From positions 548 to 64,547 of the forward strand of contig JBBSCG010000005.1 of the NCBI GenBank assembly GCA_038250515.1: DNA of 64,000 nt. The letters run 5' to 3'. Below the pieces are notes generated by a model, which worked only from the letters and a program-made list of their open reading frames with translations, made no database searches and was not told the DNA's origin. A program made the position numbers and the translations under genes. Of the stretch, positions 1-64,000 are shown piece after piece. The DNA is from Candidatus Limnocylindria bacterium (GTDB taxonomy: Bacteria; Chloroflexota; Limnocylindria; QHBO01). Position 1 is the first letter of the stretch. Every line of letters begins with the position of its first letter.

Positions 1-40
1 GCGGGAGGAGTGTGATGTCGTCGACGGTGATGGCAGGCAT
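1..40 (-). CDS. 5' end of an unidentified gene running off the window (first 13 codons, MPAITVDDITLLP)
   Basis: ATG at 38-40 (minus strand) sits 6 nt downstream of a TTGCAT-16nt-TATGAT promoter. The fragment is too short to identify. Confidence 0.25.
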   Translation of the reverse strand, partial: MPAITVDDITLLP

Positions 41-46
41 GATCAC

Positions 47-74
47 ATCATAGCACCGATGGTTGCGGATGCAA
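47..74 (-). promoter_or_regulatory. Sigma-70-like promoter TTGCAT-16-TATGAT driving the gene that starts at 40, probably as a leaderless mRNA
   Basis: rc(69-74)=TTGCAT and rc(47-52)=TATGAT with a 16-nt spacer. Only 6 nt separate the -10 box from the ATG and there is no Shine-Dalgarno sequence. Confidence 0.4.
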
Positions 75-249
75 CTACCTGACCCTGATCCCCCAGTAGG
101 AGGGACCTTCACCCGTGACCGATACGGCGCACGCCAGACCCCGGAATCGCTCCTCGAGCTTCTCCGGATCCCACGGCACCTTCACCTCCGACATGCCAGG
201 CATCGTACCGACAACGGGTGCGTCGGCCTGTCGCCGGACCCGTCCAGGG

Positions 250-258
250 TGGCAGAAT
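250..258 (+). promoter_or_regulatory. Extended -10 element TGgCAGAAT 6 nt upstream of the chaA ATG (probable leaderless start), divergent from the promoter at 47-74
   Basis: tgg at 250-252 and cagaat at 253-258. ATG is at 265 and no SD precedes it. Confidence 0.3.
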
Positions 259-264
259 CGGCCC

Positions 265-1356
265 ATGCTCTCTCGATTCGTAGCTGCCGCCGGGCGGCAG
301 GCCCTGATCCTCGGGTCGGTTGCGGTTCTGGCGACCGTTATGTCGGCCGTGCTGCGGATGGTGGGTGCCAGCGAGATCGCGGTCTTCTTGGCCACGGCCA
401 TCGCGCTTGCCAGCCTAGCGTCGGTCGTCGGCGCGGCCACAGAGCAGCTCGGCGCACGCCTGGGACCGGGCGCGACCGGCGTGCTGCAGTCAGCGCTGGG
501 CAACCTGCCGGAGCTGTTCATCAGCATTTTCGCGCTCCAGGCCGGGCTGGTGATCGTGGTACAGACCGCGCTCATCGGCTCGATCCTGGCCAACAGCCTG
601 CTCGTGCTCGGCCTCGCCTTTTTCGTCGGGGGCGTCCGTCACGGCCCGCAGCGTTTCGGAGCCGATAGCACCCGCATGACGGCCATGCTGCTGGTGCTCT
701 CGGTGGCATCCCTCGCCATCCCGACGCTCGCCACCGCGCCGGGAGCGCCCGATGCCGGTCATGCCCGCGACCTGAGCGTGATCACCTCGCTGGTCCTGCT
801 GGTCATCTTCGTCGCCAGCATCCCGTCGTCGATCCGTGGCACCATCGGTCCCTCTCGCGAAGGGCGCACATCCGAGAGCGGCTGGCCGCTGCGAGCCTCG
901 CTCATCGTGCTCGCCATCGCCGCCCTGGGCGCCGCCCTCGTGTCCGATTGGTTCGTCGAAGCCCTGCGGCCGGCGATGGCGGGCCTGGGCCTCTCGGAGG
1001 AGTTCGTCGGCCTCGTCGTGGTGGCAATCGCGGGCAACGCAGTGGAGAACGTTGTCGGCATCACCGCCGCCGCACGGAACCAGGCCGACCTGGCCGTGAG
1101 TCTCATCCTGAACAGCAGCCTGCAGGTGGCGCTGCTGCTGGTGCCGGCACTCGTGCTGATCAGCATCCTCATCGGGGGACCAGGCCTGACCCTGGTCGCG
1201 CCACTCCTGCTGATTGCAGCGCTCGGACTTGCCGCAATCCTCGCCGCGCTGGTCGTGTTCGATGGCGAGTCGACCTATATCGAGGGCCTGGCGCTCATCG
1301 GCCTCTACATCATCATCGCCGCCAGCGTGTGGTATGGACGACCGCTGCCGGGATGA
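265..1356 (+). CDS. chaA: Ca2+/H+ antiporter, CaCA family
   Basis: Polytopic membrane protein with the two alpha-repeat signatures GNLPELF and GNAVEN. Start moved to the internal ATG at 265 (MLSRFVAAAG...); the upstream part of the 115..1356 ORF is unsupported. Confidence 0.8.
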   Translation: MLSRFVAAAGRQALILGSVAVLATVMSAVLRMVGASEIAVFLATAIALASLASVVGAATEQLGARLGPGATGVLQSALGNLPELFISIFALQAGLVIVVQTALIGSILANSLLVLGLAFFVGGVRHGPQRFGADSTRMTAMLLVLSVASLAIPTLATAPGAPDAGHARDLSVITSLVLLVIFVASIPSSIRGTIGPSREGRTSESGWPLRASLIVLAIAALGAALVSDWFVEALRPAMAGLGLSEEFVGLVVVAIAGNAVENVVGITAAARNQADLAVSLILNSSLQVALLLVPALVLISILIGGPGLTLVAPLLLIAALGLAAILAALVVFDGESTYIEGLALIGLYIIIAASVWYGRPLPG

Positions 1357-1371
1357 GGTGCAGGTCGGACA

Positions 1372-1749
1372 TCAGGCTCGCTCGGCCGGAACGCCGAGGG
1401 TGATCGCGGCCGCGATCGTGGCAACCGCCAGCGATAGGGCCTCGGCGGCGGTGAGCGCCGCATCGCCGGCGAACAGGCCGGTCGCCGCGCTGGGGATGAG
1501 GCTGAGGACGGCGGGCACGAGCGTCCAGCCCAGCACCAGCGCGGTCGGCGCCGTCGCGCCCGGTAGGCGCAGCATGCGCGTGACAACCGCGGTCAGCACA
1601 CCCAGGAACGCGGCCAGCAGCAGCACGAGAATGAGCGCCGGTTGATCCTTGGCGCCAGATGCCGCAACAAGCCGAACCAGGCCCTGCTCGGCGATCGCCA
1701 CCGCCAGCGCCAGCAACGCACCCAGCACAGCCGCACGCGCGCCGCTCAT
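1372..1749 (-). CDS. Small hydrophobic membrane protein (about 4 TM helices), hypothetical
   Basis: Internal ATG of the 1372..2097 ORF (MSGARAAVLGALLALAV...). Overlaps the stop of the upstream Mur ligase by 4 nt (coupled). Confidence 0.45.
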   Translation of the reverse strand: MSGARAAVLGALLALAVAIAEQGLVRLVAASGAKDQPALILVLLLAAFLGVLTAVVTRMLRLPGATAPTALVLGWTLVPAVLSLIPSAATGLFAGDAALTAAEALSLAVATIAAAITLGVPAERA

Positions 1750-3167
1750 GACAGCGCCCTCGGCCGATCGAGCACGCCGTCGGACAGAGCATCGGCCAAG
1801 TGTCTCGCGATGCGGTAGCTCTTGCCGGCGCCCATGACCAGCACCGCGTCGCCCGCGCGCAGGTGCTCCGCCACGTAGCGCGCGGCGGTATCGACGTCGC
1901 CACCGGCCATGGCGGACACGCCCGAGGTGCGTTCGATGGCATCGGCCACGGCTTCGGCGGATGTGACCGACGTATCCGTATCGCGGGAGGCGAAGATGTC
2001 CGCGATGACGACCTCGTCGGCATCGGTGAAGGCCTGGGCGAACTCGTCGATGAACAGCGCCGTGCGTGAGTACATGTGCGGCTCGAAGACAGCCCACAGG
2101 CGTCGGTCACCGACCTTCTGCCGAGCAGCGGCCAGCGCGGCGCGTACCTCGGTTGGATGGTGACCGTAGTCGTCGTAGACCGTCACGCCGCCAGTATCGG
2201 CGATCAGCTCCATGCGGCGTCCGGCTCCGCGGAAGGTCGCCAACGCGTCGGCGAGCGACTCGAAAGACGCTCCCAGCGTGCGTGCCAGCGCCAGCGCCGC
2301 CGTGGCATTCAGCACGTTGTGCTTTCCCGCCAGGCTCATCGCAAACCGATGACCAAACAGGGTGAACGCGGTCACCTCGCGCCCATACTCGATATCAGCG
2401 GCAGCCAGCGACGTACCCGGTCCGTAGCGCTCCACGCGGCCCGGCCAGCCGTCCAGGCGGTCCAGCAGGGCGTCAACGCCCGGATCACCCGCAGTAACCA
2501 GCAGCAGGCAGCCGCCGACGCGCTCATCGGGACGCATGCCGCGAGCGAAGCGCTCGAAGCTGTCGAGCACCGCCGCCCGGTCAGCGAAGAAGTCGGGATG
2601 ATCCATCTCAACGTTGGTCAGGATCGCCGCCGCGGGGTGGTAGTTGAGGAAGTTGTCACCGAACTCGTCCGCCTCGACCAGGAACGGCGCTCCCCTGCCC
2701 GGACGCACAGTGGCACCCCACTCGGCGATGAACGCGCCGACCTCGACGGTCGGATCGAGGCCGGCCCCGATCAGCAGGTGGCCGAGCAGCGCGGTGGTCG
2801 TCGATTTGCCATGCGTGCCGGTCACCGCCAGCCCGAGATGATCACGCTCCCCCATCAGCTCGCCGAGCAGCGTCTGCCACGGCACGACGGGGAGCCCGGC
2901 AGCATGCGCCGCGACAAGCTCCGGCAGGTCGGCATGCGCGCGCAGCGCCGGGGTGATGGCGACGCGCTGGACACCGACGAGATGCGCCGGATCGTGGCCT
3001 GTGACCCAGCGCACGCCGGCCTCGTCGAGTGGCGGCGTGTACGGCGAAGGGGCGTCGAGATCGCAGCCGTCGACGTCCGCGCCGGCGAGCGCACACAGTA
3101 GCGCCGTGCCGGCCGCGCCGGAGCCCGCGATCCCGATGAGGTGGATGCGCTCGCCGGAGCGGACCAT
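1746..3167 (-). CDS. murC: Mur ligase family protein, UDP-N-acetylmuramate--L-alanine ligase (MurC-like, possibly Mpl)
   Basis: HLIGIAGSG Rossmann N-terminus, TGTHGKSTTT P-loop, DDYGHHPTE motif. Start at ATG 3167 (MVRSGERIHLIG). Confidence 0.8.
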   Translation of the reverse strand: MVRSGERIHLIGIAGSGAAGTALLCALAGADVDGCDLDAPSPYTPPLDEAGVRWVTGHDPAHLVGVQRVAITPALRAHADLPELVAAHAAGLPVVPWQTLLGELMGERDHLGLAVTGTHGKSTTTALLGHLLIGAGLDPTVEVGAFIAEWGATVRPGRGAPFLVEADEFGDNFLNYHPAAAILTNVEMDHPDFFADRAAVLDSFERFARGMRPDERVGGCLLLVTAGDPGVDALLDRLDGWPGRVERYGPGTSLAAADIEYGREVTAFTLFGHRFAMSLAGKHNVLNATAALALARTLGASFESLADALATFRGAGRRMELIADTGGVTVYDDYGHHPTEVRAALAAARQKVGDRRLWAVFEPHMYSRTALFIDEFAQAFTDADEVVIADIFASRDTDTSVTSAEAVADAIERTSGVSAMAGGDVDTAARYVAEHLRAGDAVLVMGAGKSYRIARHLADALSDGVLDRPRALS

Positions 3168-3171
3168 GTGG

Positions 3172-3678
3172 CTACTCCCCCGCCGCGAGCTGGAGCATGG
3201 CAAGCGCCGACGCACGCTTGTTACCGCCCCGGTCGTGCGCAAAGACATGCCGCTCGACCTGCGGCTCCACGCCACGCCGCGCGGCGGCGACGTACACCAG
3301 GCCGACGGGCTTGGTCGGCGTACCGCCGTCCGGCCCGGCGATGCCGGTCACCGCGACGCCCAGATCCACCTCGAAGCGCCTGCGCACACCCTCGGCCATC
3401 GCTGCAGCCACCTCGGCCGACACGACACCATGCCGGGCGATCAGTTTGTGCGGCACGCCCAGCTCGATCTCCTTGACGCGGTCCGCGTAGCAGATCACGC
3501 CGCCGACGTAGTACTCGCTCGATCCGGGAACGGACGTGATGGCGTGACCGACCAGGCCGCCCGTGCAGGACTCGGCGGTTGCCAGCTGCCATGCTCGAGC
3601 GCGCAGCGCCCGACCGAGCTGTTCGGCAGCGGCCACGAGCACCTCGTAGCTCGGCGGAGAAGGCGGAGGCGGCGGCAT
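3172..3678 (-). CDS. pncC: CinA C-terminal domain protein / nicotinamide-nucleotide amidohydrolase PncC
   Basis: ATAESCTGGL...GVAVTGIAGP motifs typical of the CinA_C family. Start at internal ATG 3678. Confidence 0.8.
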   Translation of the reverse strand: MPPPPPSPPSYEVLVAAAEQLGRALRARAWQLATAESCTGGLVGHAITSVPGSSEYYVGGVICYADRVKEIELGVPHKLIARHGVVSAEVAAAMAEGVRRRFEVDLGVAVTGIAGPDGGTPTKPVGLVYVAAARRGVEPQVERHVFAHDRGGNKRASALAMLQLAAGE

Positions 3679-3682
3679 CGGT

Positions 3683-4171
3683 CTAGCGGTAGTTCTGAAA
3701 CTGCAGCTCGACCGGGTAGTCAAGGTCACGCAGAAAGCCGATCACGTACTGCAGGTCGTCCTTGCTCTTGGCGCTGACCCGCACCGAATCACCCTGGATC
3801 GATGGCTTGGTCTTCGGGAACTGCTCACGAATCTTCTTGGAGAGCTCCTTGGTCTGCTCGCTGGTCAGCCCACGCTTCAGGCCAATCTGCTGACGAACCG
3901 TGCCACCCGCGGCCGGCTCGAACTTGCCCCAGTCGAAGATCTTCAGCGACAGGCCGCGCCGCACCGCCTTCGACTGCAGGAGGTCCTTGATCGCGTTGGC
4001 GTGGTACTCGTCGGCCGTCTGGAGCGTGATCTCCTCCTTGCCCAGCTCGAGCGACGAGTGGCTGTTCTTGAGGTCGTAGCGCGCCCCGATCTCGCGGCGT
4101 ACCTGGTCGAGTGCGTTCACCAGCTCCTGCTGGTCGAACTCGCTGACGACGTCGAACGAAGACTCGGCCAT
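3683..4171 (-). CDS. yajQ: YajQ family (UPF0234) nucleotide-binding protein
   Basis: 162 aa, MAESSFDVVSEFD...QFQNYR. The full length resembles YajQ. Confidence 0.85.
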   Translation of the reverse strand: MAESSFDVVSEFDQQELVNALDQVRREIGARYDLKNSHSSLELGKEEITLQTADEYHANAIKDLLQSKAVRRGLSLKIFDWGKFEPAAGGTVRQQIGLKRGLTSEQTKELSKKIREQFPKTKPSIQGDSVRVSAKSKDDLQYVIGFLRDLDYPVELQFQNYR

Positions 4172-4192
4172 GGCTCTCCTGTTCCTGGTTGC

Positions 4193-5470
4193 TTACCGAT
4201 TCCGCGTGATGATCCAGTCGACGACCGCGCCGGCTCCCCCCATCTGACCGATACGGACGCCGTTGATGGTGACGTCGACGGCTGCGGCGTTGCCGGCACG
4301 CAGGCGAATCTGCGTGCCCGCCTTGACGTTGATTTTCTCGCCGGGCTGGCTGATCTGCCCCGATACGCCGGCCTTCGGCTTGCCGTCCTCGATGACCTCG
4401 AGGTACGACTGGGCGCCACCGATGCTGATCGTCCCATTCAGGCCCGTCGGCGACGTGACCGTCACCTGGCGAACGATTGGCCCGCCCTGCGCCGGAGCGA
4501 TGTGCAGCTCCCAGCTGCCCGCCGGCAGCTGCAGCTTCGTCGAGAACGCGCCGGTCGCGTCCGCCTTCAGCGCGAGCGGTTTGGGTGCCTTCGGCGCCAG
4601 CAGCTTCACCGACCGATTCGCCCCAGTGACAACCGTAAAGGCAGGATTGCCGGCCTTGACCAGGCGCGCGCTGACGGTCAGCGCAGCATTCGGCGATGCG
4701 CTGCCCGAGACGGACACGGCGCCGCTCGAAGTCGCCTTGTCCGCGGGCTCGACCAGCGTCAGCTGTGCTGCCGGGGACTGACTCGGCTGCAGCGTGACGA
4801 CCTGGATGGTGCGCGTCTCCTCTTCGCTGTCACGCTTGGTCAGCGGGTCGCTGGCGGTGAGCCTGATCACATTCGATCCGGGAAGCAGCTTCACGTGGAT
4901 GGCGAAGTTGCCGTCGTCATCTGCCGTGACCGTTGGGTTCTCGGTCAAATCCTTGACCGTGATTCGCGAGTTGGCCGGCGCCACGCCGCGCACCGTGTAC
5001 TCGAGCTCGTGATAGGCGGCGACATCCCCCGCCGGTTCCGTGATCCGCAGCTCGGGCGTGCGCGCGAAGGTGATCAGCTCGCGACCGAGGTAGTAGACGA
5101 ACGCGACGACCGCGACCGTCAAGATCGCGGCGGCGACCGCACCCGGCGTCAGCACGAAGGCGCGCGAGCGACGGACGGCGATCGGTCGCGGCGGCGGCGC
5201 GAGGCCGCGACGATCCGGCTGCGCGGCGGCACTCTCGAGTCGATACAGGTCGATCAGGTACTCCGGGTCGAGACCGAGGTACAGGCCGTAGTTGCGCAGG
5301 AATCCCTTGGTGTAGACCGATCCGGGCAGATCACGGTACGTGCCCGTCTCGAGCGCCGAGAGGTAGCGCGCGCGGATCTTGGTATCGCGCTCGACGCGTG
5401 GCAGGTCGACGCCCTTCGCTTCGCGTGCGGAACGCAGCACCTCACCGAGCCTGTGCAGCTCGCCGCTCAC
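4193..5470 (-). CDS. rodZ: RodZ-like cytoskeleton protein (HTH_XRE + TM + DUF4115)
   Basis: N-terminal HTH (LGEVLRSAREAKGVDLPRVERDTKIRARYLSALE), a single TM helix, an Ig-like middle region and a C-terminal RodZ_C-like domain. Confidence 0.7.
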   Translation of the reverse strand: MSGELHRLGEVLRSAREAKGVDLPRVERDTKIRARYLSALETGTYRDLPGSVYTKGFLRNYGLYLGLDPEYLIDLYRLESAAAQPDRRGLAPPPRPIAVRRSRAFVLTPGAVAAAILTVAVVAFVYYLGRELITFARTPELRITEPAGDVAAYHELEYTVRGVAPANSRITVKDLTENPTVTADDDGNFAIHVKLLPGSNVIRLTASDPLTKRDSEEETRTIQVVTLQPSQSPAAQLTLVEPADKATSSGAVSVSGSASPNAALTVSARLVKAGNPAFTVVTGANRSVKLLAPKAPKPLALKADATGAFSTKLQLPAGSWELHIAPAQGGPIVRQVTVTSPTGLNGTISIGGAQSYLEVIEDGKPKAGVSGQISQPGEKINVKAGTQIRLRAGNAAAVDVTINGVRIGQMGGAGAVVDWIITRNR

Positions 5471-7854
5471 GCCTCGTCCTCGTCGGGTGCCACGTCACCA
5501 CCCCAGCCGTCGGGCGTGACCAGCACCTCACGGAAGCGGCTGCCGTCTGCGGCGCCGACGATGCCGCGATCCTCCATCTGGTCGAGGATGCGCGCCGCCC
5601 GTGCGTAGCCAACGCGCAGCCGTCGCTGCAGCAGTGACGCGGAAGCCTTGTCGGAGCGACGCACGAGGTCGATCGCCTGGCTGAGCAGGGCATCGGCGTC
5701 GTCTTCCTCGTCTCCCTCACCCGGGTGACCACCCGACCGGCCGTCGCGCTTCGGCGCCGTGATCTCCGGCCGATATTGCGGCCCGCCCTGTGCGCGCCAG
5801 TGGCGCGCGAGCTCCTCGATCTCGGCATCGGTGACCAGGACGCCCTGCAGGCGCACGGCACGCGGCGCATCGATCGGCTGGTACAGCATGTCGCCGCGAC
5901 CCAGCAGGTCTTCAGCGCCCACGGTATCGAGGATGGTGCGCGAGTCCGTGCCGCTGGTCATGGCGAACGCGATGCGCGACGGTATGTTGGCCTTGATCAG
6001 GCCGGTGATGACCTGCACGCTCGGGCGCTGCGTGGCCACCACCAGGTGGATGCCGGTGGCGCGAGCGAGCTGCGCGATGCGGGTGATGGTCGCCTCCACC
6101 TCGTAGGCGCTGACCATCATCAGGTCCGCTAGCTCGTCGATGATGATCACCAGGTACGGCATCCGCGGCTCCCCGGCCCGCAGCGCCTCGTTGTAGCCGG
6201 CGATATTGCGCACGCCGCGCTGCGCGAACTCGTGGTAGCGGCTCTCCATGGTGCCCACGGTCCACTTCAACGCATTGACCGCTTTGTTCGGCTCGACGAT
6301 CACTTCGCACAACAGGTGCGGAATGCCCTTGTATTGCGCCAGCTCGACGCGTTTGGGATCGACCAGGATCAGCTTGACCTCGGCCGGGCTGGCGTTCATC
6401 AAAAACGAGCAGATGAGCGCGTTGACGCACACGCTCTTGCCCGATCCGGTCGCTCCGGCAATCAGGACGTGCGGCATCCTGGACAGGTCCGCGCTGAAGG
6501 GCCGGCCGGCCACGTCCTGGCCGAGCGCGAAGGCCAGCTTTGATTTCGTGCTCGCCTCGTTGAAGTTCTTGCTGGCCAGGACCTCCTTGAGCGTCACCAG
6601 GTCGAACGCGTTGTTCGGGATCTCGATACCGACGTACGGCTCGCCGGGGATCGGCGCCTGGATGCGGAGCGAGCGCGCGGCAAGCGCCAGCGCGAGGTTG
6701 TCGGCGAGCCCCTCGATGCGGCTCAGCTTGATGCCCGGCTCGACGTCGAGGGCGTACTGGGTGACCACCGGCCCTTCCTGGATGCGGGCAACCTTGACGC
6801 CGATCTTGAAGTTGGCAAGCGTCTCGCGGATGCGCTGCCCCTTGGCGGTCAGGTCCATCTGGGCCGCACTCGACTCCGGCGCGTCCGTCAGCTGCTCCAT
6901 GCGCGGCAGGTCCCACACCCGCTGTATTGCCTCGAGCGCGGCGTCGTTGGTCTGCTCGGGCAGAACTGCGCCGGCCTCTGCCAGGTGCGCCTCCTCGTCC
7001 GTCTCGAGATCGGTCCCGAGTTCGTCGGCCGGCACCGCATCCCCTGACATCGGGATAATCGTGACCGGCCGTGGTGCAGGCGGACGGCTGCCGTTGGCAC
7101 GGGCCCCCGGACGCTGGCGACGCAGGATCACCGGCGGCTCATCCTGCTCGCCGATGCCGCCGAGCGCGCCGCGCATTCGCTGCAGCAGCCCGGGCTTCGG
7201 CTCGACCGATGCCGACCCATCCTCGGGCTGCATCCCGCGACCACTGCGCTCCGGGCCGTCGCCGCGGCGAGACTCCGCCTCGGCCAGCTCGGCCCGATCC
7301 TCGCGGCGCTCCAGGTAGGCCGCAACCACGTCGCCGAGGGTCATGTTGAAATAGAGCAGCAGACCGACCGCCAGCAGCAGCACCAGCACGACCCACGCGC
7401 CGACGGTTCCCACGGCACCGCTGACGGCGGCGCTCACCGCGAAGCCGATGGCACCGCCGCCGGCTCCTGCGGCCACCGCAGCTTCCCCGTGGCCGTCGCC
7501 GAGATGGAACATTCCCAGCAGCGACAGCGCAACGAGCGCCGCGCCGCTGGCGGCCATCCAACGCTCCGCCGGCATGGCCTTCATCCAGAGCATCAGCGCG
7601 AAGCCCGCCAGCAGCGGCGCGGCGAAGGCGATGCCCCAGCCCAAGGAGCGTGCCAGCAGGTCGTGCCACGGCCGAACGATGGCGCCCGCATCGGGGGCGA
7701 ACAGCGCGATGACGCTGATGATCGCCAGAAAGACGAGCACCAGCGCAAGCACCTCGCGCACGAGCCGTCCGCTGACACGCACCGTGCTGGCGGCGCGGCG
7801 GCGGCGGCGCGTGGTTCGGCGACGGCGGGTGGCGGTCCCTCGGCGACTCGTCAC
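5467..7854 (-). CDS. ftsK: DNA translocase FtsK/SpoIIIE
   Basis: N-terminal TM helices, a Pro/Gly linker, the AAA motor (GATGSGKSV Walker A, IIDELADLM Walker B) and a C-terminal gamma wHTH domain. Confidence 0.9.
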   Translation of the reverse strand: MTSRRGTATRRRRTTRRRRRAASTVRVSGRLVREVLALVLVFLAIISVIALFAPDAGAIVRPWHDLLARSLGWGIAFAAPLLAGFALMLWMKAMPAERWMAASGAALVALSLLGMFHLGDGHGEAAVAAGAGGGAIGFAVSAAVSGAVGTVGAWVVLVLLLAVGLLLYFNMTLGDVVAAYLERREDRAELAEAESRRGDGPERSGRGMQPEDGSASVEPKPGLLQRMRGALGGIGEQDEPPVILRRQRPGARANGSRPPAPRPVTIIPMSGDAVPADELGTDLETDEEAHLAEAGAVLPEQTNDAALEAIQRVWDLPRMEQLTDAPESSAAQMDLTAKGQRIRETLANFKIGVKVARIQEGPVVTQYALDVEPGIKLSRIEGLADNLALALAARSLRIQAPIPGEPYVGIEIPNNAFDLVTLKEVLASKNFNEASTKSKLAFALGQDVAGRPFSADLSRMPHVLIAGATGSGKSVCVNALICSFLMNASPAEVKLILVDPKRVELAQYKGIPHLLCEVIVEPNKAVNALKWTVGTMESRYHEFAQRGVRNIAGYNEALRAGEPRMPYLVIIIDELADLMMVSAYEVEATITRIAQLARATGIHLVVATQRPSVQVITGLIKANIPSRIAFAMTSGTDSRTILDTVGAEDLLGRGDMLYQPIDAPRAVRLQGVLVTDAEIEELARHWRAQGGPQYRPEITAPKRDGRSGGHPGEGDEEDDADALLSQAIDLVRRSDKASASLLQRRLRVGYARAARILDQMEDRGIVGAADGSRFREVLVTPDGWGGDVAPDEDEA

Positions 7855-7862
7855 GTCGGCGT

Positions 7863-9527
7863 TTAGACCTCCATGACGATGGGCAGGATCATCGGTCGGC
7901 GCTTGGTCCGATCGAAGAAGAAGCGCGACAGGGTGTCACGAATCTTGGCCTTGAGGTAGCCCGCCTCAGCCGCATGCGCATCGTTGGGCGCCTGGCGCAG
8001 CGCGCCCGCCAGGTGCGCACGGGCGGCCTCCATGACGGGATCGTTCGGATCGGACAGGAAGCCGCGGCCGATGAGGTCGGGGCCGCTGACGGCCTGGCCG
8101 GTCTGGCCGTCTACGGTCAAGGCGACCATCACCACCCCGTCGCTGGCCAGCATCCGTCGATCGCGCAGCACGACGCCGTCGATCCCATCGATGGTCGCGA
8201 TGCCGTCCACCAGGACGGCGCCCGCCGGCACGCTGCCGGCCAAACGGGCCCGCTTACCGTCGAACTCGACCGTCTGGCCATTCTCCAGGACGAAGATCTT
8301 ATCCACCTCGACGCCGGCACCCTCGGCCAGCAGGGCGTGCTGTACCAGCATCCGGTACTCGCCGTGCACCGGAATGAAGTGGCGCGGCTTGACCAGGCCG
8401 AGCATCAGCTTGAGCTCCTCGCGGGAGCCGTGGCCTGACACGTGGCAGTGCTGCATCGGCTCGTACATGACCATCGCGCCCTCTTTGAACAGGTTGTCGA
8501 TGGTCTTGGCCACCGCCTCCTCGTTGCCCGGAATCGGCGATGCCGAGACGATGACGGTGTCACCCGGCTCGATGGTGATGTTGCGGTGGTCACGGTTGCT
8601 CATGCGGGTGAGCCCCGACATCGGCTCACCCTGCGAGCCCGTGGTCATGACCACCAGCTTGTCCTTCGGCAGCCGCTGCAGCTGGTCCTTCTTGACCAGC
8701 GTTCCGTCGCGCGGATTGAGGTAGCCGAGCTCCACGGCGATCGCGGTGTTCTGCTCCATGCTGCGCCCGAGGGTGACCATCTTGCGACCGTCCTGCGCCG
8801 CAGCGTCGACCACCTGCTGGATGCGCCCGATATTGCTGGCGAACGTCGCCACGATCACGCGCCCCGGCGCCTCGCCGATGAGCCGATCGAGCGAGTTCCC
8901 GACGGTCGACTCCGACAGGGTGTAGCCCTCGCGCTCGGCGCGGGTCGAGTCGGACAACAGGAACTCGACTCCGTGATTGCCGATCTCGGCGATGAGGCCC
9001 AGATCGGCGCGGCGGCCGTCCGGCGGATTGAGGTCGAACTTGAAGTCGCCGGTGTGCACGACGGTGCCGAGCGGCGTGCGAATCGCGTAGCCGACACCGT
9101 CGGGAATCGAGTGGTTGACCCGAAAGGCGGTGACGCTGAAGCCGCCGATGCGCACCTCCACGCCGGGCTCGACCTGGTGCTGGCGCGTCATCTCCAGCAG
9201 CCGATGCTCCTTGAGCTTGCCGGTGATCAGGCCCTGGGTCAGCTTCGTGGCATAGATCGGGGTGCCGGGGATCTTGGGCAGCACGTACGGCAACGCACCG
9301 GTGTGGTCCTCGTGTCCGTGCGTGATGAAGATCGCGCGCACGCGGTCTCGGTTCTGCTCGAGATACGTCACATCGGGAATGACGAGATCGATGCCGAGCA
9401 TCTCGGGCTCGGGAAAGGCGAGCCCGCAATCGACAACCAGGATCTCCCCGGCGGCCTCGATGACCGTGATGTTCTTGCCGACCTCGCCCACCCCACCAAG
9501 CGGGGTGATGCGCAGGGTGTCTGTCAT
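7863..9527 (-). CDS. rnj: Ribonuclease J
   Basis: Metallo-beta-lactamase HxHxDH (ITHGHEDHTGALP), beta-CASP and RNase J C-terminal domains. 554 aa. Confidence 0.9.
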   Translation of the reverse strand: MTDTLRITPLGGVGEVGKNITVIEAAGEILVVDCGLAFPEPEMLGIDLVIPDVTYLEQNRDRVRAIFITHGHEDHTGALPYVLPKIPGTPIYATKLTQGLITGKLKEHRLLEMTRQHQVEPGVEVRIGGFSVTAFRVNHSIPDGVGYAIRTPLGTVVHTGDFKFDLNPPDGRRADLGLIAEIGNHGVEFLLSDSTRAEREGYTLSESTVGNSLDRLIGEAPGRVIVATFASNIGRIQQVVDAAAQDGRKMVTLGRSMEQNTAIAVELGYLNPRDGTLVKKDQLQRLPKDKLVVMTTGSQGEPMSGLTRMSNRDHRNITIEPGDTVIVSASPIPGNEEAVAKTIDNLFKEGAMVMYEPMQHCHVSGHGSREELKLMLGLVKPRHFIPVHGEYRMLVQHALLAEGAGVEVDKIFVLENGQTVEFDGKRARLAGSVPAGAVLVDGIATIDGIDGVVLRDRRMLASDGVVMVALTVDGQTGQAVSGPDLIGRGFLSDPNDPVMEAARAHLAGALRQAPNDAHAAEAGYLKAKIRDTLSRFFFDRTKRRPMILPIVMEV

Positions 9528-9534
9528 GGTGCTC

Positions 9535-10200
9535 CTAGAAGAGAGTCAGCTGTTGCCCTGCGTCCGGCTGCTGATCGGCGCCGGACGGCGCCTCGAGCTG
9601 GATTGACTTGACTGATGCCGCCCGCTCGGCCTCCATGGCCTGTCGAGCGTCACGCAGCGCCACCGGCAGCCTGCTGATGTCACGGAAGAGCGTCTCCCGC
9701 AGGGAAGCCTGGTGCAACGCCGCCGCAGGATGGTACATCGGAAAGATGTGGCGCCCGCCCGATGTTTGAACCTGCCCGTGCACCGAGGATATCCGCGAGC
9801 CCGGCAGGTAGCGCTGCAGCGAGACGCGCCCGAGGGTGACGATCACTGCCGGATCCAGCGCCCCCTCCTGTCGTTCCAGGAACATGCCGCAGGCCGCGAC
9901 CTCGCGTGGCTCCGGGTCGCGGTTGCCCGGCGGCCGGCATTTCACCACGTTGGTGATGAACACGTCGGACCTCGCCCAACCGATGCTGCGCAGCAGCTCG
10001 TCGAGCAGCTGGCCAGCCGGCCCGACGAACGGACGTCCGGTCGCGTCCTCGCGCGCGCCCGGGCCCTCGCCGACGAGCAGCACGTACGAGAGCGGGTTGC
10101 CCTCACCCGGGACGGCACGGGTTCGCCGTTGGCTCAGGGCGCAACGCGTGCAGTCGCGAGCCTCCTCGGCGACCCTTGCGAGCAGCGCCTCGGTGCTCAT
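9535..10200 (-). CDS. udg: Uracil-DNA glycosylase family 4 (4Fe-4S)
   Basis: CxxC...GEGPG...HPAAAL family-4 UDG motifs. Start at internal ATG 10200 with a GGAGGG SD; the upstream portion of the 9535..10551 ORF is rejected. Confidence 0.8.
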   Translation of the reverse strand: MSTEALLARVAEEARDCTRCALSQRRTRAVPGEGNPLSYVLLVGEGPGAREDATGRPFVGPAGQLLDELLRSIGWARSDVFITNVVKCRPPGNRDPEPREVAACGMFLERQEGALDPAVIVTLGRVSLQRYLPGSRISSVHGQVQTSGGRHIFPMYHPAAALHQASLRETLFRDISRLPVALRDARQAMEAERAASVKSIQLEAPSGADQQPDAGQQLTLF

Positions 10201-10236
10201 CGACCTGTGCCGCCCTCCGTGGTGCGGTTGGGAACT

Positions 10237-10256
10237 GGGGCGCGCCCGGCGCGCCC
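10237..10256 (-). terminator. GC-rich palindrome immediately after the pnp stop (GGGCGCGCC/GGCGCGCCC) with no U-tract: possible pnp terminator or processing hairpin
   Basis: Perfect inverted repeat lying between the pnp stop (10263) and the udg start (10200). Confidence 0.3.
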
Positions 10257-10262
10257 ATCGGT

Positions 10263-12875
10263 CTAGGACTCGCCGACTCCGGCCTTCGCCATGTGGCGCT
10301 CCATCGCGGCGCGCCGTGACAGGTTGACCCGACCCATACGATCGATCTCGGTGACGACCACCATCAGCTCGTCGCCGATGCTGACCACGTCCTCGACGCG
10401 CGGCACCCGGTAATCGGCGAGCTGGCTGATGTGGACCAGGCCCTCCTTGCCGGGCAGGATCTCGACGAAGGCACCGAAGTTCATGATCCGGGTCACCTTG
10501 CCGAGGTACTCCTTGCCGACCTCGACGTCGCGGGTCAGGCCCTCGATCCAACGGACCGCCTTGTCCGAGGCCTCGCCCGATGTGGACGCGATCTGGATCG
10601 TGCCGTCGTCCTCGACGTTGATCTGCGTACCGGTCTCGGCGGTGATCTGACGGATCACCTTGCCACCGGCGCCGATGACGTCGCGGATCTTGTCGACCGG
10701 GATCTTAATCGTGATGATCCTCGGCGCGTACTGGCTCAGCTCGCTGCGGCTGGCGCTGATCGTCTCGTTCATCTTGTCGAGGATGAACAGCCGGCCCTTG
10801 CGAGCCTGCTCGAGCGCGTCGCGCAGGATCTCCGGGGTGATGCCCGCGGTCTTGATGTCCATCTGCAGCGCCGTCACACCTTCCGTGGTGCCGGTCACCT
10901 TGAAGTCCATGTCACCGAAGGCGTCTTCCTTGCCGGTGATGTCGGTCAGCACGGCGTAGCGGCCGGTGGCCTGGTCGGTGATCAGGCCCATCGCCACGCC
11001 GCCAACCGGTGCCTTGATCGGCACGCCGGCATCCATCAGGGCCAGGGTGCTGCCACAGGTCGACGCCATCGACGTCGAGCCGTTGCTGCTCACCGCCTCG
11101 CTGACGATGCGGATCACGTACGGGAACTCGTCGACGGTCGGCAGGACCGGCAGCAGCGCCCGCTCGGCGAGCGCGCCGTGGCCGATCTCACGACGGCCGG
11201 GGCCGCGCATGAACTTGGCTTCGCCGACCGAGTAGGGCGGCATGTTGTAGTGGTGGATGTAGCGCTTCTCCGTCTCGGGGCTGATCGTATCGAGCCGCTG
11301 CACGTCGCTCGACGGGCCGAGCGTCGCGATCGATAGCACCTGGGTCTGACCCCGTGTGAACAGGCCCGAGCCGTGCGTACGCGGCAGGATGCCGACCTCG
11401 GCGCTGATCGGCCGGATGGTCGACGTGTCGCGGCCGTCGATGCGGATGCCCTCGGACAGGACCATCTCGCGAACGGTCGCCTTCAGGAGCGCATCCATCA
11501 GCGCTGAACCGATGCCGTGGCGGCGGCGAATGTCCTCGATGCGCTGGCCCTGCTCCGCGTGGTTGTAGCCCTCGCGACCACGGCGAATCTCGTCGGAGAC
11601 GTCCTTGCGGACCGCATCAAGCCGCTCGGCCAGGCCGTCGGTCAGGCTGATGAACAGGTCGGCCGTCGCCTGGGCGTCCGGCATGGCCCGATGCGCCGCC
11701 TCGTGGTCTCGCCCGAAGGCGAAGCGCAGCAGGTCGGCCAGCTTGTAGCTGCCGGCATCGGGATACAGCTGGTAGGCCAGCTCGAGCGTGTCATAGACCG
11801 CCCTGGGCTCCCAGCTCACGTCGTTCGGCAGGTGACGAAGCAGGAACGGCAGGTCGAAGCTGACGTTGTGCGCAACGATCCCCGCGTCGCCGATCCATTC
11901 GACGAACTTCGGCAGCACCTCGGCGGCCGTTGGCGCATTGGCGACGTCCTCGTCGGACAGGCCGTGCACCTGGTGGCCGACGATCGAGCGACCGGGGTTG
12001 ACCAGCGACTCGAAGCGATCGACCACCTGTCCGTCCCGCACGCGCAGCGCGGCCAGATCGACGATATAGCCGTTCTCCGGCTTCATGGCGGTGGTCTCGA
12101 AGTCGAACACCACGAACTCGCTCGAGCCTGAGGCGAGCGCCTTGCCGAGCCTGACTACCGAATCGGCCTTCGGACCGATGAACGGCAGCTTCTTGGGCGT
12201 GCCGGCCGTGGCGGTCAGCTTGTCCTGCAGCTCGATGCTCTTCTGGAGCTCACGCTGGCCGTATTCGATGGCGTCGGCCATCGTCGCCTCCGGCAGGATC
12301 TTGGCGCCGGCCTCGACCATCATCAGGGCGTCGCGCGTGCCGGCCACCACGAGGTCGAGCTGGCTCTCCTCGAGCTGGCTCGTCGTCGGATTGGTGACGA
12401 ACTGGCCGTCGATATACCCGACGCGCACCGCGCCGACCGGGCCGAGGAACGGGATGCCGCTCACCGAGAGCGCCGCCGAGGCGCCGTTCAGGGCGAGAAT
12501 GTCCGGATCGTTCTCCTGGTCCGCCGAGAGGACGGTCAGCACGACCTGGACGTCGTTGCGGTAGCCCTTCGGGAACAGGGGCCGAATCGGTCGATCCGTC
12601 AGGCGCATGGCCAAAATGGCCGCCTCTGACGGGCGCGACTCACGCTTGATGAATCCGCCAGGGATCTTGCCCGCAGCGTACATCCGCTCCTCGTAATCGA
12701 TGGTGAGCGGGAAGAAGTCGGTGCCCTCGCGGGGCTCCTTGCTGGCGACGGCAGTCGCCAGGATCACCGTGTCGCCGTATCGGACGAGCACTGCTCCGTC
12801 GGCCTGTTCGGCCAGCTTTCCCGCCTCGAGCGAGAAGGTCTGGTTGCCGATCTCGGCCTCAACCTTAATTGCCAC
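10263..12875 (-). CDS. pnp: Polynucleotide phosphorylase with an inserted DnaQ-like DEDDh 3'-5' exonuclease domain (870 aa)
   Basis: GTG start with a GGAGGAA SD. RNase PH-1 domain, then an exonuclease insert at about residues 253-412 (nt 11640-12119; Exo I FDFETT, Exo [11 protein letters not shown], Exo [11 protein letters not shown]), then RNase PH-2, KH ([19 protein letters not shown]) and S1 domains. Classic rpsO-pnp arrangement. Confidence 0.9.
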
Positions 12876-13047
12876 TGATTCTCATTCCTCCAGTGATTTC
12901 ATCTGCTTAGAACGTTCGGCGCTCTGACCCACGCATCATCGCTGCGATCAGGCAACGGGGGCGGGCGGCGGTCTGACGGACGCGGCCCCACTTGGTTCGG
13001 ATGCGGGAGCCGGACATCTACACTTTGCGGGTTCACCGCATGTGCAA

Positions 13048-13075
13048 GACCCAGGGCCTCGGAGGCACCTGGGTC
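13048..13075 (-). promoter_or_regulatory. rpsO terminator / pnp leader stem-loop (GACCCAGG-12nt-CCTGGGTC), the expected RNase III / autoregulatory hairpin of the rpsO-pnp intergenic region
   Basis: 8-bp perfect stem 20 nt after the rpsO stop on the minus strand, inside the 218-nt pnp 5' leader. Confidence 0.45.
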
Positions 13076-13093
13076 CAATACATGGTGGTCGAC

Positions 13094-13375
13094 TTAGCGG
13101 CGCAGTCCCAGCCGACCGATCACCGCGCGGTAACGATCGACATCGTTACGGACGAGGTATGCAAGAAGCCGGCGGCGTTGCCCGACGAGCTTCAGCAGTC
13201 CACGGCGCGAGTGGTTGTCGTTCTGGTAGGTGCGCAGATGCTCCGTCAGCGACTTGATCCGCTCGGTGAGCAGTGCGATCTGCACCTCGGGGGAGCCGGT
13301 ATCGCCATCATGGGTGGCGTAGTCTTCGACGATCTCGCTCTTCGCGTCCTTGGCGAGGGGCACACGTTCCTCCAC
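13094..13375 (-). CDS. rpsO: 30S ribosomal protein S15
   Basis: 93 aa. Conserved [42 protein letters not shown] start with an AGGAAA SD. Confidence 0.9.
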
Positions 13376-13445
13376 ATTCGTTTCCTATCGTCGGCCATGG
13401 TATCAGAATTCGCCCCTGGCCGCCGTCGAACGCTTTCCGTACAGA

Positions 13446-14402
13446 CTAGCCACCGATGCCGAGGTAGACGCGTGCCTGCGCCTCGTCTCGACGCATCTGC
13501 TCGATGAGCGCCTGCGCGCCGTCGAAGCGCCGCTCCGCGCGAAGACGCGTCCGTAGATGCACGCCCAATCGAGCACCATACAGGTCACCGTCATAGTCGA
13601 GCAGGTAGACCTCGACGAGCACGCGGCCCTCGTCGTGGAAGGTTGGCCGAACGCCGATGCTGATCAGCGCCGGATGGGCGGGGCCAACCTGCCGCGCGGG
13701 CACCGAGACGGACCCCACGTAGATGCCGAGGGGCGGCATGGCGGGCCGATAGTCGAAGTCGAGGTTCGCGGTCGGGAAGCCCAGCTCACGTCCGCGTCGA
13801 TCCCCCGCCACGACGATGCCCACCAGGAAGGGCGGGCGACTCAGCAGCTCGGTGGCTTCATCGAGCTCGGCAGCGGCAACCGCGTGCCGAATTCGCGTCG
13901 AGGAGACCGGCTCGCCCCCAATGAGCAGGCGATCCACCGCGACGACCTCGAATCCCCGCTCGGCGGCCAGCTTACCCATGCTGTCGAACGTGCCGCCGCG
14001 TCCTCGTCCGAACGCGCTCTGGGGCGTCATGACCAGGTCTCGCAGGTCAATCGCCGGCGCGAGCGCGGCCAGAAACTCCTCGGCCCGCAGCGCGCGCAAC
14101 GCGTCGTCGAAGCGCAGCGGAATTGCCTCATCGATGCCGGCGGCTTCGATGAGCTCAAGGTTCGTGGCCAGCGGAGCAAGTCGCGGCACGACGAGACCGG
14201 CCTGCAGCAGCTCCACGGGCGGTGGGTCGAACACGAGCGCCACGCTGCGCAGGCCGTGCTCCGTGGCGGACGACCGCGTGGCCGAAAGGACGCGCTGGTG
14301 TCCGCGGTGCACGCCATCGAACACACCCATCGTCACCGCGGCCGGACCGAGCGACGGCAGGTCCGCGACAGAACGTGCCAGGCGAGGAACGTCAACCTTC
14401 AT
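13446..14402 (-). CDS. ribF: Bifunctional riboflavin kinase / FMN adenylyltransferase
   Basis: N-terminal FAD synthetase (GVFDGVHRGHQ) and C-terminal riboflavin kinase (GFPTANL...EVYLLDYDGDLYG). Confidence 0.9.
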   Translation of the reverse strand: MKVDVPRLARSVADLPSLGPAAVTMGVFDGVHRGHQRVLSATRSSATEHGLRSVALVFDPPPVELLQAGLVVPRLAPLATNLELIEAAGIDEAIPLRFDDALRALRAEEFLAALAPAIDLRDLVMTPQSAFGRGRGGTFDSMGKLAAERGFEVVAVDRLLIGGEPVSSTRIRHAVAAAELDEATELLSRPPFLVGIVVAGDRRGRELGFPTANLDFDYRPAMPPLGIYVGSVSVPARQVGPAHPALISIGVRPTFHDEGRVLVEVYLLDYDGDLYGARLGVHLRTRLRAERRFDGAQALIEQMRRDEAQARVYLGIGG

Positions 14403-15274
14403 TCCGTCAGCACCTTGTCCGGCTGGAGCATGCCTGCCTGCACTGTCCCGATGCCCAGCAGCCGCCCGTCGGCCAGAACCACGTGACGGCCACTGCCCTC
14501 CATCGCCACCGGCAGCAGCGAGCCGTTGACGAAGTGCCCGGCTTCGTCGCGATCGAGCTGCAGCTGCGGCAGGGTGAGCAGGCCGACCACGGGAATGAGC
14601 CCCTCGGCGATTCGCCCTTCAGCAGCCAGCGCCTCCAGCCGCTCCGGCGTGATGGCGTCGTCGACCCGCAAGCCGGCGGCCTCGGTGCGGCGCAGCGCGG
14701 CGAGGTAGCCGCCGCAGCCAAGCTGTTCACCGAGGTCACGCGCCAGCGCACGAACGTAGGTGCCAGCTCCGCAGCGCAGATCAATCCGAATGTCCGGCCG
14801 GCCGTCAACCGCCTCGACTGAGAGCAGATCGATCCGGGAGATCGAGACCATCCGCGGAGCCAGGTCGAGTGGCTCGCCGGCACGTGCGGCGCGATGCGCG
14901 CGCCGGCCCGCCTGTTTGCGGGCAGAGAACGCGGGCGGACGCTGCGGGAAGCTGCCGACGAACGCCTGCAGCGCCTGCGCGATCGCGTCCACTTCTGGAA
15001 GCGGTCCAGCGACCTGCTCGAGCGGCCCCTGGGAATCATCGGTCGCCGATCGCCAACCCAGCCGGATCACGGCGTCGTAACGCTTCGTGCCGCCGGTCAG
15101 CTCCTCGCTCAGCCGCGTCGCGGCCCCGACCAGGATGGGGAGCACGCCCGAGGCCAGCGGATCAAGCGTGCCGGCATGCCCGATCCGCCGGATGCCGGTC
15201 AGGCGTCGCACCAGGCCGACCATGTCGTGCGAGGTCGGTCCGACCGGCTTGTCGAGGTTAACGACCCCGAGCAT
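14399..15274 (-). CDS. truB: tRNA pseudouridine(55) synthase TruB
   Basis: GVVNLDKPVGPTSHD...GHAGTLDPLASGVL catalytic motif. Start at internal ATG 15274; the track ORF is N-extended into nrnA. Confidence 0.9.
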   Translation of the reverse strand: MLGVVNLDKPVGPTSHDMVGLVRRLTGIRRIGHAGTLDPLASGVLPILVGAATRLSEELTGGTKRYDAVIRLGWRSATDDSQGPLEQVAGPLPEVDAIAQALQAFVGSFPQRPPAFSARKQAGRRAHRAARAGEPLDLAPRMVSISRIDLLSVEAVDGRPDIRIDLRCGAGTYVRALARDLGEQLGCGGYLAALRRTEAAGLRVDDAITPERLEALAAEGRIAEGLIPVVGLLTLPQLQLDRDEAGHFVNGSLLPVAMEGSGRHVVLADGRLLGIGTVQAGMLQPDKVLTE

Positions 15275-16241
15275 CGGCCCTGGAGAGCTCAGCCTCGCAC
15301 TCGACGAGGACGCGCTCACGCGCCTCGGCGAGCGGCAGCGCCAGCGTGCAGGCGGCGGCGCGCGCGTGGCCGCCGCCGCCGAACGCACCGGTGATGGCGA
15401 CGGCGTCAGCCCGTTCGGTGGTGCGCACGCTGGCCCTGGTCACCAGCGCATCGGCCACCTTGAACAGCACCGTCACGTCCGCGGCCTTCGTCGAAGCAAG
15501 CAGATCTACGAATCCCTCCGACGCGGCGGGCTGCGAGTCGGTCAGCTCGAGCATCGCGCCGGTCATGCTGGCGTGCACGATCCGCCCATCGCAGCGCTGA
15601 CCGATGCCCGCCAGCATCAGGCCCCACAGCGCGAGCGTGTCGTACGGCTTATCCGCGTAGACCGCGCGGTTGATGGCCGACAGCGGCGCCCCGGCGTCGA
15701 CCAGCTCGGCGGCGACGCGCAGCGTGCGGGGCGTGGCGTTGGGATGCGCGAACGTGTGCGTGTCCTGGACGATGCCGGCCATGAGCAGCGTCGCGAGCTC
15801 CGCGTCGAGCTGCACACCCAGCACCGGCAGCAGCAGCGCGACGAGCTCGCAGGTCGCCGCCGCGGTCGGCTCGATGAGCTGCGCCACGCCGAAGCCGGGA
15901 TTGCTGACGTGGTGGTCGATATTGACGATCCGCGCCTTCGCAAGCCAGTTGGCATGCTCCCGGCCGATGCTGCCGGTGCGCGACAGGTCGCCGGCGTCGA
16001 CGATGACCGCCACGTCCGGCTCGAGGCCCGGGGCCGTGCGGACGTCCTCGATACGCGGCAGGAACGCCAGGAACGGGGGCGGCGGGTCGCCGCATACCAC
16101 CTCGGCCTGCTTGCCGAGGCGCTCAGCCGCCAGGCGGATGGCCATCCCCGCTCCGAGCGTGTCAGCGTCGGGATTCTCGTGGCAGATGGCCGTCACTCGC
16201 TCGGCCGACGCAATGACGTTCGCGACGTCGGCCAGGCTCAT
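15258..16241 (-). CDS. nrnA: DHH/DHHA1 phosphoesterase NrnA (nanoRNase / pAp phosphatase)
   Basis: DHH motifs (ICHENPDADTLG, NIDHH) and a DHHA1 GGGH tail. Sits in the conserved rbfA-nrnA-truB position. Confidence 0.85.
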   Translation of the reverse strand: MSLADVANVIASAERVTAICHENPDADTLGAGMAIRLAAERLGKQAEVVCGDPPPPFLAFLPRIEDVRTAPGLEPDVAVIVDAGDLSRTGSIGREHANWLAKARIVNIDHHVSNPGFGVAQLIEPTAAATCELVALLLPVLGVQLDAELATLLMAGIVQDTHTFAHPNATPRTLRVAAELVDAGAPLSAINRAVYADKPYDTLALWGLMLAGIGQRCDGRIVHASMTGAMLELTDSQPAASEGFVDLLASTKAADVTVLFKVADALVTRASVRTTERADAVAITGAFGGGGHARAAACTLALPLAEARERVLVECEAELSRADARGR

Positions 16242-16624
16242 GTCGACTCACCGTCGTCGGTGAGACGAACCGTCGCCGGCCCGTCCTCATTCTCCAGCTC
16301 GCGTAGCAGCCGCAGCACGCGATCGCCGGTCTCGATCGACTCGTCACGGCGCAACAGCAGCTGCGGCACAGTGCGGATCGTGAGCCGCTCGGCGAGCTTG
16401 CGGCGCAGCCACGGAGCCGCGGCCGTCAACGCACGCATGGTCTTCTCACGCTCCTCATCGGACCCGAGGACGCTGACCCAGACGCGCGCGACACTCAGGT
16501 CGCGTGCCGTCTCGACGCGCGTGATCGTCACGAAGCCGAGGCGCGGATCCTTCATCTCGCGCTGGAGCAGGTCCATCAGCTCCTGCCGGATCTGGGCATC
16601 GAGACGTTGCGTGCGCTGGCTCAT
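16238..16624 (-). CDS. rbfA: Ribosome-binding factor A
   Basis: 128 aa with an RbfA KH-like fold signature (RLGFVTITRVETARDLSVARVWVS). Confidence 0.9.
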   Translation of the reverse strand: MSQRTQRLDAQIRQELMDLLQREMKDPRLGFVTITRVETARDLSVARVWVSVLGSDEEREKTMRALTAAAPWLRRKLAERLTIRTVPQLLLRRDESIETGDRVLRLLRELENEDGPATVRLTDDGEST

Positions 16625-16642
16625 GACGAACGCAGCCTGCCG

Positions 16643-18556
16643 TCAGGCGGGCTGCTCGGCCACCATCTGGAAGCACTCGATGACGTCGCCCTCTTGCACC
16701 TCGCCGTTCGCAAGGCTGATCCCGCACTCGAACCCGGTGGCAACTTCGCGGACATCGTCCTTGAAGCGCTTCAGCGACTCGATGCGCGTCTCCTCGAGCA
16801 GCGCGCCACCACGGAACAGCCGCGCGCTGGCACCGCGCACGATGCGGCCGTCGGTGACGTACGAGCCCGCCACGAACCCTGCCTTACCGGCCTTGATCAC
16901 CATGCGGACCTCGGCGTGGCCCTCGACCTGCTCGACCATCTTCGGAGCGAGCATGCCGTGGAGCGCCGCACCGATGTCATCGGTCAGCTTGTAGATGACG
17001 TCGTACAGCCGCACGTCGACACCCGAGGCGTCGACGGATCGCTGCGCGCCGGGATCGAGCTTCGTGTTGAAGCCGACGACGATCGCGTCCGAAGCCGATG
17101 CGAGCAGGATGTCGGACTCGTTGATGTCGCCCGCACCCTCGCCGATGATGTTGATCCGCACCTCGGTGCTGTTGAGCCGCTCGAGCGAGTGACGGATGGC
17201 ACCGAGCGATCCCTGGACGTCGGTCTTGAGGACGACGCGCAGCTCCTTCACCTCGCTCGCCTGGATCTGGGCGCTGATGTCCTCGAGGGTGAACGCGGTC
17301 TTGCCGTCGCCGTTGTTCGAGGCCCGAGCGGTCGCCTCGGCCTGGTCGCGTGCCGACTTCTCGTCCGGGACGACGCGCAGAATGTCGCCGGCCTCGGGAA
17401 CGTCGCTGAGGCCCACGATCTCCACGGCACTCGCGGGCTCGGCCATCTTAACGCGCTTGCCTTCCGCGTTCTGCAGCGCGCGGATGCGACCGAAGGTGCG
17501 GCCGACGACGACGACGTCGCCAGTGCGCAACGTGCCGGTCTGCACGAGCACCGTGGCGACCGTGCCGCGACCCTTGTCGACCTTCGACTCGACAATCGTT
17601 CCGATCGCCGGACGATTCGGATTCGCCTTCAGCTCCTGCAGGTCGGCGACGAGCAGGATCATCTCCAACAGCGTGTCGAGGCCCGTGCCCTGCTTGGCAC
17701 TGACCGGCACGGCGATGACGTCACCACCGTAGTCCTCGATCAGCACCCCGATGTCGGCGAGCTCCTGCTTGACCCGATCGAGGTTGGCATCGGGCTTGTC
17801 GACCTTGTTGATGGCGACGATCATCGGCACGCGTGCCGCCCGAACGTGGTCGATTGCCTCGCGCGTCTGCGGCATCACGCCGTCGTCCGCGGCCACCACG
17901 ATGACCGCGATGTCGGTGACCTGTGCCCCGCGCGCACGCATGGCGGTGAACGCCTCGTGGCCCGGCGTGTCCAGGAAGACGATGCGCTTGTCGTTGTGCG
18001 TGATCTCGGACGCACCGATGTGCTGGGTGATTCCACCGCGCTCGCCGGTCGCCACCTTCGTGCTTCGCACCGCGTCGAGCAGGCTCGTCTTGCCGTGGTC
18101 GACGTGGCCCATCACGGTCACGATCGGTGCGCGGCTGATGAGGTCCTCCGGATGCTCCTCCACCCACAGCACCGGCTTGCCGGCGCCCTCCTCGTCGGAA
18201 CCGGGCGCGACGATCTCCTGCTGGGCGGCCGCCTCGGCGGCTGCACGCTGCGCAATGCCGCTCTCCGTGGCCTCGAAGCCGAGCTCGGCCGCGACCAGCG
18301 AGGCCGTGTCGAAATCGATCGTCTGATTGACCGTCGCGAAGATCCCGTTGCGGATCAGCTCCTTGATGATGTCCGACGGACTGACGGCGAGCGCGGTCGC
18401 CAGGTCCTTGACCGCGATCGAGCTCGGCAGCTCGACGGGTCCCTGCTGGCGAATGGCAGCTGCCGCGGTCTCGGTGGCGACGGCACCGGCGGGCGGCCCG
18501 CTGCGGCGGCGCTGTGGCCGCGGCCCGCGGCGGGGTTGATATCTACGTGGCGGCAT
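16643..18556 (-). CDS. infB: Translation initiation factor IF-2 (short N-terminus, 637 aa)
   Basis: G domain ([26 protein letters not shown]), IF2 domain II and C1/C2 domains. Confidence 0.95.
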
Positions 18557-18815
18557 GCTTGTCCTCGACTACGAGCGCGTCCGGCTGGATCGCCGCGCCG
18601 AGCGCTCGCTGCACTGCCTCGGCCAGGCCTCGCGGCTCCCGGCAGGCAGGATCTTCACAAACATAGGTTCCGCGTCCGGCGGCCTTGCCGCTCGGATCGG
18701 GCGCGACCGCGCCGTCGGTACCGCGCACCAGACGGGTCATCGATCGCTGTGGGTGCACCTGGCGGCAGACCGCGCAGGTTCGCATGGGGATATGGTCAGG
18801 TCGTCGCTTCGGCAT
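18543..18815 (-). CDS. ylxR: YlxR/RnpM (DUF448) RNA-binding protein of the nusA-infB operon
   Basis: RTCAVCRQ...GRGTYVCEDPAC signature. Start at internal ATG 18815. Overlaps the nusA stop and the infB start. Confidence 0.75.
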   Translation of the reverse strand: MPKRRPDHIPMRTCAVCRQVHPQRSMTRLVRGTDGAVAPDPSGKAAGRGTYVCEDPACREPRGLAEAVQRALGAAIQPDALVVEDKHAAT

Positions 18816-19926
18816 CGGCGTGCGCCTCCGTGGCGGCGGGTTCGCCCTCGGTCGGCTCACCACCCGCGGCAGCGGCCACACCCGCGTCGGAGCGGATGTC
18901 GATGCGCCAGCCGGTCAGCTTCGCGGCCAGGCGGGCGTTCTGCCCCTCCTTGCCGATCGCGAGGCTGAGCTGACGCTCTGGTACGACCACGTTGGCGATC
19001 TTGTGCTCCTCGTCGATGCGCACGTTGAGCACCTCGGCCGGCGAAAGAGCTTCGGCAACATACTGCGCCGGGTCCTCGTGCCAGAGCACCACGTCGACCT
19101 TTTCGCCGTTCAGCTCGGCGACGATGGCCTGGATGCGTGCGCCGCGCTGGCCGACCGCCGAGCCCTTGGCGTCGACGCCCTGCTGGCGGCTCTCTACGGC
19201 GACTTTGGAGCGACTGCCGGCCTCGCGGGCGATGCCGCGGATCACAACCGTGCCGTTGTAGATCTCCGGGATCTCCATCTCCATCAGGCGTCGCAGGAAG
19301 CCGCGATGCGTGCGACTCACGACCAGCACCGGGCCGCGCGTCGTGCGACGGACCTCCAGAACATAGACCTTCAGGTGCTGACCGATACGGTAATGCTCCG
19401 ACGGCAGCTGTTCGCTGACCGCGAGGACCGCCTCTACGCCCTTGCCCATGTCGAGCACCACGGCCGACTCGGTCGTGCGATGCACCACCCCGGTCATGAT
19501 CTCGCCCTCGCGGCTGGCGTACTGGCTGTAGACCACGTCGCGCTCAGCCTCACGCAGCCGCTGGCGGTAGACCTGCCCCGCTGTCTGCGCGGCGATGCGG
19601 CCGAGCTGCGCCTGGGTCACGTTCTCGGGGACGCGGACCTTGCTGCCGACACCCGTCGAAGGGTCGATCTTCTGTGCATCGGAGACGAGCATCTGGAGTT
19701 CCGGATCCTCGACCTCTTCGGGGGTGGCGACCACGTCGTACTCGCGGAAGACGCTGATCTGGCCGGACTCGGGGTCGACCCGCACGACGACGTTCTCGGG
19801 TGCCTCGGCGTTGCGACGGTAGGCCGACTCGATCGCCTGCTCCAGCGTCTCGATCAGGATCTCCTTCGGGACACCCTTCTCCGCATTCAGCTGTAGCAGT
19901 GCTCCGATGAAGTCTCGGCTCACCAT
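18796..19926 (-). CDS. nusA: Transcription termination/antitermination factor NusA (no AR1/AR2 repeats)
   Basis: NusA N-terminal domain, S1 and two KH domains. 376 aa. ATG start with a GGAGG SD. Confidence 0.95.
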   Translation of the reverse strand: MVSRDFIGALLQLNAEKGVPKEILIETLEQAIESAYRRNAEAPENVVVRVDPESGQISVFREYDVVATPEEVEDPELQMLVSDAQKIDPSTGVGSKVRVPENVTQAQLGRIAAQTAGQVYRQRLREAERDVVYSQYASREGEIMTGVVHRTTESAVVLDMGKGVEAVLAVSEQLPSEHYRIGQHLKVYVLEVRRTTRGPVLVVSRTHRGFLRRLMEMEIPEIYNGTVVIRGIAREAGSRSKVAVESRQQGVDAKGSAVGQRGARIQAIVAELNGEKVDVVLWHEDPAQYVAEALSPAEVLNVRIDEEHKIANVVVPERQLSLAIGKEGQNARLAAKLTGWRIDIRSDAGVAAAAGGEPTEGEPAATEAHADAEATT

Positions 19927-19940
19927 CGCACCTCCGCAAT

Positions 19941-19978
19941 CTCAAAAACAAACGTGGGCTGGCGAACCGACCCACGTT
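19941..19978 (-). terminator. Terminator-like hairpin + U-tract 15 nt upstream of the nusA start (possible leader attenuator)
   Basis: Minus strand reads ACGUGGGUCGGUUCGCCAGCCCACGU then UUGUUUUUGAG. It lies downstream of the TGgTATACT promoter. Confidence 0.4.
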
Positions 19979-20029
19979 ACGACGCTTCGTAATAAGTTGG
20001 CTTCAGCACGGCCGGCGAAACCTTCGCGG

Positions 20030-20038
20030 AGTATACCA
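20030..20038 (-). promoter_or_regulatory. Extended -10 promoter element TGgTATACT for nusA-ylxR-infB-rbfA
   Basis: rc of ggagtatacca. Sits about 95 nt upstream of the nusA ATG. No rimP is present. Confidence 0.45.
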
Positions 20039-20095
20039 GCCGGGACCGACGACCGCCACCGGGAGGCCTGATCCCATGGCCGCCCCAGTGCGCGT

Positions 20096-21217
20096 TCAGC
20101 CCCCCGGGAGCCGCTGGATATCCTGGATGGAGATCAGGATCACCAGCGCGACGAGTACCAGGAAACCGGTCAGGTAGATGAGCGCTTCGCGCTCCGCGGG
20201 GAGGCGGCGGCGGCGGACAGCCTCGACCACCGTGACGGCGATGCGGCCGCCGTCCAGCGGAGGGAAGGGCAGGACGTTCAGCACGGCAAGGTTGACGGAC
20301 AACAGACCGACGAACACGAGCTGGTCGAACAGGGGTTGCTGCAGGACCTGGCCCGTCGCCTGCGCGATGCCGATGGGGCCGCGCGCATCGCCGGTGTTCG
20401 GCGCCAGCCCGATAAGGCCCGCGACGGTACGCGCTAGGCCGCCCGGAATCTGCCAGGCAATATCGGCGGTGACGCCAGCGCCAGAGGCCAACGCCTCGAA
20501 CGGCGAGCTGGCCGCCGGCGGTCCCATGACCACCTCGGGCCGCAAACCGAATCCGACGGCACCGACCCCAGCCTGGCGCTGCTCGGCCGTGAGCTCACGC
20601 GGCGTCACGATCACATCCAGCTGCTGCCCGGCTCGATCGACCTGCAGCGTGACCGGGTGGCCCGCCCGGGCACCGATATAGTCGACCAGGTCGTCCGAAC
20701 GGTCGAACTGCCGGTCGTCCGCAGAGAGGATCCGATCATCGACCCGGAGTTTCCCCTGCGCGGGACTGTCCTGCTGGATCTGGGTGACCGTCAGCGGCGG
20801 CACGCGGATCGGCTGCGCCACGCTGAAGGCGGCGGCGAAGAGCACGATCGCGAGCAGGAAGTTCATCAGCACCCCGGCAAGCAGCACGGCGAGCCGTACG
20901 ACGATCCGTTTGCGGTTGAAGGCGCCGACCATGGCGCGCTCGATGGCCGCGTCGGACAGGCCGCGCTCGCGCATCTTCTCGGCTTCGATCTCGCCGTCCT
21001 CGCCGAGCATCTTCACAAACCCGCCAAGCGGGATCCAGTTCACCGAATAGCGAGTGCCACGCCAGGTCGTCGAAGCGATCCGTGGCGGAAAGCCGATGCC
21101 GAACTCTTGCACCGTGATGCCCGCCAGCTTGGCCACCACGAAGTGGCCCAGCTCGTGGATCACCACCAGCACGACGAGCACGCCGATGAACGCGAGGATC
21201 GTACCCAGCACGTCCAT
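20096..21217 (-). CDS. rseP: RIP metalloprotease RseP (site-2 protease, M50)
   Basis: HELGHF zinc motif, a PDZ domain and the NxxPxxxxDGG motif (NVLPFPPLDGG). Confidence 0.9.
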   Translation of the reverse strand: MDVLGTILAFIGVLVVLVVIHELGHFVVAKLAGITVQEFGIGFPPRIASTTWRGTRYSVNWIPLGGFVKMLGEDGEIEAEKMRERGLSDAAIERAMVGAFNRKRIVVRLAVLLAGVLMNFLLAIVLFAAAFSVAQPIRVPPLTVTQIQQDSPAQGKLRVDDRILSADDRQFDRSDDLVDYIGARAGHPVTLQVDRAGQQLDVIVTPRELTAEQRQAGVGAVGFGLRPEVVMGPPAASSPFEALASGAGVTADIAWQIPGGLARTVAGLIGLAPNTGDARGPIGIAQATGQVLQQPLFDQLVFVGLLSVNLAVLNVLPFPPLDGGRIAVTVVEAVRRRRLPAEREALIYLTGFLVLVALVILISIQDIQRLPGG

Positions 21218-22362
21218 CAGGCCGTCGCGCTCAGCTGGAGCTCGGCAGCGAGCGTTGTGCGTACCTCGGCATCCAGTGCGGCGATCTCGTCGAGCTCCGG
21301 CTCAGCGTGGCTGCCCCATCGCTCGACCGCCTGATCGATCACGTTCGCGATGCGTGGAAACGCGATTCGATGCTCCAGGAACGCAGCGGTGGCAATCTCA
21401 TCGGCCGCATTCAGGATCGTGCCGCGGTTGCCACCGGCCGCCGCGGCCGCGCGGACGAGGTCATACGCCGGAAACGCGCCCGGCTCGAGCGGTGCGAACG
21501 CGAGCGCACCCCATTCCTCCGGCGAGGCGTGGCGTGCCGGCGAGGGAAGTCGCTCCGGGTAGCTCAGCGCGTACTGAATCGGGAGTCGCATGTCGGGCAG
21601 GCCGAGCTGGGCCTTGAACGAGCCATCGACGAACTCGACGAGCGAGTGGACGACGCTCTGGGGGTGAATCACGGCCGCAATCTTACTGTAGGGCACCCGG
21701 TAGAGCCATTTGGCCTCGATCGCCTCGAAGGCCTTGTTGATCAGCGTGGCTGAATCGATGCTGATCTTCGGGCCCATGCGCCAGGTCGGGTGCGCCAGCG
21801 CCTCCTCAGGGGTGACGTGCTGCAGATCGGTCGCCGGCCGTTCGCGGAATGGACCACCGCTGGCGGTCAGCACCAGCCGCGCGACGGCGTTGAGCCGCTC
21901 GCCGAGCAGGCACTGCCAGATCGCCGAATGCTCGCTGTCGATCGGCCGCAGCAGGTCGAGCGGATCGCCGCCGCGTGCGGCGAGCTGCCGTGCGACGAGG
22001 TGACCGCCGGTGACCAGCGTCTCCTTGTTGGCGAGACCCACGCGCCGACCGCTCTGCAGGGCGGCAAGCACCGCGGGCAGTGCGGCCATGCCGGTGGTGG
22101 CCACGATCACCAGCTCGACGCCGTCGGCCGTCGCGAGCTCGGTCAGGCCGCCATCCGCCCAGCGCTCTCTCGCCTCGAGAACTACTCCGTCCGCGGTCCA
22201 GATGCGCGCATCCGGCCAGTCACGAAGCTGCTCGGCGAAGGCAACATTCGCATGGCCCGCGGCGAGCCCACGCAGCGTGAAACGATCGGGATGTGCCGCC
22301 AGGACCTCGAGCGTCTGGCGGCCGATGGAGCCCGTCGAGCCGAGCAGCGCGACGCCGGTCAC
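21217..22362 (-). CDS. dxr: 1-deoxy-D-xylulose 5-phosphate reductoisomerase
   Basis: GSTGSIG NADPH-binding site and full-length DXR homology. Confidence 0.95.
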   Translation of the reverse strand: MTGVALLGSTGSIGRQTLEVLAAHPDRFTLRGLAAGHANVAFAEQLRDWPDARIWTADGVVLEARERWADGGLTELATADGVELVIVATTGMAALPAVLAALQSGRRVGLANKETLVTGGHLVARQLAARGGDPLDLLRPIDSEHSAIWQCLLGERLNAVARLVLTASGGPFRERPATDLQHVTPEEALAHPTWRMGPKISIDSATLINKAFEAIEAKWLYRVPYSKIAAVIHPQSVVHSLVEFVDGSFKAQLGLPDMRLPIQYALSYPERLPSPARHASPEEWGALAFAPLEPGAFPAYDLVRAAAAAGGNRGTILNAADEIATAAFLEHRIAFPRIANVIDQAVERWGSHAEPELDEIAALDAEVRTTLAAELQLSATA

Positions 22363-23258
22363 AGCCCGAATCCGGCGACCAGCAACGCCCAGCCGGCAAG
22401 CAGCGGCGCGGCGAACAGGAATGAGTCGATGCGGTCGAGAACGCCGCCGTGGCCCGGCACCAGGAAGCCGGATTCCTTGCGATCGGCCGCACGCTTGAGC
22501 ATCGACTCGGCCAGGTCACCAGCCTGCGCGCCAAGCCCGACCAGCGGTCCGATGACCAGCGGCTGCCAGGCGGGCAGCCCGATCAGCACCGCACCGATCC
22601 CGGCCGCCAGCGTGGCGACCAGCAGTCCGCCGGCCAGGCCCTCGACGGTCTTGGATGGGCTGATGTGATCGATCAGGTGCCGGCGACCGAGCCAGCGTCC
22701 GCTGAGGTACGCCCCGGTGTCATAGCCCCACACCACCAGCAGCAGCATCAGGCCCCAGGCCGCACCGGAGCGCAGGCCGAGCGCACCGATCGGCGTGGCA
22801 GCCGTACCGGTCGGGGGGCCGAGGTGCGCGACCAGCACGAAGAACGGCGCCAGGATGCCGACATAGGCGACCCCGAATGCCGTCACCGCCCAGGTCACAA
22901 AGCCGCTGCGTGGATCGGCTCGCGTGAAGCCGACGGCGCCGAGCAGGATCAGCGTCGCGGCAAAGACGATGGCCACCAGGCCTGGCGGTTGGGTGATCCG
23001 CAACAGGTCGCTGAGCAGACCGCCGACCTGCGCCTGGTTGGCAGCGATCAGGCCGGCGACCGTCGTGACGAGGCCGGCCAGCAGGCCAAGCACCTGGGGC
23101 GGCTCAAAGCCGCCGGCGTCGAGCAGAGCGATCAGCTCGACGAGCGCCAGGAAGGCGACGAGCGCGGTCATCAACGACAGCCACGGCTCGCCCAGGATGA
23201 TGACCACCACGACGATCGGGCCGAGGATGGCGGCGCTCAGCAGCCGCGTGCGCAACAT
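22359..23258 (-). CDS. cdsA: Phosphatidate cytidylyltransferase
   Basis: CTP_transf_1 family with multiple TM helices and the C-terminal signature SMLKRAADRKESGFLVPGHGGVLDRIDS. Confidence 0.9.
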   Translation of the reverse strand: MLRTRLLSAAILGPIVVVVIILGEPWLSLMTALVAFLALVELIALLDAGGFEPPQVLGLLAGLVTTVAGLIAANQAQVGGLLSDLLRITQPPGLVAIVFAATLILLGAVGFTRADPRSGFVTWAVTAFGVAYVGILAPFFVLVAHLGPPTGTAATPIGALGLRSGAAWGLMLLLVVWGYDTGAYLSGRWLGRRHLIDHISPSKTVEGLAGGLLVATLAAGIGAVLIGLPAWQPLVIGPLVGLGAQAGDLAESMLKRAADRKESGFLVPGHGGVLDRIDSFLFAAPLLAGWALLVAGFGL

Positions 23259-23261
23259 CGC

Positions 23262-23915
23262 TCAGGCGCCGTAGCGGCGCTGGCGGCGCGTGAACTCGGC
23301 CAGGGCCGCATCGAGCTCGCTCGTCGTGAAATCCGGCCACAGCGTCGGGCAGAAGACGAGCTCGGCGTAGGCGCCTTGCCACAGCAGGAAGTTGCTCGTG
23401 CGCTGCTCGCCGCCGGTGCGAATGATGAGATCCGGATCGGGCTGGCCGTCGGTGTAGAGCTGCTCCTCGAAGCGCTCCTCGTCCACCTCGGAGGCCGGCA
23501 CGCCCGCGACGATGAGCGCGCGCGCCGCGTCGATGATCTCCTTGCGACCGGAATAGTTGAACGCGATATTCAGCTGCATCCGGGGGCCGCCGCTGGTGCG
23601 TTGCTCTGCCATGCGGATCGAGCGCTGCACGTCGGTCGGAGCTTCGTGCAACCGGCCGATGACGCGGACCCGTACACCCTGCTCGATCAGCTCGTCGGTG
23701 TTCTGCCGCACGGCGCCGTCGATCAAGCCGAAGAGGCCCCTCACCTCCTCGTCGGAGCGGCGCCAGTTCTCCTGGCTGAAGACGTAGAGTGAAAGGACCT
23801 CGATTCCGCGATCCGGTGCCAGGCGCACGATCGGCTTGATCGCCTCGACACCCTGCACGTGCCCGGCGATGCTGGGCAGGCCATGTGACGCCGCCCAGCG
23901 ACGGTTGCCGTCCAT
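23262..23915 (-). CDS. uppS: Isoprenyl transferase / undecaprenyl diphosphate synthase (N-terminus uncertain)
   Basis: Starts MDGNRRWA. The conserved upstream residues (LPLREHPRHVAII) are in frame but contain no ATG/GTG/TTG before a TGA. Full-length UPPS otherwise. Confidence 0.8.
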   Translation of the reverse strand: MDGNRRWAASHGLPSIAGHVQGVEAIKPIVRLAPDRGIEVLSLYVFSQENWRRSDEEVRGLFGLIDGAVRQNTDELIEQGVRVRVIGRLHEAPTDVQRSIRMAEQRTSGGPRMQLNIAFNYSGRKEIIDAARALIVAGVPASEVDEERFEEQLYTDGQPDPDLIIRTGGEQRTSNFLLWQGAYAELVFCPTLWPDFTTSELDAALAEFTRRQRRYGA

Positions 23916-23958
23916 GATGATCGCGACGTGTCGCGGGTGCTCACGGAGCGGCAGCTCG

Positions 23959-24516
23959 TCAGACCTCCATCACGTCAGCTTCCTTCCGCTCACCGCGCGA
24001 ATCGATCGCATCGGTATAGCGGTCGGTGAGCTTCTGCAGACCTTCGAGCTCGCGCCGTTCCTCATCCTCGGAAAGGTCGCCGTCGCGGAGTGCCTTCTTA
24101 AGCTGGTCCGCGGCTTCGCGCCGCAGGTTGCGGATTTCGACGCGCGCCTCTTCCATGCGACGGCGCACCTGCTTGACCATCTCCCGGCGCCGATCCTCGG
24201 TGAGCGGTGGCACATTCAGCCGGACCACCGTGCCGTCGACGTTCGGCGTGAGGCCGATATCGCTCTTGGTGATCGCCTTCTCGATCGCCGACAGGACCGA
24301 TCGGTCCCATGGCTGGATCACGATCAGGTGCGCGTCGGGGGTCGAGATGCCCGCGATCTGGTTGAGCGGCGTGGGATTGCCGTAGTAGTCGACGGTGAGA
24401 CGCTCGACGAGCGCGGTCGATGCTCGGCCGGTGCGAATGCCGGCGAAGTCACGCTCCATCGCGTCCACCGCACGCTGCATCCTGGGGTCGATGGCAACGA
24501 GCGCCTCGTGCGTCAT
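23959..24516 (-). CDS. frr: Ribosome recycling factor
   Basis: 185 aa RRF. Confidence 0.95.
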
Positions 24517-25259
24517 GCAGTCACCTCTCCGCCGATCAGCGTACCGATCGACTCACCGCGAACGGCACGAACGATGTTTCCCGGCTGCGTCATGTCGAAC
24601 ACCACGATCGGCATCTCGTTATCCATGGCCAAACTGACGGCCGTGGCATCCAGCGCCTCGAGACGGTTCGCGAGCAGCTCGGTGTAGCCGATGCGAGCGT
24701 ACCGCCGTGCGTTCGGCTCTTTTTCCGGGTCGGCATCGTACACCCCGTCGACACGCGTCGCCTTGAGGATGACCTCCGCGCCGATCTCAACAGCGCGCAG
24801 CGTAGCGGCCGTATCGGTCGTGAAGTAGGGATTGCCCGTTCCAGCGACCATGACCACCACGCGACCCTTCTCGAGATGTCGCATCGCCCGGCGACGGATG
24901 TACGGCTCGCAGATCTCGTTCATGGCGATGGCGCTCATCACCCGCGTCGGGCAGTCAAGCTGCTCGAGCGCGTCCTGGATCGCCAGGCCGTTCATCACCG
25001 TGGCAAGCATGCCCATGTAGTCGGCGATGGCGCGGTCCATGCCGTGCGCCGCGGCCGCCAGGCCGCGAAAGATATTGCCGCCACCGACCACGATGGCAAC
25101 CTCGACGCCCGTCTGCTTCGCCTCGGCGACCTGCATCGCGATGCCGCGGGCCACGTCCGGGTCGATGCCGTACTGCCCTGATCCCACCAATGCCTCGCCG
25201 GAGAGCTTCAGCAGCACCCGGCGGTAGGCGGGAGTGGGATGGGCCAGGGCATCGGTCAC
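24513..25259 (-). CDS. pyrH: UMP kinase
   Basis: Amino-acid-kinase fold ([21 protein letters not shown]). Confidence 0.95.
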
Positions 25260-25895
25260 CTAGGCAGCCTCGTCGTCCTCGACCGCCTGGGCGGCGGACT
25301 CGCCGACCGCCATGCGGACGAAGCGAGCCACGCGGATGTTCTCTCCGAGCAGGGCCACCTTTTCGGAGATGAGGTCGGAGATCTTCTTGTCCGAGTCGCG
25401 GTAGGGCTGGTCGAGCAGACAGACTGACTCGAGCCACTTATTGAGCTTGCCCTCCACGATCATCGGCAGGCGATCTGCCGGGCGGCCATCGGTGCGGGCG
25501 TCGGTTGCGAATGCCTGCCTGTGCTCCTCGAGCACTTCGGCCGGCACCTCGTCGCGCGAGACGTAGAGCGGCGCGAGGCCGGCCACCTGCATCGCAAGCT
25601 CACGCGCCAACTGCTGGAAGTCGTCGGTGCGCGCCACGAAATCCGTCTCACAGTTGAGCTCGAGCAGGACGCCGAGCCGCGATCCGTGGTGGATGTAGCT
25701 CGTCACGATCCCCTCTCGGGCAGCACGTCCCGCCTTCTTGGCGGCTGTGGCGAGGCCCTTCTCGCGCAGCCACACCAGCGCCTGCTCGGGGTCTCCCTGC
25801 GACTCCTCGAGCGCACGCTTACAATCCATGATGCCGGCGCCCGTCTGCTCACGCAGCCGCTTGACGTCCTCCGGCTTGACGATGGTCTGAGTCAT
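25260..25895 (-). CDS. tsf: Elongation factor Ts
   Basis: UBA-like N-terminus (VKRLREQTGAGIMDCKRAL) and EF-Ts dimerisation domain. Confidence 0.95.
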   Translation of the reverse strand: MTQTIVKPEDVKRLREQTGAGIMDCKRALEESQGDPEQALVWLREKGLATAAKKAGRAAREGIVTSYIHHGSRLGVLLELNCETDFVARTDDFQQLARELAMQVAGLAPLYVSRDEVPAEVLEEHRQAFATDARTDGRPADRLPMIVEGKLNKWLESVCLLDQPYRDSDKKISDLISEKVALLGENIRVARFVRMAVGESAAQAVEDDEAA

Positions 25896-25939
25896 GTTCC
25901 TTCCTGTCGCTTACCCGATCCACCTCGTCGGTGCCGCTG

Positions 25940-26845
25940 TCAGGCGGTCTGCTCCTTGTCCTCTGTTTCCTCTTCGCCGTCGGCCACGCGACGAGCGCGC
26001 GCGCGCCGCTCCTCGTCCTCGTCGTCCTCCGGCTCGGGCTCGAAAATGAGTGCCTCGCCGGATGCCAGCGCCGCGCTGTAATCGGCCTCCGCGCCGAGCG
26101 CCGCCTCGTCAACCGGCGGCAACGCCTCGGCCTGCTCGAACTCATCGTCGAGCTGCGACTGGCGCTCCTGCTGTGCCTCGAGCACGGCATCGGCGACCAA
26201 ACCGCACATCAGCTTGACCGATCGGATCGCGTCGTCATTGCCGGGGATCACCCAATCGATGACCTCCGGATCACAGTTCGTATCGGTGATGGCGATGATT
26301 GAAATCTCGAGACGACGTGCCTCGGCGATGGCGATCGACTCGCGATGGGGATCGACCACGAACAGCGCACCGGGCACGCGGCGCATGCGCCGAATGCCAC
26401 CGAGCACGTGGTTGAGCTTCTCGATCTCCTCGGTGAGCTTGCTGGCTTCCTTCTTCGTGAGCCGTTCGAACTCGCCCGCGTCGCGTCGCGCCTCGAGCGC
26501 GTCAAGCCGCTGCACGCGCCGCTTGATGGTCGTGAAGTTGGTCAACATGCCGCCCAACCAGCGGTTGTTGACATAGTGCTGTCCGCTGCGCTCCGCCTCG
26601 GACTTCAGCGACTCCTGTGCCTGCTTCTTGGTGCCGACGAACAGGATGCTGTCGCCGTGGCGAATCGTCTCGCGCACGAACTCGAGCGCGGCGTCCAGGC
26701 GGGTGACCGTCTGAGCCAGATCAATGATGTGAATTCCGTTGCGCTCGCCGAAGATATAGTCGCGCATCTTCGGGTTCCAGCGGCGGGTCTGGTGTCCAAA
26801 ATGGACGCCCGCCTCGAGCAGCTGCTTCATCGTGGCTGCAGCCAT
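25940..26845 (-). CDS. rpsB: 30S ribosomal protein S2 with an acidic C-terminal tail
   Basis: [22 protein letters not shown]. Start ATG 26845 with a GGAGGAA SD. The long 5' UTR is consistent with an S2 autoregulatory leader. Confidence 0.95.
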
Positions 26846-27006
26846 GACTGATGGTTCCTCCGGTTCGTTCCTCCGCCCGCCGTTCGCTCCCGATGGTCGA
26901 CCCTGCCTCGTCGTGCAGGGCACCGATGACCACGGAATGAGCGGGCGTGTGTGATGGGTGATCCGGCCGCGTAGTTAAGACGCCGGTGCGCATCGGGCCG
27001 ACGGAA

Positions 27007-27015
27007 AGTATAGCA
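27007..27015 (-). promoter_or_regulatory. Extended -10 promoter element TGcTATACT for rpsB-tsf-pyrH-frr
   Basis: rc of aagtatagca, about 160 nt upstream of the rpsB ATG. Confidence 0.45.
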
Positions 27016-27132
27016 CGCGCGGCTCGCCGGAATGCTCGAGGGGCCAGGGCCGGACCCGACCAGTACCGAAGTATTCCGGGGTTGCACCGCTCGTACCTTG
27101 ACCACTCCGGAGGCTCCCATAGCATCGGAGAC

Positions 27133-28236
27133 ATGCAAAGCCGACTCAGAGCGCTCCTGGCAGCCGCTGCACTGGCCGGGGTGCTGGCCATCGGGCCGGC
27201 CCTCAACCGACAGGCCGCGGCCAGCGACACGGTCGTCGTCCGCAACGGCGACACGCTGAGCGGCATCGCCGCGCGAAATGGCGTGACCGTCGAGCAGCTG
27301 GTGACCCTCAACCGCATCGCCAACCCGAATCGCATCTACTCCGGACAGATGCTGCGCCTCAAGCCCGCCCACCGAGCCTCCAGGGCGAGCCAGCCCAAGT
27401 TGGCGACAGCCACTCCCCGCACGCACCGCGTGCGGGGAGGTGAGCACCTCACCGGCATCGCGCGACAATACGGCACGACCATCAGCGCCATCGTCGCCGC
27501 CAACCGGCTGACCGACCCCGGTCGCATCTTTGCCGGTCAGCGGCTCGTCATCCCCGGAGGCGCGCCGCCGGCTGCCACGAAGACTGCGGCCAGACCCGCC
27601 ACGAAGGCCGCGGTCCGCAGCCACCGAGTCAGGTCGGGCGAGACGCTGACGAGCATCGCACGTCGGTATGACACCACCATTGGAGCGATCGTCCGGGCCA
27701 ACGGTATTCGCAACCCGTCCTTCGTCCGGATCGGGACGGCGCTGCGCATCCCAAGCCCGTCCGGCCCGAGCATCACCGCGCCGACCAGGACGAAAACGAG
27801 CGCGCGGCCGATTCCGCCGTCGATGGCCGCCCTCGTCGCGAAGCGCGCCGGGGTCCGACGAATCATCACCGAGGAGGCGAAGCGCTTCGGCGTTCCTCAG
27901 GCGTTCGCACTGGCCGTCGCCTGGCAGGAGTCGGGCTGGCAGCAGGGCGTGACGAGCTATGCGGGGGCCGTCGGGGTGATGCAGCTGATGCCGGCGACCG
28001 GCGAATGGGTCGGACCGGCGATGCTCGGCCATCGTGTGAACCCGCGCGATACGCGGCAGAACGTGCACGCCGGCGTCCGGCTGCTGAAGCATTACCTCGA
28101 TCGATACCACGGCGACCGGGCTCGGGTGCTCGCGGCCTACTACCAGGGGCAGACAGCCGTCGACCGATACGGCATCTACCCGGGATCGCGTCCGTACATC
28201 GCGTCGATCCTGTATATCGAGAAGCTCTTCGACTGA
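27133..28236 (+). CDS. Secreted lytic transglycosylase with three LysM repeats (LysM x3 + SLT domain)
   Basis: Signal peptide MQSRLRALLAAAALAGVLA, three copies of the (V/H)RV..G(D/E)TL..IA LysM motif, and a C-terminal SLT catalytic region (AWQESGW...YYQG). Confidence 0.85.
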   Translation: MQSRLRALLAAAALAGVLAIGPALNRQAAASDTVVVRNGDTLSGIAARNGVTVEQLVTLNRIANPNRIYSGQMLRLKPAHRASRASQPKLATATPRTHRVRGGEHLTGIARQYGTTISAIVAANRLTDPGRIFAGQRLVIPGGAPPAATKTAARPATKAAVRSHRVRSGETLTSIARRYDTTIGAIVRANGIRNPSFVRIGTALRIPSPSGPSITAPTRTKTSARPIPPSMAALVAKRAGVRRIITEEAKRFGVPQAFALAVAWQESGWQQGVTSYAGAVGVMQLMPATGEWVGPAMLGHRVNPRDTRQNVHAGVRLLKHYLDRYHGDRARVLAAYYQGQTAVDRYGIYPGSRPYIASILYIEKLFD

Positions 28237-28237
28237 T

Positions 28238-28606
28238 TTACCAGACATCGATCGCCGGATGGCGTGCCAAGCGCCAGTCGCCGGTCGGCTCCGGCACGAC
28301 CGTGACCAGATCGGCGCGAAGGCCAGAGTGGCGGATGTCGGCCTCCGAGGCGTAGCGCGCCAGCGCGGCGCGTAAGCGACTCACGCGGCGCTGGTCGACG
28401 CTCTCGAGCGGGCTGCCCGTACGCGATGTGCGGCGCGCGCGAACCTCGACTCCTACCAGCACGCCGCCGGGATCAAGGCAAACGAGGTCGAGCTCGCCTT
28501 CTGGCACGCGCCATCGTCGAGCAAGGATCCGCCAGCCTTCATGCTCCAGCCAGACGGCAACGGCCGCCTCGGCTCGCTCACCAAGTTCGTGGCGCGGGTT
28601 GGGCAT
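28238..28606 (-). CDS. yraN: YraN family (UPF0102) endonuclease
   Basis: GERAEAAVAVWLEHEGWRILARRWR...ELDLV...VEVRAR signature of the UPF0102 family. Confidence 0.8.
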   Translation of the reverse strand: MPNPRHELGERAEAAVAVWLEHEGWRILARRWRVPEGELDLVCLDPGGVLVGVEVRARRTSRTGSPLESVDQRRVSRLRAALARYASEADIRHSGLRADLVTVVPEPTGDWRLARHPAIDVW

Positions 28607-28653
28607 CGGTTTCGCGTTGGCTCCTTCGCGGGAGGCGAGCAGCCGGTGCACGC

Positions 28654-29334
28654 TCAGTCGAGCAGGTCGATCTCGTCGTCGAGCAATGGATCATCGAGCA
28701 ATGGATCATCGAGCATCAGCTCCAGGGAGAGCTGCTCTCCGGCGAGCATCCAGCGGATGGGCGCAAAGCTCCGCCGATGCCAGGCGCACGGCCCCTCGCT
28801 CATCAGCGCGTCGTAATGGAAGCGCGTGCCGTAGCCCTTGTTCCGGGTGAAGCCATAGATCGGATAGCGCTGGTCCAGCTCGTCGCAGATGCGGTCCCGG
28901 GTCACCTTGGCCACAATCGAGGCGGCGGCGATGGAGGCGGAGATCGCATCGCCGTCGATGATTGCCCGCTGCGGCAGGTCGACCTCGCGCAACGTCAGCG
29001 CGTCGATGACGAGGTGGTCCGGCGGCGCGGCCAGCCGTCCCAGTGCCTGCTGCATGGCGAGCTTGGTCGCCTGGAGAATGTTGATGGCATCGATGACGTC
29101 GACCTCGACGCAGCCGACGCCGACGCCCTCGGCCCGGTCCAGGATCAGCTCGTAGAGTGCCTCACGTCGTGCGCGCGGAACGACCTTCGAGTCGCGAAGG
29201 CCCTTGATCCGATGCCGCTCGGGAAGGATCACCGCTGCGGCCACCACGGGCCCTGCCAGCGAGCCGCGGCCGACCTCGTCGAGTCCGGCGATACGCTGGA
29301 AGCCGCTGAGCCGCAAGTCGCGCTCATGGCGCAT
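28654..29334 (-). CDS. rnhB: Ribonuclease HII with an acidic repeat C-terminal tail
   Basis: AGLDEVGRGSLAGPVV catalytic DEDD motif region. Start at ATG 29334. C-terminus reads DDPLLDDPLLDDEIDLLD. Confidence 0.9.
   Translation of the reverse strand: MRHERDLRLSGFQRIAGLDEVGRGSLAGPVVAAAVILPERHRIKGLRDSKVVPRARREALYELILDRAEGVGVGCVEVDVIDAINILQATKLAMQQALGRLAAPPDHLVIDALTLREVDLPQRAIIDGDAISASIAAASIVAKVTRDRICDELDQRYPIYGFTRNKGYGTRFHYDALMSEGPCAWHRRSFAPIRWMLAGEQLSLELMLDDPLLDDPLLDDEIDLLD
28681..28710. repeat. Perfect 15-bp tandem duplication (gagcaatggatcatc x2) in frame inside the rnhB 3' end
   Basis: Direct repeat seen at 28681-28695 and 28696-28710. Encodes the duplicated DDPLL pentapeptide. Confidence 0.8.
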
Positions 29335-29413
29335 GTGCGCGTCATGCGGGGGCCCGTGCTTACTGCGCGCGGCGCACCGCGCGCGAACCGATCCCGAGAG
29401 ATCGGTCACCGAA

Positions 29414-29764
29414 TCAGCGGCCTGCGCGGCGCTCGCGGAGCGTGGCGGACTTGCCGACGCGGTTGCGGAGGAAGAAAAGCTGTGCTCGACGGGCAACACC
29501 GTGACGGACGACCTCGATCTTGTCGACGCGCGGTGCATGCACCATGAAGGTGCGCTCCACTCCCACGCCGCTGGCGATACGGCGCACGGTGATCGCCCGG
29601 TTGAGCCCGCCGTTGCGCATGCGCATGACGGTGCCCTCGAAAACCTGGATTCGCTCCCGGGTACCCTCGACCACCTTGACCGAGACGCGCACCGTGTCGC
29701 CGGGGGCGATCTCGGGCACGTCGGTCCGGAGCTGCTCGCGCTCGAGCTCCTCGATGACGTTCAT
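29414..29764 (-). CDS. rplS: 50S ribosomal protein L19
   Basis: 116 aa L19. Confidence 0.95.
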
Positions 29765-29847
29765 CGTACGGAAACCTCATTACTGCGGCAGTACCCGCGG
29801 CTTATCAACTAACATGGCGCAACCGGCGAACGGTCGCGGCGGTGCCG

Positions 29848-29856
29848 AGTATAGCA
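29848..29856 (-). promoter_or_regulatory. Extended -10 promoter element TGcTATACT upstream of rplS
   Basis: rc of gagtatagca in the trmD-rplS intergenic region. Confidence 0.4.
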
Positions 29857-29886
29857 ACGCGTCGTCGGGCGCGGCAAACAGCCGGA

Positions 29887-30624
29887 CTACTCGCGCGCCT
29901 CACCGAGCTCGACCAGCATGCGACGATCCTCGTCGCTGAGCTGAACGCCGTCGAGCAGGTCCGGGCGTCGCTCGAGCGTGCGGCGCAGCGCCTCGCGGCG
30001 GCGCCAGCGATCGACCTCGCCGTGGTGGCCCGAGAGGAGCACCGCCGGAACGTCCATGCCACGGAACGAATTTGGCCGCGTGTATTGCGGGTACTCCAGC
30101 AGGCCGGCGGAAAACGAATCGCCCTCGTGTGACTCGGCCTCGATCACGCCGGGCACCAACCGCGCCACGGCGTCGATCAGCACCAGCGCCGGCAGCTCAC
30201 CGCCGGTTAGCACGTAGTCGCCGATGCTCACCTCGCGGTCGACCAGCGCTCGTGCTCGCTCGTCAATGCCTTCGTAGCGTCCGCACACCAGCGCCAGGTG
30301 ACCGACGGTGGCCAGCTCGCGCGCCAGCGCATCGGTCAATCGTTCGCCGGCGGGATCCATCAGGATCACCTGCGCACCGGCCGCGCGCAGCGGCTCGATG
30401 GCCGCATACAGCGGCTCTGGCCGGATCAGCATGCCCGCTCCCCCGCCGTACGGGTAGTCGTCGACCGACCGATGCCGGCCGAGGCCGTGGTCGCGCAGGT
30501 CATGGATTTCGAAGCGGACAATGCCCCGCTCGACCGCGCGACCGACCACCGAGGCGCTCAGCGGTGCGTTGAACAGCTCCGGGAAGAGAGTCACCACGTC
30601 AATCTGAAGGCGCGGCTCAGACAT
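29887..30624 (-). CDS. trmD: tRNA (guanine37-N1)-methyltransferase
   Basis: SPOUT knot signature ([24 protein letters not shown]). Start at ATG 30624. Confidence 0.95.
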
Positions 30625-31117
30625 CTTCGGTCTCGTAACGCACGACCATCCGCCCGTTCTGCAGGTCGATCTCGCGAACGACGGCGCGCAGCGCCGGGAC
30701 GAGCAGCTCTTCGCCTTCCGCAGGTTCGATGCGATAGACCTCGTTCTCGCCCGCGCGGAACACCTCCACGAGGATGCCCAGCGCGGTGCCTGCCTCATCG
30801 GTCACGTTGAGGCCCTCGAGCTGGTGCCAGTAATAGCTGCCCTCGGGCAGCTTGGCCGCCTCGATCTCGAGGTAACGATCCCTGAGCGCCTCCGCTGCCT
30901 CACGGGTGACGATCCCTTCGAGGCTGATCACCGGGATGCGCCCGCCGCGCTGCATCTCGACGATGCGTCGCGGCGCGGCCTCGCCCTCGACGAAGAGCTG
31001 CTCCCCGGGCTCGAGCCGCTCAGGCCAGTCCGTCAGTGCCTCGATGCGCAGCGAGCCCCGCAGCCCCTTGACCCCGGTGACGCGCGCGACGGCCAGACGT
31101 TCAGTCGTTTGGAACAA
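30617..31117 (-). CDS. rimM: 16S rRNA processing protein RimM
   Basis: RimM N-terminal domain plus PRC barrel. Conserved position between the KH protein and trmD. Confidence 0.9.
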
Positions 31118-31337
31118 TTTCCAGCTCGACGTGGCGTCCGTCGCGCGAGCCCATCACCCGCAGCAGGCTGCGGATGGCGTTCGCGATCCGCCCGTCACGG
31201 CCGATGACCCGGCCCATGTCGCCCTCGTCCACGCTCAGCGTCAGCTCGACCTCGTCGTCGCGCTCCTCGACCTCGATGTGGACACCGTCGGGATTGTCGA
31301 CCAATGCGCGGGCGACGTAGTCAAGGAACTCCTTCAT
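31101..31337 (-). CDS. KH-domain RNA-binding protein (UPF0109/YlqC)
   Basis: 78 aa with a GRVIGRDGRIANAIRSL KH motif. Sits in the conserved rpsP-KH-rimM position. Confidence 0.85.
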   Translation of the reverse strand: MKEFLDYVARALVDNPDGVHIEVEERDDEVELTLSVDEGDMGRVIGRDGRIANAIRSLLRVMGSRDGRHVELEIVPND

Positions 31338-31687
31338 TCGATGACCTTCGCTTCGCTCTTCGGCGCGCTCTTCGCCTCGGCCTTGGGCTTGCGAGCCCGC
31401 GGCTTCTTCGCGGCCGGTTCGGCCGCCTCGGCTGTTGGCGCGTCCTTGCCGATGCCGACCTGGCGCATCAGCTTGGCCACGGTCTCGGACGGCTGCGCGC
31501 CCTTGGAGATCCAGGCGTTGAGCCTGTCGGCGTCGATCTGCACCGTCGCCGGATCGGTCAGTGGGTTGTAGAAGCCCAGGATCTCGAGCGCACGCCCATC
31601 CCGGGCGCGACGGCTGTCGATCGCAATGACCCGGTAGGACGGGCGCTTGGTGGCCCCCACGCGGGTCAGTCGAATACGTACTGCCAA
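31334..31687 (-). CDS. rpsP: 30S ribosomal protein S16 with a Lys/Ala-rich C-terminal extension
   Basis: MAVRIRLTRVGATKRPSYRVIA if started at TTG 31687; the track ORF starts 3 codons earlier at GTG 31696. Confidence 0.85.
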   Translation of the reverse strand: MAVRIRLTRVGATKRPSYRVIAIDSRRARDGRALEILGFYNPLTDPATVQIDADRLNAWISKGAQPSETVAKLMRQVGIGKDAPTAEAAEPAAKKPRARKPKAEAKSAPKSEAKVIE

Positions 31688-31739
31688 GGTTCTCACTTAC
31701 CTCTCTGTCATGTCAGCGGTTGCTGTGTCCATTGAGCGA

Positions 31740-33305
31740 TCACTCGATGGTGGCGATCGCGTGGAATTCGATGCGATTCTCGCGCGCCGGAGCGGTGACT
31801 CCCACGCCGGTCACGTGGCTGAGGATATCGCGAGTCTCGGCCGGCAGGTCGATTGACGCTCCGAGTCCGTCGAGAATGCTCGGCAGATCGACGTACAGCT
31901 CGGTCCCCCCGCGTGCACCCGCTACGGCGAACGTGTGCTTGTAGCTATCCGATGCACTGAGCGTTTCCCCATTGGCGTGCGCGCTCACGGCTGCCGCGAC
32001 GTCATCGGGAATCAACGCCACGATGATGACACCATCGGTCATCGTGTACGACACGCTGCCCGTCTGCGGGACCTCGAGCGTCGTGATCGTGACGCCGTCG
32101 GCGTCGCTGGTGGTGACCTGCGCACCACGCTGCTTGAGGGCGTCGCGTATGCGGTCCAGCGACTGCTGTCCCGCGTCGGGATTCGAAGGACGGAGCAGCA
32201 GCTGGCCGTGCGGCATCGGCTCACCGAGACCGCTGACGGCGATCGCCGACTCGCGATCGAACAGCGGCAAGAGATCCTCGTCGACGTTGAGGCCGAGGCC
32301 GAAGGCGATGACTGCGCGCGCCTGCGCGATCACCTGGGCGATCTGTTCGGCTCCCTGCTGTCGACCGATGCTGGCCTCCGCCTGCTCGAGACCCTGTCGC
32401 AGTCCAAAGACGACCGCCTCGGCCTGCGTGCGCACGGGCATCCAGTCGGAGAGACTGGCCGGCTCAGCGGACAGCGCGAAGCCTGCTCGCCCGGAGGGGC
32501 CGGCCTGCGCCTGGTCAAAGGGCACCTGCCCGATGACGTGCAGACCTTCGTCCCCCGCGACGAGCGCGAGGTTGGCGGTCGAAAAGCCGGCCAGCTGCTT
32601 CGGCATGCCGCTCAGCGCGGCCAGGCCGTCGAGGTCGAGATAGACGGACGCGAGATGGTCCGGCGGCAGATCGGCCATCGCCGCACGGAACGCCGAGTCG
32701 TCGCCCAGCGACGCCGTGGCGCCCGAGCTGGTGTCGATGGCGGCACGCACCTGCGCGGCATCGCGGCCGATGACGACCAGCCGGTCGTCCGCCACGAAGG
32801 CGTACGCGCTCGTCGGACTGCTTCGCAGACTGATGCCGCGATAGCTCTCCTCAGTCGGCGCCGCGCCGTCCCGCCGAACGAGCCGGTCGAGCGCACCGCC
32901 CGCCGCCGCGCGATCCTTCACGGCGGCGATGACCAGGACCTGGACATTGTTCGCCGTTGCATCTGCCGGCTTGACGGCCACCGCCAACTGGTCGCCGAGC
33001 CACGGCTTCAGATCACGCCGGTAGTCCAGGCCCGACCCTGCCAGCAGCCGCTGCACGACCTCGTCGATCTTGGTATCGAGCGTGGCCTGGTCGCCGAACC
33101 CGGGCAGCCGGCCCAGCAGGCCGGCGAGGTTCATCTGCTGTGCCGAGGACGGCTGCAGGTAGAAGTTCACGTAGATCGGCGTGCCGGCGGGAACGACCGA
33201 GGCCGCGCGATCGGTCGAGGCGCTGAAGAAGAGCAGGTAGCCGCCGATCACGACGCCGCCGACGAGCGTCAGCAACGTGGTCAGGGCAATGACGAGGCGA
33301 TGCAT
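31740..33305 (-). CDS. DUF3352-like membrane-anchored protein (N-terminal TM then a large extracytoplasmic domain), hypothetical
   Basis: 521 aa with one N-terminal TM helix. Inserted between ffh and rpsP. Confidence 0.6.
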   Translation of the reverse strand: MHRLVIALTTLLTLVGGVVIGGYLLFFSASTDRAASVVPAGTPIYVNFYLQPSSAQQMNLAGLLGRLPGFGDQATLDTKIDEVVQRLLAGSGLDYRRDLKPWLGDQLAVAVKPADATANNVQVLVIAAVKDRAAAGGALDRLVRRDGAAPTEESYRGISLRSSPTSAYAFVADDRLVVIGRDAAQVRAAIDTSSGATASLGDDSAFRAAMADLPPDHLASVYLDLDGLAALSGMPKQLAGFSTANLALVAGDEGLHVIGQVPFDQAQAGPSGRAGFALSAEPASLSDWMPVRTQAEAVVFGLRQGLEQAEASIGRQQGAEQIAQVIAQARAVIAFGLGLNVDEDLLPLFDRESAIAVSGLGEPMPHGQLLLRPSNPDAGQQSLDRIRDALKQRGAQVTTSDADGVTITTLEVPQTGSVSYTMTDGVIIVALIPDDVAAAVSAHANGETLSASDSYKHTFAVAGARGGTELYVDLPSILDGLGASIDLPAETRDILSHVTGVGVTAPARENRIEFHAIATIE

Positions 33306-33317
33306 CGGTCTCCTTGG

Positions 33318-34655
33318 CTAGCGCCCGAGCAGGCCGCCCAGGCCCCCGCCGAGCTTGGGCATGCGTCCCCCACCGAGCTGCTTCATGAGCCGCTGCATCT
33401 CGACAAACTGCTTCAGCAGCCGGTTGACATCCGGCGTCGACGTCCCGCTGCCGAACGCAATGCGGCGCCGCCGGCTGGCCTTGATCAGCTCCGGATGGCG
33501 GCGCTCCTCGGGCGTCATCGAGTCGATGATCGCCTCGATGCGCTTGAGCTGGCCGTCGTCGACAGCCTGCTGGGCGGCTCCCGCCATCTGGCCGGCACCA
33601 GGGATCATCTGCAGCACCTGGCCGATGGGACCCATCTTCTTGATCTGCTGCAGCTGGCTGCGGAAGTCCTCAAGGGTGAAGCGCGCCTCCATCATGCGCT
33701 GCGCGACACGTTCGGCCTCGACCTGGTCCACGTTCTCCTGGACGCGCTCGACGAGCGACAGGACGTCACCCATTCCCAGGATGCGCTGCGCGAGGCGATC
33801 GGGATGGAACACCTCGAGACCGTCGGTTCGCTCTCCGGTACCGATGAAGATGATCGGCAGGCCGGTCGTCTGCCGGATGGAGAGTGCCGCACCGCCACGG
33901 GCGTCGCCGTCCATCTTGGTCAGCACCAGGCCGGTCACCGGCAGCCGCGCGTGGAATGCTTCGGCGACCTTGACGGCCTCCTGGCCGGTCATGGCGTCCA
34001 CCACCAGCAGCGTCTCGGCCGGCGTCACGGCGCCGACGATGCGCACCAGCTCCTCCATCATCGGCTCGTCGACGTGCAGCCGCCCCGCCGTGTCGAGCAG
34101 CATCACGTCGTAACCGCGCTGGCGCGCGACCTCCAGGCCGCTGCGCGCCACCTCGAGCGCCGGCGTACCTACCGGCCGGCTGTGCACCTCGATCCCGATC
34201 TGATCGCCGAGCTGCACAAGCTGATCGACCGCCGCGGGTCGATAGACATCGGCCGCGACGAGCAGCGGCTTGCGACCATCCTTGCGCAGTCGCACCGCGA
34301 GCTTGGCGGCGGTCGTCGTCTTGCCCGAGCCCTGCAGGCCCACCAGCATCAGGACCGATGCCTTGCTGGGAAGCTGCATCTCATGACGTTCGCCACCGAG
34401 GATCTCGACAAGCTCGTCGTGGACGACCTTGATGATCTGCTGGCCGGGATGCAGCCCGCTGAGCACCTCGCCGCCGAGAGCGCGCTCGCGAACGCGCGCC
34501 ACGAACTCCTTGACGACCTTGAAGTTGACGTCGGCCTCGAGCAGCGCCAGGCGGATCTCGCGCAGCGCCACGTCGAGATCGGCCTCGGTGATCTTCGCCT
34601 TCCCACGCAGGCGCTGGGCGACGTTCTGCAGGCGCGCGGAGAGAGATTCGAACAT
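33318..34655 (-). CDS. ffh: Signal recognition particle protein Ffh (SRP54)
   Basis: N, G (GLQGSGKTTT, DTAGR, TKMDGD) and M domains. Confidence 0.95.
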   Translation of the reverse strand: MFESLSARLQNVAQRLRGKAKITEADLDVALREIRLALLEADVNFKVVKEFVARVRERALGGEVLSGLHPGQQIIKVVHDELVEILGGERHEMQLPSKASVLMLVGLQGSGKTTTAAKLAVRLRKDGRKPLLVAADVYRPAAVDQLVQLGDQIGIEVHSRPVGTPALEVARSGLEVARQRGYDVMLLDTAGRLHVDEPMMEELVRIVGAVTPAETLLVVDAMTGQEAVKVAEAFHARLPVTGLVLTKMDGDARGGAALSIRQTTGLPIIFIGTGERTDGLEVFHPDRLAQRILGMGDVLSLVERVQENVDQVEAERVAQRMMEARFTLEDFRSQLQQIKKMGPIGQVLQMIPGAGQMAGAAQQAVDDGQLKRIEAIIDSMTPEERRHPELIKASRRRRIAFGSGTSTPDVNRLLKQFVEMQRLMKQLGGGRMPKLGGGLGGLLGR

Positions 34656-34761
34656 GAACTCAGTCGGTGGCGGGCTTGGTGTCAGGCGCCGGCAGGTGGC
34701 GCGGAGCCGCCCATGCTACTACCCGCCCGATGGAGCGGCAACGCGACGAGCCGGTTGCCGC

Positions 34762-35757
34762 TCACGCGGCGAAGAGCCAATCGACGTACGCGGCGGGGTC
34801 GAACGGCGCCAGGCCATCGAGATCCTCGCCGATGCCCGCGAATAGGATCGGCACGCCGAGCCGATCCGCAACGGCGACCGCCACGCCACCCTTGGCGCTG
34901 CCGTCGAGCTTGGTCAGCACGATGCCGGTGACGCCGGCCTCGGCGCTGAACGCCTCGGCCTGCAACAGTCCATTCTGCCCGGTCGTCGCGTCCAACACCA
35001 GCAGCACGTGGCGCGGCTGACCGGCTGCCTGACGCTCGATGACGCGCCGCATCTTGGTCAGCTCGGCCATCAGCTGCGTCTTGTTCTGCAGCCTGCCGGC
35101 GGTGTCGACCAGCACGGCGTCAATCCCGCGGAACTGGGCGGCGGCAACCGCGTCAAAGGCGACCGCGCTCGGATCCGCCCCAGCACGCTGCGCGACCACT
35201 CCGGCGCCAACCTGCTCACCCCAGATCCGCAGCTGCTCGATGGCCGCCGCGCGGAACGTGTCGCCCGCCGCGAGCAGCACGCTGTGCCCTTCGCCCTTGA
35301 GGCGCGCCGCGAGCTTTGCGATCGTGGTCGTCTTACCGCTGCCGTTGACCCCGACGAACAGGATCACAGCGGGTGCCTCGCCGAGCTCGAAGGTTCCCGA
35401 GCCGACGCGCTCGAGACGCTCACGCACCTCGTCGGCGAGCGCGCGCCGCACGTCATCGCCGGACTTGCCACCCTGCTGCCGAACGCGCGCACGGGCTACG
35501 TCGACCAGCTCCATGGTGGTGGTGGCACCGACATCGGCGGCGATGAGCGCCTCCTCGACCTCGTCCCAGGTCGCTTCGGTTGCTGGCACGCCGGCGCCCA
35601 GGATCGAGCCCAGCCGCGCGCCGATGCCACTCGGTAGGGCGCGCAACCCCATGCCCGTTGGCTGCCGGGTCGGCCGTGCCACCGTTGTCGGAATCGGCTC
35701 CGCAGTTGGCTCGGCTGACTCATCGGCTGGCGTTGGATCGCGCCGTCGCCAGAACAT
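34762..35757 (-). CDS. ftsY: SRP receptor FtsY
   Basis: NG domain (GVNGSGKTTT, DTAGR, TKLDGSAKGG) with a short acidic N-terminus. Confidence 0.95.
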   Translation of the reverse strand: MFWRRRDPTPADESAEPTAEPIPTTVARPTRQPTGMGLRALPSGIGARLGSILGAGVPATEATWDEVEEALIAADVGATTTMELVDVARARVRQQGGKSGDDVRRALADEVRERLERVGSGTFELGEAPAVILFVGVNGSGKTTTIAKLAARLKGEGHSVLLAAGDTFRAAAIEQLRIWGEQVGAGVVAQRAGADPSAVAFDAVAAAQFRGIDAVLVDTAGRLQNKTQLMAELTKMRRVIERQAAGQPRHVLLVLDATTGQNGLLQAEAFSAEAGVTGIVLTKLDGSAKGGVAVAVADRLGVPILFAGIGEDLDGLAPFDPAAYVDWLFAA

Positions 35758-38700
35758 CTAGGCGCTCACTTCGACCGGAAGGTCGGCCAGGCGCAGCGAC
35801 AGCACACGACTCACCGCCGCATCGGACATGGTCACGCCGTAGATCGTGTCAGCGACCTCGATGGTGGCACGATTGTGGGTGATCACCACGAAGTCGGTCG
35901 ACTCGCTGAGCTTGCGCAGCGCGTCGACGAATCGGCCGATATTGGCCTCGTCGAGTGCCGCGTCGACCTCGTCGAGGATGCAGAACGGGACCGGGTTCAC
36001 GCTGAGCATGGCGAACAGCAGCGCCACGCCCGTCAGCGCCCGCTCGCCACCGGAGAGCATGGCCAGGCGCTGGAGCCGCTTGCCGGGTGGCCGGACAACA
36101 ATCTCGATGCCGCCAGGCGCCTCGCCGTCGCTCCCGTCGCTCATCTGCAGCGACGCCGAGCCCCCGGCGAAGAGCAACTGACAAAACTCGTCGAATCGTT
36201 CGCCGATGGCGGCGAATGCCGCGTTGAAGCGCTCGCCGATCTCGAGGTCCAATCGTGCAAGCAGCTCATCGGTCGAGCCGATCGCCTCACCCAGGTCTGC
36301 GTCCTGGCTGGTGAACTCCTCGAGCCGCGCAGCCAGTTCGCGATGCTCCTCGACAGCGAATGGGTTGACCGAGCCGATCTGGCCGAGGGTGCGGCGCACG
36401 CGTCGCAGCTCGGTCTCGAGCGTCTCATCGTCAAGCTGCGCCAGCTCCGTGTGGAGCCCCTGGTCAGGGCGCTCCATGCCCTCCTCCGCCGCCTCGGGCA
36501 GGCTTTCGAACGCCAGCTCTTGCTCACGCGCCAGTGCCGCAAGCGTCTCCTCACGGCGCGATGCCTCGATCGCTGCTGCCTGCGCAGCACGCTCGAGCTC
36601 CCCCAGGCGTCCCGAGGCGGCGCCGCTGTCGCGCTCGAGCTCGAGCTCGAGCAGCTCACCACGCAGACGCTCGCGATCGGCATCCGCCACGGACCTCGCC
36701 TGGGCAGCCTGCGCGTCCGCGCCTCGCGCCGCGTCGGCGGTGTTTGCTGCGAGCGCCCGATCGGCGTCAACCGCCGCCAGCGCCTCGGACTGCCCGGGAA
36801 GTGTCGCGTTGAGCTGCGCCGATCGCGCTTCGAGCAGCGAGCGCGCCTGCCGCTGCCCGGCGCTCCGCGCCTCGGCAACTTCGGCCGAGGCGCGGAGCTC
36901 GGTCCAGGCCGCGCGTGCGGCGTCACGTGGCAGCGCGGCGGCGTCACGGTTGTGCCGCGCATCAGCCGCGGCAGCGGTCAGCGCATCGATGCCGCCGTCA
37001 TCCTCGATCGGCGGCCGGGATGCAACTTCGCGCGCCGCGTTCTCGGTGGCGCGCGTCCGCTCGAGCTCCCCCGCGAGCTCGAACACCTCTCGCTCGATGC
37101 GTCGCAGCTTTCCTTCCGCAGTCTCCAATGCGACCCGTGCGCTGCGCTCGGCCCGTTCGGCGTCAACCTGCCCGCGGCGCGCATCATCGAGCGCGCTGCG
37201 GGCTTGCTGGTGCGCCGCCTGGGTTGCCGCGGCCGCTACGACGGCAGCACGCTCGTCCTCGGTCAGGGCGGCGATCGCAACGCTCAGATCGCGGCGGCGC
37301 GCGTGCCTGCGGGCGGCGCCACCGCCCGGCGCGTCGCCGCGACCGCGCAGCGTGAGCAGGCCTCGACCGTCGGCGAGGTCGCCATACGGTGTCACAGCGA
37401 ACCAGCCCGTCGGCAGTCGCGACCATCCCGCGGTCAGCGCCGCCAGGTCCGGAGCCACGACCGTACGCGTGAGCACGGCCGGTGCATCCGAAGCGCCGAT
37501 CCACTCGGCGACCGTCTGGGTCGCCCGGACGGCCAGCGTCGCCTCGTCGCGGCCGTCCGGCTCACTCGACCCGGACGCCAGAAAGCGGGCGCTGCCGCGC
37601 GCCGTGTCCAGCTGAGCATTCAGCTCCGCGTCACGCCACAGCAGCGCCTCGCCCAGCTCGCCGCCGACCACCGCCTCGATGGCCGCCCAGGCGTCCTGTG
37701 GGGCGTCGATCGCATCGAGCAGCGACTTCCAGCCGGCGGCGAGCAACAGTGGCCCGATGCGGTTGCCGCTCTCTGCCCGCTCGCGCAGCGTCTCGAGCTC
37801 ACCTCGGGCAGCCTCGGTACGGCGAGAGAACTGTGCGGCGCGGCGTTGCACCTCGTCAGCGCTCGCCTGGGCCTCTTGCAGCGCTGCGGCGGCGGCGGAC
37901 AGCCGTGCATCTGCCGCTCCCCGCGCGGTGACCGCCATGGCCAACGCGACGCGCTCCGGCTCGATGCCGTGCGCAGCAGTGTCATGCGCCTCGTGTGCCG
38001 CGGCCAGCTCAGGCTCCAATCGCTCACGCCGGACAAGGGCGGCCGCGATCGCGTCGCTGCGCCTTGCGTCAGCGGCAAGCCGCTCTCCGTTGTCACTCCG
38101 CGCACCGGCCAGCCTGTCCTCAGCCGCCAGCAGCGCGGCGTCCGCCGCCGCGAGCTCCGCGATGGCTGATTGCCACGCTTGCTCGGCGTGCGCCGCGCGC
38201 TCGAGCGTCGGCGCGACATCGTTGTCAACCGCCGCTGCCCGGCGCTGCAACCTCTCACCCACTTCGGCGAGCTCTTGCTCTCCGCGCTCCACCGCGACGG
38301 CGAGCTCCTCCCAGCGTGCCGTCAACGACTCCAACCGACTCTCGGCGCGGATCAGGGCCTCACGCGTTGCCTCGCGACCACCGGCCGCGCCTCGAGCTGA
38401 CTCCTCCGCCTCCCAGTAGCGCCGCTCCGCAGCCTCGACATCGGCGCGACCGGCGAGCTGGACGGCGCGCAGCGCCTCGAGGCTGGCCTCCGCCGCGGCT
38501 GCAGTGCGGCGCGCCTCGCCCAGCCGTTCGCGACCCGCACGCTCGCGACGGTGGTGCGACTCACCGAGCCATGCGCGTGCGCGCCGCAGCAGGTTGTCGT
38601 GCTCCTGCTGGTGCTGCGCCTGCAGTGCGAGCCGTCGTACCTGCGGCTTCAGCTCAGCGACGAGGTCATTCACGCGGGTCAGGTTGTCGCGCGCCCGACT

Positions 38701-39246
38701 CAGCCGCGCCAGCGCCTCGTTCTTGCGGACCTGCAGGTTCTTGACGCCAGCTGCCTCCTCGAACAGTTGGCGGCGCTCCTCGGGACGCAGCGACAGGGCG
38801 GCGTCCACGGTCCCCTGGCCGACCACCACCAGCCCATTGGCGCCCAGCCGACCCTCCCCGAGCAGCTCGACGATGTCACGCAGCCGGGCGCGTGCGCCAT
38901 TGATCAGGTATTCGCTCTCCCCGGATCGGTAGGCCCGTCGACCGATGCTGACCTCGACGAACTCGATCGGCAGCCAGCCATCCGCGTTGTCAAGCGTGAG
39001 CACCGCCTCGGCCATACCCTGCGGCTTGCGCTGCTGCGAGCCGGCAAAGATGACATCGTCCGACTTGCGCGTGCGCAGCGAGCGGTTCGACTGCTCACCG
39101 AGCACCCAGCGAACCGCATCGGCCATGTTGCTCTTGCCACTGCCGTTCGGACCGATGACCGCATTGACGCCGCGCTCGAACACGAAGCGAGTGGGATCGG
39201 CAAAGGTCTTGAAGCCGTGGAGCCGCAGCTCGCGCAGGCGGCTCAC
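35758..39246 (-). CDS. smc: Chromosome segregation protein SMC
   Basis: 1162 aa with Walker A (GPNGSGKSN), long coiled coils, a hinge and a C-terminal signature/Walker B (LSGGE...ILDEVDAALD). Confidence 0.95.
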   Translation of the reverse strand: MSRLRELRLHGFKTFADPTRFVFERGVNAVIGPNGSGKSNMADAVRWVLGEQSNRSLRTRKSDDVIFAGSQQRKPQGMAEAVLTLDNADGWLPIEFVEVSIGRRAYRSGESEYLINGARARLRDIVELLGEGRLGANGLVVVGQGTVDAALSLRPEERRQLFEEAAGVKNLQVRKNEALARLSRARDNLTRVNDLVAELKPQVRRLALQAQHQQEHDNLLRRARAWLGESHHRRERAGRERLGEARRTAAAAEASLEALRAVQLAGRADVEAAERRYWEAEESARGAAGGREATREALIRAESRLESLTARWEELAVAVERGEQELAEVGERLQRRAAAVDNDVAPTLERAAHAEQAWQSAIAELAAADAALLAAEDRLAGARSDNGERLAADARRSDAIAAALVRRERLEPELAAAHEAHDTAAHGIEPERVALAMAVTARGAADARLSAAAAALQEAQASADEVQRRAAQFSRRTEAARGELETLRERAESGNRIGPLLLAAGWKSLLDAIDAPQDAWAAIEAVVGGELGEALLWRDAELNAQLDTARGSARFLASGSSEPDGRDEATLAVRATQTVAEWIGASDAPAVLTRTVVAPDLAALTAGWSRLPTGWFAVTPYGDLADGRGLLTLRGRGDAPGGGAARRHARRRDLSVAIAALTEDERAAVVAAAATQAAHQQARSALDDARRGQVDAERAERSARVALETAEGKLRRIEREVFELAGELERTRATENAAREVASRPPIEDDGGIDALTAAAADARHNRDAAALPRDAARAAWTELRASAEVAEARSAGQRQARSLLEARSAQLNATLPGQSEALAAVDADRALAANTADAARGADAQAAQARSVADADRERLRGELLELELERDSGAASGRLGELERAAQAAAIEASRREETLAALAREQELAFESLPEAAEEGMERPDQGLHTELAQLDDETLETELRRVRRTLGQIGSVNPFAVEEHRELAARLEEFTSQDADLGEAIGSTDELLARLDLEIGERFNAAFAAIGERFDEFCQLLFAGGSASLQMSDGSDGEAPGGIEIVVRPPGKRLQRLAMLSGGERALTGVALLFAMLSVNPVPFCILDEVDAALDEANIGRFVDALRKLSESTDFVVITHNRATIEVADTIYGVTMSDAAVSRVLSLRLADLPVEVSA

Positions 39247-39974
39247 CGCTCGCCCGGGGCCGAAGCCGCGCCCGTCTCCTGTACCAGCTCTTCGAGCGCC
39301 GCGACTGCCGCATTCTCCTCGGCACGCTGCCGACTGGTTCCCTCGCCGGTCGCCAATGTTCGGCCATCCAGCAGCGCGGCAACGGTGAACGTCTGCTCGT
39401 GCGGCGGACCGGAGGTGGTAACGAGGTCATAGCGCGGCTTGGTATGGCGGTGTCGCTGCGTCCATTCCTGCAGGCGGCTCTTGGCGGACTTCGGTGGACC
39501 GTCTTCCTCGCCCGGCAGCTCGACCCGCTCGGCCATCAGCGGGCGCAGCCAATCCCAAGTGGGCTCCAGGCCTTCGCTCAGGAAGATGGCGCCGGCCACC
39601 GCCTCGAAGGTGGCGGCCATCAGCGACGGACGGGTGGCTCCCCCGGCATCGGCCTCGCCTCGGCCCAGCAGGAGGTATCGGTCAAGGCCAAGCTGCAGCG
39701 CGAGGGACGCGAGGGCGTCTCGATTGACGAGCGCCGCGCGACGTGCGGTCAGGAAGCCCTCGTCTTCATCGGGATAGCGCTCGTACAGGAATCGGCTGAC
39801 GATCAGACCGATGACGGCATCGCCCAAGAACTCCAGGCGCTCGTTGTGCCCGGCCACGGCCTGCGGATTCTCGTTGAAGTAGGAGCTGTGGACGAATGCC
39901 TGGCGAATGGCTTCCGGGTTTCGGAGCTCGATGCCGAGTCGGTCACCCAGCTCGTTGATGCGCGGAGTGACCAT
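39243..39974 (-). CDS. rnc: Ribonuclease III
   Basis: RNase III signature ERLEFLGDAV plus a C-terminal dsRBD. Confidence 0.95.
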   Translation of the reverse strand: MVTPRINELGDRLGIELRNPEAIRQAFVHSSYFNENPQAVAGHNERLEFLGDAVIGLIVSRFLYERYPDEDEGFLTARRAALVNRDALASLALQLGLDRYLLLGRGEADAGGATRPSLMAATFEAVAGAIFLSEGLEPTWDWLRPLMAERVELPGEEDGPPKSAKSRLQEWTQRHRHTKPRYDLVTTSGPPHEQTFTVAALLDGRTLATGEGTSRQRAEENAAVAALEELVQETGAASAPGER

Positions 39975-39983
39975 CTAGCAATG

Positions 39984-40226
39984 CTACTGCTGATGCTCCT
40001 CGATGTACTCGACGGCGTCGGACACCTTCTGGATCTTCTCCGCGTCCTCGTCGGAGATCTCCATGCCGAACTCTTCCTCGAGACTCATGATCAGCTCGAC
40101 AAGGTCAAGCGAGTCGGCGTTCAGGTCCTCGACGAAAGAGGCCTGCGGCGTCACCTCTTCTTCGTCGACGCCCAACTGCTCGACGATGAGCTTTTTCAGC
40201 CGGTCGTACGTCGTACCGTCGGTCAC
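39984..40226 (-). CDS. acpP: Acyl carrier protein
   Basis: 80 aa with the [12 protein letters not shown] phosphopantetheine site. Confidence 0.95.
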
Positions 40227-40228
40227 TG

Positions 40229-40630
40229 TCAGACACCTCTACCGGATGATCTAGAAACGCTTCCCAGGACGCCGTTCACGAGGCGGCGGGCCGCATCTCC
40301 GGCGTAGATCCGGGCGAGGGACACGGCATCGTTGATCGCCTCCCCGCTCGGGGTCGCGGCGGAGTATAGCACCTCGAACAGCGCGCTCCGCAGGATCGTG
40401 CGCTCGACCTTGCCGAGCTCCGCGACCGGAATAGCGGGTGCAGTCAGCTTGATCCGCTCGTCGAGCTCGGACCGATGCTCCGCGACCCCGGTGACGATCC
40501 GCCGGGCGTGCTCGAGCACGTGCTCGGCGACGTCACGCTCGGCGGCGATCCGCTCGAGAGCAGCATCGGCCTGGCTGGGCCGAAACTCGGCCTCGAACAA
40601 CGCCATCAGCGCCAGGCGACGCGCGCGCAT
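40229..40630 (-). CDS. nusB: Transcription antitermination factor NusB
   Basis: [16 protein letters not shown]...[28 protein letters not shown]. Start at internal ATG 40630; the longer track ORF would overlap plsX. Confidence 0.75.
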
Positions 40631-40677
40631 TCCCGAGCCGTGCTCCGCGACGGGGCTGCCGGATACCGCCACGCCGC

Positions 40678-41751
40678 TCAGGTTCCGGCTCCCGGGCCGG
40701 TGGCCAGCGTCTCCGTGCCGGCCATGCTGTCGTGCGCGTCGCTCGCCGCGCGAAGGACCGGATGGCTGCGACTCCATTCGGCGATGACCTCGGGGATCCG
40801 CGCACTGGCAGCTTCCGACGCAACACCGATGGCGTGCTCGACCATGCGCGCCTTGGCCCGTCCGTGGGTCACGATGCTCACGCCGCGCACGCCGAGCAGC
40901 GGCGAGCCACCGTATTTCTCGTAGTCGAACCGCTGCTTGATGCGCTCGAAGCCCGGCCGCAGCGCAAGGAGCGCCAGCGGAGCCATCGGCCCCTGCTGCA
41001 GGTCCGCGCGCAGCGCGCGGAAGATGTAGCCGGTCAGTCCCTCGAACAGCTTGATCACCACGTTCCCCACGAACCCGTCGCAGACGACGACGTCGGCCGC
41101 ATGGCCGATCATGTCGTGCGCCTCCACGTTGCCGACGAAGTTGAGGTCGGCGGCTGCCAGCAGCGCGTTGGCCTCGCGGGTCAAGGCGTCGCCCTTCTCC
41201 GCCTCCTCGCCGATGTTCAGCAGGCCGACGCGCGGCCGCGATACCTTCAGCACACGTTCGGCGAAGATGGCGCCCATTGCCGCGAACTGAAGGAGATTGG
41301 CCGCGCTCGAGTCGACGTTGGCGCCCACGTCGAGCAGCATGATCGGACCGCTGGCGCTGACCATGTGCGCGGGCAGCGCCGGCCGGTCGATGCCCTCGAT
41401 CCGCCCCAGGCGCAGGATCGCCGCGGCCATCTGGGCGCCGGTGGAGCCGGCGCTGACGACGGCATCGGCCTCGTGATTACGGACCAGGTCGGTGGCGACA
41501 CGGATCGAGGCCCGACGCTTGACGCGCAGAGCCGCTGCGGGGTGCTCCCCCATCTCGATCACCTCGGGCGCGTCGACGAAACGTACGCTCGCCGGTCGAC
41601 CGTGACCGTATTCGCTGATCTCACGCTCGATGCGCGGCACGTCGCCGACCAGGATCACCTCGTCAGCATGCGCCGCGGCGTAGTTCAGGGCGCCGCGCAC
41701 CACCTCTCGCGGTGCGTGATCGCCGCCCATCGCATCGACCGCGATGCGCAT
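40678..41751 (-). CDS. plsX: Phosphate acyltransferase PlsX
   Basis: MRIAVDAMGGDHAP N-terminus and full-length PlsX homology. Confidence 0.9.
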   Translation of the reverse strand: MRIAVDAMGGDHAPREVVRGALNYAAAHADEVILVGDVPRIEREISEYGHGRPASVRFVDAPEVIEMGEHPAAALRVKRRASIRVATDLVRNHEADAVVSAGSTGAQMAAAILRLGRIEGIDRPALPAHMVSASGPIMLLDVGANVDSSAANLLQFAAMGAIFAERVLKVSRPRVGLLNIGEEAEKGDALTREANALLAAADLNFVGNVEAHDMIGHAADVVVCDGFVGNVVIKLFEGLTGYIFRALRADLQQGPMAPLALLALRPGFERIKQRFDYEKYGGSPLLGVRGVSIVTHGRAKARMVEHAIGVASEAASARIPEVIAEWSRSHPVLRAASDAHDSMAGTETLATGPGAGT

Positions 41752-41764
41752 CAGCTCGGGGACG

Positions 41765-41968
41765 TCAGCCCTGGCTCTCCGCCGGCGTGACCGGCTCGAC
41801 CGGGACCGCCTCGCGTCCGGCGTAATAGCCGCAGGTCGGGCAGACGTGGTGCGCGCGCTTCAGCTCGTGACAGTGGTCGCACTCGACGAGCGGCGGCGCG
41901 CTGATCGCCAGATGAGCACGACGCTCGCCCTGACGCGCTTTCGATACTTTTCGCTTGGGAACGCCCAC
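41765..41968 (-). CDS. rpmF: 50S ribosomal protein L32 (Zn-ribbon form)
   Basis: GVPKRKVSKARQGERRAH...CxxC...CxxC. GTG start with an AGGAG SD. Confidence 0.9.
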   Translation of the reverse strand: MGVPKRKVSKARQGERRAHLAISAPPLVECDHCHELKRAHHVCPTCGYYAGREAVPVEPVTPAESQG

Positions 41969-42002
41969 GCGGAACTCCTAAGGAACAAGAACGGGACGCC
42001 GA

Positions 42003-42008
42003 AGTATA
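42003..42008 (-). promoter_or_regulatory. Promoter -10 TATACT (with TTCGCA -35 at 17-nt spacing) upstream of rpmF-plsX
   Basis: rc of agtata, about 35 nt upstream of the rpmF start. Confidence 0.4.
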
Positions 42009-42047
42009 GGGGGTAACCGATGCCATTGCGAATGCGCGGCCCGTCGA

Positions 42048-42587
42048 CTAGTGGTCGCCCGGCTGGTCGAGCAGCCGGGCCAGCGCCGCCAGCCGTGGGT
42101 CGATCTCGGCCGGCCCGTGGTCGTGCGGCCCGCTGGCCAGGCTCTGCCCGCATTCGGCGCACAGCCCCGGACAGTCAGGTCGACACAACGGGTGCATCGG
42201 CTCGGTGAGCAGCAGCTCATCGTGCAGTACGCGATCGAGCTCGACCTCGTGGTGCGCGGTGATGGCCTGCACCTCCTCGTCGTCCGATGGCTGGGCCAAC
42301 GGTGTGCCGCTCTCCGGATCGACGGAGGGCAGGAATTCCTCGGAGATCGGCACGGTCACCTCGTCGACGTACGGATCCAGGCAGCGCGCGCAGATGCACA
42401 GCATCGGCGCGGCGGCCGTGCCACGCACCAGGACGCCACGGTTCGTGCGCTGCAGGCGCACGTCAAGGTCCATCGGTCCGGCGAGCTCGACGTCGGAGCC
42501 GAGCGTGACGTAATGATCGCGCAGGTGGTAGTCGCGAATCGCGCCGGGCGGCTCATGGAGCAGCCCGACGACGTTGAATGAGGTCAT
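42048..42587 (-). CDS. yceD: YceD/DUF177 family protein (large-subunit rRNA accumulation protein)
   Basis: C-terminal CxxC...CPxCGxxL zinc-ribbon motifs. Conserved position upstream of rpmF. Confidence 0.85.
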   Translation of the reverse strand: MTSFNVVGLLHEPPGAIRDYHLRDHYVTLGSDVELAGPMDLDVRLQRTNRGVLVRGTAAAPMLCICARCLDPYVDEVTVPISEEFLPSVDPESGTPLAQPSDDEEVQAITAHHEVELDRVLHDELLLTEPMHPLCRPDCPGLCAECGQSLASGPHDHGPAEIDPRLAALARLLDQPGDH

Positions 42588-43156
42588 GGCCGCTTGGCGG
42601 GCTGGACCGGCTCCTGCTCAGTGGCGGTCCGGGGCTGCACGCCGTCGTCCGCGCGCGGCGGCTCCGGCAGACGGTGTCGGTCGTCGAGCATGTCGATCCC
42701 CCGTTTGATGCTGGTCAGCGCCTTGATGCATTCGCCCTCGAGCCGAATGAGCACACCGGCCGCGTACTCATCCGCGCCTCTGCGCACCTCGGCGGCTTCG
42801 TCGTTCGCGGCGTCGAGCAGCTCGCGTGCCCGTTGCTGGGCCATCCGCACCAGCTCGCGCTCCTCGAGCATCTGGGCCGCCTGCTCCTGGGCTCGGGCGA
42901 TGACGGCGCCGGCCTCTTCGGTTGCGTGATCGGTGATGCGCCCGGCGTCTTCGGTGATCCGCTTCGCCTGGCGCACCTCCTCGGGAACGGAGACGCGCAG
43001 CTGGTCGATCAGCTCGAGCAGGCCGGCCTGTTCGACCACGATGTTGTTCGTCAGCGGCAGCTTCTTGCCGTTTCCGACCAGCGACTCGAGACGCTCAACG
43101 AGGAAGATGATGTCCGTGGCGGGACCCTCCGACGGCTCGTGCGCAACCTGAGCCAA
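42584..43156 (-). CDS. Coiled-coil protein, DivIVA-like / hypothetical
   Basis: 190 aa, highly charged and alpha-helical (EEVRQAKRITEDAGRI...AQMLEERELVRMAQQRARELLD). TTG start. 4-nt overlap with yceD. Confidence 0.5.
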   Translation of the reverse strand: MAQVAHEPSEGPATDIIFLVERLESLVGNGKKLPLTNNIVVEQAGLLELIDQLRVSVPEEVRQAKRITEDAGRITDHATEEAGAVIARAQEQAAQMLEERELVRMAQQRARELLDAANDEAAEVRRGADEYAAGVLIRLEGECIKALTSIKRGIDMLDDRHRLPEPPRADDGVQPRTATEQEPVQPAKRP

Positions 43157-43179
43157 GTGCTGGCGATTATAGACCCGCC

Positions 43180-43671
43180 TCAGCGCACCTCATCCATGCG
43201 GGCTCGAAGCGCGTCCACGACCGGCGTCGGAACCATGCCCGACACGTCACCGCCGAACTGCGCGACCTCCTTGGCGAGCGTTGAGGACAGGTAGCCGAAC
43301 TCGAGCGCGCTCATCAGAAACGTGGTGTCAACCGAGGGCTCGAGCTTGCGGTTGGTGTGCGCCATCTGGAGCTCGGCCTCGAAGTCGCTGACTGCACGCA
43401 GCCCGCGAACAATGAAGCCGGCACCGCTGCGCCGCGCGAACTCGACCGTCAGCCCGTCGAAGGCCTGCACCTCGACATTGTCACCAAAGTCGGCCACGGA
43501 TGCGCGGACCAGCTCGACGCGCTCGCCGACGTCGAAAATCGGCTGCTTCTTCGGGTTGTTGAGCACGCCGATCACCAGGCGGTCGAAGAGCGTCGCCGCA
43601 CGCCGGGCGACGTCGAGGTGGGCGTTGGTCATGGGGTCAAACGACCCGGGAAAGACCGCGACGCGGCTCAT
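43180..43671 (-). CDS. coaD: Phosphopantetheine adenylyltransferase
   Basis: PGSFDPMTNAHLD nucleotidyltransferase motif. Confidence 0.95.
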   Translation of the reverse strand: MSRVAVFPGSFDPMTNAHLDVARRAATLFDRLVIGVLNNPKKQPIFDVGERVELVRASVADFGDNVEVQAFDGLTVEFARRSGAGFIVRGLRAVSDFEAELQMAHTNRKLEPSVDTTFLMSALEFGYLSSTLAKEVAQFGGDVSGMVPTPVVDALRARMDEVR

Positions 43672-44219
43672 GGCTCGGCTGCTCCATCGGTCTGCAGAAA
43701 GGTAAGTGACGTCTCGCCGAAGCGCCGTTCACGCCAGGCGACGAGCGCGCGTGGTGCGGGCACATCGGTCCGCCAGAAATGCTTGACGACCACCGTCGCC
43801 TCCTCGGCCAGATGCGGCAGCAGCAGCTCAAGCGGCGCGAGGATAGCACGCTCGGCGTACGGCGGATCCAAAAAGACAAGGTCATACCGATGCGCCGGCT
43901 CCGCCCTCAACACGCGCAGCACATCCCCCGATTGCACGCTTGCGCCGCCTTCGAGGTGCGCCCGCTCGAGGTTCGCGTGCAGCGCACGCACGGCTTCGCG
44001 CCCGCGCTCGACGAAGGTGCAGCTGGATGCGCCGCGCGACAGCGCCTCGATCCCAATCGCACCGCTGCCCGCGTACAGGTCAAGGACGTCGGCGTCCACC
44101 ACGCGCGCCCCGAGAATGCCAAACAGCGTTTCCTTGACCCGGTCGGTGATCGGTCGCGTTGCCCGATCGCGGGGCGCGGTGAGCGGAACGCCACGTGCCG
44201 TGCCGGCGATCACCCGCAT
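43668..44219 (-). CDS. rsmD: 16S rRNA (guanine966-N2)-methyltransferase RsmD
   Basis: DLYAGSGAIGIEALSRGA SAM-binding motif and the DPPY motif (FLDPPYA). Confidence 0.9.
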   Translation of the reverse strand: MRVIAGTARGVPLTAPRDRATRPITDRVKETLFGILGARVVDADVLDLYAGSGAIGIEALSRGASSCTFVERGREAVRALHANLERAHLEGGASVQSGDVLRVLRAEPAHRYDLVFLDPPYAERAILAPLELLLPHLAEEATVVVKHFWRTDVPAPRALVAWRERRFGETSLTFLQTDGAAEP

Positions 44220-46306
44220 CAGGCCGCGTCACCCTCCTCTTCGAGCGGCGCGAAGTCGGCGCGCAGTCGAGCCAGCTCCGGCCGATCGGCCAACGCCGGA
44301 TCGCGGGTGACGATGTCATCGGCCAGCTCTCGCGCGCGCTCGGCGAGCTTCAGGTGGCGCGGCTCGAACAACGATGCGACGCGCAGTGGTGGCAGCCCCG
44401 CCTGCCGCGTGCCGAGCAGATTGCCGGCGCCGCGCAGCTGCAGGTCCGCCTCGGCGATCGCGAATCCATCGCTGGAGCCTCGAACCACCTCCAGGCGACG
44501 GCGTGCAAGCTCGTCATCGGCGTCGGAAACGAGGATGCAGAACGACCGGTGCGGACCGCGGCCCACCCGGCCACGCAGCTGATGCAGCTGGGCGAGGCCG
44601 AACCGCTCGGCGTCCTCGACCAGCATGACCGATGCGTTCGGCACGTCGATCCCGACCTCGATCACGGTCGTCGCCACCAGCACGTCGATCTCCGCGGCAG
44701 CGAATGCCTTCATCGACTGGTCGCGGTCGGCGGCCTTCTGCTGGCCATGCACCAGGCCGATGCGCAGGTCCGGCAGCCGGCCGCGCAGCCGCTCGACCTC
44801 GGCCTCGGCCGATGCCGCCGCCAGCACCTCCGACTCGTTGACCAGCGGGACGACCACGAACGACTGCCGGCCATCGGCCGCCTCGCTCGCCAGGAAGGCC
44901 TCGATCTTCGGGAGTGCGCGACGGTCGCGCACCTCGGTGCGGATCGGCTGACGGCCGGGGGGCAGCTCGCGGATGGTGCTGATCGAGAGGTCGCCATACA
45001 CCGTCAGCCCCAGGGTGCGTGGGATGGGCGTCGCGGTCAGGGCCAGGACGTGCGGCTCGAGGTCCGCGCCCTTGGCCTGCAGTCTGGCACGCTGGCCTAC
45101 ACCGAAGCGATGCTGCTCGTCGATCACCGCCAGGCCCAGCCGCCGGAACGTCACGGCCTCGCTGATCACCGCATGCGTGCCGATCACCACGTCGACCTCA
45201 CCGGCCTCGATGGCCGCGTGGATCTCGCGCTTCTGTGCGGCCGGCAGCGAGCCGGAGAGGAACGCGGCGCGCACGCCGAGCGCCTCGAGCAGCGGCGATT
45301 GGCCGGCGTGATGCTGTCGCGCCAGGATTTCCGTCGGCGCCATGAGCGCTCCCTGCCAGCCGGCGCGCACGGCCGCGGCCAGCGCAACCGCCGCGACCGC
45401 GGTCTTGCCGCTGCCGACGTCACCCTGCAGCAGGCGGCGCATCGGCCGCTCGGCAGCAAGGTCGGCCACGATCTCGTCGATCGCAGCGCTCTGGTCACCG
45501 GTGAGCGCGAAGGGAAGCTGCGCCACGATGGCGGCCAGCTCATGCGGCGCCACGCCGATCCCCGGCGCGCGAAGGGAGCCGCGTGCGACGCGAGCCTGCG
45601 CCAGACCCAGCTGCAGTGCAAGCAGCTCGTCGAAGGCCAGCCGGTCGAGCGCCGGCCGCACATCGTCCTCGTCCTCCGGAAAGTGGACGGTGTGCAGCGC
45701 CTCGGCGAGGCCGGGAAGGCTGGCTCGCTCGTGGGCTCGCAGCGGATCTGCGATGAGCGGGAGGCATCGGTCGAGAATGCGCGCCAGGAGCTCGCGCACG
45801 CGCTTCTGGGTGACGCCGCCGGTGAGCGGATAGACCGGCACCACCCGCGCCGTGTGCAGCGACTCGAGTCCCGCCGGGGAGAAATCGGGGCTGGTGAACT
45901 GGCGGCGCCAGCCGCGCTCCGTCACTTTGCCGCTGACCACGACCTCGACGCCGGGCTTCAGCTTCGTCTCGACGTAGCGACGGCCGAACCAGATCGCCTC
46001 CGCGCTGCCGGTGTCGTCGGCGAGCTGCGCGATCACGCGCTGCGGCTTGCGGCCGAATCCCTTCTCTATCCGCACCGTTTCGACGCGGACCAGCGCCGAC
46101 TGTTTCTCGTCGGGAACAAGGCTGTCCAGCGTGCGCAGATCGCTGAAGTCGTCGTAGCGGAACGGCAGGTAGAAGAGCGCCTGCCGAGGCGTGCCGATCC
46201 CCAGCCGCTGAAGCATTGCCGCGTGACGGGCGAGGTCCGGCAGTACGCGGCGAATCGGCCCATCGAGGTCAGCCTCGCCAAGCTCGGGCGTGACAAGCTC
46301 GGTCAC
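44219..46306 (-). CDS. recG: ATP-dependent DNA helicase RecG
   Basis: Wedge domain, SF2 helicase motifs (GDVGSGKT, DEQH) and TRG motif. Confidence 0.95.
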   Translation of the reverse strand: MTELVTPELGEADLDGPIRRVLPDLARHAAMLQRLGIGTPRQALFYLPFRYDDFSDLRTLDSLVPDEKQSALVRVETVRIEKGFGRKPQRVIAQLADDTGSAEAIWFGRRYVETKLKPGVEVVVSGKVTERGWRRQFTSPDFSPAGLESLHTARVVPVYPLTGGVTQKRVRELLARILDRCLPLIADPLRAHERASLPGLAEALHTVHFPEDEDDVRPALDRLAFDELLALQLGLAQARVARGSLRAPGIGVAPHELAAIVAQLPFALTGDQSAAIDEIVADLAAERPMRRLLQGDVGSGKTAVAAVALAAAVRAGWQGALMAPTEILARQHHAGQSPLLEALGVRAAFLSGSLPAAQKREIHAAIEAGEVDVVIGTHAVISEAVTFRRLGLAVIDEQHRFGVGQRARLQAKGADLEPHVLALTATPIPRTLGLTVYGDLSISTIRELPPGRQPIRTEVRDRRALPKIEAFLASEAADGRQSFVVVPLVNESEVLAAASAEAEVERLRGRLPDLRIGLVHGQQKAADRDQSMKAFAAAEIDVLVATTVIEVGIDVPNASVMLVEDAERFGLAQLHQLRGRVGRGPHRSFCILVSDADDELARRRLEVVRGSSDGFAIAEADLQLRGAGNLLGTRQAGLPPLRVASLFEPRHLKLAERARELADDIVTRDPALADRPELARLRADFAPLEEEGDAA

Positions 46307-46896
46307 GCTGCCACGGCTCCGGTAAACGCGACGATCTGTCGAAGCGGGGGTCGGTACCCGTCGGTGGTGTCGACGCGGAGAATGGGGATCTCGAGGCGCA
46401 GCGGCTCGAAGCGACCGCCCTCCAGCTCCAGCCTGAGGTCTGCCTGCCGCAGGATGTCCTTGTGTGCGGGATGCCGATCGGGGGCGCCGGTTCGTGCGGC
46501 GTAACGCGCGTGGAGAAGCTCGGCGGCCGCCTGGCAGTGAATCAGGGTCGCAACGCTTGCGGCGACGAACGGCCGCAGCTCAGGCTCGGAGCGGTCACGT
46601 CTGAAGTTGCTCTCGACGATGGCGCCCAACCCGGCTGAGAGCAGACTGCGGAGCACGTCGCACAGAAGGGCGTATGCCGCATCGCCCAGTCGCCGGGAAG
46701 CTTCAAGATCGGGTGCGCCAAGCACGTCGGCGAGCGTCTCCTTCATGCCATCCTTGGTCAGCAACGGCAGCCGCAGCTCGCCGGCAAGCCGGTTTGCCAG
46801 CGTTGTCTTGCCGCTGCCGGGGGCGCCGGACACGATGACGAGCGTAGGTCTCCTCGGGCCACTCAATTGCACCGCCCGATCGTAGCGTGCTACCAT
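46303..46896 (-). CDS. P-loop NTPase / AAA_33-like small kinase, hypothetical
   Basis: VSGAPGSGKTTLA Walker A. About 198 aa. Stop overlaps the recG start. Confidence 0.6.
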   Translation of the reverse strand: MVARYDRAVQLSGPRRPTLVIVSGAPGSGKTTLANRLAGELRLPLLTKDGMKETLADVLGAPDLEASRRLGDAAYALLCDVLRSLLSAGLGAIVESNFRRDRSEPELRPFVAASVATLIHCQAAAELLHARYAARTGAPDRHPAHKDILRQADLRLELEGGRFEPLRLEIPILRVDTTDGYRPPLRQIVAFTGAVAA

Positions 46897-46959
46897 CGTC
46901 GTCGCTCCGGCGCCGCCCAACGTGCGCGCCGGTTCGTTCGTGACTGGAGACCCTCTTAC

Positions 46960-47151
46960 ATGGCACGTCAGTGCGATATCTGCGGCAAGAAGCCGATTAC
47001 CGGCTGGAATCCGCAGTCGGTCGGGATGAACCGTAAGCGCGCCCTGCGCCGCTGGCTCCCGAACCTGCAGCCGCTGGTGGTGCAGCGTGACGGGCACGCG
47101 GTCAACGTCAAGGCCTGCTCACGCTGCCGTCGGACCGCCCAGAAGGTCTGA
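46960..47151 (+). CDS. rpmB: 50S ribosomal protein L28
   Basis: MARQCDICGKKPITGWN. 63 aa. GGAGAC SD 9 nt upstream. Confidence 0.9.
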   Translation: MARQCDICGKKPITGWNPQSVGMNRKRALRRWLPNLQPLVVQRDGHAVNVKACSRCRRTAQKV

Positions 47152-47172
47152 CCCTCGCCGCCTGACCGATGC

Positions 47173-47204
47173 GCCCGCCTCGTCCGAGGCGGGCTTCGTT
47201 GTTT
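47173..47204 (+). terminator. Rho-independent terminator of rpmB
   Basis: GCCCGCCTCG-tc-CGAGGCGGGC 10-bp perfect stem followed by TTCGTTGTTT. Confidence 0.7.
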
Positions 47205-47531
47205 CCGGCGCGGAATTGCAGCCGGACTCGCTGGGCGGTGCAAATGTCGGTCTGAGCAGCGGTATCCCAGTCCAGCGAGCGTCGCGCGCGCGGCAGCACG
47301 CGTGTCCACGCTCAGCCAAGTGGCTTCGGCCGCTTGCGCGACCGTCCCGACCACGTTGGCGCGATTCACGCCGACATGGCGGTCGGGGGGTTCGCGGGTC
47401 GAGTGGAACGCTGACCGAGCGAATTGACGAAGAAGGACTTAGCAAGGTCCCAAATCGGACCAAAATCGGCCCGTTCCCCTTCCTTCGCTGACTCGCACGC
47501 TGAGCGTTCCAAGAACGAACGGGTAGACGGG

Positions 47532-47990
47532 TCAGCCCGACGGCAGGTCGCGGTCCGAGTCGAGAACCAGCGTGAACGGGCCGTCGTTGACGAGCTCGAC
47601 CTCCATCGAGGCGCCGAAGCGACCTGTCGCAACCTCGAAGCCCAGCCCGCGAAGCCGGTCAACGAAGCGCTCGATCAGCGGTTCGGCCATGTCGGGAACT
47701 GCAGCGCCGGTGAAGCCGGGTCGCCGGCCGCGACGCACGTCGGCCAGCAGCGTGAACTGGCTCACCACCAGGAATGAGCCGCCGGCATCGGCCGCTGCCA
47801 GGTTGGTGCGACCCGACTCGTCCTCGAAATAGCGCAGTCCGCCGAGTTTGTCGGCCATGCGATCGATGCGCTCCTTGGTATCGCTCGGCGCCACTCCCGC
47901 CAGCACCACCGCTCCCCGACCTATCTCGCCCACTGCCTGGCCACCGACGCGCACGACGGCGCGCGTCACGCGCTGCACGACCAGGCGCAT
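47532..47990 (-). CDS. dtd: D-aminoacyl-tRNA deacylase
   Basis: MRLVVQRV...SQFTL...NDGPFT(L) signature motifs. Confidence 0.95.
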   Translation of the reverse strand: MRLVVQRVTRAVVRVGGQAVGEIGRGAVVLAGVAPSDTKERIDRMADKLGGLRYFEDESGRTNLAAADAGGSFLVVSQFTLLADVRRGRRPGFTGAAVPDMAEPLIERFVDRLRGLGFEVATGRFGASMEVELVNDGPFTLVLDSDRDLPSG

Positions 47991-47994
47991 CGGT

Positions 47995-49680
47995 CTAGGG
48001 CGACGCGGATGAGACGGCCGTCGCCGTCGCCGTCGCCGAAGCGGACGCGGACACGGACACGGACGGAACTGCGGTCATCGGCGCGGAGGCTTCGTTGGCG
48101 ATCGGTGGACCGAGCGCCGACTCGGTGAACAGGGCGCGCGCGTTCCAGATCATCCAGCCTTTGGCGTCGTTGTCGCGGAGCGCCTTCATCTCCGCGAGCA
48201 CATCGGTCCTGGTGTAGGCGCGAAACGATCCATAGCCGAAATCCTGGATCCACGGTCGAATGACCATCGGGAGACCCTTCGCCTCCTTGTTCATGAGCTT
48301 GAGCGTGTCGTTGATGATCTCGTACGGATGCTCATTGGGCACCGGGTAGCCGAAGACGCCGGGCCCGTAATGGCTCGGGTAGACCATCGGGTCGAAGTAG
48401 TCGACGTACGGCATGATCACCTCCGGCCGCTGGCCGATGCCCTGGTCATCGGCTGCGATAAAGGCAACCGGGAAGACGTCGGCGCCGAGGAAGGCGTGCG
48501 TATGCGCAAGCCGGTCGGAGACGAGCCGGAACAGGCGACGAATGGCCGCCAGCCGGAAGGATTGGCTGTTGGGCAGGTTCGCGTCGGCGAGGTCGTAGGG
48601 ACCGTCGCTGAAGAAGCGCACGTAGTCGAGCTGGACCTCGTCGAAGCCCTTGTCGGCCAGGTCACGGGCCAGGGACGCGGTGTACTCAGCCACGCCCGGG
48701 TTGTAGGGATCGAGCCAGATGGCGCCGCCGAAGTCCGTCCATGGGCCGCCGGTCACCGCGTTGCGCACCGCGAAGTCGGGCATGGCCTTGCCCAGCGTGT
48801 TGTCCTTCATGACCACCATCCGGGCGATGGTGTAGATGCCGCGCTCCTTCAGCTTCGGCAACAGCTCGTTGAGCTCGAAGAGTGGATGCTCCATCACCGC
48901 GCCGACCGCTTTGGCCTGGGGCAGGTCGGTATTCCAGTACAGGTTGCCGTCGGTCTCCTTGACGTCGATAACCATGGCGTTCGCCTCGGTCCTGTCGATC
49001 AGGTCGAGCATGGCATCGAGCCGGCCGTGGGCCTCGAAGACGGCTGCGGGCGAGTACAGCGCGCGTGCGGTAAAGGGCTGCATGGCGACGTCGCCGCGCA
49101 CCTTCGCGGCCGGAAGCTGCGCAAGGCGGAAGCCGGCCCTCTTGTAGATCAGCGTCGCGCCCTCGGGCACGCCCGGGAGCACGTAGGCACCCCGCGCATC
49201 GGTACGCACGACCGGGCTGTCAGCGGTGCCGTCGACAAAGACGCGAACACCGGAGAGCGGCTGGCCGCTGCCATCGGTCACCGTGCCGCTCACCACGTTC
49301 GAGCGCAGCTTGATCTCAAGCGCCCCGTCGGCCGGGACCTCACCCGAACCCGCGTCGTAGCCGTGTGCCGTCGCCTCGACCTGCGCAGCGCGAAGCGCGG
49401 TCAGCGTCACCCTGCCATCCGCCGCGGTGGTCATGCTGCTGGAGCCGGCACGCAGCTCAGCGCCCGGGATGGGCGCACCGCTGTCGCGATCGACAGCCAT
49501 CACCGACAGCTCGCGCGGTGGCTCCGGTGTCGGTGAGCTGGGCAGAAGTGGCAGCGTGTTCTGGCCGCAGGCGCTCAGCAGCAGCGCAATGACGAGCAGC
49601 AGCGCGGTCGGTCGCAGGATTCGCGTGGAACGCAGCAGGGTCACGTCCTTTCGATGGCTTGTGTTCGGTCGTTGGCGCAC
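47995..49680 (-). CDS. Lipoprotein with carboxypeptidase-regulatory-like beta-sandwich repeats and a putative glycoside-hydrolase-like (GHL/DUF4015-type) domain
   Basis: Lipobox LLSAC-G, two Ig/CarboxypepD_reg-like segments, a TIM-barrel-like C-terminal region and an (SV)(SA)(TA) low-complexity tail. The real start is possibly GTG at 49644, avoiding overlap with rpe. Confidence 0.6.
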   Translation of the reverse strand: MRQRPNTSHRKDVTLLRSTRILRPTALLLVIALLLSACGQNTLPLLPSSPTPEPPRELSVMAVDRDSGAPIPGAELRAGSSSMTTAADGRVTLTALRAAQVEATAHGYDAGSGEVPADGALEIKLRSNVVSGTVTDGSGQPLSGVRVFVDGTADSPVVRTDARGAYVLPGVPEGATLIYKRAGFRLAQLPAAKVRGDVAMQPFTARALYSPAAVFEAHGRLDAMLDLIDRTEANAMVIDVKETDGNLYWNTDLPQAKAVGAVMEHPLFELNELLPKLKERGIYTIARMVVMKDNTLGKAMPDFAVRNAVTGGPWTDFGGAIWLDPYNPGVAEYTASLARDLADKGFDEVQLDYVRFFSDGPYDLADANLPNSQSFRLAAIRRLFRLVSDRLAHTHAFLGADVFPVAFIAADDQGIGQRPEVIMPYVDYFDPMVYPSHYGPGVFGYPVPNEHPYEIINDTLKLMNKEAKGLPMVIRPWIQDFGYGSFRAYTRTDVLAEMKALRDNDAKGWMIWNARALFTESALGPPIANEASAPMTAVPSVSVSASASATATATAVSSASP

Positions 49681-50369
49681 ATTCCGGAATCGACGACGCC
49701 GGCACGGGCGGCCTGTCGGAGCTCGTCCACAACGGACCGCAGGTCTGCCTCGTTGCGGTACAGCGCGGAGCCGACAACCATCACCTCACCGCCGGCGGCG
49801 AAGGCCGAGCCGATGGTATCGCGTCCCACTCCGCCGTCGACGCCAATCGGCAGGTCCAGCTCGCGTCGCGAGATCTCGTCGCTGAGGCTGCGCATCTTCG
49901 GCAGCACGTCGGCGATGAACACCTGTCCGCCGAAACCGGGGTGGACGGTCATCAGCAGCAGCAGGTCGATCTGGTCCAGGAAGGGCAGGACGACATCCGC
50001 GCTCGTCTCAGGGTTGAGCGCCAGCCCTGCGGCGCGACCGGTGCGATGGATGGCCTCGATGACCGCGCTCGGTTCGTCATCGGCCTCGACGTGGAAGACG
50101 ATCAGGTCAGAGCCCGCGCTGGCGAAGGCCTCAACGAAGCGCAGTGGCCGGCTGATCATCAGGTGGCTGTGAAACGGGAGCGTGATATGCGGTCGCAGCG
50201 CGTCGACGACGACCGGCCCGAAGCTGATGTTGTCGACGAAATGGCCGTCCATGACGTCGAGATGAATCGAGTCGACGCCGCCTGCCACGGCTCGCTCGAC
50301 CTCAAGGCCAAGGCGCGCGAAGTCGGCGTTCAGGATGCTGACGCTGATCTGCGGGTGGCGGCGCTTCAC
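49641..50369 (-). CDS. rpe: Ribulose-phosphate 3-epimerase
   Basis: ISVSILNADFARLG...HLDVMDGHFV...VHPGFGGQ. GTG start at 50369 overlapping the rlmN stop. The N-terminal 225 aa of the 467-aa track ORF is out-of-frame overlap with rlmN and is rejected. Confidence 0.9.
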   Translation of the reverse strand: MKRRHPQISVSILNADFARLGLEVERAVAGGVDSIHLDVMDGHFVDNISFGPVVVDALRPHITLPFHSHLMISRPLRFVEAFASAGSDLIVFHVEADDEPSAVIEAIHRTGRAAGLALNPETSADVVLPFLDQIDLLLLMTVHPGFGGQVFIADVLPKMRSLSDEISRRELDLPIGVDGGVGRDTIGSAFAAGGEVMVVGSALYRNEADLRSVVDELRQAARAGVVDSGMCANDRTQAIERT

Positions 50370-51544
50370 GCAGGCACCTTCGCCGCTTCCGTCTTCCGGA
50401 CCGATGCGGCTGCGGCCATCCGGTTGCGCGGCAGCTCCTTCCCGGCGAGCTGGGCGTGCAGCTGGCCACAGGCCGCATCGATCTCGCGGCCACGCGTGTC
50501 GCGCACGGTCGTGGGGATGCCTTGGCCGCGCAGGATTGCGACGAACGCGTCGATCCCCTCGCGCGGCGTGCCGCTCCAGCGCGAGCCTGGCGTCGGGTTG
50601 AGCGGGATCAGGTTGACGTGGCTGAGCCATCCCCTGGCGAGCTCGCCCAGCCGCTCGGCCTGCTCGGGAGCGTCGTTGACCCCGTCGATCAGCACGTACT
50701 CGAGGCTGACACGTCGACGTGTCGCACGTGTGAAGCGTCGTCCGGCGGCCACGAGCTCGCTGAGCGGCCACTTGCGGTTGAGTGGCACGAGCTCGTCGCG
50801 CAGTGCATCGGTCGCCGCATGAAGGCTGATCGCCAGGTTGACCTGCGGCAGCTCGTCGACCATGCGGTCGATGCCCGGCACAACGCCGGCGGTACTGACC
50901 GTGATATGCCGTGCGCCGATGCCCAGCCGACCCGGATCGTTCAGCAGCCGCACCGCCTCGAACACGCGATTCGCATTGTTGAGCGGCTCGCCCATGCCCA
51001 TGAACACGATGTTGTAGTGCCCGTCGCCTTCGCCCGTGCGCCAATCCGGCCCGAGCGCGTTCCAGGGAGGCCGATGCCAGTGCAGCACCTGGTCGACGAT
51101 CTCGCCCGGAGACAGCTGGCGCGCGAAGCCCGCCTGGCCGGTCGCGCAGAATGGGCAGTTGACCGCACAGCCCGCCTGCGACGAGATGCAGATCGTGGTG
51201 CGCGCCGCCGCGCCGCGGTGCGCCGGGTAGCGCATCAGGACCGACTCGACGCGCTGTCGGTCGTGCAGCTGATGCACGGCCTTGGCGGTCAGGCCGTTAT
51301 CGGCCGTCAGAACGTGGCTGGCCTCGATCGATGAAAAGCGGAACGCGCCCGCCAGCGCAGCACGCAGCGAGTTCGGCAGGTCGGTGAGATCTTCGAAGCC
51401 GCTCACATCGCCGCGATACATGCCCGCCAGCACCTGCTGCGCGCGGTACGCAGGCTCGCCGCGGGCGGTCAGCCACGCGGCGAGCTGGTCGACGACGACC
51501 TCGCTGATCGCCGGCAGCGGGCCGGCCATGGTCAGCTCAGTCAC
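50366..51544 (-). CDS. rlmN: 23S rRNA/tRNA (adenine-C2)-methyltransferase RlmN (radical SAM)
   Basis: CxxxCxxC radical SAM cluster (SSQAGCAVNCPFC) and an RlmN N-terminal domain. Confidence 0.9.
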   Translation of the reverse strand: MTELTMAGPLPAISEVVVDQLAAWLTARGEPAYRAQQVLAGMYRGDVSGFEDLTDLPNSLRAALAGAFRFSSIEASHVLTADNGLTAKAVHQLHDRQRVESVLMRYPAHRGAAARTTICISSQAGCAVNCPFCATGQAGFARQLSPGEIVDQVLHWHRPPWNALGPDWRTGEGDGHYNIVFMGMGEPLNNANRVFEAVRLLNDPGRLGIGARHITVSTAGVVPGIDRMVDELPQVNLAISLHAATDALRDELVPLNRKWPLSELVAAGRRFTRATRRRVSLEYVLIDGVNDAPEQAERLGELARGWLSHVNLIPLNPTPGSRWSGTPREGIDAFVAILRGQGIPTTVRDTRGREIDAACGQLHAQLAGKELPRNRMAAAASVRKTEAAKVPA

Positions 51545-52292
51545 GACGCCCCATGATCAGAAAGAGGTAATACAGGAAGGTCAGCAGCGCCGTCAGTGCC
51601 GCTGCGACGTAGGTCCAGGCGGCAGCCTTGAGGACATCGCCCGCACCGGTCTGGCGCTCGCCGTACATTCCCAGGTTGCTGACGAAGCCCAATGCCTTGG
51701 CCGATGCGCCGATCTCGACGGGCAGCGTCACAAAGGTGAAGATGACCGCCGCCCCAAACGCGATCAGACCAATCCAGGCAAGTCCCAGGATGTTGAAGAT
51801 CAGCCCGCCGAGGATGAGCCACGGCGCGACTCCGGAGCCAAGCTGCACGGCAGGCACGATCGCCTGGCGGACGACCATCCACGGATCGCGCTGCTTGTCC
51901 TGCAGCGCGTGCCCGACCTCGTGCGCGATGACGGCCGCGGAGGCGACCGACAGTCGGGGGCCCGTGTTCGCCGAGCCCGGCACGCCGAGCGACGACTGGC
52001 TCGGATCGTAGCTGCCAAGCTCCGCGCGGCCAGAGACCGCCTGGCTGACACGCAGGACCTTGCCGCGCGGGTCGTAGTGATCGGTCAGCTGGCCGGGCGT
52101 CGGCTCGATCTTGACCTCGTGCAGACCCTGGCGATCGAGCAGCTGGCGGGCGAAATCAAAGGCGTCGAGGTTGATGCCCGAATCAACCTTGGCCCATTTG
52201 CTGTATGTCGACTTGACCCGCCACGCCGCCCATCCGGTGATGGCGAGGCTCGGCAGCATCACCAGCAGGATGTACGGCAGGAAATTACCCAT
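51537..52292 (-). CDS. Membrane zinc metallopeptidase (Zn_peptidase_2 / YpfJ-like)
   Basis: HEVGHALQ HExxH motif flanked by TM helices. Start at internal ATG 52292 with an AAGGAGG SD. Confidence 0.75.
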   Translation of the reverse strand: MGNFLPYILLVMLPSLAITGWAAWRVKSTYSKWAKVDSGINLDAFDFARQLLDRQGLHEVKIEPTPGQLTDHYDPRGKVLRVSQAVSGRAELGSYDPSQSSLGVPGSANTGPRLSVASAAVIAHEVGHALQDKQRDPWMVVRQAIVPAVQLGSGVAPWLILGGLIFNILGLAWIGLIAFGAAVIFTFVTLPVEIGASAKALGFVSNLGMYGERQTGAGDVLKAAAWTYVAAALTALLTFLYYLFLIMGRRD

Positions 52293-52325
52293 CGTTGATC
52301 TGCGACCTCCTTGGAAGCGAGATCG

Positions 52326-52331
52326 AGTATA
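52326..52331 (-). promoter_or_regulatory. Promoter -10 TATACT upstream of the Zn-metallopeptidase gene
   Basis: rc of agtata, 13 nt upstream of the AAGGAGG SD. Confidence 0.35.
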
Positions 52332-52414
52332 GCCGAGGGGCCCTTGGGCATCGACCGAGCCGATTTGGGCACGCTGCGTGCGGGTCACGCCGTTCCCATA
52401 CACCTGGAGACCAG

Positions 52415-53020
52415 ATGAACATGTTCGAAAAATGGCGCGACGGCGACGACGCGCGTAAAGATGTGACGAACCGAGTGATGAGCGCCGTTCCAAGGCGACG
52501 ACAGAGTGGGCTACCCGGCTGGCTGGCTGCGCTGCTCGGCGGCGCGGCCGGAGCGGCGGCCGCCTACCTCCTCGACCCTGAGCGCGGCCGAACTCGCCGA
52601 GCGCGGCTCGGCGACCAGGCCGCCGCACGGCTGCGCGATCTCGGCGGAGCGGTCGAGCGCGGCACGAAGCGAGCCGGCACCCAGGCATTCGCCATCAGGC
52701 AGCAGGCGAGTCATCGCGGCAACGGACAGCCCATGCCCAACGACTCGGCGCTGTCAGACAAGGTCACGACGGAGCTGTTCGGCGACCCGTCGATCCCGCA
52801 GGGCAAGATCAACATCAACGTCGAAGAGGGCGTGGTCGTGCTGCGCGGCGAGGTGGACGCATCCTCCCAGGCGGATGCGCTGATCAAGAAAGCGGAACAG
52901 ATCGCGGGCGTAATACGGGTTGACAGCCTGCTGCATGTCCCGGGTGACGAGGCGCCGGCCGCGCGGCCGCGCAAGCGGCCCGCGGTGGCGTCCGCAGGTC
53001 CGGACGAAAAGCTGCCCTAA
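52415..53020 (+). CDS. BON-domain protein (OsmY-like)
   Basis: C-terminal BON domain (LSDKVTTELFGDPSIPQGKININVEEGVVVLRGEVDAS) and an N-terminal TM segment. ATG 52415 with a GGAGA SD. Confidence 0.7.
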   Translation: MNMFEKWRDGDDARKDVTNRVMSAVPRRRQSGLPGWLAALLGGAAGAAAAYLLDPERGRTRRARLGDQAAARLRDLGGAVERGTKRAGTQAFAIRQQASHRGNGQPMPNDSALSDKVTTELFGDPSIPQGKININVEEGVVVLRGEVDASSQADALIKKAEQIAGVIRVDSLLHVPGDEAPAARPRKRPAVASAGPDEKLP

Positions 53021-54003
53021 AGAGTCGAGGAGGGTCCGCCGGTTGAGGCCGGCGGACCCTCCGGCGGCTCCGCGGCGCCGAGCAGGACATGCTGCCGGCT
53101 AAGCCCGCGACGCCATGCATCGGCACGCATGACCGGTCGTCCCTCGGCCTGGACCGCCTCGAGTGCCAGGGCCCCGGTGCCGCACGCGACGCGCGGCTCG
53201 TCGCCGGGCAGCAGCGCACCGATCGGCACGCCGTCGAAGCCGGGCAGTGAGCGCGCCCGGCGGATATGTAGCCGGCGGCCGTCGAGCATGGTCCAGGCAC
53301 CCGGCCACGGCTGAAGAGCGCGCACCTGACGGTCGAGCTCGACGCCACTGCGGCGCCAGTCGATCCATCCGTCGTTGCGGCGAAAGGGCTTGATCAACGT
53401 GGCGCGGCTGTCATCCTGTGGCTCGGCGCGCAGCGCACCGTCGGCCCAGCGACCGAGCGTCGCCGGCACCACCGCCGCGGACAGCTCGGCGAGGCGGGCC
53501 TCCAGCTCAGGCGTCTGCTCGCGTCCGTCGAGTGACACACGCCACTGCTCGGCGATCGGTCCCGCGTCGAGCTGCGCGGTCATGACCATGAGCGTGACGC
53601 CGGCCTCCGCATCGCCCGCCAGGATCGTGCTGGCGACTGGCGCCGCGCCCCGATGCCGCGGCAACAGCGAGGGATGGACGTTCAGCGGGGGCCGCGGGGC
53701 GAGGCTAAGTAGGTCATCGGGCACCAGTTGGCCGTACGCGACCAGCAGCAGGCCGTCCGGCGAGAACTCGGCAAGCAGCGCGCGACCCTCGTCCGACCGC
53801 AGGCGTCGTGGTGTCTCGACCCGCAGGCCACGCTCCCGCGCGAAGGCGGCCACCGGTGAGGGTCGGGTGCGCAGTCGCCGGCCGGCGGGTCGGTCGGGCT
53901 GGCTGATGACGAGCAGCTCGTCGGCCAGGTCGGCCGCGCGGTCGAGCAGCGCCACGCCGAAGGCTCCGGTTCCCAGGAAGGCGAGCCGACCGAGGCGCGC
54001 CAC
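53017..54003 (-). CDS. fmt: Methionyl-tRNA formyltransferase
   Basis: GTG start overlapping the def stop. Formyl-transferase N-terminus (LAFLGTGAFG) and SLLPRHRGAAPV motif. Confidence 0.9.
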   Translation of the reverse strand: MARLGRLAFLGTGAFGVALLDRAADLADELLVISQPDRPAGRRLRTRPSPVAAFARERGLRVETPRRLRSDEGRALLAEFSPDGLLLVAYGQLVPDDLLSLAPRPPLNVHPSLLPRHRGAAPVASTILAGDAEAGVTLMVMTAQLDAGPIAEQWRVSLDGREQTPELEARLAELSAAVVPATLGRWADGALRAEPQDDSRATLIKPFRRNDGWIDWRRSGVELDRQVRALQPWPGAWTMLDGRRLHIRRARSLPGFDGVPIGALLPGDEPRVACGTGALALEAVQAEGRPVMRADAWRRGLSRQHVLLGAAEPPEGPPASTGGPSSTL

Positions 54004-54506
54004 TAGATGCCCGCGGTCGTCTCTTCTTCCACGTCGCTGCGTTCGCTGACGCGCACCAGCTCTTCGAGCGAATCGAGGTAGTCGATGTAGAGCACGCCAC
54101 TGAGATGATCGATCTCGTGCTGCAGCGCTCGAGCGAACAGCTCCTCGCCCTTGACGCGGAACTCCTTGCCGTGTCGGTCGCGAGCTTTGACGGTGACCTT
54201 CTCGCTGCGCTTCATCTCGGCTACGAACCCGGGGATCGAGAGGCATCCCTCCCAGTCGAGAATCTCGCCCGAGGCCTTCACGATCTGCGGATTCACCAGC
54301 TCGGTGATGGTGTCCTCGAGCTCGATGACCGCGACCTGCAGCGGCACCCCGACCTGGTTCGCCGCAAGGCCGATGCCCGGCGCATCGCGCATGGTCACCA
54401 GCATGTCGTCGAGCAGGCGGTGCAGGCTGGCGTCGTAGTTGGTGACCTTCATGGCGCGCTCCCGCAGGATCGGCTCTTCGGCGGTCAGGATGCGGCGAAT
54501 GACCAT
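54003..54506 (-). CDS. def: Peptide deformylase
   Basis: GIGLAANQ, EGCLS and QHEIDH motifs. Confidence 0.95.
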   Translation of the reverse strand: MVIRRILTAEEPILRERAMKVTNYDASLHRLLDDMLVTMRDAPGIGLAANQVGVPLQVAVIELEDTITELVNPQIVKASGEILDWEGCLSIPGFVAEMKRSEKVTVKARDRHGKEFRVKGEELFARALQHEIDHLSGVLYIDYLDSLEELVRVSERSDVEEETTAGI

Positions 54507-54531
54507 GGCCTCATTCTAGCGAGGCCGATGC

Positions 54532-56865
54532 CTAGAGGAGCGACTCGGGATCGACATCGATTGCCACGCCTGACGGCACGAGCTCGAGCGCGGCTTGGCG
54601 CGTCGTCACGTCCGGCGCGCGGACGATCACCTGCATCCGCCAGCGTCCGGCGCGCCGCGGCACGTACGCCGGCAGCGGGCCAAGCACCTCGACGCCCTCG
54701 ATCGCCACCGCCCCGGCGGCGGCACGACCGCGTGCCTCCACGCGTTGCTGATCGGCGTCGGCGAGCAGAAGTCGCGCCAGTACGCTGTAGGGTGGATAGC
54801 TCAACAGCCGACGGCGCAGCAGCTCCTCGTCAGCGAAGCCGTCCACGTCAAGACGCGCCGCGGCCCGCACGGCATAGTGATCCGCGGCATAGGTCTGGAT
54901 GATGACGCGTCCCGGCATCGGTCCACGGCCGGCCCGACCGGCGACCTGGGCCAGCATCGCGAAGGTACGCTCGGGCGCCAGGTAGTCGGGCAGGTTGAGC
55001 GTGACGTCAGCGGCGATGACACCCGCCAGTGTCACGCTCGGCAGGTCGAGGCCCTTGGCCGCAAGCTGTGTCCCGACCAGCACGTCGACCGATCCGGAGC
55101 GGAAGTCGTCGTAGATCGACTCGAAGCCACGTCGCTGGCTGATCGCATCGGAATCGAGGCGGGCAACCCGCAACTTCGGGAAGCGGCCGCGCAGCTCGGC
55201 CTCGACGCGCTGCGTCCCCGCCCCGAAGTAGCGAATCCGGGAAGAGCCGCAGCGCGGGCAGCGGTGCGGTGGCCGTGCCGAGCGGCCGCAGTGGTGGCAG
55301 CGAAGCTGCTCGCCCGCAAGATGGAAGACGAACGGCAGCTCGCAGTCCGGACAGCGCAGGCTTTCGCCGCAGTCGCGACACAGCACGAACGTCGCCGCGC
55401 CACGCCGGTTGATGAGCAGGATCGCCTGCTCAGTTCCCGTGCGGAGGGCGGCGAGCGCGTCGCCGAGCGCGCGAGAGAGGATCGAGCGGTTGCCCTCGGC
55501 CAGCTCGGCCCGCATGTCGACCAGCTCGACATTGGGCACGCTGCCGACCCTACGTTCCACCAGGCGGGCACGCTCCATCAAACCGCCGCGCACCCGTGCA
55601 ATGGTCGTCACCTCGGGTGTGGCGGTCCCGACCACCAGCCGCGCACCGGTGTGCACGGCGCGGCGACGAGCAGCCCATCGCGCGTCGTAGCGCGGCGTGC
55701 GGTCCGATTTGTAACCGCCATCGTGCGCCTCGTCCACGACGATCAGGCCCAGGTCGCTGAGCGGTGCGAAGACCGCCGTGCGCGTGCCGATCACGACGCG
55801 TGCCTCACCGCGCAGGATGCGCCACCACTCGTCGTGGCGCTCCCCCGCCGAGAGCCCCGAATGGAGCACCGCGAGGCTGTCACCGACGAGGGCAGCGAGG
55901 CGGTCGGCAAGCTGCGGCACAAGGCTCAGCTCGGGAACGAGCACGATCGCGCTGCGGCCCGCGCCAAGCGTCGACTCGAGCGCTGCAAGGTAGACATCGG
56001 TCTTGCCGGCCGCGGCGACGCCTTCGAGCAGCAGCTCTCCGCCGGAGGGAAGCGCCTCGATGGCCCTCAGTGCGGCGCGCTGCTCATCAGCCAGCTCATG
56101 CGTCGGCGCGGGGCTCGACGGGCGGTGTGCGAGCGGGTCGCGCGCCACCTCGCGCCATTCGAGGATGGCGTGGCCGCTCACCGCCAGCCGCCGTGCCGGT
56201 GCGAGAAGTGAGGTGGGCGCCAGGCCGAGTGCCTCTGCCAGCTCGGCAAGCGTCCGCTGCTCGTTGCCCAGCGCTTCGAGCATCGCCCGCTGCAGCGGAG
56301 CGCGGCGCGGCTGCTCCCGCTCACCGGGAACCGGCCGCAGGACCCGCACCTGCTGCGCTCGCAGCTGTGGTCCCCGCAGCGACCACGTGGCACGGACCGC
56401 GCCGCTGCGGCGCAGGCCTTCAAACCATGCCTGGCCGCCACGAGCGGGGCCGTGTCGCAGCAGGGCGGCGTCATCCAGTTGACCGTCGTTCACGTCGGGC
56501 AGCAGGCTGTGGTCGAGCACCTCCCAGCGGCGCTGCAGACGCGACTCGAGTCCGGGCGGCAGCATCGCGGCGATCGTCGTTCCGATCGGCGCGCGATAGT
56601 AAGTCGAGATCTCCTCGGCGAGGGCCAGCAGGTCGGGCGTCAGCATCGGCTGCGAGACGACGGCCTCGACCTCCTTGAGCTGCGCATCGGGCTCGACCTC
56701 GGCAGCGCCCAGCAGATAGCCGAGCGCCAGCCGCCGGCCGTACGGCACGAGCAGCAGCGATCCGGCTGCGGGATTACCGAGAGCATCAGACAGGCGGTAC
56801 GAGAACGTCCGCTCCGGTCGGTCGGCAACCGCCTCGACGGCCACCCGCACCACGCGCTCAGGCAT
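54532..56865 (-). CDS. priA: Primosomal protein N' (PriA helicase)
   Basis: 3'BD N-terminus, DEAH helicase core (GVAAAGKT, DEAH) and Cys-rich zinc-binding insert (CRDCG...CPDC...CHHCG...CPRCG). Confidence 0.9.
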   Translation of the reverse strand: MPERVVRVAVEAVADRPERTFSYRLSDALGNPAAGSLLLVPYGRRLALGYLLGAAEVEPDAQLKEVEAVVSQPMLTPDLLALAEEISTYYRAPIGTTIAAMLPPGLESRLQRRWEVLDHSLLPDVNDGQLDDAALLRHGPARGGQAWFEGLRRSGAVRATWSLRGPQLRAQQVRVLRPVPGEREQPRRAPLQRAMLEALGNEQRTLAELAEALGLAPTSLLAPARRLAVSGHAILEWREVARDPLAHRPSSPAPTHELADEQRAALRAIEALPSGGELLLEGVAAAGKTDVYLAALESTLGAGRSAIVLVPELSLVPQLADRLAALVGDSLAVLHSGLSAGERHDEWWRILRGEARVVIGTRTAVFAPLSDLGLIVVDEAHDGGYKSDRTPRYDARWAARRRAVHTGARLVVGTATPEVTTIARVRGGLMERARLVERRVGSVPNVELVDMRAELAEGNRSILSRALGDALAALRTGTEQAILLINRRGAATFVLCRDCGESLRCPDCELPFVFHLAGEQLRCHHCGRSARPPHRCPRCGSSRIRYFGAGTQRVEAELRGRFPKLRVARLDSDAISQRRGFESIYDDFRSGSVDVLVGTQLAAKGLDLPSVTLAGVIAADVTLNLPDYLAPERTFAMLAQVAGRAGRGPMPGRVIIQTYAADHYAVRAAARLDVDGFADEELLRRRLLSYPPYSVLARLLLADADQQRVEARGRAAAGAVAIEGVEVLGPLPAYVPRRAGRWRMQVIVRAPDVTTRQAALELVPSGVAIDVDPESLL

Positions 56866-56882
56866 GCTGACTCAGCCGCGCG

Positions 56883-57509
56883 TCAGATGCGGACGACGCG
56901 TGGGGGCTCGCGACGTGCCTCGGCCTGGATGATCTCCCAGATGCGCTCCGCCGCCTCCTCGGGGTGGCCGGTCTCGTTCACGATGACGTCGTCGTAGTCG
57001 TCGGCCTCGGCTATCCAGCGTTCGGCGTCACGACGCCGACGCTCAAAGCTGGCGGCGTCCTCCGAGCCGCGCTGCTTCAGGCGCTCGGTGAGGTCCTCGA
57101 ACGACGGCGGCATGACGAAGATCAGCAGCGCATCCGGCACGAGGCCGCGGATTGAGCGCGCGCCCTGTGGATCCGGCACCACAATCGCGTCACGGCCGGC
57201 CGCCAGGATGCCGCGCACCTGATTGATCGGCGTGCCGTACCAATTGCCGTGCACGTTGGCATGCTCGAGCAGCCCGTCAGAGGCGAGCAGCTCCTCGAAC
57301 TCGGGCTTCGACAGGAAGTGGTAATGCACCTTGTCGATCTCGTCGGGGCGTCGCGTGCGCGTCGTGGCGGTCACGATCGGCACGGCCTGCGGATGACGCC
57401 GCACCAGCTCGGCGACGATCGTGCTCTTGCCGACTCCCGATGGGCCCGAGACGACCACCAACATCGGATTCGGAAAGACGAGGCGCTTGTCCTGGCGCTC
57501 GGCAGCCAT
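56883..57509 (-). CDS. gmk: Guanylate kinase
   Basis: GPSGVGKST P-loop and GMP-binding motifs. Confidence 0.95.
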   Translation of the reverse strand: MAAERQDKRLVFPNPMLVVVSGPSGVGKSTIVAELVRRHPQAVPIVTATTRTRRPDEIDKVHYHFLSKPEFEELLASDGLLEHANVHGNWYGTPINQVRGILAAGRDAIVVPDPQGARSIRGLVPDALLIFVMPPSFEDLTERLKQRGSEDAASFERRRRDAERWIAEADDYDDVIVNETGHPEEAAERIWEIIQAEARREPPRVVRI

Positions 57510-57511
57510 CG

Positions 57512-58489
57512 TCAGGACTCCTCGACCGATGCGCCGACGCCGCTCGGCAACTCATCGGACGTGATGCCGCAGACTTCGAGTGAGTTGGCGAGATCCGGCG
57601 GTAGCTCGCTCCAGGCGACAAGATAGGCCTGATCCAGCGGGCGCTCCAGCCCCAGGCGCTCGGCGTGCAGAAACTGCCGCTCCAGTCCGCCCGGACCGAT
57701 GCCGCCGCCGTAGCGCATGTCGCCAGCGATCGGCAGGTGCAGGTAGGCGAGATGCGCGCGAATCTGGTGCGTGCGTCCGGTACGCGGATGCAGGCTCAGC
57801 AGCGAGTAGCCGCCCTCCGCGCCGAGCACCTCGTAGTCCGTGACGGCCTCCCGGCCGCCGGCCACCACCGCCATGCGCTGCCGGTCCCGCGGATCTCGTC
57901 CGACCGGCGCCTCGATCCGCCCGCGCAGTGCCGGTGGGGCGCCACGCACCAGCGCGACGTACTGCTTGTCGATGGTGCGCTCGCCGAACTGGCGCATGAG
58001 GCTCGCCTGCGCCGCATCGGTCTTGGCCACCAGCAGGAGTCCCGAGGTGTCCTTGTCGAGCCGGTGCACGATCCCCGGGCGCTCGACTCCCGCGATGCTG
58101 CCGAGCGGCTCACCGGCGTCCCGGGCGCGTCCGAGCAGTGCGTGCACCAGCGTGCCGGTCGCATGTCCCGCCGACGGGTGGACCACCAGTCCGGCCGGCT
58201 TGTCGACGATCAGCATCGCGGCGTCTTCGTACGCGATGCGTAACGGAATCGACTCCGGCACGAGGGTCGGATCCGGCGGCGCCGACAGAGTCACGGTGAT
58301 CTCCTCGCCACCGCGCATCCGGTCGCTGGCGCGCGCCCGGCGACCGTTCAGCAGCGCGCGGCCGTCCGAGATGAGCCGCTGTGCATGGGCGCGGCTGATC
58401 TCGGCCACGGCGCTGACCGCAAGATCGAAGCGGCCGGCCGGACCGGCGCCCGATACGGTCCGTTCGCCGATCTCGGAAGCATCCGTCAT
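57512..58489 (-). CDS. rluD: RluA-family 23S rRNA pseudouridine synthase (RluD-like) with an S4 domain
   Basis: S4 N-terminus and HRLDKDTSGLL catalytic motif. Confidence 0.9.
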   Translation of the reverse strand: MTDASEIGERTVSGAGPAGRFDLAVSAVAEISRAHAQRLISDGRALLNGRRARASDRMRGGEEITVTLSAPPDPTLVPESIPLRIAYEDAAMLIVDKPAGLVVHPSAGHATGTLVHALLGRARDAGEPLGSIAGVERPGIVHRLDKDTSGLLLVAKTDAAQASLMRQFGERTIDKQYVALVRGAPPALRGRIEAPVGRDPRDRQRMAVVAGGREAVTDYEVLGAEGGYSLLSLHPRTGRTHQIRAHLAYLHLPIAGDMRYGGGIGPGGLERQFLHAERLGLERPLDQAYLVAWSELPPDLANSLEVCGITSDELPSGVGASVEES

Positions 58490-58995
58490 GCCGTCGCTTC
58501 CTCGCGATGGCGATCGATGATGAGCAGGTACACCACCAGCAGACCAATCCCAATCACGATCGACGAATCAGCGACGTTGAAGGTCGGCCAGCGCGTGCCG
58601 CCGATGCCGACCGACAGGAAATCGGTCACGTAGCCCTGCCGCAGCCGATCGGTCAGATTGCCGAGCGTGCCGCCCAGGATGAGGCCGAGGATCACCTGCA
58701 GCCAGCGGCTATGACTGCGAAACGCTCGGTGGAAGTACACGATCATGCCCAGCGCCACGACGCTAACCACCAGGAAGAGCAGCTGGCCGCCCTGGAACAG
58801 GCTGAAGGCCGCGCCGGCGTTCTGTGCATGCCAAATCTGAACGAGATCGCCGATGATGTCGACCGAGTCGCCGACGGGGATGCTGGCGACGACCAGCGCC
58901 TTGGTGATCAGATCGGCGGAATAGATCACGGCGCCCGTTCCCAGCAGGGCGAGCGCATCCGCCCGCCCGTTGGAGTATGGCGTCTCGCTGCTCAT
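58486..58995 (-). CDS. lspA: Lipoprotein signal peptidase II
   Basis: 4 TM helices with conserved NxGAAFS and FNVAD motifs. Confidence 0.9.
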   Translation of the reverse strand: MSSETPYSNGRADALALLGTGAVIYSADLITKALVVASIPVGDSVDIIGDLVQIWHAQNAGAAFSLFQGGQLLFLVVSVVALGMIVYFHRAFRSHSRWLQVILGLILGGTLGNLTDRLRQGYVTDFLSVGIGGTRWPTFNVADSSIVIGIGLLVVYLLIIDRHREEATA

Positions 58996-59098
58996 CGTCC
59001 GCTAGATGCTACGCGATTGGGTCGAACGTGGCGCCGTCGACCCGATGTCGGCTAGCAGCCGGTCGGCCTCGTCGCGGAATCTGCCGGGAACCGCACCC

Positions 59099-62000
59099 TC
59101 ACGGCGCTCGGCGCACCGCCATCCGAAGCATCTCCCCGTCGAGTGACACGTCCTCGGTTCGGTCAGCGTCGGCGAGCGTGGCCTCGGTGCCGAGCTCGAG
59201 CGAGGTCGCCAGCGTCTCCTCGGCCAGCCAGGCACGGAACGGCGTGAGGCGTGCGACCGTCGCGGCATCAGCGCCGATCGTGACCGAGATCCGGTCGCTG
59301 ATCTCGTAGCCGGCTGCCTTGCGCAGGTTCTGCAGCCGATGCGCGACCTCACGGGCCAGCCCCTCGGCTGCCAGCGCGTCATCGAGCGTCGTGTCGAGCG
59401 CGACGAGCAGATCCGTCTCCTCGGCGACCTCGTGCCCGGGGCGCGCCCTGGCGGTGAGCTGGAACTCGTCCATTTCGAGGGTCACGCCGCCGACCTCCGC
59501 GCGGCCGTCGTCGAGCAGCCGCCACCCACCGGACCGCGCGCCGGCCATGACGGCGCCCACGGCGCGACCGTGCCGCGGGCCGATGACCGGCAGCAGCGGG
59601 TACAGCGCGCGCTCGACCATCTCGGATTCGTCGGGGATCACCTCCAGCACCTTGACGTTCAGCTCGTCGAGGACCTGCTCGCGCAACGCGGCCGCAGTTG
59701 CCGCATCGGGCGACAAAGCGCCGTTCACCGCAGCGGGAAGCTTCACGCGCACGGCACGCAGTGGCTGCCGCGTACGCACCTTCGAGGCGGCGCGCGCGGT
59801 ATGCCCCAGCCCGACCACGCGTCGCGACAGCGCCACCGCCTCGTCGAGCGCCTTGTCATGGCGGCCGGCCACGCGCTCCGGGTATGACGCGAGGTGCACG
59901 CTGTCCGGCGCGTCCTCGTCGACCGAGACGACCAGGTTGCGCCACATGGCATCGGCGAGATGCGGAACGAACGGCGCGAGCAGCCGCGCCAGGGTAGTCA
60001 GCACCTCGTGCAGCGTGGCGTAGGCGACCTGCTTGTCGGCATCGAGCTCGCCCTTCCAGAAGCGGCGACGCGAGCGGCGCACGTACCAATTCGAGAGGTC
60101 CTCGACGAAGCGCTCGATGGCCCGCGCACCCGACGCCGCGTCATAGCCGTCGAGTGCCTGCCGGACCTCGCCGACCAGCGCGTCGAGGCGCGACAGGATC
60201 CATCGGTCCAGCAACGTCCGCGCAGCGGACGCATCGGTCTCATGCTGCGGCGTCCAGCCGTCCAGCCGAGCGTAGTTGGCGAAGAACGCGTAGGTGTTCC
60301 ACAGCGGCAGGAAGAAGCGTCGCACGACGTCCGCGCCGGGGCCGTAGCCGAAGTTGACGTTGATCGCCGGATTGGCGGAGGCGAACATCCAACGCATGGT
60401 GTCGGCGCCGATGTGGTCGGCCGCCTCGTCGAACGGGATGGAGTTGCCCGAGCTCTTATGCATCTCCTCGCCATGCTCGTCGCGCATCAGCGCGTGGCCC
60501 AGCACCACGTTCGTCGGTGTGCGGTCCGTCATCACCGTTGACATGGTCAGCAGCGCATAGAACCAGTTGCGGAACTGGCCGGGAAACGACTCGACGATGA
60601 AGTCGGCAGGGAACCACTCCTGCCAGCGCGCGCGGTCGGTGGTCCAGCCCATCGTCGAGTACGACACGATGCCGGCATCAAGCCACGGGTTGCCGACGTC
60701 GGGGATACGGCGCGCCCGACCACCACAGGCCGCGCACTCCACTTCGACCGCGTCGATCCACGGCTTGTGCGGCGCGTGGCCCTCGAACTCGTCCCAGCCG
60801 GCAACCGCGCGCTTTCGCAGCTCGTCCCTCGAGCCGATCACTTCCCACGCGGCGCATTCGTTGCAGACCCAGATCGGCAGCGCCAGTCCGTAGTAGCGCT
60901 TCTTGCTGATCATCCAGTCGCCCATGTTTCGCAACCAGTCGAGCTCGCGGTCCTCGAGGCCGATGCCCTCCGGCAACCAGGTCGCCTGGCGGGTCACGTC
61001 GGAAATGGGAGCGCGCAGCGGGTCCATGGCAATGAACCACTCGTCAACCAGCCGGAACAGCAGCTCGGTACCGCAGCGCCAGCAGACCGGATAAGAATGG
61101 GTGTACTGCTCGCGCCGGACCAGCAGCCCCTTACGCTCAAGGTCCTCGGCGACGGCCTCGGCCATGTTGGCGCCGGGCTCCTCACTCCGCCCCGCGTAGC
61201 GGCCGCTCTGCCAGCCATAACCGGGGCCAAACACGCCGAACTGGTCGATCGGATCGAGCACGGCAAGGTTCTCGATCTTCGACACGGCGAAGTCCGCCTG
61301 GCCGCAGCCGGGTGCCATGTGCACGATGCCGGTCCCCTCCTCGTCGGACACCTCGTCCCAGGCGACGACGCGATGCTCGACACCCTGCTGGATCGGCAGC
61401 TCGTCGAATGGGCCGCGGTAGTGCAGCCCGATCAGCTCGCTCCCCCGCGCCTCGCGCACGACCCGAGCGTCCGGCGCGACGCGTCCAAGCGATCCGCGGC
61501 TCAGCCACCAGCGACGGCCGTTGCTTCCCGCGACCAGCAGGTAGCTGAGCTCCGGGTTGACTGCCGCCGCGACGTTGCTCGACAGCGTCCACGGCGTCGT
61601 GGTCCAGACCAGCAGCGACTCGTTCTCGTGGCCGACATCGGTCAACGGAAGCTCGATGCTCAGCGACAGGTGCGTGAGCTCGCGGTAGCCCTCGGTGGCG
61701 ATCTCCATGTTCGACAGGCCGGTGCCGCAGCGCGGGCACCACGGCATCACGTCGTGGCCCTTGTAAACGAGCCCGCGGCGATGGCACTCGGCCAGGAAGG
61801 CCCAGATCGTGTAGTTGTTCTCGTCCGAGTTGGTGAAGTAGCTGTGCTCCCAGTCCATCCACATGCCGAGACGCTTGCTCTGCTCGGTGATGAGCGCCGC
61901 GAACTTGTCGACACGCTGCTTGCACAGCTCCACGAACCTGTCGACGCCGAACGCCTCGATGTCACGCTTGTTGGTGAAGCCCAGCTGCCGCTCGACCTCG

Positions 62001-62284
62001 ACCTCGATCCACAGTCCCTGGCAGTCGAAGCCGTTCTGGTAGCGCTGCCGCTGGCCGAGCATGGTGTGGTAGCGCTGGTAGAGGTCCTTGTAGGTGCGTC
62101 CCCAGGCGTGGTGCACCCCCATCGGGTTGTTGGCCGTAATCGGACCGTCCAGGAAGCTGAAGCGCTCATCGCTGTGCGCATTGCGCTCGAGGTAGCGCTC
62201 CATCGTCCGGCCCGCGCGCCAGACCTCGATCGTCTCCCGCTCGACGGCGGGAACATCCAGCTTGCTCGATACCTGCCTGAACAC
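59099..62284 (-). CDS. ileS: Isoleucyl-tRNA synthetase (type 2)
   Basis: Class I motifs (PMGVHHAWG, KMSKS-like region), CP1 editing domain and anticodon-binding domain. Start GTG 62284 with a GGAG SD; the track ORF start at 62356 lies upstream of a terminator-like hairpin and is rejected. Confidence 0.9.
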   Translation of the reverse strand: MFRQVSSKLDVPAVERETIEVWRAGRTMERYLERNAHSDERFSFLDGPITANNPMGVHHAWGRTYKDLYQRYHTMLGQRQRYQNGFDCQGLWIEVEVERQLGFTNKRDIEAFGVDRFVELCKQRVDKFAALITEQSKRLGMWMDWEHSYFTNSDENNYTIWAFLAECHRRGLVYKGHDVMPWCPRCGTGLSNMEIATEGYRELTHLSLSIELPLTDVGHENESLLVWTTTPWTLSSNVAAAVNPELSYLLVAGSNGRRWWLSRGSLGRVAPDARVVREARGSELIGLHYRGPFDELPIQQGVEHRVVAWDEVSDEEGTGIVHMAPGCGQADFAVSKIENLAVLDPIDQFGVFGPGYGWQSGRYAGRSEEPGANMAEAVAEDLERKGLLVRREQYTHSYPVCWRCGTELLFRLVDEWFIAMDPLRAPISDVTRQATWLPEGIGLEDRELDWLRNMGDWMISKKRYYGLALPIWVCNECAAWEVIGSRDELRKRAVAGWDEFEGHAPHKPWIDAVEVECAACGGRARRIPDVGNPWLDAGIVSYSTMGWTTDRARWQEWFPADFIVESFPGQFRNWFYALLTMSTVMTDRTPTNVVLGHALMRDEHGEEMHKSSGNSIPFDEAADHIGADTMRWMFASANPAINVNFGYGPGADVVRRFFLPLWNTYAFFANYARLDGWTPQHETDASAARTLLDRWILSRLDALVGEVRQALDGYDAASGARAIERFVEDLSNWYVRRSRRRFWKGELDADKQVAYATLHEVLTTLARLLAPFVPHLADAMWRNLVVSVDEDAPDSVHLASYPERVAGRHDKALDEAVALSRRVVGLGHTARAASKVRTRQPLRAVRVKLPAAVNGALSPDAATAAALREQVLDELNVKVLEVIPDESEMVERALYPLLPVIGPRHGRAVGAVMAGARSGGWRLLDDGRAEVGGVTLEMDEFQLTARARPGHEVAEETDLLVALDTTLDDALAAEGLAREVAHRLQNLRKAAGYEISDRISVTIGADAATVARLTPFRAWLAEETLATSLELGTEATLADADRTEDVSLDGEMLRMAVRRAP

Positions 62285-62293
62285 GTTCACTCC

Positions 62294-62324
62294 AACAAAA
62301 AACCCGTCCCACGTCCGGGACGGG
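62294..62324 (-). terminator. Strong stem-loop + U6 tract (CCCGUCCC-ggacgu-GGGACGGG-UUUUUUGUU) between the upstream membrane-protein gene and the ileS RBS
   Basis: 8-bp perfect GC-rich stem. The U-tract ends 6-8 nt before the GGAG SD of ileS. Confidence 0.6.
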
Positions 62325-62389
62325 ACCCTCCCGCGGTCGCGATGGTCGCAGCGCACGCCCCGGCTGTCAATCCGAGCCCTCCGGCGAAC

Positions 62390-63505
62390 CTAGGAGATCA
62401 GCGCGCGACCGACGACCACCAGCGCAAGGACGGCCGCCGCGACCACCAGCGGCACCAGCCGCGGCCACCACACGCGGGCGCCGATTGCGCCGAGCGTGCC
62501 CGCTGGACCGGTCAGCACGATGGCCAACACGAGGTTGCGCGCCGCGTCGCCGTGCGCCTGCCCTCCGGCCACCGCAATCAGCCAGGCTGCCGCCGCGCAG
62601 GCCAGCGGAACGAGCAGGAGGCCGATCGAGGCAACGCTCGCCCGCGGCAGCCGTGTCCACGCCGGTCGCGCCCACGCGAGCCGCGGCCAATTACGGGCAG
62701 GCCGTGATAGGGCTTCGGATGCCGAAAGCCTGGACGGCGCTGCAGCGCGGGCCGCCTGCTCCGCACGACGCTCTGCCTCCGCCGCGGCCAGTGCGACCGC
62801 GCGCTGCGCGGCCAGCCGCTCCTCCAGCTCGACCCGCTCGATCCCGGTCAGCACACGGGGTGGCAGCGGCGCCGCCGGTTCAGGCGGAAGCGTAAGCGGT
62901 GCGACGCGCGCAACCGCAGCCGGCGCAACCGCAGCCGGCGCAACCGCGACCGGCCGGTGCGCCCGCGTGGCCTCGAGGCGCTGCTGAACGCGCGCCGCGG
63001 CGGACAGCGCCGCGATGAGCTCAACCTCGGATCGCGGCACGATCGCCAGACGGATCCCCTCAGTCGGTACCAGGATCAGCGTCTCGCTGGGTGCCAGGCG
63101 GATGATCTCGATGCGCTCCTCCCCGCGCAGCCTGGCCCGGCCAAATGTCCAGCCGAACGCGCCGAAGCGGACGCGCAGCGAGACCGCCGACGGTCCCTGC
63201 AGCGCGACGCGGGTCACCGGGCCGCGCACGAGGGTGAAACGGCGCGCGCCGCCGAGCCAGTGCAGCCGAATCGCCGCAACCTCGACGTCCAGCCGCAGCG
63301 TGACCAGGATCACGGCCAGCCAGGCGGCCAGCACCACTGTCGCGATGCCTGCCAGTCCCAAGCCGGCTCCCGCCCATCCACCGAGCACCAACGCGACAGC
63401 GGCGGCGACGGCGCCCAGCAGGATCGCGATCAGCGGCGCCGCGAGCAGGCGACGCGCCGATCGAGCGAGGGGGACGCGAGCGATCGAAACGGTCTCGTCA
63501 GGCAT
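62390..63505 (-). CDS. Membrane protein: N-terminal TM hairpin + bacterial PH (bPH_2/YdbT-like) domain, Ala/Pro-rich coiled-coil linker, C-terminal TM helices; hypothetical
   Basis: Start at internal ATG 63505 (MPDETVSIARVPL). Hydrophobic segments at both ends. AVAPA pentapeptide repeats. Confidence 0.55.
   Translation of the reverse strand: MPDETVSIARVPLARSARRLLAAPLIAILLGAVAAAVALVLGGWAGAGLGLAGIATVVLAAWLAVILVTLRLDVEVAAIRLHWLGGARRFTLVRGPVTRVALQGPSAVSLRVRFGAFGWTFGRARLRGEERIEIIRLAPSETLILVPTEGIRLAIVPRSEVELIAALSAAARVQQRLEATRAHRPVAVAPAAVAPAAVARVAPLTLPPEPAAPLPPRVLTGIERVELEERLAAQRAVALAAAEAERRAEQAARAAAPSRLSASEALSRPARNWPRLAWARPAWTRLPRASVASIGLLLVPLACAAAAWLIAVAGGQAHGDAARNLVLAIVLTGPAGTLGAIGARVWWPRLVPLVVAAAVLALVVVGRALIS
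62911..62955. repeat. 15-bp tandem repeat x3 (caaccgcagccggcg, third copy degenerate), in frame inside the membrane-protein gene
   Basis: Copies at 62911-62925, 62926-62940 and 62941-62955. Encodes the (AVAPA)n repeat. Confidence 0.7.
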
Positions 63506-63510
63506 CGGTC

Positions 63511-64000
63511 CTAGGCTTTCTCGGTGACCCGATACTCGAGGTAACGTCCCGTGAGCAGGCGCGTCTGCGCGTCGAGCGCCGGCAGGTTGCTGAAGAAGAT
63601 GCCCACGAACGGCAGCCCAATCCATTGCAGGTAGCTGATGATGCGGGTGAACCGGCCCCAGTGCTCGGGCCGCGGTGGCACGATGCGGTGCTCCACCCAC
63701 ACCAGGACAAAGAGCGCCACGAGCCCGAGGCTCAGCATGGTCGAGGCGTAGAGCGGCAGGTTCTGGCCAAGCGTCGTCTCCGCGAACGCGGGGTTGATCA
63801 GCAACGGCACGGTTGCGCCGAACATGATGACGAAGGGCGCAATCGCCCAGTTGATGTGCTCGCCGAACAGGTTGGTCACGCGCCAGACACGCGACGAGAG
63901 CGCGATCTCCGAATGTCGGAAGGCGTTCTGCACGACGTACGGGATGTCAGTCACACCCCACGCCCAGCGTCGCGCCTGCATGTACTGCGTCGCCAGCGAA
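63511..64000 (-). CDS. 3'-terminal part of a processive family-2 glycosyltransferase (cellulose/chitin/PNAG-synthase-like), 5' end outside the window
   Basis: QxxRW motif (QARRWAWG) followed by C-terminal TM helices. The reading frame is open to the window edge. Confidence 0.5.
   Translation of the reverse strand, partial: SLATQYMQARRWAWGVTDIPYVVQNAFRHSEIALSSRVWRVTNLFGEHINWAIAPFVIMFGATVPLLINPAFAETTLGQNLPLYASTMLSLGLVALFVLVWVEHRIVPPRPEHWGRFTRIISYLQWIGLPFVGIFFSNLPALDAQTRLLTGRYLEYRVTEKA

Follow-up and report, generated by a model that had tools for sequence, protein, structure and literature searches.

A DnaQ-type exonuclease domain inserted in the PNPase of Candidatus Limnocylindria

Can a PNPase hold a second nuclease within its own chain, and if so, what would such a nuclease do there? 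PNPase is among the most conserved and best-studied enzymes of RNA decay, and its domain plan has been regarded as invariable all the way from bacteria to the mitochondria of humans. The question is raised by the pnp gene in a 64-kb stretch of DNA from Candidatus Limnocylindria (the window), for which an earlier note, made from the sequence, had proposed an exonuclease domain in the middle of the protein. All coordinates below are positions in the window, and all features given with coordinates lie on the minus strand.

The pnp gene and its inserted domain

The pnp ORF (10263..12875, stop codon included) encodes 870 aa in a single unbroken frame, as the earlier note had read it. Its start codon is GTG, with GGAGGA 10 nt upstream. 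Pfam profiles match the product in the order RNase_PH (aa 14-142), RNase_PH_C (aa 145-208), RNase_T (PF00929, aa 255-408), a helical remnant, the second PH domain, KH (aa 721-778) and S1 (aa 784-855).

The first RNase PH domain (aa 1-142, 12450..12875) contains F75-I76-K77-R78, which by direct reading of the sequence is the equivalent of the FFRR loop, and it continues into the RNase_PH_C part (12252..12443). The second, catalytic PH domain (aa 476-710, 10746..11450), delimited by Pfam and by its motifs, has two phosphate-binding motifs, RREIGHG (aa 561-567, 11175..11195) and the SxS motif SNGSTS (aa 597-602, 11070..11087). It also has the PNPase metal site (10899..10928), where D651, D657 and K659 correspond to D486, D492 and K494 of E. 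coli. The KH and S1 domains lie at 10542..10715 and 10311..10526, respectively.

The residues of the phosphorolytic site (D651, D657, K659, R561/R562 and S600/S602) all fall in invariant alignment columns, and the residue offset between the Limnocylindria protein and E. coli PNPase (3gcm) is consistent. The roles of these active-site residues are taken from published work (PMC2723993). With TIGR03591, the equivalog model for PNPase, the product reaches 978 bits (cut-off 525) in a match that the insert splits in two. The host is a fully canonical PNPase and, by its residue content, is predicted to be catalytically competent.

The inserted DEDDh 3'-5' exonuclease domain comprises about 161 residues (aa 252-412, 11640..12122), as delimited by PF00929, TIGR00573, PDB sequence matches, fold and excision. 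The earlier note had placed it at about residues 253-412 and nt 11640-12119, a nucleotide range that corresponds exactly to aa 253-412. PF00929 is matched over the whole profile (positions 1-164 of 164) with 88.2 bits against a cut-off of 24, and the epsilon-family domain TIGR00573 reaches 77.9 bits (cut-off 71.5). The three exonuclease motifs were located where they had been reported: Exo I FDFETT (aa 257-262, 12090..12107) with the catalytic residues D258 and E260, Exo II HNVSFD (aa 336-341, 11853..11870) with catalytic D341, and Exo III-epsilon HRAMPD (aa 395-400, 11676..11693) with the general base H395 and catalytic D400.

The AlphaFold2 (AF2) model of the full product, computed as a monomer (pLDDT 90.5, pTM 0.85), shows how the insert is embedded. 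Helix 1 of the PNPase helical (all-alpha) domain (aa 237-248, 12132..12167) precedes the exonuclease fold, and helices 2-4 of the same domain (aa 415-475, 11451..11633) follow it, the last of them matching positions 55-81 of PF03726. In the native product this last helix (aa 457-483) is all that PF03726 recovers, with 21.3 bits and below the cut-off of 24.6. After in silico removal of aa 252-412, the score rises above the cut-off (26.3-27.0 bits) and the resulting 709-aa protein matches TIGR03591 in one stretch (992 bits, positions 2-688 of 689). The profile search against PF00929 and PF03726 that the earlier note had proposed gives a full match to the former and a match to the latter above cut-off only after excision. 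The insertion is clean. It sits in the helical-domain loop that follows helix 1, and this loop can be regarded as a permissive insertion site. Pfam, the AF2 model and the excision together uphold the central claim of the note, namely a complete DEDDh domain within the all-alpha domain of a PNPase that is otherwise canonical and colinear.

Modelled alone, the insert reaches a pLDDT of 92.8, and Foldseek aligns this model with the exonucleases of DinG, PolC and epsilon at TM 0.80-0.85 and rmsd 1.8-2.5 Å. The insert is accordingly modelled as an alpha/beta domain with the RNase H-like fold that is typical of the DnaQ superfamily. Its G+C content (0.66-0.69) is the same as that of the flanks, and a tblastn search for a second copy within the window returned only the self-match.

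Distribution and conservation of the fused gene

The fused architecture was recovered from 130 or more GTDB species genomes; among the best 80 matches, identity is 74-89%. Intact ORFs of 860-892 aa are present in 51 of the 80 loci fetched, which come from independent assemblies, both short-read and long-read. The insert is also present in Candidatus Limnocylindrus (P0074/L084) and in two more lineages (L085 and L086). An orthologue of 864 aa from Candidatus Limnocylindrus is MFZ9702886.1. The architecture extends across the lineage Candidatus Limnocylindria, a class of uncultured Chloroflexota from soil and freshwater. The 150 best of 1.84 billion cluster representatives include no insert-bearing PNPase from outside the Limnocylindria clade; the nearest insert-less PNPase among the matches (P0075) is 61% identical.

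Most close database homologues are fragments of less than 450 aa. A naturally split gene was considered on the basis of these fragments and rejected: the same assemblies break every neighbouring gene, and in three noisy assemblies the gene is colinear at the DNA level.

None of the five residues D258, E260, D341, H395 and D400 varies across 52 intact sequences, and all five are retained in L084, L085 and L086. An apparent H395P change in L085 was rejected as a local frameshift, the other frame reading AHRALPDAEATAEL. Between the window and Candidatus Limnocylindrus the exonuclease is 39% identical, compared to 68-70% for the PNPase cores, with the motifs retained. The dN/dS of the exonuclease is about 0.20 versus about 0.16-0.17 for the PH domains, and exonuclease and PNPase core co-diverge (Mantel r 0.70, p 0.001). 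Judging from these sequence comparisons, the insert is under purifying selection.

According to the earlier note, an architecture already widespread and annotated in the lineage would be known rather than novel. The survey divides this point: the architecture is indeed lineage-wide and present in NCBI, where the fused protein bears the plain name 'polyribonucleotide nucleotidyltransferase', and it is undescribed as a fusion. Current genome annotation masks the fusion behind this name. In the open-access literature, where the Limnocylindria genomics paper was also sought, we found no description of a PNPase-DEDD fusion, and none of the solved PNPase structures has a DEDDh insert, in agreement with the view of the note that no such fusion had been described.

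Possible roles of the insert

The earlier note had assigned the insert to the oligoribonuclease/RNase T/DnaQ fold. The DnaQ part of this assignment holds, while membership of the Orn or RNase T families does not. Among the closest matches are the PolC exonuclease in the PDB sequence search (2p1j, E 3e-24) and, by fold, the exonucleases of S. aureus DinG (8zef, TM 0.85, rmsd 1.9), PolC (TM 0.84) and epsilon (TM 0.80). The closest relatives by sequence and fold are DNA-directed: the PolC and DinG exonucleases, Pol III epsilon, Exo X and a CRISPR-associated DnaQ. Neither Orn nor RNase T appears among the PDB sequence matches of the insert at E<=1e-3 or among its 25 best NCBIfam families, and in the fold ranking RNase T comes 37th (TM 0.77) and Orn lies outside the top 50. 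As whole proteins, dnaQ proper (TIGR01406, 81 bits versus a cut-off of 222.7), PolC (TIGR01405, 114 versus 1043) and DinG (PRK08074, 122 versus 789) all score below cut-off, and the exonuclease module is the only part that they have in common with the Limnocylindria protein. Sequence and predicted fold agree in placing the insert in the monomeric DnaQ-epsilon/PolC/DinG branch and not with Orn or RNase T. Because of this type, the comparison with an Orn-like nanoRNase is an analogy, now weakened, and not a family assignment. Given the subfamily, DNA or RNA-DNA hybrids would be a live alternative as substrates.

The gene cluster around pnp reads nusA-infB-(rbfA)-DHH/DHHA1-truB-ribF-rpsO-pnp-...-rnj, with rpsO (ribosomal protein S15, 13094..13375) immediately upstream of pnp as in the conserved rpsO-pnp pair. 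The DHH nanoRNase gene mentioned in the earlier note was found at 15258..16241, 2.4 kb upstream of the pnp start; since this DHH/DHHA1 (NrnA-like) nanoRNase is encoded in the same cluster, nanoRNA clearance may not need the insert. A family-4-type uracil-DNA glycosylase gene (udg, 9535..10200) begins 62 nt past the pnp stop on the same strand and is taken as context only. Of 73 soil-clade loci, 72 have it directly 3' of pnp, and the adjacency is missing at the Candidatus Limnocylindrus locus, where the insert is present. pnp and udg are possibly co-transcribed, and their adjacency hints at a DNA connection. A scan for promoters and terminators around pnp gave none, and no Rfam family was found across the whole window.

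We give about even chances to the reading that Limnocylindria PNPase is a bifunctional, phosphorolytic and hydrolytic 3'-5' exonuclease that performs RNA decay in cis. A monomeric DnaQ-type DEDDh domain would have been inserted once, in the ancestor of the class Candidatus Limnocylindria, and kept active since. In the trimer, three hydrolytic, metal-dependent sites would lie on the far side of the ring from KH/S1, where RNA enters, and near the side pores that lead to the phosphorolytic sites. The helical domain of PNPase occupies the ring face opposite KH/S1 and lines the side pore to the active site (PMC2723993), and published PNPase structures are compatible with an exonuclease placed where the channel exits. 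There, the insert would hydrolytically trim 3' nucleotides that phosphorolysis cannot finish (short limit oligonucleotides, stalled ends and ends beside structure) and would release NMPs without the need for phosphate. Processive exoribonucleases leave short oligonucleotides that other enzymes must remove (PMC9779919). The parts of this reading that we infer are exonuclease activity, position in the trimer, RNA as the substrate and hand-over between the sites. The RNA and translation genes of the conserved cluster count in its favour, and the DNA-directed nearest relatives, in place of Orn or RNase T, count against it.

Alternatively, and in our estimate less probably, the insert acts on DNA or RNA-DNA hybrids, with PNPase as a platform for DNA 3'-end processing or R-loop removal in repair. 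The DnaQ-type domain would then act hydrolytically, shortening ssDNA at its 3' ends or the RNA strand within hybrids. Although, to our knowledge, sequence similarity among DEDDh enzymes is no predictor of sugar specificity, which counts against this alternative, the nearest families and structures are all DNA-directed (PolC 2p1j, DinG 8zef, Pol III epsilon and Exo X) and udg adjoins the 3' side of pnp in all but one of the soil-clade loci. The DEDD domain of B. subtilis DinG breaks down ssDNA as well as RNA paired in hybrids, but with Mg2+ it does not degrade free ssRNA (PMC12525004). PNPase itself degrades and extends ssDNA, and B. subtilis and E. coli use it in the repair of double-strand breaks (PMC2709576, PMC3241651, PMC5379764). 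Nonetheless, RNA decay is the main role of PNPase wherever it has been studied, the conserved cluster other than udg consists of RNA and translation genes, and Candidatus Limnocylindrus has the insert without the udg adjacency.

Two further alternatives were considered. The insert could be a catalytically silent structural, regulatory or binding module that gates the side pore or recruits partners, which we consider very unlikely. Inactive DEDD-like domains normally lose their catalytic residues; here the five DEDDh residues are invariant in the 52 sequences and kept even at 39% domain identity, and the dN/dS of 0.20 is near that of the catalytic PH domains. In favour of such a module, the helical-domain loop of another PNPase (P0084) accommodates about 155 aa of additional, non-enzymatic helical sequence, and the helical domain affects both the activity of PNPase and how its active site is reached (PMC2723993). 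Finally, the long ORF could be an artefact, a chimeric assembly or a frameshift joining pnp to a separate exonuclease gene, a possibility to which we attach next to no weight. The predominance of short fragments among the database homologues would fit it, but these come from frameshift-rich long-read assemblies in which all neighbouring genes are broken too. Against it stand the 51 independent loci with intact ORFs and the PNPase sequence on both sides of the insert, whose excision restores a perfect PNPase. A chimeric assembly, which the earlier note had wished to exclude, is ruled out by the conservation of the architecture in many independent assemblies.

An entire class of bacteria that abounds in soils and lakes has thus gained a second, chemically different and apparently active 3'-5' nuclease in its PNPase chain, and selection has maintained it. 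Should both sites be active, each trimer would have six exonuclease sites of two kinds and constitute a natural experiment in phosphorolytic-hydrolytic coupling, which elsewhere is distributed over separate proteins (the exosome with Rrp6/Rrp44, the degradosome with RNase D, mitochondrial PNPase with REXO2). It offers a testable system for how limit oligonucleotides or stalled 3' ends get passed on, and for whether a DnaQ-type module can reinforce the DNA-repair side activities of PNPase.

More tentatively, and with a probability that we place below even, the Limnocylindria protein could be a self-contained exosome-like machine. RNA would enter through KH/S1 and be phosphorolysed in the ring, and the leftovers (limit oligonucleotides, stalled structured ends and damaged ends) would pass via the distal opening or the side pore to the covalently attached DEDDh site. 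If true, a single bacterial polypeptide has converged on the eukaryotic division of labour between a PH-like ring and a hydrolytic nuclease, and RNA decay would continue under phosphate scarcity.

Comparison with known systems

Canonical bacterial PNPases (TIGR03591; E. coli 3GCM/7OGL, C. crescentus 4AM3/4AIM, S. antibioticus 1E3P and M. tuberculosis 8WXF) have the same colinear PH1, helical, PH2, KH and S1 domains as the Limnocylindria protein, and their structures align with its model at TM 0.76-0.92, normalised to the target. Metal ligands, phosphate-binding motifs and the rpsO-pnp pair are likewise common to both. What the canonical enzymes lack is the 161-residue enzymatic domain within the helical domain. 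The P0084 expansion occupies the same loop and is non-enzymatic, as are the S1/KH repeats or tails that other PNPases add; a second nuclease site is found only in the Limnocylindria protein.

The exonuclease domains of PolC, DinG and Pol III epsilon have the same Exo I, II and III-epsilon motifs and the same fold, and they too are monomeric modules in larger proteins. The PolC exonuclease itself sits inside another PolC domain. Their hosts are DNA polymerases or a helicase, whereas the Limnocylindria host is a phosphorolytic RNA exonuclease.

Orn/REXO2 and RNase T belong with the insert to the DEDDh superfamily and use the same two-metal chemistry, but the insert is not a member of their families. 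Orn and RNase T are homodimers with common active sites. Such two-fold homodimers with composite active sites would be hard to fit into the three-fold PNPase ring. In mitochondria, REXO2 clears the short RNAs left by the PNPase-SUV3 degradosome (PMC9779919), a role that resembles the one proposed for the insert.

The eukaryotic exosome, a PH-like ring with Rrp6 and Rrp44, likewise combines an RNase PH-type ring with hydrolytic 3'-5' exonuclease activity. In the Caulobacter degradosome, RNase D is a component alongside PNPase (PMC4245959), a non-covalent precedent for the fusion. Rrp6 and RNase D are DEDD enzymes, like the insert. The partners in the exosome and in the Caulobacter degradosome are, in contrast, separate chains bound non-covalently, and by family they are either DEDDy/RNase D-branch or RNase II enzymes. 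The ring of the eukaryotic exosome is catalytically inert, while in Limnocylindria one chain holds both sites, with an epsilon-type exonuclease, and both sites are predicted to be active.

The PNPase open reading frame and its inserted domain

The pnp ORF (window 10263..12875, minus strand) is a single unbroken frame of 870 codons that begins with GTG and has the sequence GGAGGA 10 nt 5′ of this start. Pfam profiles place RNase_PH at aa 14-142, RNase_PH_C at aa 145-208, RNase_T (PF00929) at aa 255-408, the last helix only of the PNPase helical-domain profile at aa 457-483, then the second PH domain, KH (aa 721-778) and S1 (aa 784-855). The RNase_T profile is matched in its entirety (positions 1-164 of 164, 88.2 bits against a cut-off of 24), and the three exonuclease motifs are present as FDFETT (aa 257-262), HNVSFD (aa 336-341) and HRAMPD (aa 395-400). 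The NCBIfam PNPase model TIGR03591 scores 978 bits (cut-off 525) in two stretches separated by the insert, whose base composition is the same as that of its flanks. The earlier note had described a single-frame PNPase carrying a full DEDDh domain with these motifs, and this description is borne out as written.

We deleted the insert (aa 252-412, nt 11640-12122, minus strand) in silico and rescored the 709-aa product against TIGR03591 and Pfam. The product matches TIGR03591 in one stretch (residues 9-695 covering positions 2-688 of 689, 992 bits), and the Pfam helical-domain profile climbs above its cut-off. The insert is therefore a precise domain insertion in the loop that follows helix 1 of the helical domain, with no loss of host sequence. 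In a whole-chain AlphaFold2 model of the monomer (mean pLDDT 90.5, pTM 0.85), the long helix closing the first PH domain is followed by a short helix (aa 237-248), the exonuclease fold (strands 253-289 through helix 397-412) and three helices (aa 415-435, 439-453 and 457-475) leading to the second PH domain. Helical residues outside the exonuclease total about 79, the normal length of a PNPase helical domain.

Distribution across Candidatus Limnocylindria

When the insert and its flanks were searched against protein databases, every hit was a fragment of less than 450 aa. We rejected the split gene that these fragments suggest: the source assemblies are rich in frameshifts, their neighbouring genes are all broken, and the entire fused gene is colinear at the DNA level. 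In these long-read metagenome assemblies (loci L001-L003, L085 and L086; ENA ERZ250394xx-ERZ250395xx), for instance, truB, rnj and pnp are each in pieces, and ribF and rpsO are joined. Because of such frameshifts, protein databases are full of spurious pnp fragments and the insert-region search found no full-length homologue.

Scanning one genome per GTDB species with the insert alignment, we found matches in at least 130 genomes. The best 80 of 130 are 74-89% identical across all 234 residues and are nearly all labelled as Candidatus Limnocylindria, Chloroflexota or Chloroflexia MAGs. At 51 of these 80 loci, from both short-read and long-read data, the ORF is intact at 860-892 aa. This agreement across independent assemblies excludes the possibility, itself vanishingly small, that the long ORF is an assembly artefact. 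Seven loci (L007, L018, L030, L031, L076, L077 and L081) whose insert region shares 75-85% identity with that of Limnocylindria come from MAGs labelled Steroidobacteraceae, Zixiibacteriota, Dormibacterota, Methylomirabilota or Angelobacter; bin contamination or mislabelling, not a wider distribution, is the most likely explanation.

We searched 1.84 billion cluster representatives exhaustively with HMMER, using the whole pnp protein as query. The insert is present in one more full-length cluster (P0074, 864 aa, 59% identity), named 'polyribonucleotide nucleotidyltransferase [Candidatus Limnocylindrus sp.]' at NCBI, and in fragments from two more lineages, L085 and L086, whose loci are frameshift-noisy yet colinear. 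The remaining close PNPases align in two stretches, that is, without the insert. The insert thus occurs in soil as well as freshwater branches of the class, and neither the GTDB species scan nor the best 150 of the cluster representatives show it outside Candidatus Limnocylindria. A survey of the source clade, as the earlier note had proposed, shows an insert that is class-wide in proteins that public records call simply PNPase.

Conserved active sites, subfamily and possible role

The five DEDDh residues (D258, E260, D341, H395 and D400) are invariant in 52 aligned intact sequences and retained in Limnocylindrus, L085 and L086; the H395P that L085 seems to carry stems from a frameshift. In pairwise comparisons the exonuclease has a dN/dS of 0.20, the PH domains 0.16-0.17, and KH and S1 0.13. 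Between the window protein and Limnocylindrus, identity is 39% in the exonuclease and 68-70% in the PH cores, with the catalytic residues still kept. Distances in the exonuclease track those in the core (Mantel r 0.70, p 0.001), a co-divergence consistent with one ancestral insertion followed by vertical inheritance. At the PNPase site, too, the metal ligands and the phosphate-binding motifs do not vary in the alignment with canonical PNPases; by sequence offset, D651, D657 and K659 align with E. coli D486, D492 and K494, whose roles have been described (PMC2723993).

The top NCBIfam families for the insert are PRK07883 ('DEDD exonuclease domain-containing protein', 142 bits), DinG exonuclease and PolC exonuclease, and the domain-level epsilon-family model TIGR00573 is above its cut-off. 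Among solved structures, those nearest to the insert in sequence are the T. maritima PolC exonuclease domain (E 3e-24), PolC, DinG, Pol III epsilon, Cas2-DEDDh and Exo X. Modelled on its own (pLDDT 92.8), the insert fits most closely onto S. aureus DinG (TM 0.85, rmsd 1.9 Å), PolC (0.84), a CRISPR-associated DnaQ domain (0.83) and epsilon (0.80). The earlier note had proposed an Orn/RNase T/DnaQ fold; this can be refined to the DnaQ-epsilon type. Neither Orn nor RNase T is among the solved-structure sequence matches and, by fold, RNase T ranks 37 and Orn lies outside the top 50. Because its sequence and fold neighbours are DinG, PolC and epsilon, we class the insert, from sequence and predicted structure, as a monomeric, module-type DnaQ-epsilon domain. 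Domains of this type already operate as modules of bigger proteins, and the PolC exonuclease itself sits inserted in another domain. Orn and RNase T require homodimers. This assignment weakens the nanoRNase analogy.

The pnp cluster is conserved (nusA-infB-(rbfA)-DHH/DHHA1-truB-ribF-rpsO-pnp, then udg, rnj for RNase J, and ftsK). The DHH nanoRNase-like gene that the earlier note saw near pnp is present as an NrnA-like DHH/DHHA1 gene (15258-16241, minus strand) between infB/rbfA and truB, the same slot that NrnA/CnpB-type nanoRNase genes occupy in other Terrabacteria. Its 3′ end and the start of truB, both as predicted, overlap by about 130 nt, so that one of these genes has probably been given a start too far upstream. 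A family-4-type uracil-DNA glycosylase gene, udg (PF03167; 9535-10200, minus strand), lies 62 nt 3′ of the pnp stop and may be co-transcribed with pnp. This same-strand adjacency recurs in 72 of the 73 soil-clade loci with room for udg and is absent at the Candidatus Limnocylindrus locus L084. There is no paralogue of the insert elsewhere in the window.

The 218-nt rpsO-pnp leader (folding z-score -2.0) contains a strong GC-rich hairpin, GGACCCAGG...CCUGGGUC (13047-13076, minus strand), that begins 17 nt past the rpsO stop and is not followed by a U tract. It may act in processing or attenuation, as does the hairpin in the rpsO-pnp leader of E. coli. The leader has no Rfam match, nothing in the whole 64-kb window attains an Rfam gathering score, and sigma-70 promoter and intrinsic-terminator consensus scans of 9400-13600 gave no match. 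These empty scans fit a high-GC Chloroflexota genome using non-canonical signals.

Rrp6, a DEDD enzyme, sits on the exosome, a PH-type ring. RNase D, also a DEDD enzyme, belongs to the Caulobacter degradosome along with PNPase (PMC4245959), and processive exoribonucleases leave short oligonucleotides for other enzymes (PMC9779919). PNPase structures in the literature place the helical domain on the ring face opposite KH/S1 and show it contributing to a side pore that leads to the active site, a suggested route for nucleoside diphosphates and phosphate (PMC2723993). In the monomer model the links at either end of the insert are short, which together with the high pTM suggests a placement that is fixed rather than tethered; three DEDDh sites would then crown the distal face of the trimer, near the pores. 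In our preferred reading, to which we give roughly even chances, the enzyme is bifunctional and the hydrolytic site would complete or rescue RNA 3′ ends with which phosphorolysis cannot deal. The main rival, to which we give about half that weight, is that the insert works on DNA or RNA-DNA hybrids. Its relatives point to a DNA-type ancestry, DinG prefers ssDNA and hybrids (PMC12525004), PNPase is on record as acting on ssDNA and in repair (PMC2709576, PMC3241651, PMC5379764), and the adjacency of udg hints weakly at a connection to DNA. A catalytically silent module is improbable, given the invariance of the five catalytic residues.

Comparison with known PNPases

The earlier note knew of no PNPase-exonuclease fusion. 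We found none described in the open-access literature or mentioned in a recent Limnocylindria genomics paper, and the insert is absent from every solved PNPase chain found by fold search (510-730 residues). The insert is a surprising addition to a textbook enzyme, conserved class-wide and open to direct testing. Among the closest 150 representatives of the HMMER search, no other long PNPase has a nuclease domain; their length comes instead from extra S1 or KH repeats, tails, helical expansion or a GNAT domain. For example, P0087 and P0090 have three S1 domains each and P0131 has three KH domains, whereas P0209 (914 aa) carries a GNAT acetyltransferase domain (PF13302, 526-660) within the second PH region, not in the loop that holds the insert. 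That same helical-domain loop is expanded in P0084 (899 aa) by about 155 aa of K/E-rich helix, together with a second KH. Both parts of the Limnocylindria protein come from well-known families.
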